Virus record (IMG/VR): IMGVR_UViG_3300005805_000485
Location: 1 to 24,170 of that record
Strand: one strand, 5' to 3'
DNA: 24,170 nucleotides
DNA from: a virus
Taxonomy: Duplodnaviria > Caudoviricetes
Shown: in pieces, positions 1-24,170 of the stretch
Numbering within the stretch: position 1 is the first letter of the stretch
Layout: the number at the start of each line of letters is the position of its first letter
Notes under the pieces: generated by a model
What the model was told of the DNA's origin: nothing
Seen by the model: the letters and a program-made list of their open reading frames with translations, nothing else
Databases searched by the model: none
Translations under genes and position numbers: made by a program

Positions 1-335
1 AATACTGTCAAAAGAGTATCCATTTGAAAAGGCACAAGAATTGGTTGTCCGCCGCAGAGCATGACCACCCAATTGAGTAAGGGAAATAAAACAAAGTGTA
101 GTGCGAAAGCGATTGAACATATCCAACCCACGCTTGGTCGCCATCCTGATTTAAATATGCTATCTGATTGAGCTTCAATTGCATTAACCTTTATTTGTTC
201 TACCGCTATTTGAAAGTCTTGGCTAGTTAATAATGTTTGTAATTGTTCTTGTGCTTCAAGTCTTTTATTTTTATCGGGTATAACTTTATCTAATACTGAT
301 CCTATTGTTCCCACTATCGTATCTATAAGTGCCAT
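1..335 (-). CDS. Holin of 3TMs (GTA_holin_3TM-like), 3'-truncated by window edge
   Basis: Not in ORF track. Translated by hand from ATG at 335, which overlaps the upstream stop as TAATG: MALIDTIVGTIGSVLDKVIPDKNKRLEAQEQL...FKSGWRPSVGWICSIAFALHFVLFPLLNW... The 'LDKVIPD' N-terminus and the 'WRP-x-VGW' motif before a TM helix typify this family. Confidence 0.85.
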   Translation of the reverse strand, partial: MALIDTIVGTIGSVLDKVIPDKNKRLEAQEQLQTLLTSQDFQIAVEQIKVNAIEAQSDSIFKSGWRPSVGWICSIAFALHFVLFPLLNWVVMLCGGQPILVPFQMDTLLTV

Positions 336-676
336 TAAAAATCATCCTCATTTAAATTATGTATATGACAAACTATTTTAGCGTATTTTTTAAACTTTGC
401 TTCATGCGCATCAAAATCTTTATGGCCTGAATACCATAAAAAACAATGAATCATTTCATGCATCATTGTATGGGTTATTTTATTCCAATCATCGCATGAT
501 CTATCTATTTGTATTCTTGGCGGATCGTTTATAAACCAACCAAAAGCATCGGTGTTAGATACCACTTCGAATGTAACACGATGAGCCGCAGGTAATTTCC
601 ACTCATTGAATGGTGGAAGCAGAGAAAGCATTTTATATATTTTGCGCAGATTTTGTTTGGTTAAGAGCTTGGCCAT
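335..676 (-). CDS. SprT-like zinc metalloprotease domain protein
   Basis: HExxH motif (MMHEMIH) followed by 'H-x-x-x-F' (AHEAKF), the SprT-like signature. Confidence 0.7.
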   Translation of the reverse strand: MAKLLTKQNLRKIYKMLSLLPPFNEWKLPAAHRVTFEVVSNTDAFGWFINDPPRIQIDRSCDDWNKITHTMMHEMIHCFLWYSGHKDFDAHEAKFKKYAKIVCHIHNLNEDDF

Positions 677-1070
677 AGTCTGCGTCTGTATAAGTAATTA
701 GTCCGTTAGGTGAGTAATATAAATATTTGCCTTCATTCTCTTCTTGTGTCTTTAATGTATGGTGTGGCACGCATAAGCTTTGAAACAAATTGTTTTTAAA
801 TTTATTAGCATCTTGCCTATGCGGAAATATATGATCAATTGCAACCGCCTGAACAACTTTGCCTTCTAAAAGACAAGCCTGGCATAAAGGCGTTTTACTT
901 AATTGAACTAATCTTTGTTTTTTCCAATAAGCCGTTGAATATAGCTTGCTATTCTCTTTGTCTTTTTGTGTCTTTTCGCCCCCATGAATACTACAAAAGG
1001 CGGATCGACTTGTTTTAAGATTATTGCAACCTAATTCCCGACATTTATCATTGACGGGCGTATAAGGCAT
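633..1070 (-). CDS. HNH endonuclease (packaging-associated type)
   Basis: CxxC (CQAC), DHIFPH, NLFQSLCVPHHTLKT, and an N-terminal Cys/His cluster (CRELGC...FCSIH) typical of phage HNH genes near terminase. Confidence 0.85.
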   Translation of the reverse strand: MPYTPVNDKCRELGCNNLKTSRSAFCSIHGGEKTQKDKENSKLYSTAYWKKQRLVQLSKTPLCQACLLEGKVVQAVAIDHIFPHRQDANKFKNNLFQSLCVPHHTLKTQEENEGKYLYYSPNGLITYTDADYGQALNQTKSAQNI

Positions 1071-1474
1071 TAATCTAAAAAGGTTAGCTTATACATTGTG
1101 GCTTCTACAATACTTAATAAGGCATCAACTTCATTTTGTAAACTTGTATAATCGCCAACAACTGACCTGTTAGCCACAATAAAATCTCTGATAGATGTTA
1201 CTTCTTGGAGCGCATCCGATTTAGGTGGCTCATACATATTTGGATATTCTACAATCTTTTGATATGCGCCTTGATATTGCTCTATGATCGTATCCACCGC
1301 ATCAGGTAGTTTTTCATAATAACCTTGTAGGGCTTTATGCTCTGCATAAGATTTAGTTTGTAAATGCAATAAATGAGCGTTTGTAGCGGCATGAAGTAAT
1401 TTTAAAAAGAATTCGCCAATAGTAACGCCTGGCAATACTACTTCAGCTTCTTTAATTGAGTATATTTTTTTCAT
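1070..1474 (-). CDS. Ferritin/Dps-like four-helix bundle protein (DUF5856-like)
   Basis: HLLHLQTKSYAEHKALQGYYEKL...DTIIEQYQG resembles the Dps ferroxidase-centre pattern (H...H...D...E). C-terminal 'YKLTFL' is typical of phage Dps-like proteins. Confidence 0.7.
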   Translation of the reverse strand: MKKIYSIKEAEVVLPGVTIGEFFLKLLHAATNAHLLHLQTKSYAEHKALQGYYEKLPDAVDTIIEQYQGAYQKIVEYPNMYEPPKSDALQEVTSIRDFIVANRSVVGDYTSLQNEVDALLSIVEATMYKLTFLD

Positions 1475-1478
1475 AATT

Positions 1479-1541
1479 TTACCTGTTCAATAAATATATA
1501 ACGATTGTCATAACAATAACGCCCAACAATAATTCTAACAT
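1479..1541 (-). CDS. Small single-TM peptide (20 aa)
   Basis: MLELLLGVIVMTIVIYLLNR. GAGGG Shine-Dalgarno upstream; fills the gap between neighbouring genes. Confidence 0.45.
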   Translation of the reverse strand: MLELLLGVIVMTIVIYLLNR

Positions 1542-1828
1542 AATTCACCCTCAAGAATTGTTAAAGTTTGTCGTAAAAGTTCCGATTCTGTCCCATATTT
1601 CGATTCAAAGGTTTTTTGCCCTGCGTGTAGTGCGACACCAAATCCACCATTTTGATGATGCATTGGGCAAAGAGGTATGGCAGTAGTCCAATGGCTTTTT
1701 TGACCAATCCCAGCGCCATGCCTAATATGGTGAATATGTGGTGCAGAATAGCCGAAACCAAGATTGCGACAAACAATGCAACCGATTTGAGATAACTTTT
1801 CATAGTGTTTTCTTTCATCTTTAGTCAA
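1535..1828 (-). CDS. Ref-like (recombination enhancement, RecA-dependent) HNH-type nuclease
   Basis: GCIVC...HIHHI...G-x-GQK...AIPLCPMHH...H motif set of the Ref/DUF968-like family; nin-region context. Confidence 0.75.
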   Translation of the reverse strand: MTKDERKHYEKLSQIGCIVCRNLGFGYSAPHIHHIRHGAGIGQKSHWTTAIPLCPMHHQNGGFGVALHAGQKTFESKYGTESELLRQTLTILEGELC

Positions 1829-2189
1829 TCGACCACCCTAATTGTGCAAAATAAGATTCAATTTGCTGAATATAATTTGTAAATTCCTCAACTGTAAGAT
1901 CAGTCGTTGAGCGAACATAAGGCACTTGAACTCCATTAATAGTTTTTTGTTCAGATAAGAATAGATGGCCACATAGTAAATGGACTTCCATCGGCAAATA
2001 GCCCGTAAAATTGGAAATGCTTTTATAAAGTCTGCCCCATAAAAATTTATTGGCTTCAAGTGATCTTTTACTATCAGCCTTTTCTTTTATCGTAACTTGC
2101 GGAAGCTTGCCTTGTTTGATTAGCTCTTCCAAATAAATCATTAGTTGCGGCAAGTTGTCCTTCGTTACTGTCCAATCTCTCTGCTTCAT
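1821..2189 (-). CDS. ninB: NinB-family recombination protein
   Basis: KRSLEANKFLW (RS-x-x-(Q/A)N-x-x-LW) and RSTTDLTVEEFTNYIQQIESY motifs of NinB/Orf. Confidence 0.75.
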   Translation of the reverse strand: MKQRDWTVTKDNLPQLMIYLEELIKQGKLPQVTIKEKADSKRSLEANKFLWGRLYKSISNFTGYLPMEVHLLCGHLFLSEQKTINGVQVPYVRSTTDLTVEEFTNYIQQIESYFAQLGWSID

Positions 2190-2343
2190 CTTTTAATGCC
2201 TTTGCGTTATCGTGTATTTTAACCATCTTATTTCCATCCCAAAGTATGTATCTATTTGCGCCATCCGCAAGAACATATCTTGAAATCCAATAATTATTGC
2301 GTTCTATACAATATTGACTAATCTTTGACCATTTATTTTGCAT
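2074..2343 (-). CDS. Hypothetical protein
   Basis: Start overlaps the end of the upstream gene; 3' part overlaps ninB. No recognised motif. Confidence 0.5.
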   Translation of the reverse strand: MQNKWSKISQYCIERNNYWISRYVLADGANRYILWDGNKMVKIHDNAKALKDEAERLDSNEGQLAATNDLFGRANQTRQASASYDKRKG

Positions 2344-2764
2344 GAATAGCTTCTTTAGCAGTCTTTAAAGATATAGCAGGGTAATTTTTAGGATTAGCAA
2401 TAATGCGATGCGCCCATGCTCGCATATCTTTTAGCTTCTTATCTTCAATCGGCATTTTCTCATGCACCATAGCCAATAACTTATCGGCCTGTGTTTTGTT
2501 TTGCTGATTGTTTAATTTAGGCGCTTGAAGTTGAACAAACTCAATAGGCTTTTCTCGACAAAGTTGCAAGATGTCAAATACAGTAGGCATAAACTTATTG
2601 TTATCAACCCATTTATCAAAAGCTTTTGTAACTACATTAAATTCAAATTTATCTAGTTTATGAAACCATACTCGTAATGTATCTATATCTAAATTTGGTT
2701 TTTGATAAAGACTTGTTACTGTATCCATCATTGATTTAAATGCTATCTTATCTTTTTCTTGCAT
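2333..2764 (-). CDS. Putative replicative helicase loader/inhibitor-like protein
   Basis: N-terminal helical domain with 'W...L...VTKAFDKW...KFMPTVFDI' resembling G39P/P-like loaders; lies downstream of the replication initiator. Confidence 0.45.
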   Translation of the reverse strand: MQEKDKIAFKSMMDTVTSLYQKPNLDIDTLRVWFHKLDKFEFNVVTKAFDKWVDNNKFMPTVFDILQLCREKPIEFVQLQAPKLNNQQNKTQADKLLAMVHEKMPIEDKKLKDMRAWAHRIIANPKNYPAISLKTAKEAIHAK

Positions 2765-2969
2765 ACGACACCTTATAAGTTTGATTTACCCTACAAAATT
2801 TATTACCTTTTAAAACATTTATTGCATTGCATTTAATTACGGGTTGTTTGTGTGATATTAAATATTTTTCACCTGCAACTTGAACACCTGTATTTATTGC
2901 AACACTTGTTGCTATTTCAGCGCATCCGCTCAATAAAAAAATTAATGGTAAAAAAGTAATATATCTCAT
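2748..2969 (-). CDS. Putative lipoprotein
   Basis: MRYITFLPLIFLLSGC: basic N-terminus, hydrophobic core and LSGC lipobox. Confidence 0.6.
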   Translation of the reverse strand: MRYITFLPLIFLLSGCAEIATSVAINTGVQVAGEKYLISHKQPVIKCNAINVLKGNKFCRVNQTYKVSYARKR

Positions 2970-3109
2970 TTAGCCATCATATATAAACCAACATTTCCTA
3001 AAGCATATCCAAAATAACAAATACTCATGCCATTGTTACCTAAATAAAATTGCTCAAAACTTATATAAGCATAAATTAAACCTGTAATTATTATTAGTGT
3101 ATGGCTCAA
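2966..3109 (-). CDS. Small 2-TM membrane protein (47 aa, TTG start)
   Basis: MSHTLIIITGLIYAYISFEQFYLGNNGMSICYFGYALGNVGLYMMAK. Coupled to both neighbours by TTGA and ATGA overlaps. Confidence 0.65.
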   Translation of the reverse strand: MSHTLIIITGLIYAYISFEQFYLGNNGMSICYFGYALGNVGLYMMAK

Positions 3110-3297
3110 AATGGTGGCTCGTCTTTAATTAAATCAAAAGGATTTTCTTTTGGTTTTGGCGCTAGTCTTTGTATTTTATGATTAGGCCTATGCAATATAT
3201 AACATTCAGCTTCATGTTTTGTTCTAAAGCGCATGATTGGCTCACCCACATCATCAAATACTAAATATCTAAATAAAACTTCCATAGTAGTAATCAT
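3106..3297 (-). CDS. Hypothetical protein
   Basis: Tightly coupled ORF in the operon; acidic C-terminus ending in DEPPF. Confidence 0.6.
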   Translation of the reverse strand: MITTMEVLFRYLVFDDVGEPIMRFRTKHEAECYILHRPNHKIQRLAPKPKENPFDLIKDEPPF

Positions 3298-3398
3298 CGA
3301 ATAAAAGCCAATTCTAACACTAATGAGAATCCAAGTAATAGTCCAAATGCACCAACAACCATTAATATTTTGATTGCAATGTTAATGATTTTTTCCAT
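3294..3398 (-). CDS. Small single-TM protein (34 aa)
   Basis: MEKIINIAIKILMVVGAFGLLLGFSLVLELAFIR. ATGA overlap with the downstream gene. Confidence 0.55.
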   Translation of the reverse strand: MEKIINIAIKILMVVGAFGLLLGFSLVLELAFIR

Positions 3399-3507
3399 TA
3401 AACTCTTCCCACAATAAATATAAGATGAGTGTAACAACCAGGAATAAAGGTATCCACAAAATAAAACCAACAATTTTAATGACCAATGACAAATTTGCTA
3501 CTGTCAT
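3382..3507 (-). CDS. Small single-TM protein (41 aa)
   Basis: MTVANLSLVIKIVGFILWIPLFLVVTLILYLLWEEFNGKNH. Fills the gap and overlaps both neighbours. Confidence 0.45.
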   Translation of the reverse strand: MTVANLSLVIKIVGFILWIPLFLVVTLILYLLWEEFNGKNH

Positions 3508-3703
3508 ATTTTTTCTCAATTCCGTTAATTGTTTTAGAATTTTTAACTCCAAGCTCACTTATAACAAGATTATGACTTTTGCCACGAATATCGCGCATCC
3601 ATTGAATTGAATCAGGCTCAAAAAATGAAATCATTTTCCAAACAAGTTGGCCGTCTTTTGAATATTCCTCTATAAGCCATGCTTTAGTTTCCATCTTCAT
3701 CAT
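3476..3703 (-). CDS. Hypothetical protein
   Basis: Co-oriented overlapping ORF in the operon. Confidence 0.55.
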   Translation of the reverse strand: MMKMETKAWLIEEYSKDGQLVWKMISFFEPDSIQWMRDIRGKSHNLVISELGVKNSKTINGIEKKYDSSKFVIGH

Positions 3704-3962
3704 CCTGATTAATCATTTTTACATCTTTAAGTTTTCTAGTATTTCCGTCAAATAAAAATTCTATATTGCATTTAGTAAATCTTCTTTTGTTAGTAGAAGC
3801 TAACAAACCTACCTTATCATAAGGCCTTAAAAATACCAAATACGGAATTGCTATATCAGGAATTGGTGCTGGTTTAGTTCTAGCTATCTCTTGAACATCA
3901 AGTGTGCCTTGTAACTGTTTCACCCAAAGTTCAAGAGAAGCCATTGTATTATCTTGTGTCAT
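3684..3962 (-). CDS. Hypothetical protein
   Basis: Co-oriented ORF with AGAGAG purine tract upstream. Confidence 0.55.
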   Translation of the reverse strand: MTQDNTMASLELWVKQLQGTLDVQEIARTKPAPIPDIAIPYLVFLRPYDKVGLLASTNKRRFTKCNIEFLFDGNTRKLKDVKMINQDDEDGN

Positions 3963-3977
3963 TTTATATCTCTCTTG

Positions 3978-4331
3978 TTAGTAAAAAATATGATTTGCTA
4001 TCGCTACTTTCACTTCTTTTTGTTTAGCCCAAATAGGTTTGACTTTCCTGGTGTGATACCATTTAGCGCCCCTTGTCGGATCATCAACTTTACCTTCCAA
4101 TATAGCTTTAGCTAATGGCATTAAATATGCTACTTGTGTTTTAGTAGGCATTCCATAATCTAAAAACTGATATTGGGCAGGTTGTTTCATTATCTGACAA
4201 ATACTTTTCGGATAATTTGGATCAGCTTTGCGGTTAATTGCAGTATAAGCAACCGCAACTTTGCCAACATCAGGCTCACCCCTTGCTTCACCAAACATAA
4301 TTGCTGATAAACATAAGATTTCATTAATCAT
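3978..4331 (-). CDS. SleB-family cell wall hydrolase (Hydrolase_2, lytic transglycosylase)
   Basis: CLSAIMFGEARGE...AVAYTAINR...YPKSIC...QYQF...DPTRGAKWYH...W...IANHIFY matches the whole SleB catalytic domain pattern. SD AGGA present. Confidence 0.9.
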   Translation of the reverse strand: MINEILCLSAIMFGEARGEPDVGKVAVAYTAINRKADPNYPKSICQIMKQPAQYQFLDYGMPTKTQVAYLMPLAKAILEGKVDDPTRGAKWYHTRKVKPIWAKQKEVKVAIANHIFY

Positions 4332-4339
4332 AGCCTTCC

Positions 4340-4999
4340 TTAAAATGTTACTGATACGGCCTTTTCATCTTCCCATGAATGGGAGCGTATCCATGATGCA
4401 GGATACGGGATAAATTGGCCACCTTGCTTAAACCATTCAGGCGATTGTTTCTGCCATTCTAATGCTTTAAGGACTACTTCTATATTAGGTCTTATCGTAT
4501 TCCAAGCCTTTCTAGCATCTTCCTTCTTTTTCTTTTTTGGAAATGCCTGCCAGAAGATTTCAAAGTCTTTAGATATATATTGGTTATTGGTTATTAAGTT
4601 ATTGGTTATTGAGTTATTGGTTAGTTGAACGCCCGTTGATTTTATTTCAACGCCCGTTGAACGCCCGTTGGAATTCGCCCTTAAATCAGCGCTTTTGCGA
4701 CCTGCTCGACTAGCAATTTCAAGTCTTTCTTTATAAGTTTGTATCTCACGATCCGACCTTCCTTGAACATAACCAGCTTCAGTTTTAGTCCAAAAGTCCA
4801 AAAGAACATTTCGCATAGCTTGTTTTTCATCTTCAGTCCTCGCATTAAATAATCTAAAAAGTTTATCTTCATCCGCAGGTAGCGGCTTTTCATCTAGATA
4901 ATATTGATCTAATAACTGTCGATAACAACCATGTTCTAGTAATGATAAATGGCTTGTATCTTTGCGGTAATCCGCGATGTTGTATTGATAATAATGCAA
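4340..4999 (-). CDS. DUF1376/YdaU-family phage replication initiator (TTG start)
   Basis: N-terminal MHYYQYNIADYRKDTSHLSLLEHGCYRQLLDQYY (DUF1376) and C-terminal FEIFWQAFPKK...ARKAW...FIPYPASWI...WEDE domain typical of phage replication proteins. AAAGGAAA SD before TTG. Confidence 0.85.
   Translation of the reverse strand: MHYYQYNIADYRKDTSHLSLLEHGCYRQLLDQYYLDEKPLPADEDKLFRLFNARTEDEKQAMRNVLLDFWTKTEAGYVQGRSDREIQTYKERLEIASRAGRKSADLRANSNGRSTGVEIKSTGVQLTNNSITNNLITNNQYISKDFEIFWQAFPKKKKKEDARKAWNTIRPNIEVVLKALEWQKQSPEWFKQGGQFIPYPASWIRSHSWEDEKAVSVTF
4579..4672. repeat. Iteron-like repeats plus AT-rich repeat tract (putative origin of replication)
   Basis: AACGCCCGTTG at 4628-4638, 4649-4659 and 4660-4670. 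GTTATT at 4583, 4590, 4598, 4605 and 4613, plus variant GTTAGT at 4620. All lie in the linker region of the initiator gene. Confidence 0.65.
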
Positions 5000-5035
5000 T
5001 TAGTTTCCTTTCTCTTATCTTGTATTGCTTTTCGC

Positions 5036-5065
5036 ACTATAAACCTAAATTTATTTATCTTGCAA
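5036..5065 (-). promoter_or_regulatory. Putative sigma70 promoter for the replication gene
   Basis: On the minus strand TTGCAA (5065-5060), 18 nt spacer, TATAGT (5041-5036), upstream of the SD of the DUF1376 gene. Confidence 0.45.
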
Positions 5066-5407
5066 GTATTTTTGGATTATTTTTTGCCCTTCCTCAAACC
5101 CATAGGCCACTTCCGCACCATAACCCATTGATTCTGCTATGTTTAAAAAATCTATTTGATTTTGTTGTAATTTTGCACTTTTATCCTTTTTCATCTCAAT
5201 AAATAGCCCATGTAGGCCATTAGCTGGGATCATAAGGAATAAGTCTGAAACGCCTGCCGTAACCCCTTCAGCCTTTAATTTTATGGCCGTTCCTATATGC
5301 CTTGCGCCGCCATTTGGTATAGCAAATAGGCATTTAGCCATTAATGGATATTGAAGGCGAAACCATTTAATAAGCAAGGACTGTGCCAGGTGTTCTTGAT
5401 TGCGCAT
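5051..5407 (-). CDS. VRR-NUC domain nuclease
   Basis: EHLAQ...FAIPNGG...LKAEGVTAGVSDL...LFIEMK...LQQNQ...F is the canonical VRR-NUC PD-(D/E)xK pattern. Start re-assigned to MRNQEH (5407) because the longer ORF runs over the rightward promoter. Confidence 0.85.
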   Translation of the reverse strand: MRNQEHLAQSLLIKWFRLQYPLMAKCLFAIPNGGARHIGTAIKLKAEGVTAGVSDLFLMIPANGLHGLFIEMKKDKSAKLQQNQIDFLNIAESMGYGAEVAYGFEEGQKIIQKYLQDK

Positions 5408-5416
5408 AAAAAAAGT

Positions 5417-5444
5417 TTGACATAAATATTGATATTGGCATAAT
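5417..5444 (+). promoter_or_regulatory. Strong sigma70-type early promoter for the rightward operon
   Basis: Perfect TTGACA (5417-5422), 16 nt spacer, CATAAT (5439-5444) with extended -10 TG at 5436-5437. TAAGGA SD precedes ATG 5492. Confidence 0.7.
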
Positions 5445-5491
5445 AACACCTAGCAACACAATTTTAATAACGAAACTTTAAGGAAACTAAA

Positions 5492-5683
5492 ATGGAAAAT
5501 ACAAGAGAAGAAGGCGTAGCAAGAATAGGTTTAGGCGCTAAAATTCATCCAGCAGTCAAAATTAATGGCCATATATTTTTTCAATGCAATTGTCCAGGCA
5601 CTAAAAATGGTTGGGCGCTAAACGCAACCAACTTTTTAAGCAAAACTTATTATCCTAATTTAATCAAAACTTGCAAAGGATAA
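5492..5683 (+). CDS. Hypothetical early protein (possible small Zn-binding H...CxC motif)
   Basis: Good SD; first gene after the promoter; contains KIHPA...QCNCPGT. Confidence 0.6.
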   Translation: MENTREEGVARIGLGAKIHPAVKINGHIFFQCNCPGTKNGWALNATNFLSKTYYPNLIKTCKG

Positions 5684-5687
5684 TAAT

Positions 5688-5945
5688 ATGAAGCTATTAA
5701 CCGCACTATTAATCGCACTACCAATCGCTTCATTCGCAGGCGAACCAGCTAAACTCCGTTATAATTGGGTTGAAAAAAAATGGAATTACGCACCCAAAGA
5801 AGCCAAGCTTAAATATAATTGGACTGCCGACCAATACGAGTTTGTTATGCCAGGCTCACAATTAAAATTTAATACTCAAAGCAATAATTATGAGTATGTT
5901 CAAACTCAAATTAGCAATCCTTATAAATCTGAAATAGGGGAATAA
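5688..5945 (+). CDS. Putative secreted/periplasmic protein with three internal repeats
   Basis: Sec-like signal MKLLTALLIALPIASFA. Repeats AKLRYNWVEKKWNYA, AKLKYNWTADQYEFV and SQLKFNTQSNNYEYV. AAGGA SD. Confidence 0.7.
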   Translation: MKLLTALLIALPIASFAGEPAKLRYNWVEKKWNYAPKEAKLKYNWTADQYEFVMPGSQLKFNTQSNNYEYVQTQISNPYKSEIGE

Positions 5946-5946
5946 C

Positions 5947-6060
5947 ATGACAACACAAAATAAGAAATTAGTAATTTATGCCATTGCCGTATATGCATAT
6001 TTTGGCTTGTGGTTATATGTATTGTATCCTTTACTAGACAAATTCTTAAAAGGCGTATAA
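5947..6060 (+). CDS. Small single-TM protein (37 aa)
   Basis: MTTQNKKLVIYAIAVYAYFGLWLYVLYPLLDKFLKGV. AGGGGA SD; exactly fills the gap. Confidence 0.6.
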   Translation: MTTQNKKLVIYAIAVYAYFGLWLYVLYPLLDKFLKGV

Positions 6061-6061
6061 T

Positions 6062-6448
6062 ATGACGACAAATCAATCACTTACGGGAGCTGATATGGCT
6101 GACCAAGTTGCAGTTGAAAATAAGATACATATTCAAGCGCTTCATCATCCTGATCCTGATTTTTATGGTGATGATGACCAAATTAGGAATATGCAAGAAC
6201 TTATTGAATATTACCTAACTTTCCAATGTCAAAATTGGGGCGACCTATATGCTGACGCTGAAAATTCAGGCCCATTTATTACTAAAATTCATAGCATTTT
6301 ATTTGATGCTAAAGATGATGAATTAGGCCGTATTCGTGATGAATTTAATAAAGCTATTAAAGACATGGCCAAGTATGTTTATAATAACCATGAAACTAAT
6401 AGTTGGGCTAAACGCATCTATGATGCTACAATAGAAAATATAGTTTAA
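6062..6448 (+). CDS. Hypothetical protein (acidic)
   Basis: Co-oriented ORF; no recognised motif. Confidence 0.65.
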   Translation: MTTNQSLTGADMADQVAVENKIHIQALHHPDPDFYGDDDQIRNMQELIEYYLTFQCQNWGDLYADAENSGPFITKIHSILFDAKDDELGRIRDEFNKAIKDMAKYVYNNHETNSWAKRIYDATIENIV

Positions 6449-6480
6449 TTTAAAATTTTTGAAACTAGTTAGGAAAATAT

Positions 6481-6723
6481 ATGACAAGAAAACCAAGAAG
6501 CAAGAAACAATATTTAAAAAATACAGTTGATGCTAGATTGTGGATTAATGAATTTTTAATTGATAATCCTCAATATACAAATGATAAAGAAAATATACAA
6601 GATTGGTTAAGTAAAGCTTTGCTCGGTGGTTGGCATTTAGGTTTTTATGATGGGCAAATGAGAGCTTTAGATAAGCTTGAAAGATCATTTAAAGTAATGA
6701 AATACGATACTGATTACGATTAG
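6481..6723 (+). CDS. Hypothetical protein
   Basis: AGGA SD; co-oriented. Confidence 0.6.
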   Translation: MTRKPRSKKQYLKNTVDARLWINEFLIDNPQYTNDKENIQDWLSKALLGGWHLGFYDGQMRALDKLERSFKVMKYDTDYD

Positions 6724-6734
6724 GACAAGATAAA

Positions 6735-7277
6735 ATGAAAACTTCCGATAGCATTAAACAAATTGCTGAAGCTTTAGTGTCGGCGCAAAAAGAAATTAAA
6801 TTTGCCGTTAAAGATTCAACCAATCCTCACTACAAATCTAAATACGCCAATATCAACTCTGTTATTGATGCTGTTAAAAAGCCACTCAATGATAATGGCA
6901 TAGCAATACTTCAATCATTAAGTCCTTCCGATGACGGCAAGCTTCACTTAACCACCCGTTTAATCCATAGTTCAGGGGAATGGATTGAAGATGTTGCCGT
7001 CTGCCCTTTACAAAAACAGGATGCGCAAGGATTAGGATCAGCTATATCTTATATTCGCCGATATAGTTTATCCGCTATGTGCGCCGTTTATGCCGATGAT
7101 GACGATGGTCAATCAGCCGCTCTCAATGCCGCAGATTATCTTCAGAAAATTAAAGATAGCCAAACATTAGAGGAATTACAGGCTAACTATAATTTTGTTA
7201 TGGGTGAAGTTAAGAATGATCGCACCTTATCTAAAATGGTGATTGATGCTAAAGATAAAAGAAAGGCGGAACTATGA
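6735..7277 (+). CDS. erf: ERF-family single-strand annealing protein
   Basis: KDSTNPHYKSKYA...LIHSSGEWI...QGLGSAISYIRRYSLSAM...DDDDG, the canonical ERF signature. Confidence 0.92.
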   Translation: MKTSDSIKQIAEALVSAQKEIKFAVKDSTNPHYKSKYANINSVIDAVKKPLNDNGIAILQSLSPSDDGKLHLTTRLIHSSGEWIEDVAVCPLQKQDAQGLGSAISYIRRYSLSAMCAVYADDDDGQSAALNAADYLQKIKDSQTLEELQANYNFVMGEVKNDRTLSKMVIDAKDKRKAEL

Positions 7278-7447
7278 TTGACGGATTAAGAAACAGTAAT
7301 TTTTTTGGAGTGAAGCTACCCTATTCGGATCAAGAATTAATGGCCGTAGAAGCCCGCAAAACAAGAATAGAAGCACTTAAAAGAGAGTTAGGTAATAAAT
7401 ATATACTAGCGCCTTTATATGGCAAAATTAAAAGCCCTCGACTATGA
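7274..7447 (+). CDS. Hypothetical protein (57 aa)
   Basis: MIDGLRNSNFFGVKLPYSDQELMAVEARKTRIEALKRELGNKYILAPLYGKIKSPRL. ATGA overlaps at both ends. Confidence 0.65.
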   Translation: MIDGLRNSNFFGVKLPYSDQELMAVEARKTRIEALKRELGNKYILAPLYGKIKSPRL

Positions 7448-7890
7448 ATGGGGCTTATTCATATAAAGAAAGAAATAATGTCGTAAATATAGCTGAAGTA
7501 TTGTTTGAAGCTTATTGCCAATCTAAAGGTTATTTTTATAGAAGATTAGGGTTTGATGAGAAAAACGATCCTATACCTAATTTTTATAATATTAATCCTA
7601 TGATTAGAAACCTTCCCGACTTTTATATTAATAATAAAGGTGTGGCTGGATTGGTTATGGTAAAGGGAACGGCCAATATAAAGCAAAGCGAAATTAGATT
7701 ATTGCCACAATTTTTGGAATGGTATGATTCAAAAGAATGCCCTTTAATCTATGCATTTTGTTTTAAAGATCAAAAACCATTATTGCTATTTCCTGAAAAA
7801 GTTATATTTTTGTATGACAAATCAACTGATCAACAATGGCATGACGGCGTAACTTATAGAAACTTAAATTTAAACAAGGAAACTATATGA
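7444..7890 (+). CDS. Hypothetical protein, possible PD-(D/E)xK nuclease fold
   Basis: AEVLFE helix, LPDF, then LVMVKG where ExK is expected. Confidence 0.5.
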   Translation: MNGAYSYKERNNVVNIAEVLFEAYCQSKGYFYRRLGFDEKNDPIPNFYNINPMIRNLPDFYINNKGVAGLVMVKGTANIKQSEIRLLPQFLEWYDSKECPLIYAFCFKDQKPLLLFPEKVIFLYDKSTDQQWHDGVTYRNLNLNKETI

Positions 7891-8546
7891 AATTAGAAGA
7901 TAGAATTATTAGAGGTATAGAGCAGGGATCACCCGAATGGATGGCTTTAAGAATTGGCCGCATAGGTGGTAGTCGCATGGCTGATCTTTTAACTGAAGGC
8001 AGATCAGGCGAATCTTTAACACGCCGTAAATATAAAAATGAGCTTATAAGAGAAAGATTGACAGGTAAAAAATTAGATACCTATAAAACACCTGCTATGC
8101 AACGAGGAATAGATTTAGAGCCAATGGCTAGGGCATGGTATGAAGTCCATTATAATACCTTTGTGGATCAAGTAGCCATTGTTTTGCATCCTACTATTGA
8201 AGGTGGCCAATGCTCACCTGACGGCCTAGTTGGCAATAATTCTTTAATTGAGATCAAAATACCCAATCCTGAAAACCACCTAGATAATATCCTAACAGGT
8301 GGCAAACAATTAGAGCAATATTATGACCAGGTAATGTGGCAATTAGCCTGTATGCCTGAAAGAGAATTTTGCGACCTTATATCTTATGATCCTGATATGC
8401 CTGATCATTTACAAGGATTCGTGAAGCGTATTTATCGAGATGATGAATATATAAAAATGATGGAAGATAAGGTGATCTTATTCTTACAGGAAATAGAAAC
8501 TACTGTTAATAACTTAAAGGAAATTAAAAATGGCAATAACCCATGA
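7887..8546 (+). CDS. YqaJ-like viral recombinase / lambda-exonuclease family
   Basis: QGSPEWMALRIGRIGGS, AMQRGIDLEPMAR, CSPDGL, IEIK, YYDQVMWQL motifs. Confidence 0.92.
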   Translation: MKLEDRIIRGIEQGSPEWMALRIGRIGGSRMADLLTEGRSGESLTRRKYKNELIRERLTGKKLDTYKTPAMQRGIDLEPMARAWYEVHYNTFVDQVAIVLHPTIEGGQCSPDGLVGNNSLIEIKIPNPENHLDNILTGGKQLEQYYDQVMWQLACMPEREFCDLISYDPDMPDHLQGFVKRIYRDDEYIKMMEDKVILFLQEIETTVNNLKEIKNGNNP

Positions 8547-8757
8547 TTTAATCGCTAAAACAGGCGAATACACTAACGCTAATGGCGAAACAAAAGCTAG
8601 ATGGACTAAAGTCGGCGTGGCTATGAGCAATAAACAAGGTGGAACTTCACTTTTGATCGAAAGTATCCCTGTCAATTTTGACGGCTGGGTAACTATGAGA
8701 GAGCCGCAACCAAAACAAGGTGGTGGCGCAGAGGATAAAACTGACCTACCATTTTAA
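8530..8757 (+). CDS. Putative small single-stranded DNA-binding protein
   Basis: Beta-rich 'GEY...GETK.RW..VG' core and SSB-like C-terminal tail (EDKTDLPF); follows the ERF and exonuclease genes. Confidence 0.55.
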   Translation: MAITHDLIAKTGEYTNANGETKARWTKVGVAMSNKQGGTSLLIESIPVNFDGWVTMREPQPKQGGGAEDKTDLPF

Positions 8758-8833
8758 TGATTTTACTGATGGCATGAGCCATAATGTAGCCCATAATGAA
8801 GTTGCAATATTTTTTTAATTTAAGGGGCATATT

Positions 8834-8905
8834 ATGTGGACAACTCCATCAGCTACAGAAATGAGATTTGGCTTTGAAGTTACGATGTATGTAATGAATA
8901 AGTAA
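8834..8905 (+). CDS. pqqA: Pyrroloquinoline quinone (PQQ) precursor peptide PqqA
   Basis: Hand translation MWTTPSATEMRFGFEVTMYVMNK* (23 aa). Has the W-x-x-P leader, 'R.GFEVTMY' with the invariant E-x-x-x-Y core, and correct length. SD AAGGGG at 8822-8827; terminator downstream. Confidence 0.95.
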   Translation: MWTTPSATEMRFGFEVTMYVMNK

Positions 8906-8932
8906 TGATCATAGTAACAGATTGTTATTAGT

Positions 8933-8968
8933 AAAAAAGAAGGGGCTTAATTGCCCCTTTTTTATTTT
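8933..8968. terminator. Rho-independent terminator, probably bidirectional
   Basis: AAAAAAG-AAGGGGC-TTAATT-GCCCCTT-TTTT: GC stem with an A-tract before and a T-tract after, located between convergent operons. Confidence 0.85.
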
Positions 8969-8969
8969 G

Positions 8970-9098
8970 TGTAATATATATTACATTTTTTAAATTAATC
9001 AAAAAATAAAAGACTAATTTGTAAAATTAAGTTATTGATTTATTTAGCAAAACAATCATTTTTAAACTGAACAAAATGTAAAGTATATTATACATTTT
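8970..9098. repeat. Pair of related AT-rich palindromes in the convergent intergenic region
   Basis: Perfect 16-bp palindrome TGTAATATATATTACA (8970-8985) and AAAATGTA-N10-TACATTTT (9073-9098). Confidence 0.5.
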
Positions 9099-9162
9099 AA
9101 TGGTTAATAGACGCTAAAAATGCCTATATTAACCATGATAATATATAATATCAATTATGAGA

Positions 9163-9360
9163 TCATTTAATATAATGATCGCCTGTATTCCCGTTTGTGC
9201 CAATTAAATCCATTCGATCCTCATCCCAAGTGTCCGATGCATCGTCTGAATCAAAATACTTTTCCTTACGGCCAAACACTAAATCATAATTCTCATCATA
9301 CTGTTTCTTTTGTTTCAATTTGTTTGTTGATCCCTTACCAGCTTCAGAATATTTACTCAT
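9163..9360 (-). CDS. Hypothetical protein
   Basis: GKGS...YDENYDLVFG pattern that I recall from small proteins of aquatic phages; coupled to the upstream gene. Confidence 0.65.
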   Translation of the reverse strand: MSKYSEAGKGSTNKLKQKKQYDENYDLVFGRKEKYFDSDDASDTWDEDRMDLIGTNGNTGDHYIK

Positions 9361-9712
9361 AGTTTTCCCTCACCCAATTAGAAAAGTTAATTAATTCGTC
9401 TTTATTAGCAGTCGATTTCATAGCATTAGCTTTAAAAGATATTACTTGAATATTGCCTTTAATGTAGCCCTTATTATTATCTATGCGATCAAGGCTAGGG
9501 CTTAAATCGCGGTTACCATCAATGGCTTTTTTAATAGGAAGTCCCAAAATAGGACATATTTCAGGAATGATTATATCGGAAACTTCTATGTTGAATTCAA
9601 TGCCTTTTTTTAAAGCACGATGTTTAGCTAACTGAAAAAGATTTTTTTCGCGATTCCTATCTTTCCAATCGCGCAAATATTGTTTGCAGTTGCTCTTATC
9701 TTTTAAGGGCAT
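9353..9712 (-). CDS. HNH-like endonuclease
   Basis: CPILG...SPSLDRIDNNKGYIKGNIQVISFKANAMK, the beta-beta-alpha-Me motif of phage HNH-like nucleases. Start re-assigned to MPLKDK (9712), directly after the upstream stop. Confidence 0.75.
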   Translation of the reverse strand: MPLKDKSNCKQYLRDWKDRNREKNLFQLAKHRALKKGIEFNIEVSDIIIPEICPILGLPIKKAIDGNRDLSPSLDRIDNNKGYIKGNIQVISFKANAMKSTANKDELINFSNWVRENYE

Positions 9713-9713
9713 A

Positions 9714-9875
9714 TTACTTTTTAAATTTAGAACGCGCCCATTCAAAGATTCTAATACAATACCAAATAATTGATAACAATGCGGCAATAGCTGGTAAAAA
9801 TTTCATCACAGTTCCTAAAACTGTAATACCCGAAACAGTATCTAAAGCGTGTTTCGTGTGTTCTTGCATATCCAT
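9714..9875 (-). CDS. Small holin-like membrane protein (53 aa)
   Basis: Missed by the ORF track: MDMQEHTKHALDTVSGITVLGTVMKFLPAIAALLSIIWYCIRIFEWARSKFKK. Hydrophobic segments and a basic C-terminus; near the end of the late operon. Confidence 0.6.
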   Translation of the reverse strand: MDMQEHTKHALDTVSGITVLGTVMKFLPAIAALLSIIWYCIRIFEWARSKFKK

Positions 9876-9890
9876 ATTTATTTCTTTCTA

Positions 9891-10079
9891 CTAATTAATG
9901 ACATGGCGCTCGATAGCCATAAACAAACTGTCGCTAGAAGATATATAGCAGATAGAACCATCAGATAATAAAATAACCAAATAATTTTTATTATCGTGGT
10001 AATCAGCATCAATATCTTTGATTGTTTTATTTTGTAGAAAATTGAAAATGTCATCAATGGTTTCATGGGAAGTTTGCAT
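9891..10079 (-). CDS. Hypothetical protein
   Basis: Co-oriented, overlaps the upstream stop, natural amino-acid composition. Confidence 0.55.
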   Translation of the reverse strand: MQTSHETIDDIFNFLQNKTIKDIDADYHDNKNYLVILLSDGSICYISSSDSLFMAIERHVIN

Positions 10080-10506
10080 TTAAATTTTCAATCACTATTT
10101 CAGGATTAACAAATTTGTTAGCATCATGCTCTGTATCTTCCCACCATAAAAATTGATTTTCAACTAAATTGCTTCTATCTTTTAGTAAATTTATATTTTC
10201 AGGATGTCCAAAGATCAGAGGATCAGAAACCGACCATAGAACTATACCATATTTTTTACGATCCCATGCAAAATGTTGAAAAAAAGAATCGCAACTTATC
10301 CATGTTCGGCATTGATCTACAAGCTTTCCTAACTCATCTAGTGATAAATTTTTTCTAAAATCATCTACTAATTGTTGTTCGCCTTCAATGCCAACTTGAA
10401 CTATTGGTTCTTTAATTAGTCTAATTAGTTCCTTCCAATAAGGATAATTTTTAGCATTAGTCTTGCCGCTTTTTAAAGTTTTAGAATATGGGCTAATGAT
10501 AATCAT
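10063..10506 (-). CDS. Glycosyltransferase family 9-like (heptosyltransferase-like) C-terminal domain protein
   Basis: KNYPYWKELI, LSLDEL..LV, ISCDSFFQHFA, IVLWSVSDP..FG correspond to GT9 motifs K-x-W-P, DSG-x-x-H-x-A and LFGPT-x-P. Confidence 0.65.
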   Translation of the reverse strand: MIIISPYSKTLKSGKTNAKNYPYWKELIRLIKEPIVQVGIEGEQQLVDDFRKNLSLDELGKLVDQCRTWISCDSFFQHFAWDRKKYGIVLWSVSDPLIFGHPENINLLKDRSNLVENQFLWWEDTEHDANKFVNPEIVIENLNANFP

Positions 10507-11477
10507 AAATATAACTTTCTATAAGCATCTTCTAAACTACCTTTCCATTTCCATTGATACATTTTAATATAAATATTCCATGTATCAAGATCACCAAATA
10601 AAGCATGAGCTTCAGCAATAGAACGACCAGGCACTATTTCAGGAAAGCAAGTAAATATTTCAGGATTTTTAATGTAGGGTAATACGCGCTTAAATATTAT
10701 ATGATCGCCCATGCCGCCATTTAATATCACAATAGTTTTATCGCTATAATTAATGAGATTATTAAATACAGTTTCATCTTGGCCGTAAAGAATTTCATTG
10801 GTTTCACTTCTAATACCGCCATTAGGATTTTTAAAATGCCAAGTATTAGCATTAGGAACGGCTAATATTTTATAGCCTTTTTTAAATAGCCCATAAGTAA
10901 ATAAAGTTTCCTCTCTATGCGCTACTCTTGAAAGCCCTAAATGATAATTATGCACGCCAGCACGATAAAGAAAAGAACAATGAAGATGCTCAACTTCTTT
11001 AACCTTATCAATAAATGACCATTGAATATTAGGTTCTCTATTAATAAGTTCTATTTTGCCTGTAGGTTTTTCATTATTAGAATTGACAGGGAAAGGCGGC
11101 GTTAAAATTGCACCGCCTATTGCGCCTACATTTTTATGAGTGTAATTAAAAAGATTCTGTAAAACATTAGGTTCGGGAATAGCATCATCATCAACGCGCC
11201 ACACCCAATCAAAGCCCATGCCATTAGCCATTTGATGTATATAATGCTGGCCTTTTTTATGCGCATAAACCCATTCCCATTTAATGCCTTTAATATTAAG
11301 CATTTGGAAAAAATAGCTATAAACCAATTCATTCCGCATATCTTGTGGCTCATCATTGTCATCAAAAATAACTAGCTTATCAACTTTTTTTGTTTGATTA
11401 ATAACAGCATTAAGCGTTAAAGGTAAGGTCGTATGATAACGACCACGAGTTGCTATTGAACATAAGACACTAGCCAC
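10503..11477 (-). CDS. Glycosyltransferase family 2 (GT-A) with C-terminal GT9-like N-domain
   Basis: N-terminal 'SIATRGR...L.AVINQT...LVIFDD', DxD motif (RVDDD) and REET acceptor-region motif. C-terminal 'IVILNGGMGDHI' resembles the GT9 G-x-G-D motif. Confidence 0.8.
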   Translation of the reverse strand: MASVLCSIATRGRYHTTLPLTLNAVINQTKKVDKLVIFDDNDEPQDMRNELVYSYFFQMLNIKGIKWEWVYAHKKGQHYIHQMANGMGFDWVWRVDDDAIPEPNVLQNLFNYTHKNVGAIGGAILTPPFPVNSNNEKPTGKIELINREPNIQWSFIDKVKEVEHLHCSFLYRAGVHNYHLGLSRVAHREETLFTYGLFKKGYKILAVPNANTWHFKNPNGGIRSETNEILYGQDETVFNNLINYSDKTIVILNGGMGDHIIFKRVLPYIKNPEIFTCFPEIVPGRSIAEAHALFGDLDTWNIYIKMYQWKWKGSLEDAYRKLYL

Positions 11478-12099
11478 GATCCCACCTCATAATCATAAGA
11501 TTAAATTTATTATGCTCATTAATTTCAGGCAAAGTTTCTGAAATAAATCCATGCTCATTAATATAATTGTATTGAAAATCAGGAAAGTGTGATTCGTTTA
11601 AGTTATGAAGTTTATGATGCTCGCCCCAAAATCCTACAGGCTCATTATGTGGTGTGGTTAATAGAAGGCGCTTACAATGTTGCTTTAGTTTTTGTGCTAT
11701 CTCTAATCCATTATCAATATGTTCAATTAATTCAAAAGCAATAATGGTGTCATATTGTTGAAGCGGATAAGTATTAATATCTGCATTCACAAAAGATACA
11801 TTTTCATTCCATTCTTGTTCTTGAGCGACTTGAATAATAACAGGATCGTAATCTAGTCCTATATAGTTTGCATCATTTGGAAGGAATTGAGAGCCGTAAC
11901 CTGTTGAGCAACCTATTTCAAGAATATTCTTGCCTAATAGATTGCGGTTAGCCCAAAGATAACGAGTGGCTTCTCTAGGAAATACGGGATCGCCTTTGAG
12001 AAAAACCGCTCGCTCATAATTATTTGTCAATAAAAATCTATAATAATTTTTATCATGCTTTTTAAAGTATGGCAAAGCATCTTGTATTGTCTTATCCAT
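11470..12099 (-). CDS. Class I SAM-dependent methyltransferase
   Basis: ILEIGCSTGYG (motif I), YIGLD, ADI, YDTIIAFELIEHI, LLLTTP. Confidence 0.88.
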   Translation of the reverse strand: MDKTIQDALPYFKKHDKNYYRFLLTNNYERAVFLKGDPVFPREATRYLWANRNLLGKNILEIGCSTGYGSQFLPNDANYIGLDYDPVIIQVAQEQEWNENVSFVNADINTYPLQQYDTIIAFELIEHIDNGLEIAQKLKQHCKRLLLTTPHNEPVGFWGEHHKLHNLNESHFPDFQYNYINEHGFISETLPEINEHNKFNLMIMRWDRG

Positions 12100-12108
12100 G
12101 ATTGTCCT

Positions 12109-14445
12109 TTAAATTGGATATATAGCTAACACCCTATCACCTGAAGCTAATGCTAATGTTGTAAATGTAGTGCCACCTGATACTGTGCAATCAACGCCAT
12201 TTACAAATATAACACCATTTACTGAAATTTGTATTTTATTTGCAGTATATGAATTTGTAGTTGTAAATGATGTTTGACCAGCAGTTGCAGTATAAGAATT
12301 ATATATCATTGAAGGCACGCCGATATTAACTGTGTTATAAGCAATTGCTTCAACAACATCGTTAAGTGTCGCACCTGTCGCTAATGTAAATGATGTGCCA
12401 TTAGTTGCAGTATAATCTGCACCTACACCTGATTTTAGGAAAGTTCCATTTTTATAAACTTCTAAAAAGCCAACAACATAATTAACTGTAAATACAGTCT
12501 GACCAGCCGTAGCGCTAAATTGTGTTCTTACATAAGTTGCATTTGGAGCTACACCACTAAAACCTGAATATCCTGAAAAGCCTGATATACCTGATGCCCC
12601 ACTAAAGCCTGACAAACCTTGTGCGCCTGTTGCTCCACTAAAGCCTGATATACCTGAAAATCCACTAAATCCACTAGCACCTTGAGCGCCTGTAGCACCG
12701 CTAAAACCACTTAATCCACTTGCACCTATAGCTCCGCTAAAGCCTGAAAAACCACTTATGCCTGAAGCACCTTCAGCACCGCTATAACCGCTATACCCAC
12801 TAAATCCGCTCGCACCATTAGCGCCACTAAATCCTGATATACCTGACGCACCATTGATACCGCTATAACCTGATAGGCCTTGCTCGCCGCTATAGCCACT
12901 ATAGCCTGAATAGCCCGATAAACCTTGTGCGCCAATTTGACCTGAAAAGCCACTATAACCACTAATACCTTGCTCGCCACTATAGCCTGAAAACCCACTA
13001 ATACCTGAAGCACCATTAGCACCGCTGAAACCACTAATACCTGATGCGCCATCTTGGCCACTATAGCCACTTAAACCTTGTTCGCCACTATAACCGCTAT
13101 AACCGCTATATCCACTTATACCTTGAATGCCTTGTTGGCCACTATAACCGCTGATACCGCTCGCACCTTCAGCGCCACTAAATCCGCTATAACCACTAAA
13201 GCCACTATAGCCGCTAAAGCCTGATACACCATTCACTAAAGCAAATATTAAATTATTGCCATTAGAAAAGCCTGAAGTGCCTGTGCCTGCGCTTGAAACT
13301 AAAGTAACAGGATATTCCCAATAAGCAGTAGAAGTGCCTGGATTATAATGAATAGGTGTGCCACTAATTTCCCAAGTTTGAGAATTAGCACTTGAAGTTT
13401 TATCTTGAATAACAAATTGTTCGGTTTGTGTTAATAATGCTAAATAAATATCAATATCATCATTATTTTTATCAAGATGCGAAACATTAATTGCAGTCGC
13501 ACTTATTTGAGTTGCATTATTCCAAGATAAATAACCATTGCCTGGATAACCTGAAGTTGCAGTTGTATTAGCATCATATTCAAAAAAGCTTGATGATGAG
13601 CCTGGTGTTCCGCTAAATCCGCTATAACCTGAATAACCTGATGCACCACTAAACCCTGATAAACCTGAAGCACCGACTTGACCGCTAAAGCCACTAAAAC
13701 CACTTAAGCCTGATAAACCTACTTCACCTGAATAGCCACTAAAGCCTGATAAGCCTGAAGCACCATCTTGGCCTGAATAACCACTTAAACCATTGATACC
13801 GCTGAAGCCACTATAGCCTGATGCACCTGATTCACCTGAATAACCACTAAATCCACTTATACCTTGTGGGCCTATAGCGCCTGAATAGCCACTAAAGCCA
13901 CTAATGCCTGAAGCGCCGACCTCACCACTAAACCCGCTGAAACCTGATATACCACTTGCGCCATTTTGACCTGAATATCCGCTTAATCCATTAATACCTG
14001 AATAACCGCTGAAGCCTGATTCGCCGCTCCAACCGCTAATTCCTGAAAAGCCTGATGCGCCATTTTGACCTGATATACCGCTAAATCCTGACCAACCGCT
14101 AATACCGCTATCGCCTGAATAACCGCTAATGCCACTAGCGCCTGATGTGCCACTAAAGCCGCTTATACCACTTGCACCTGAATAACCTGATATACCTGAC
14201 CAACCGCTTATGCCACTTGCGCCGCTATAACCTGATATACCTGAAAAACCTGAATAGCCACTTATGCCACTAAAACCGCTAGTGCCAACACCACTAAAAC
14301 CTGAATAGCCTGAATAACCTGAATAGCCTGAAAATCCTGAAGCGCCTTGCACTCCACGATCAATTGTAATTTCAGTTGTAGAAGTAGGCGTTACTTCTAC
14401 TGTTATATTGTTGCTATCAACAACATCAATAGAATAATTAGCCAT
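12109..14445 (-). CDS. Gly-X-Ser repeat (collagen-like) virion fibre protein
   Basis: Two long blocks of G-X-S triplets (X mostly F/Y/I/A/L) flanking a ~120-aa globular domain; C-terminal tandem 'ATAGQT-x-F' beta modules; located in the tail region. Confidence 0.8.
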   Translation of the reverse strand: MANYSIDVVDSNNITVEVTPTSTTEITIDRGVQGASGFSGYSGYSGYSGFSGVGTSGFSGISGYSGFSGISGYSGASGISGWSGISGYSGASGISGFSGTSGASGISGYSGDSGISGWSGFSGISGQNGASGFSGISGWSGESGFSGYSGINGLSGYSGQNGASGISGFSGFSGEVGASGISGFSGYSGAIGPQGISGFSGYSGESGASGYSGFSGINGLSGYSGQDGASGLSGFSGYSGEVGLSGLSGFSGFSGQVGASGLSGFSGASGYSGYSGFSGTPGSSSSFFEYDANTTATSGYPGNGYLSWNNATQISATAINVSHLDKNNDDIDIYLALLTQTEQFVIQDKTSSANSQTWEISGTPIHYNPGTSTAYWEYPVTLVSSAGTGTSGFSNGNNLIFALVNGVSGFSGYSGFSGYSGFSGAEGASGISGYSGQQGIQGISGYSGYSGYSGEQGLSGYSGQDGASGISGFSGANGASGISGFSGYSGEQGISGYSGFSGQIGAQGLSGYSGYSGYSGEQGLSGYSGINGASGISGFSGANGASGFSGYSGYSGAEGASGISGFSGFSGAIGASGLSGFSGATGAQGASGFSGFSGISGFSGATGAQGLSGFSGASGISGFSGYSGFSGVAPNATYVRTQFSATAGQTVFTVNYVVGFLEVYKNGTFLKSGVGADYTATNGTSFTLATGATLNDVVEAIAYNTVNIGVPSMIYNSYTATAGQTSFTTTNSYTANKIQISVNGVIFVNGVDCTVSGGTTFTTLALASGDRVLAIYPI
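12553..13230 (-). repeat. Coding 9-bp-period repeat block 2 (Gly-X-Ser)
   Basis: Degenerate 9-bp periodicity, e.g. ccactatag/cctgaaaag units on the + strand. Confidence 0.85.
13600..14355 (-). repeat. Coding 9-bp-period repeat block 1 (Gly-X-Ser)
   Basis: Degenerate 9-bp periodicity encoding GFS/GYS/GIS/GAS triplets. Confidence 0.85.
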
Positions 14446-14446
14446 A

Positions 14447-14926
14447 TTAGTTCACCACGCCATCTGATCTAACTAGGAATAATAAGAAGATAATCATATC
14501 TTGAGCGGGAGTTGATCCTGAAGCTGGGAATGAAATTTTAATGCGACCTGAAAAGCCTACACAGTTTTGAGCATTAATATCTAATTGTGGATCGGTAGAA
14601 ATAACTGACCATGTAGATTCGTCTATTTCTAAAGTAAATGTGCCTGCGGCATCAACGCGATTAGATATAGTTAATGAAACAGGGGATGGTGGTGGAGTGT
14701 AATCAGCAATATCAAAAGTTAATCCATAACGACTATCTCGAATATTAGATAATTGCCTACGGATAATAGATGCATCAATAGTCGCGCCTGTAAGATTAAC
14801 AGGTGCGCCATTGCTATTGAATGCTAAATTCCAAAAGGTTTTTTGATTATAAACAAGTTCGCCTGCAATGATCTCATTATCAAAGCCTGATACTTGTTGA
14901 AGTGTATTTTTATTAAAGATAGCCAT
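14447..14926 (-). CDS. Virion structural protein, BppU/Ig-like adaptor-like
   Basis: 'PVNLTGATI.ASI.R' and 'DAAGTFTL.I' patterns seen in baseplate-upper-like adaptor domains. GAGGA SD; precedes the fibre gene. Confidence 0.5.
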   Translation of the reverse strand: MAIFNKNTLQQVSGFDNEIIAGELVYNQKTFWNLAFNSNGAPVNLTGATIDASIIRRQLSNIRDSRYGLTFDIADYTPPPSPVSLTISNRVDAAGTFTLEIDESTWSVISTDPQLDINAQNCVGFSGRIKISFPASGSTPAQDMIIFLLFLVRSDGVVN

Positions 14927-14985
14927 ATTTTCCTCACTAGGTTAATGACGCAAGCATCTTACTGACGCAATGCGATGGTCTTATC

Positions 14986-15447
14986 TTATTGCCAATTTTG
15001 TGTGTTTAAAACTTCTATTAATGCTTCAACATCTTTAACTGCATTAATATCAGTTTCAAGTCTATTTGATTCTGCAATTATAGCATTTCTTTTATCTTGA
15101 ATGTCTGTAGGAATATCAATATTTCTTTCTAATTTACGAATGACATACCAATCAGATTGTGCTAATAATTTATTAGTTGTATCTTTAATTTGTGCGACAA
15201 ATTGTGATTTAAGGCCTTTTGTTACTGATCCATCTTCCTCATCTTTATCATCTAAAGCTTTAGGCAACCCAGCATCCCAATAAAATCTAGTATCAAAAAT
15301 TTCAGGATCAGAAACTTCAGTAATACCAATTGCTTCTTTTTCCTCTGCGCTTGAAAGGTTTAACCAATTAGCTGGATATTGATTGCCATCTTTATCTGTA
15401 AAAGCTACACCTTGTTGAATTGTTTTTCCGTCTAGTAAAAAAGCCAT
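14986..15447 (-). CDS. Tail fibre assembly chaperone
   Basis: QYPANWL N-terminus and LLAQSDWYVIR...R..I C-terminal motif of phage tail assembly chaperones; directly downstream of the fibre gene. Confidence 0.75.
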   Translation of the reverse strand: MAFLLDGKTIQQGVAFTDKDGNQYPANWLNLSSAEEKEAIGITEVSDPEIFDTRFYWDAGLPKALDDKDEEDGSVTKGLKSQFVAQIKDTTNKLLAQSDWYVIRKLERNIDIPTDIQDKRNAIIAESNRLETDINAVKDVEALIEVLNTQNWQ

Positions 15448-15465
15448 AATGTTTTCCTTTGTTAA

Positions 15466-17904
15466 TTATCTTGCGAGTGCGTTTTTAAATGGGTTTTCTG
15501 CGAAGGCTGCATAAATGTATGTTGCACTTGATGTATTTGTTAATCCTGATGACCCTCTTAATTTAAAACCATTTGACAAAATATCAATAGGATTTAAAGT
15601 AGTAGTAGATTCTGCATTAGTTAAATTAGGATGCAATAATAAATTAGTTACATTATATGTATTCCTAACAGTATCGTATGTAACCCAATTTTCTCCAGAC
15701 GCACTTGATTGTTTAATTATAATAAATTTAGGTATAAATCCAAGATACACAAATACACCATCTGTAGAGCCATTACCTGTGTAAGAACCAAATTTACTAA
15801 ACCCTGCTATTTCTGCCCAGCAATAGGCTACATAAGTATCGCCACTCTTGTTTGTGTTACCAAATGTATCAGCACCTAAAGAAAATACTGTTGATGTTGG
15901 CACAGTTCCATTCCATCTATTGTTGTTTGTGCTAGCGCCTGAAGTGTCGTTCAATGTTAAATACTGACTACCTGTTAATGTTGTATGCCATACATTCCAA
16001 TTACCATAAGTGCCTTGAACTCTATTTTTAACAATAAACATTTTAGGTGCAACGCCAAGCCCATGACCTACTGTAGCACCAGCAGTTCCATTACCTGTAT
16101 AAGTCACAATACTAAACCCAGCAGTTGTGTTTACTCTTACTTGTGATGAGATAGAACCGCTAGTGTTTGTAACTGTTGATGAACCAGCATTCCATTGCCA
16201 AGCTACAAAATTTCTTGAACCAGTTCCAATTCCATTTGTCACTCCAGCTGTGCTTGTATCTGTTCCTAAAGTGAATCCATTCGAATTTAAAGATAAAACA
16301 CCAGTTCCTGCATTTGATGTGGCTTCCGCATTAGTCAAATCTGTGTTAATAACCTTGCTTGACCCTCGAACAAAATCTACAACTACATGACTTGCAGCAG
16401 CATTTCTTAATTTTATCCAAAGCATATCAGGTGCAAAACTACCTGCATTTGTAACAGAAAACCCAGTTGTTGCTCCATTATATAAAGTAGCATCCATATA
16501 GCTATTACCTTTTACAATAGCGCTTGTAGGAAGGTTAAATGTGTTTAGTGCTACAAAGCCTGATGGTGGTGTGTATGAAAATGGTTGTTGTCCAAAGTTC
16601 ATAGCAAAAACAACACTACCGCTACCAGTAGCAACAGCAGGTGATATAGGAGTGTTAGTAGGTATATTTGTTGCTACCGCACCTGTGCCTGATGCTGGAA
16701 CAGCACTATTTTGCCAAGTTCCGTTTTTAGATACATATAATCTTCCTGCATCTAAATCTAAACAAAAACCTAAAACATCACCAGCAACATAAGTGGAAAC
16801 AGTTGATAAATTGCCATTAGAGCCGTTATATATATTTCCTGTATTACTTTCCCATCTCCACCCAGCTGTGTCTGCCGCAAAGTCTGTAGATGCTACATTT
16901 GTATTTTGCACTCCTAATCTAGCAAAAGAGCCACTTGTCCAAGTAACTTCCCAATACCATTTTCCACTAGATGGATAAATAGTAGCTAATGCAGGTGTTT
17001 GGTTAGCAGTTGCACAAGAAACAGATAAATTTCCGTTTGTATAAGAAACGGATGCAGGTGCAGGCATTTTAAGTGGATTTAAAGTAGCATAATTAGCTTG
17101 TGTTGCACTTGTGAGCGTAGGAACATCTCTCATAGCATCATAAGTAACGCCTGATGTTACAGATATGTTATTAGTATTCCAATAATTTCCGTTACCTGAA
17201 AAGTCTTTACCTAAACCTGTGTTAGAACCTGAAGTAAGAGCTATGTCAGTAAAGTTTAAATAAAATCCATTAGTGCCATAAGTGCCTGTGTAACGAGCTG
17301 GTTGCCATACGCCTGTAATTGAATTAAATGAGCCGAATGATGATGGTGTAAGAGCTTGGCCATCAATGAAATTGATTTCACCCATGTAGCCGTCAAAAAA
17401 TGCACTTGAGCTTGTATTTGCATATTGAGCTGAAATATTATGAACTAAATTATTATTAATAGATGCTTCAGCATTTTGAGCTGGATAATTAGCTGTGTTA
17501 AAAGCAGTTATTTGATTGCCATTTACATAAATTTTAACTCTATTAGATGCAGTCGCTTGAGTTGTATCTACTGCTAAAACTAAATGATACCAAGATGAAA
17601 TATCTCTATATACAGGTGTTGATTCAATATTTACGGATGTCGCACCGCCTTGATAAAATGAAAGAGTATCGCTTTTAATTCTAAAGCCGTCATAAGTAGG
17701 TGAAGTTGTTCCTGCATTAAATAAAGACATATCAGAGCCACCACCATTTAAAGCCCCCCGTTTTACCCAACCTGACCATGTCCATGTTCTTCTATTGCCA
17801 GCACTTGCTGGTGTTCTTGACAAAAAAGCACTAGCACTACTTCTAAATCTTAAAGAATTAGTTAAGTTATATCCTGATGGGCCATTGGCACTATAATTTA
17901 GCAT
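15466..17904 (-). CDS. Tail fibre / receptor-binding protein with concanavalin A-like (LamG) and SPRY domains
   Basis: NSLRF...WTWSGWVKR...WYHLVLAVDT (LamG-like); SGKWYWEV...GFCLDLDAG...NFGQ (SPRY); repeated YTGNG...HGLG..P modules; ends in AFAENPFK. Confidence 0.82.
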   Translation of the reverse strand: MLNYSANGPSGYNLTNSLRFRSSASAFLSRTPASAGNRRTWTWSGWVKRGALNGGGSDMSLFNAGTTSPTYDGFRIKSDTLSFYQGGATSVNIESTPVYRDISSWYHLVLAVDTTQATASNRVKIYVNGNQITAFNTANYPAQNAEASINNNLVHNISAQYANTSSSAFFDGYMGEINFIDGQALTPSSFGSFNSITGVWQPARYTGTYGTNGFYLNFTDIALTSGSNTGLGKDFSGNGNYWNTNNISVTSGVTYDAMRDVPTLTSATQANYATLNPLKMPAPASVSYTNGNLSVSCATANQTPALATIYPSSGKWYWEVTWTSGSFARLGVQNTNVASTDFAADTAGWRWESNTGNIYNGSNGNLSTVSTYVAGDVLGFCLDLDAGRLYVSKNGTWQNSAVPASGTGAVATNIPTNTPISPAVATGSGSVVFAMNFGQQPFSYTPPSGFVALNTFNLPTSAIVKGNSYMDATLYNGATTGFSVTNAGSFAPDMLWIKLRNAAASHVVVDFVRGSSKVINTDLTNAEATSNAGTGVLSLNSNGFTLGTDTSTAGVTNGIGTGSRNFVAWQWNAGSSTVTNTSGSISSQVRVNTTAGFSIVTYTGNGTAGATVGHGLGVAPKMFIVKNRVQGTYGNWNVWHTTLTGSQYLTLNDTSGASTNNNRWNGTVPTSTVFSLGADTFGNTNKSGDTYVAYCWAEIAGFSKFGSYTGNGSTDGVFVYLGFIPKFIIIKQSSASGENWVTYDTVRNTYNVTNLLLHPNLTNAESTTTLNPIDILSNGFKLRGSSGLTNTSSATYIYAAFAENPFKNALAR

Positions 17905-17927
17905 TGTATTATCCTTTTAAGTTTGTC

Positions 17928-18425
17928 TTATGCAACACCGAGTGATCGACCTTGTTCGTATAGATTTGTGCCGTCTGATCTAAATACAAAATAATCTCTT
18001 GCGGCCGCACCTGTTGACAATGTAGGGGCTACGCCACCTGTCCATTTAAATACAGAGTTCCAAGTTAAAGTATTAGAGCCAGCATTTTGAATAACTGCTA
18101 GGGCATAAAAAGCACCATTCACTAATCCTGTAGGTGCGCCCATAGTTCTATTATTAGATACAAAAGTAAAAGTTGCGGTTTGAGCAGTATTAGCCGCCCA
18201 TGAAATTGTAGCCGCATCGGTTAGGGCTACATTACCAAAATATTGTTGAGCAGTAAAATTAGTTGCAGTTCCAGGTGCAACATAGTTTGTGCCAGCTACC
18301 CATGATGAAGAGCCTGTGCCACCATTAGCGGTTGGTAAGATACCTGTAACGCCTGTCGTTAAACTTGCTAATCCACTCGAATTAACATTATTTGCAAACT
18401 GACTTAAATTAAAGGCTTGTGTCAT
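17928..18425 (-). CDS. Tail fibre-associated structural protein
   Basis: LPTANGGTG motif and 'LTDAATISW...TLTWNSVFKW.GG.APTLST...D.F.F.SDGTNLY' domain typical of aquatic phage fibre proteins. Confidence 0.65.
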   Translation of the reverse strand: MTQAFNLSQFANNVNSSGLASLTTGVTGILPTANGGTGSSSWVAGTNYVAPGTATNFTAQQYFGNVALTDAATISWAANTAQTATFTFVSNNRTMGAPTGLVNGAFYALAVIQNAGSNTLTWNSVFKWTGGVAPTLSTGAAARDYFVFRSDGTNLYEQGRSLGVA

Positions 18426-18435
18426 TTATTTCCCC

Positions 18436-21400
18436 TTATGCCGCACCTACGCGAGCGAATGATTGTTGTTGTAAAACAGTTGTATTGTTATTCGGTGTAT
18501 TAGTCAAAGTATAACTTCCTGTAGTTGAAGTGTAATCAACTGAACCTTTATATAATACACCATTTGCATAGATATTTAAAGCTCCACTTGTAAAACTAAA
18601 GCTATAATTAGTTTGTCCAACATTAGTAAAATTAACAATATTTACAGGGCTTCCCGTAGGTGTTGTTGTATTATTTCCACTAAATTGAATAATGACTAAT
18701 TTGCCTGAAGTTGTTGATGGTAAATTAGAATAAGTATTGCCTACAATATCATAGTCTTGATCAGGAACAATTGTGCCATTCATAAATGGTATTTCATAGC
18801 CTGATTCAAAAGCCCATTCAGTAGGTGTGTAATCTGAAGCATTAGTTAAATCTGCTTCATATCGACTAAATACAGGATATGAATGATTAGCATCGCGATG
18901 AGAATATATGCTATTTCCAATAGAAGCCGTAACGGATGTGGTAAATGTAATTTGTCTAGTTGTATAATTCACACTTGATACTATGTAATTTGTAGGTGTG
19001 CCAACATTAGTAAATGTTAATTGATCGCCAACATTAATAAGTTGAAATGGTAATTGTGAAGATTCATAAGTAACTACATTAGAAGCTATATTTTCAACAA
19101 CCAAATAAGTTGGCGCATAATATTTACTATCTGAAATAGCGCGCATAGATATACAAGTAACAATATCATTTAATTTTGCACCTACATTTAAAGTAAATGT
19201 GGTGTTAGTTTCTGTGTAGTCTGAAGTTGATAATAATATACCATTTAAGAATATTAAATCTTGGCCTGTGATATAACCACCTGTTCCTGTTTGACGAGTG
19301 CTTGGAGTAAATAAAGTTTGACCAGCCGTAGCCGTAAATGTATCAATAGTCATAAAGAATTCATCAGGTGTTGTAAACCCAACAACTCGACCATAAATAT
19401 CAATAGTTAATGTTGAAGCTGATCCTGTTTTAGTTGTAGGGCCACCAAAATCCAAGAACTGATCTAATGATGCAACAACTTGACCATCGCCTGTATTAAT
19501 AACTCTAATCTGACCTGTGCCTGTTGTTGTCGTTCCTGTGCCAATAAATTGACCTGTAGTAGGCTGAAGATCAATAATATTTGTGCCATCTTCCAAAGCT
19601 GACCATAATTTAGGATCAAATTTAGAAGTGGTTGTTGGCACGAATGCGCCTGATCCTGAAGCGTATGTAGCAAAGTCTGTATCAAAACTAAAAGTTTGAT
19701 TTTGACGATTAGCATAGATTAAATAGATATTTGTGCCAAAAGCGGGATCAGCTAAATACCATTGATAATCTGCTGGGTTTGTAGATGGTGTTGTTGAGCT
19801 TTGATTAGCAATACCATAATAAAGCCTATTTCTAGGATTTAAATTAAAGTTAGATGTCCCTGTAATATTATCAGCATAAGCTATTGATAAATATTGATTA
19901 GGATATTGGAATGTTCTAGGTCGCCATGAAAATTTAGTAGAAGCTAAACTGTAATTACTTTTTGCCAAACTATTAACCATACGGCTAAAGAAATAATAAT
20001 CACCTGCTGGAATAGCTGATAATTGAACTGAAGGCATTGTAAAATTAATAGTATAAGGATTGCCATTAGATTGAATGGCCGTTGTTCCGCCAAATATATA
20101 TTGATCAGGTGTTGGATATTGATAAGCTGAATACCAAATTTCAGCATATTGTGTAATGCCAGCGCTTGATGTTGTAGCCGTTAAAAATATAGTTGGAATT
20201 GTAATAGATGGAAATGATGCAGTAACAACAGGCGGTGGAACTGTTCCAAAAGTGGTAGGGCTACCAATACCTGTATCAGGGCTTGGTGTAAATTCTGTAA
20301 CATTTACATCGTCATAAACCGATGCATTAAATTCCATTAAATAAAGTGTGGCAGTAATTTTTCCATCATCATCAAACTTTTGTATAACTTTGCCTATTCT
20401 AAATAATTTAGCTACCCATCCATAATTAGCATTAGTTACAGTAACAATATCGCCAGCTTCTAATTGAAGCCCTGTAAAATTAATTTCTACTTGTATTTGT
20501 AAATCTTCTCTTGCCGCTTCAAGCATTCGATTAGCAAGGTATTGAGCTTGAACATTGCTATTAACTAAATAAAGATTAACTGATTGTTTATTGACAGGCT
20601 CATTAGCAAATAAAAGGCTAGGATTAACAACGGATAAATCGAAAGTGGCAGAATTAAAACTATCCTTTGCAGTTCCATCAGGAAATTTACATTCAATAAT
20701 ATTAAATGAATTATTGAGATCAATAGGGCTTACAGTAATGCCACCAATCATATTAGTGTCATTAATATCCATAGCAACAGTATATGCTGGCGTTTGTGTT
20801 ATAACACCCCATTGGCCTGTAATTTCATTATATTTAACCAAGCAATCGCAACAGTCCGCCATCGCCTGAATGTTTTGCATGATTTTTAAATTCGTATCTA
20901 AAGTGCCATTAAATCTAAATCTTGGTTGTGTAGAAGTGCCACCGCTAAAATTAGTGTATGTAAAAGATTGAGCAGAATAAGTATTAAGTGTATTTAAACT
21001 TGTAGTATTAATATTTGCTAAAGGAATGGCCGCGCCATATCTTTCACTTGTTAAATAATCTAAAAAGCAATCGCCTGGCGCTGATCTTGAGTTAATTACT
21101 TGGAATCTAGTTTGATTTAATGAAGTTAAATTTCTATCTGCATTATATTTAAGATGGACAATTGCAAAAGCGCAAGAACTCATTAATTTTGAGCTATTCC
21201 ACTTATAAACAAGATTAGGTTCGCTTAATACAGATATGGCACTTGTAGATGTATTAGTTGGTGCATTAGAGCCATTTCTATAAAGCCATATATCCATATA
21301 GCCTGAAACATCTTGAGTTTCGTTTGTAGATTCATCTAATAATCCTGTAACTGATGCCCCTGATCCAAATATAACTCTTTTACCACCCCAATATATATTT

Positions 21401-21813
21401 CCAAAAGTAATGGTATCAGGCGTGCCACCTGATTCAGAATTAGTTACTTCAGATAAAGCTATTACCCAATATATATCTTGATTGTCATTAGATATTGTCA
21501 AATCTGTAACAATACCGCCTACATAAGCTGATCCATAAATAACAGGAAGTTTATTGTCGCCAGCAGGTGGAAGTTGTTGGCGATTGCCAGGATTGGGTTG
21601 TTGAGCATTAAGATTATCTTGGCCAGGCATACTAGGCGCAAACATTTTAGAAACAATAGATGATGCAACCATATTAACTGCGAAAGCCACTACTTGACCA
21701 ACTATAGTTGCGGCAAAAGCTTTGCCTGCAACTGCGGCAACAATAGCTCCGCCAGCATAAGCGTTATCGCAAATCGTAAAAAATAAAATAAAATTGATTA
21801 TAAAATCAATCAT
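18436..21813 (-). CDS. Tail tip / host-specificity protein (J-like central tail protein)
   Basis: 1125 aa; LPVIYG, DYLTSERYGA, 'LQLEAGDIVTVT...FRI' motifs of phage tail-tip proteins; position after TMP, distal tail and hub genes. Confidence 0.82.
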   Translation of the reverse strand: MIDFIINFILFFTICDNAYAGGAIVAAVAGKAFAATIVGQVVAFAVNMVASSIVSKMFAPSMPGQDNLNAQQPNPGNRQQLPPAGDNKLPVIYGSAYVGGIVTDLTISNDNQDIYWVIALSEVTNSESGGTPDTITFGNIYWGGKRVIFGSGASVTGLLDESTNETQDVSGYMDIWLYRNGSNAPTNTSTSAISVLSEPNLVYKWNSSKLMSSCAFAIVHLKYNADRNLTSLNQTRFQVINSRSAPGDCFLDYLTSERYGAAIPLANINTTSLNTLNTYSAQSFTYTNFSGGTSTQPRFRFNGTLDTNLKIMQNIQAMADCCDCLVKYNEITGQWGVITQTPAYTVAMDINDTNMIGGITVSPIDLNNSFNIIECKFPDGTAKDSFNSATFDLSVVNPSLLFANEPVNKQSVNLYLVNSNVQAQYLANRMLEAAREDLQIQVEINFTGLQLEAGDIVTVTNANYGWVAKLFRIGKVIQKFDDDGKITATLYLMEFNASVYDDVNVTEFTPSPDTGIGSPTTFGTVPPPVVTASFPSITIPTIFLTATTSSAGITQYAEIWYSAYQYPTPDQYIFGGTTAIQSNGNPYTINFTMPSVQLSAIPAGDYYFFSRMVNSLAKSNYSLASTKFSWRPRTFQYPNQYLSIAYADNITGTSNFNLNPRNRLYYGIANQSSTTPSTNPADYQWYLADPAFGTNIYLIYANRQNQTFSFDTDFATYASGSGAFVPTTTSKFDPKLWSALEDGTNIIDLQPTTGQFIGTGTTTTGTGQIRVINTGDGQVVASLDQFLDFGGPTTKTGSASTLTIDIYGRVVGFTTPDEFFMTIDTFTATAGQTLFTPSTRQTGTGGYITGQDLIFLNGILLSTSDYTETNTTFTLNVGAKLNDIVTCISMRAISDSKYYAPTYLVVENIASNVVTYESSQLPFQLINVGDQLTFTNVGTPTNYIVSSVNYTTRQITFTTSVTASIGNSIYSHRDANHSYPVFSRYEADLTNASDYTPTEWAFESGYEIPFMNGTIVPDQDYDIVGNTYSNLPSTTSGKLVIIQFSGNNTTTPTGSPVNIVNFTNVGQTNYSFSFTSGALNIYANGVLYKGSVDYTSTTGSYTLTNTPNNNTTVLQQQSFARVGAA

Positions 21814-22235
21814 TTAATTTCCCAATGTTGTTCTAATTTAACCATACCAAATCTTTCAAACCCTAAATCTTTATAGGAAGCCATAATAGCTTGAGTTACT
21901 TCACCTTTATTTATCATTTCTTTTGCTATTCTTATATATTCTTTTATTAATCTAACAACAACAAATTTATTATTTCCTGTCAGCATAACCTCTTGTAATT
22001 GCCAAACATTTTTTAACCAAAAAGATTCTGTTTTAGCAACTACTAATATATCAGTTTGATTATGATCAATTAATATAAAACCATGTCCAGCATATAAAGT
22101 AGCTAATATTTGTTCAACATAAGTTTTTGACCAAACTAAAGGATTATTAGTTATTGGATTATTTGATTTAATCGCAAAGTCCTTTAAAAGCTCTATTATC
22201 TTATCGTTATCGTATTTATTGGCAAATCTAATCAA
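21810..22235 (-). CDS. Hypothetical protein, GNAT-like N-terminus
   Basis: MIRFANKYDNDKIIELL start and 'FERFG' near the C-terminus resemble GNAT-fold ends; canonical acetyl-CoA-binding motif A not evident. Confidence 0.5.
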   Translation of the reverse strand: MIRFANKYDNDKIIELLKDFAIKSNNPITNNPLVWSKTYVEQILATLYAGHGFILIDHNQTDILVVAKTESFWLKNVWQLQEVMLTGNNKFVVVRLIKEYIRIAKEMINKGEVTQAIMASYKDLGFERFGMVKLEQHWEIK

Positions 22236-22825
22236 GTATCTTTTCCAAAGGCATAATTAATGGTTTCAATAAAATTAACTCTATTCATAGATGTATCGCC
22301 ACTATTCCAAAATGTCCATGCATTATTATTGGTATAACGACCAGCCGTTCTATTTTGTAAAATGATTTGTATGCTAGATGCTGAAGCGGTTATAACACCA
22401 ACATACTCTCTAGCTTCTTCCATGTATTGCTCTGATATTTGAAATGATGATATGTAGCCTGTAAAAAATTTATAAAGGCCACCTGTGCCGCCTGTAGTGA
22501 TTAATTCATTTTGATCATTAAAAAATCCATGCCACATTTCAATTAAAGAGCCTTTAATATCATGGCCTAATACCCATCCCAAAAGTGCGGTATCTATTCC
22601 AACTAAAGTAATTGAAGTTTCATTAGAAGTTGATTTAATATCGCGTTGAACATCGCTAATTTTAATGAGCGATCCTAATGCGTCAAAGGGTTGAGAATCA
22701 ACGGCTGGAATAGTAAGAACGGAAGGTGTAGTTGCAAAACGATAAGTAGCAGTAGCAGTCGTAACTCTTACGAAATCTGCCATCCTTATATTATTAGTAT
22801 TTTGTAGTGGAACTATATTATCCAT
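22232..22825 (-). CDS. Minor tail (hub / gpL-like) protein
   Basis: Position after the distal tail gene; 'ALGSL..IS', 'F.GYI' and 'R.T...W...GD' pattern typical of siphophage hub proteins. Confidence 0.6.
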   Translation of the reverse strand: MDNIVPLQNTNNIRMADFVRVTTATATYRFATTPSVLTIPAVDSQPFDALGSLIKISDVQRDIKSTSNETSITLVGIDTALLGWVLGHDIKGSLIEMWHGFFNDQNELITTGGTGGLYKFFTGYISSFQISEQYMEEAREYVGVITASASSIQIILQNRTAGRYTNNNAWTFWNSGDTSMNRVNFIETINYAFGKDT

Positions 22826-23508
22826 TATAAAACCGCTTCTATCGCCTTAAATGTTCCATTCCAATTTATGAAAGAATCATTAGTCATTGGAACAAATGTA
22901 TATGTTGGGTATTCTTGAAGTATAACAGGAAAAGTTACTCCAATATAAGTATTGCCACCTAATGATTGTGTAATGCCATATTGACCTATAACTGCACTCA
23001 TAGGGCTTGTAAGTGTTGTCATAATAGTTCTATGAACAGGAATATTAACAGTTGAGCCGCCACCTCTTTGAACATCAGCAGTTGCTATATAAGCATAGCG
23101 ATTAATTTGTAAAAAATCGCCAGCCTTTACAATATATTCAGTAGAACCCATTGTAGGAAGTGATCCTAATACAATAGTTTTATTAGCTGAAGATGTTTCA
23201 TATTGGCAAGCTGAAATTTGAGCGGAACTCATATTGCCTTGATAAGCAATATAATTCCACCAACCTGTTGAACCAAAATTAAGATATTGTTCGAATTGAC
23301 GATCCGCTGAACGCAAGGTTGATAGTAATGTTCTATTTTGACTATAAAGCAAATAATTCATTGGCTTCATATCAAACATAAAAGGTTGAACAGTTAAAAT
23401 TTCGGATGTTGCAATGCGCTGATTACGGCTTAATGTTTGACCAATAAAACGATGATCATTAATACCGACTGATTCTGAAACTGCTAATATTTGATTTAAA
23501 GTAGCCAT
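22825..23508 (-). CDS. Distal tail protein (Dit-like)
   Basis: Immediately downstream of the tape measure gene; 'KAGDFLQI' insertion domain; ends in F..IEAVL. Confidence 0.6.
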   Translation of the reverse strand: MATLNQILAVSESVGINDHRFIGQTLSRNQRIATSEILTVQPFMFDMKPMNYLLYSQNRTLLSTLRSADRQFEQYLNFGSTGWWNYIAYQGNMSSAQISACQYETSSANKTIVLGSLPTMGSTEYIVKAGDFLQINRYAYIATADVQRGGGSTVNIPVHRTIMTTLTSPMSAVIGQYGITQSLGGNTYIGVTFPVILQEYPTYTFVPMTNDSFINWNGTFKAIEAVL

Positions 23509-23511
23509 ATA

Positions 23512-24170
23512 TTATCTGCTTTGTGGTAATGATCTTTGTGCAGATTGATTAGCTGACCAAACTGCTTGTCTATTTTTAGCCAAGAATTGAGTTGCAGATT
23601 GAGTATCAATTGCATTCATATTGGCAATGTAAGGGCCATTATACACTACTTGAGGTTGGTTACCCATAGCAGAGCCTAATCTATTGTTTGGAATAATAGT
23701 GCCTGAAGATTTAGGAATAAATAATTCAGGGCCACGCTCACCCACCATATATGAGCCGCTAGAACTAACATCGCCACCTTCAGCTCGGCCGCCCCAAAAA
23801 GCAGTTGAGCCAAATGTAGCTGAACTTCCGCCACCACCAAAAAAGCCACCAAGCAAATCGCCTAATCCTGATGATTTAAATATAGCCGTAGCTTGCGCTT
23901 TTAATTGAATTGCAATTAAATCTGAAATAATACTTCTTGCTAAATCATTAAAACTTAATTTGCCTGTTCGAACAAATTCATCTAATGCACTTTCCATATT
24001 TTGTGTAACCGATACAAAAGCTTGTTCACCTAATAAAGCGGCATTAGTAGCGTTATCAGCATAAGTAGCAAAAGCTTTTTTCCAACCAAATTCAAAAGTT
24101 CTTTGTGATTGTGCAATAGCGTATTCTTGTTTTGCTCTATTTATTTCTGTTTGCGCCCATTCATTAGCTT
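23512..24170 (-). CDS. Tail tape measure protein, C-terminal part (5'-truncated by window edge)
   Basis: Frame stays open to the window edge (..FEFGWKKAFATYADNATNAA...MESALDEFVRTGKLSFNDLARSIISDL) as in the lambda-type TMP C-terminal domain; RAEGG...YMVGERGPELFIP motif. Confidence 0.9.
   Translation of the reverse strand, partial: ANEWAQTEINRAKQEYAIAQSQRTFEFGWKKAFATYADNATNAALLGEQAFVSVTQNMESALDEFVRTGKLSFNDLARSIISDLIAIQLKAQATAIFKSSGLGDLLGGFFGGGGSSATFGSTAFWGGRAEGGDVSSSGSYMVGERGPELFIPKSSGTIIPNNRLGSAMGNQPQVVYNGPYIANMNAIDTQSATQFLAKNRQAVWSANQSAQRSLPQSR

What the first reader, a model, noticed from the sequence alone, without database searches (positions are those of the whole stretch)
8834..8905. 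Phage-encoded PqqA: a stand-alone cofactor-precursor peptide as an auxiliary metabolic gene
Seen: a 72-bp gene, absent from the ORF track, encoding MWTTPSATEMRFGFEVTMYVMNK with strong SD and terminator, and no pqqB-E in the window. Known: PqqA is the ribosomal precursor whose Glu and Tyr (E-x-x-x-Y) are cross-linked by PqqE/PqqD and processed to PQQ, the cofactor of methanol dehydrogenases (MxaF/XoxF). One peptide is consumed per PQQ. From memory this sequence closely resembles Methylophilaceae PqqA. Inference: the phage infects a methylotroph and supplies only the stoichiometric substrate of the host pathway to boost PQQ and methanol oxidation during infection. I recall pqqA being noted in freshwater viral metagenomes, so novelty should be verified, but I know of no functional test.
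Basis: partly seen in the sequence, partly recalled or inferred. Interest (0 to 1): 0.88.

Follow-up and report, generated by a model that had tools for sequence, protein, structure and literature searches.

The report
Phage pqqA with host PQQ-regulon promoter
This lake phage of methanol-eating bacteria carries an intact 23-codon copy of pqqA, the peptide that the host uses up to make the cofactor PQQ, behind a DNA box that also precedes the host's own PQQ genes, so the phage likely lets a host regulator switch on extra PQQ precursor during infection.

Summary
Confirmed. 8834-8905(+) encodes a true PqqA (Pfam 41.3 bits, TIGR02107 38.5, both above cut-off) with SD and terminator; pqqB-E are absent. 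The phage is a relative of cultured P19250A. It is not a chimera: 61 of 63 informative relatives keep the gene at this site, with dN/dS about 0.07. Viral pqqA was published in 2020 (Lake Baikal), and this scan has found it before on other DNA (115 notes, at least 94 genomes), so the gene alone is not new. Not found in my searches: a 17-bp palindrome at 8754-8770, the best match in the whole window. The same box precedes host pqqA copies, the pqq(A)B operon (30 of 30) and a PqqU-like receptor, but not methanol dehydrogenase (0 of 25) or metK (0 of 30). Hosts put the strong box near -65; this phage family puts it near -41. Across Betaproteobacteria the box goes with one NarL-family two-component system (blind set 13 of 17 versus 5 of 32), in three genomes directly beside pqqA. 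Best reading: a host-regulated cassette that supplies PQQ precursor. Expression, regulator binding and benefit are untested.

The parts
8754..8770 (+). 17-bp palindromic 'PQQ box' (TTAATGATTTTACTGAT; host consensus CT[AC]ATGA-WWW-TCAT[TG]AG); overlaps the stop codon of the upstream gene; predicted activator site centred near -41
   Evidence: Best site of a host-trained matrix in all 24,170 nt (14.3 bits); 66 of 66 same-site carriers have it and both non-carriers lack it
8792..8797 (+). -10-like hexamer CATAAT, 21 nt after the box
   Evidence: spacing of 21-22 nt in 46 of 50 distinct same-site upstream regions
8821..8827 (+). Shine-Dalgarno TAAGGGG, 6 nt before ATG
   Evidence: sequence
8834..8905 (+). 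pqqA, 23 codons, E15-x3-Y19
   Evidence: identical to 2 host copies and one residue from the commonest host peptide (88 of 142 rows)
8936..8963 (.). Bidirectional intrinsic terminator shared by the rightward recombination operon and the converging leftward operon
   Evidence: present directly after the upstream stop in relatives that lack pqqA (L287, L338)
8530..8757 (+). Context: 75-aa gene, SSB-like by position and acidic DLPF tail (inference; no Pfam match)
   Evidence: conserved in relatives
7887..8546 (+). Context: YqaJ-like exonuclease of the Erf-YqaJ recombination operon; used as anchor to collect relatives
   Evidence: PF09588
9163..9360 (-). Context: last gene of the converging leftward operon (tail genes, methyltransferase, glycosyltransferases, HNH)

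Best explanation
The window carries an intact, host-type pqqA in a small cassette (PQQ box, -10, SD, gene, terminator) at the end of the recombination operon of a P19250A-like phage, and this cassette likely makes the infected Methylophilaceae cell produce extra PqqA that the host's PqqB-E would turn into PQQ. Shown: the gene, its conservation, the lack of pqqB-E, and a box shared with host pqq promoters at a fixed distance from a -10 hexamer. Inferred: (1) a host NarL-family response regulator (G001 545654-546292, with a HAMP-PAS-HisKA_3 kinase) binds the box and activates transcription; (2) the phage places one strong site at the promoter-proximal position near -41, where hosts have only a weak second site, which would lower the activation threshold; (3) read-through from the recombination operon may add transcripts; (4) PqqA is the only consumed, short-lived part of the pathway, so a 72-bp gene is the cheapest way to keep PQQ, and hence PQQ-dependent methanol oxidation and energy supply, running during infection.
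For: Gene. Retention: 61 of 63 relatives with YqaJ at least 75% identical and at least 700 nt downstream. One of the two losses (L287) keeps the pqqA 3' tail, so it is a secondary loss. Selection: pooled dN/dS 0.072 over 40 distinct coding sequences at this site, with E15 and Y19 invariant in a set chosen by YqaJ and not by the peptide. Repeated carriage: 9 cultured Methylophilales/Methylophilaceae phage records from several families, about 2400 estimated IMG/VR stretches, and at least four gene contexts among 80 loci, none with pqqB-E or xoxF. Dosage: hosts hold 3-5 pqqA copies, 3 even in a 1.3-Mb genome; 3-12 copies against one pqqB-G set (PMC4109929); PqqA made 20-fold above PqqC/E (PMC2294125). 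Box: found de novo in 122 host upstream regions; 60 of 100 viral upstream regions pass the 95th percentile of dinucleotide shuffles (mean 7.9 against -0.05 bits). pqq(A)B 30 of 30, methanol dehydrogenases 0 of 25, metK 0 of 30. Held-out Betaproteobacteria 51 of 121, at GC up to 0.71 and mostly the same 44-45-nt gap. Weak -35: at most 3 of 6 in 95 of 102 host and 25 of 30 viral proximal promoters. Regulator co-occurrence: 12 of 12 against 0 of 12 in genomes I chose; 13 of 17 against 5 of 32 in a blind set (Fisher 8e-5). Order kinase-regulator-box-pqqA in 3 of 12 loci.
Against: No binding or processing was tested. Overexpression studies suggest PqqA alone raises PQQ only modestly (PMC7936290; PMC9851590 names PqqB/C as possible limits). 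The box is not upstream of xoxF/mxaF, so a link to methanol flux is indirect and needs spare apo-dehydrogenase. 41 of 100 viral upstream regions have only a weak box, and MEP402 has none within 170 nt. The window's own -35 matches 4 of 6, so it may not need an activator. Co-occurrence counts include related genomes and incomplete MAGs; 4 box-positive genomes lacked the regulator. The box core resembles a Fur operator (window 12 of 19).
Confidence: 0.64

Rival explanations
1. The peptide is turned into PQQ, but the benefit is not methanol flux. PQQ would act as a redox protectant during infection, serve other quinoproteins, or be released and reused through the PqqU-like importer.
For: The box marks pqq genes, a PqqU-like TonB receptor (487 bits on NF041535, below its cut-off of 1200) and a PQQ-catabolism-type beta-propeller, but not xoxF/mxaF. 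One non-methanol PQQ dehydrogenase locus has it (L504). A LysR-family gene recurs near host orphan pqqA copies (10 hits in 80 loci), and the G001 protein that resembles it by eye scores best as OxyR.
Against: Methanol dehydrogenase is the main PQQ user in these obligate methylotrophs (established knowledge; PMC4109929 lists XoxF and pqq genes as core). Viral copies are dominated by the Methylophilaceae peptide type (105 of 116).
Confidence: 0.14
2. The cassette pays off outside the lytic burst, as a moron in a lysogen or long-lived carrier state, where a host-regulated promoter makes most sense.
For: Own host-type promoter and terminator; 29 of 70 IMG/VR loci with both neighbours have pqqA antisense to both, so it is often transcribed independently.
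Against: No integrase or repressor among the 42 window proteins scanned (the window is 24 kb of a probably 38-kb genome). T4-like phages carry it too (Melnitz; 10 of 80 loci).
Confidence: 0.09
3. The box is a repressor site (Fur-like, or the candidate regulator acting negatively), or the cassette mainly titrates a host regulator or PqqD, with PQQ supply secondary.
For: The proximal box overlaps the -35 region. Its core resembles a Fur operator, and Fur is present in 5 of 5 hosts.
Against: Real Fur-like operators at feoA and at a TonB receptor (15 of 19) score 0.6 and 0.4 bits on the PQQ matrix. The fixed 44-45-nt spacing and weak -35 fit activation. One box per cassette is a poor sponge, and the peptide is near-identical to the host's rather than a decoy variant.
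Confidence: 0.08
4. Neutral passenger, integration-site remnant or assembly chimera.
For: Hosts hold several near-identical copies, which makes pick-up easy; two relatives lack it.
Against: Same site in cultured P19250A. A contig of run X2 (same study as the likely source) spans 7800-8984 with no difference, and a contig from another study (X4) spans 8380-8879. dN/dS 0.07. Phage-type codons (Arg11 AGA in 24 of 40 against CGT in 117 of 120 host copies) and at least 6 of 72 nt from any host copy sampled.
Confidence: 0.02

Closest known systems
Viral PqqA of Lake Baikal population VP_266 (Coutinho et al. 2020, PMC7678222; passages read)
   Same: Virus-borne pqqA in phages of Methylophilaceae, proposed to boost methanol oxidation
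   Different: That was an uncultured T4-like virus also reported to encode methanol dehydrogenase. Here a P19250A-like tailed phage carries pqqA alone. The paper states that P19250A encodes none of those genes, yet P19250A has an unannotated pqqA (95.7% identical). No promoter element appears in the passages read.
Orphan pqqA copies of Methylophilaceae chromosomes (PF08042/TIGR02107; PMC4109929, passages read)
   Same: Same or near-identical peptide, stand-alone layout with SD and terminator, same upstream box
   Different: Host promoters have the strong box near -65 plus a weak site 23 bp closer (103 of 104 strong cases at a 43-45-nt gap); this phage family has one strong box near -41
Cyanophage pstS/phoA genes under host PhoR-PhoB control through pho boxes
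   Same: An auxiliary metabolic gene wired to a host two-component system by a copied host operator
   Different: Different pathway, host and regulator family. Here the gene product is a consumed substrate rather than an enzyme or binding protein, and neither box nor regulator was found described in my searches.
LuxR/NarL-family regulators of PQQ systems: AgmR/ErbR and PedR2/EraR of Pseudomonas; MxbDM, MxcQE and MxaB of Methylorubrum (PMC12997753, PMC6115532; passages read)
   Same: Two-component control of PQQ-linked genes; AgmR is thought to regulate the pqq operon
   Different: Orthology of the candidate regulator to any of these was not tested. No binding motif for them appeared in the passages read. 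The box here is absent from methanol dehydrogenase promoters.
Cyanophage psbA (D1) (recalled)
   Same: Phage supplies only the high-turnover part of a host energy pathway
   Different: psbA has expression and fitness data; phage pqqA has none that I found

Membership tests
PqqA (PF08042 / TIGR02107) | Score above curated cut-offs | tested here: met
   41.3 against 21.1 bits; 38.5 against 20 bits
PqqA (PF08042 / TIGR02107) | Glu-x-x-x-Tyr core in a 23-29-aa peptide (PMC2294125) | tested here: met
   E15, Y19, 23 aa; both invariant in 40 distinct same-site coding sequences
PqqA (PF08042 / TIGR02107) | Located in a pqqABCDE operon (canonical form) | tested here: not met
   No pqqB-E in the window; same as the orphan host copies, so it does not bar membership
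PqqA (PF08042 / TIGR02107) | Cross-linked by PqqD/E and converted to PQQ | not testable with these tools
   Peptide identical to 2 host copies makes it likely
Auxiliary metabolic gene | Host-derived metabolic gene flanked by viral genes on a real viral genome | tested here: met
Auxiliary metabolic gene | Kept under purifying selection in phage lineages | tested here: met
   61 of 63 retention; dN/dS 0.072
Auxiliary metabolic gene | Expressed during infection | not tested
   Only small-share RNA runs were found; none was laid on the stretch
Auxiliary metabolic gene | Changes host metabolism or phage fitness | not testable with these tools
   needs infection experiments
Activator-dependent promoter of a NarL/LuxR-family response regulator | Palindromic site at a fixed distance from -10, with a weak -35 | tested here: met
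   the window's own -35 is 4 of 6
Activator-dependent promoter of a NarL/LuxR-family response regulator | Cognate regulator co-occurs and is linked to targets | tested here: met
   the paralogous regulator does not separate the two groups
Activator-dependent promoter of a NarL/LuxR-family response regulator | Direct binding and activation | not testable with these tools
   needs EMSA, footprint and reporter
Fur operator | Matches the Fur consensus and shares a matrix with iron-uptake operators | tested here: not met
   Window 12 of 19 against a recalled consensus; feoA and TonB-receptor operators (15 of 19) score at most 0.6 bits on the PQQ matrix
Phage attachment site duplicating a host gene | DNA identity to the host target and an adjacent integrase | tested here: not met
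   At least 6 of 72 nt differ from sampled host copies; no integrase match in the window

The most novel reading that the evidence does not exclude
Phages of the dominant aquatic methylotrophs repeatedly captured pqqA together with the operator of an undescribed betaproteobacterial PQQ-regulon two-component system, and rewired it. Moving the strong site from about -65 to about -41 makes a hair-trigger promoter that reads the host's PQQ demand and floods the host pathway with its one consumed substrate. This would be a virus tuning a ribosomal-peptide cofactor pathway through a host sensor, and the phage copies reveal the regulator and regulon of PQQ synthesis in these bacteria.
Probability: 0.4. 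Interest if true: 0.8.

Novelty: new variant of a known kind. Interest (0 to 1): 0.58.

Why it matters
OM43 and Methylopumilus-type methylotrophs are abundant in coastal and fresh waters, and their phages are in culture. The gene sits unannotated in nine cultured phage records, and natural pqqA-less variants exist, so the 2020 proposal that viruses boost methanol oxidation becomes directly testable. The shared box and candidate two-component system name the parts for asking how PQQ synthesis is controlled in Methylophilaceae and other Betaproteobacteria, which also bears on industrial PQQ producers. Peptide plus box also give a host-prediction marker for an estimated 2400 viral sequence stretches.

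Tried and rejected
Chimera: rejected; the depth spike over 8805-8938 comes from other pqqA copies with loose ends on both sides. Acinetobacter 'phage' hits are chromosome contigs with a full pqqB-E operon and were dropped. 'Every cultured phage carries it' is not established: NCBI taxonomy lists 9 further Methylophilales/Methylophilaceae phage taxa (MEP431-434, HIM624-A, pHIMB624-A, Venkman EXVC038S, MG-MTP1, RSA-MFP1) that one search did not return, and I could not tell absence from the collection from absence of the gene. Fur as the regulator: not supported. TetR: none found in G001 or G022. The second NarL-type regulator (G001 803105) does not separate box-positive from box-negative genomes, and the LuxR loci retrieved for G025 show no close match to it (36% best). 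A plain IUPAC pattern for the box was no more frequent genome-wide than its reversed control; the signal depends on position and on the matrix. TIGR03866 loci were too mixed and were not scored. No special RNA structure over 8800-8975 (z -1.63). No fold, complex prediction or tree was run; 23 residues are too short.

Full report
1. It passes both curated PqqA models (PF08042 41.3 bits against 21.1; TIGR02107 38.5 against 20). An SD (TAAGGGG, 8821-8827) lies 6 nt upstream and a terminator hairpin called on both strands lies at 8936-8963. The gene ends a rightward Erf-YqaJ-SSB-like operon and faces a leftward block of tail, glycosyltransferase and HNH genes. 'SSB-like' is my inference from position and acidic tail. 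tblastn with host PqqB-E and XoxF finds nothing in the window, in 80 IMG/VR pqqA loci, in 80 YqaJ-anchored loci or in 6 GenBank loci; the control finds PqqB-E in 13 of 80 host loci. These loci are at most about 5 kb each side, so pqq genes elsewhere in those genomes are not excluded.

2. Phage and host. The nearest GenBank phage is P19250A (81.7% identity over 47% of the window), which is syntenic and has an unannotated pqqA at the same site. Runs that hold the stretch are mostly lake and freshwater metagenomes. A pattern for this peptide type in GTDB genomes returned Methylophilaceae-type names in most of the 80 titles shown; the rest were unresolved labels and one MAG named Acidovorax. The window peptide is identical to 2 of 142 host rows and one residue from the commonest (88 of 142). 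The host is therefore very likely a freshwater Methylophilaceae of the Methylopumilus/LD28 kind (inference).

3. Not a chimera, and under selection. Of 80 loci anchored on YqaJ, 14 had under 700 nt downstream (5 of these still show pqqA) and 3 had YqaJ under 75% identical (one has pqqA elsewhere). Of the remaining 63, 61 carry pqqA at the same site. These are related populations, not independent genomes: 40 distinct coding sequences. The two non-carriers run from the upstream stop to the terminator, and L287 keeps the 3' tail found after pqqA in six carriers, so it is a loss. Pooled Nei-Gojobori dN/dS is 0.072 (codons 2-9: 0.24; codons 10-23: 0.026; host copies 0.034), with E15 and Y19 invariant. 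A contig of run X2 (same study as the likely source) spans 7800-8984 with no difference; a contig from another study (X4) spans 8380-8879 with 16 differences.

4. Distribution. tblastn against 50,697 phage records gave 12 hits: P19250A, Venkman, MEP301, MEP401, MEP402, four Melnitz records, one Manatee Spring record and two Acinetobacter contigs that are chromosomal. None is annotated as PqqA. In the six viral regions I opened, the gene is either uncalled or shadowed by an opposite-strand CDS. Nine other named methylophage taxa did not appear, so the denominator is open. An exact FGFEVTMY pattern returned 120 IMG/VR stretches from 4 of 64 parts (about 2400 estimated); all 120 read as intact 23-25-aa peptides. 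The core is fixed by the pattern there, and variants such as FGFEVTLY are missed. Among 80 loci with flanks: 25 antisense to a YqaJ block, 11 after a major head gene, 10 in a T4-like replication block, 4 like the window and 30 other. This points to several acquisitions or moves (inference; no tree).

5. The upstream box. De novo motif search on 122 non-redundant host pqqA upstream regions gave a 17-bp palindrome, CT[AC]ATGA-WWW-TCAT[TG]AG. The host-trained matrix scores 60 of 100 viral upstream regions above the 95th percentile of dinucleotide shuffles (mean 7.9 against -0.05 bits). At 8 bits or more it hits 73 of 116 IMG/VR upstream regions against 28 of 1729 other 250-nt windows of the same loci (those windows are mostly coding, so the shuffles are the better control). 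In the window the best site of all is 8754-8770 (14.3 bits; next 12.1). All 66 same-site carriers have it and both non-carriers lack it. P19250A, Venkman, the Manatee record, MEP301 and Melnitz score 12.9-19.1; MEP402 has none within 170 nt. Geometry differs. Of 122 host regions, 101 have the strong site 43-45 nt before a -10-like hexamer (centre near -65), 2 fit both spacings, 1 neither and 18 are weak; a degenerate second site lies 23 bp closer. Of 100 viral regions, 25 have the strong site 21-22 nt before -10 (centre near -41), 15 host-like, 5 both, 14 other and 41 weak. In this family 46 of 50 distinct upstream regions are of the proximal type. A -35 is mostly weak (at most 3 of 6 in 95 of 102 host and 25 of 30 viral proximal cases), though the window's is 4 of 6.

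6. What the box marks in hosts. In the whole 1.27-Mb chromosome of Ca. Methylopumilus universalis (G001), 8 intergenic sites exceed 14 bits against 0.6 expected. They are three pqqA copies (circular: G001 copies were in the training set), pqqBCDE (19.9), a PQQ-catabolism-type beta-propeller (16.4), a PqqU-like TonB receptor (14.2), a formate dehydrogenase divergon (14.1) and one unexplained site in what I take by eye to be the atp operon (15.5) (names; the propeller and receptor are below their family cut-offs). Eight further sites above 14 bits fall in coding sequence. Across the family the box lies within 550 nt of pqqB in 30 of 30 loci (mostly with pqqA between; directly before pqqB in L426, L431, L433, L434), in 0 of 25 methanol dehydrogenase loci and in 0 of 30 metK loci. 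As a held-out test, 51 of 121 pqqA promoters of another peptide type (mostly other Betaproteobacteria) carry it at 12 bits or more, mostly at the same 44-45-nt gap and at GC up to 0.71, so it is not an AT artefact. It is a PQQ-synthesis box, not a general methanol box. Fur is present in these hosts, but its apparent operators at feoA and a TonB receptor score 0.6 and 0.4 bits.

7. Candidate regulator. G001 has three LuxR-family regulators. The one at 545654-546292 (REC plus GerE) follows a HAMP-PAS-HisKA_3 kinase and is 78-100% conserved in five Methylophilaceae. An ortholog at 51-70% identity is present in 12 of 12 box-positive and 0 of 12 box-negative genomes that I picked (best 43%). In a blind set of 49 genomes (50 of the remaining 97 loci) it is in 13 of 17 box-positive and 5 of 32 box-negative genomes (Fisher p 8e-5, not corrected for kinship). 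Four of those five exceptions show a degenerate box in the usual register, judged by eye. The four box-positive misses are MAGs of 1.8-2.6 Mb. In 3 of 12 ortholog loci the order is kinase, regulator, box, pqqA, twice followed by a PqqU-like gene. The paralog at 803105 does not separate the groups. Binding is inferred, not shown.

8. Mechanism. Established: PqqE with PqqD cross-links Glu and Tyr of PqqA, one peptide per PQQ, and PqqA is made 20-fold above PqqC/E (PMC2294125, passages; PMC12997753, passages). Methylophilaceae hold 3-12 pqqA copies against one enzyme set (PMC4109929, passages; 3-5 in five genomes here). Inferred: the phage adds one more copy under the host's PQQ regulator, in a layout that would need only one bound dimer, to keep PQQ synthesis and quinoprotein respiration going. 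Against: pqqAB overexpression gave +29% PQQ against eightfold for the whole operon in Acetobacter (PMC7936290, passages), and whole-operon overexpression gave a limited gain in Methylovorus (PMC9851590, passages). Extra PQQ helps only if apo-enzyme is available. No expression evidence was obtained. Confidence 0.64; rivals are other uses of PQQ (0.14), benefit in a carrier state (0.09), repression or decoy (0.08) and neutral or artefact (0.02).

9. What is known. Viral pqqA is in print: Lake Baikal VP_266 (PMC7678222, passages), which also says P19250A lacks these genes, and reservoir sediment viruses (PMC13188868, passages). Term searches of the main texts on MEP301, Melnitz, Venkman and MEP401/402 found no pqqA (PMC8024684, PMC9004378, PMC8163748, PMC10580990; 'PQQ' once, as a medium ingredient). 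Their supplements and the P19250A paper were not seen. Searches for a pqqA promoter motif or regulator in these bacteria (listings and abstract starts, plus passages of PMC12997753 and PMC6115532) showed no description of the box. The library omits most subscription papers, including Ge et al. 2015 on Methylovorus pqqA promoters (seen only as a reference), which may bear on it. This scan noted phage pqqA 115 times in at least 94 genomes. Word look-ups for the box returned none, but one note mentions 'host-type control signals' without detail (e1-6348447). The pho-box-controlled cyanophage genes and psbA are recalled analogies.

10. Verdict. A real, selected auxiliary gene of a published kind, with a regulatory layer I did not find described. 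New variant of a known kind; interest 0.58.

Noticed in passing
window 10063-12099 (-): Class I methyltransferase, GT2 glycosyltransferase and a weak GT9-like gene directly after the collagen-like tail fibre gene; syntenic genes in P19250A are all annotated hypothetical.
   Followed up: no
window 1070-1474 (-): DUF5856 / phrog_858 'starvation-inducible' protein next to an HNH gene.
   Followed up: no
window 12109-14445 (-): 778-aa tail fibre with long G-x-S-G-x-S collagen-like repeats and a raised GC content.
   Followed up: no
window 8964-9160: AT-rich spacer after the terminator that varies among relatives (joints skipping 179-364 nt).
   Followed up: no
L001:4046-4702 (P19250A_0031): Annotated as diguanylate cyclase/phosphodiesterase, but 89% identical to the window's YqaJ exonuclease.
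   Followed up: yes
L007 (CAKLQF020000010.1): Record deposited as Acinetobacter phage MD-2021a is a chromosomal contig with fur, ppk and pqqB-E.
   Followed up: yes
L279 and L292, between the SSB-like gene and the box: Insertions of about 140-160 nt; in L279 a short hydrophobic ORF. The box and pqqA stay intact behind them.
   Followed up: partly
G001:443341 (L374:3341) and G001:1202990 (L412:2990): Box-like sites (13.9 and 13.4 bits) upstream of a rhodopsin gene and a cytochrome b561 gene; possible wider regulon or chance.
   Followed up: partly
L005:382-460 (MEP402): A 13.2-bit box about 240 nt upstream of pqqA, followed by a near-consensus sigma-70 promoter.
   Followed up: partly
L176:189-3579 and other host orphan-pqqA loci: A LysR-family gene (10 hits in 80 loci) and a 732-aa gene that looks by eye like catalase-peroxidase (4 hits) lie near some host pqqA copies; a hint at an oxidative-stress link.
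   Followed up: no
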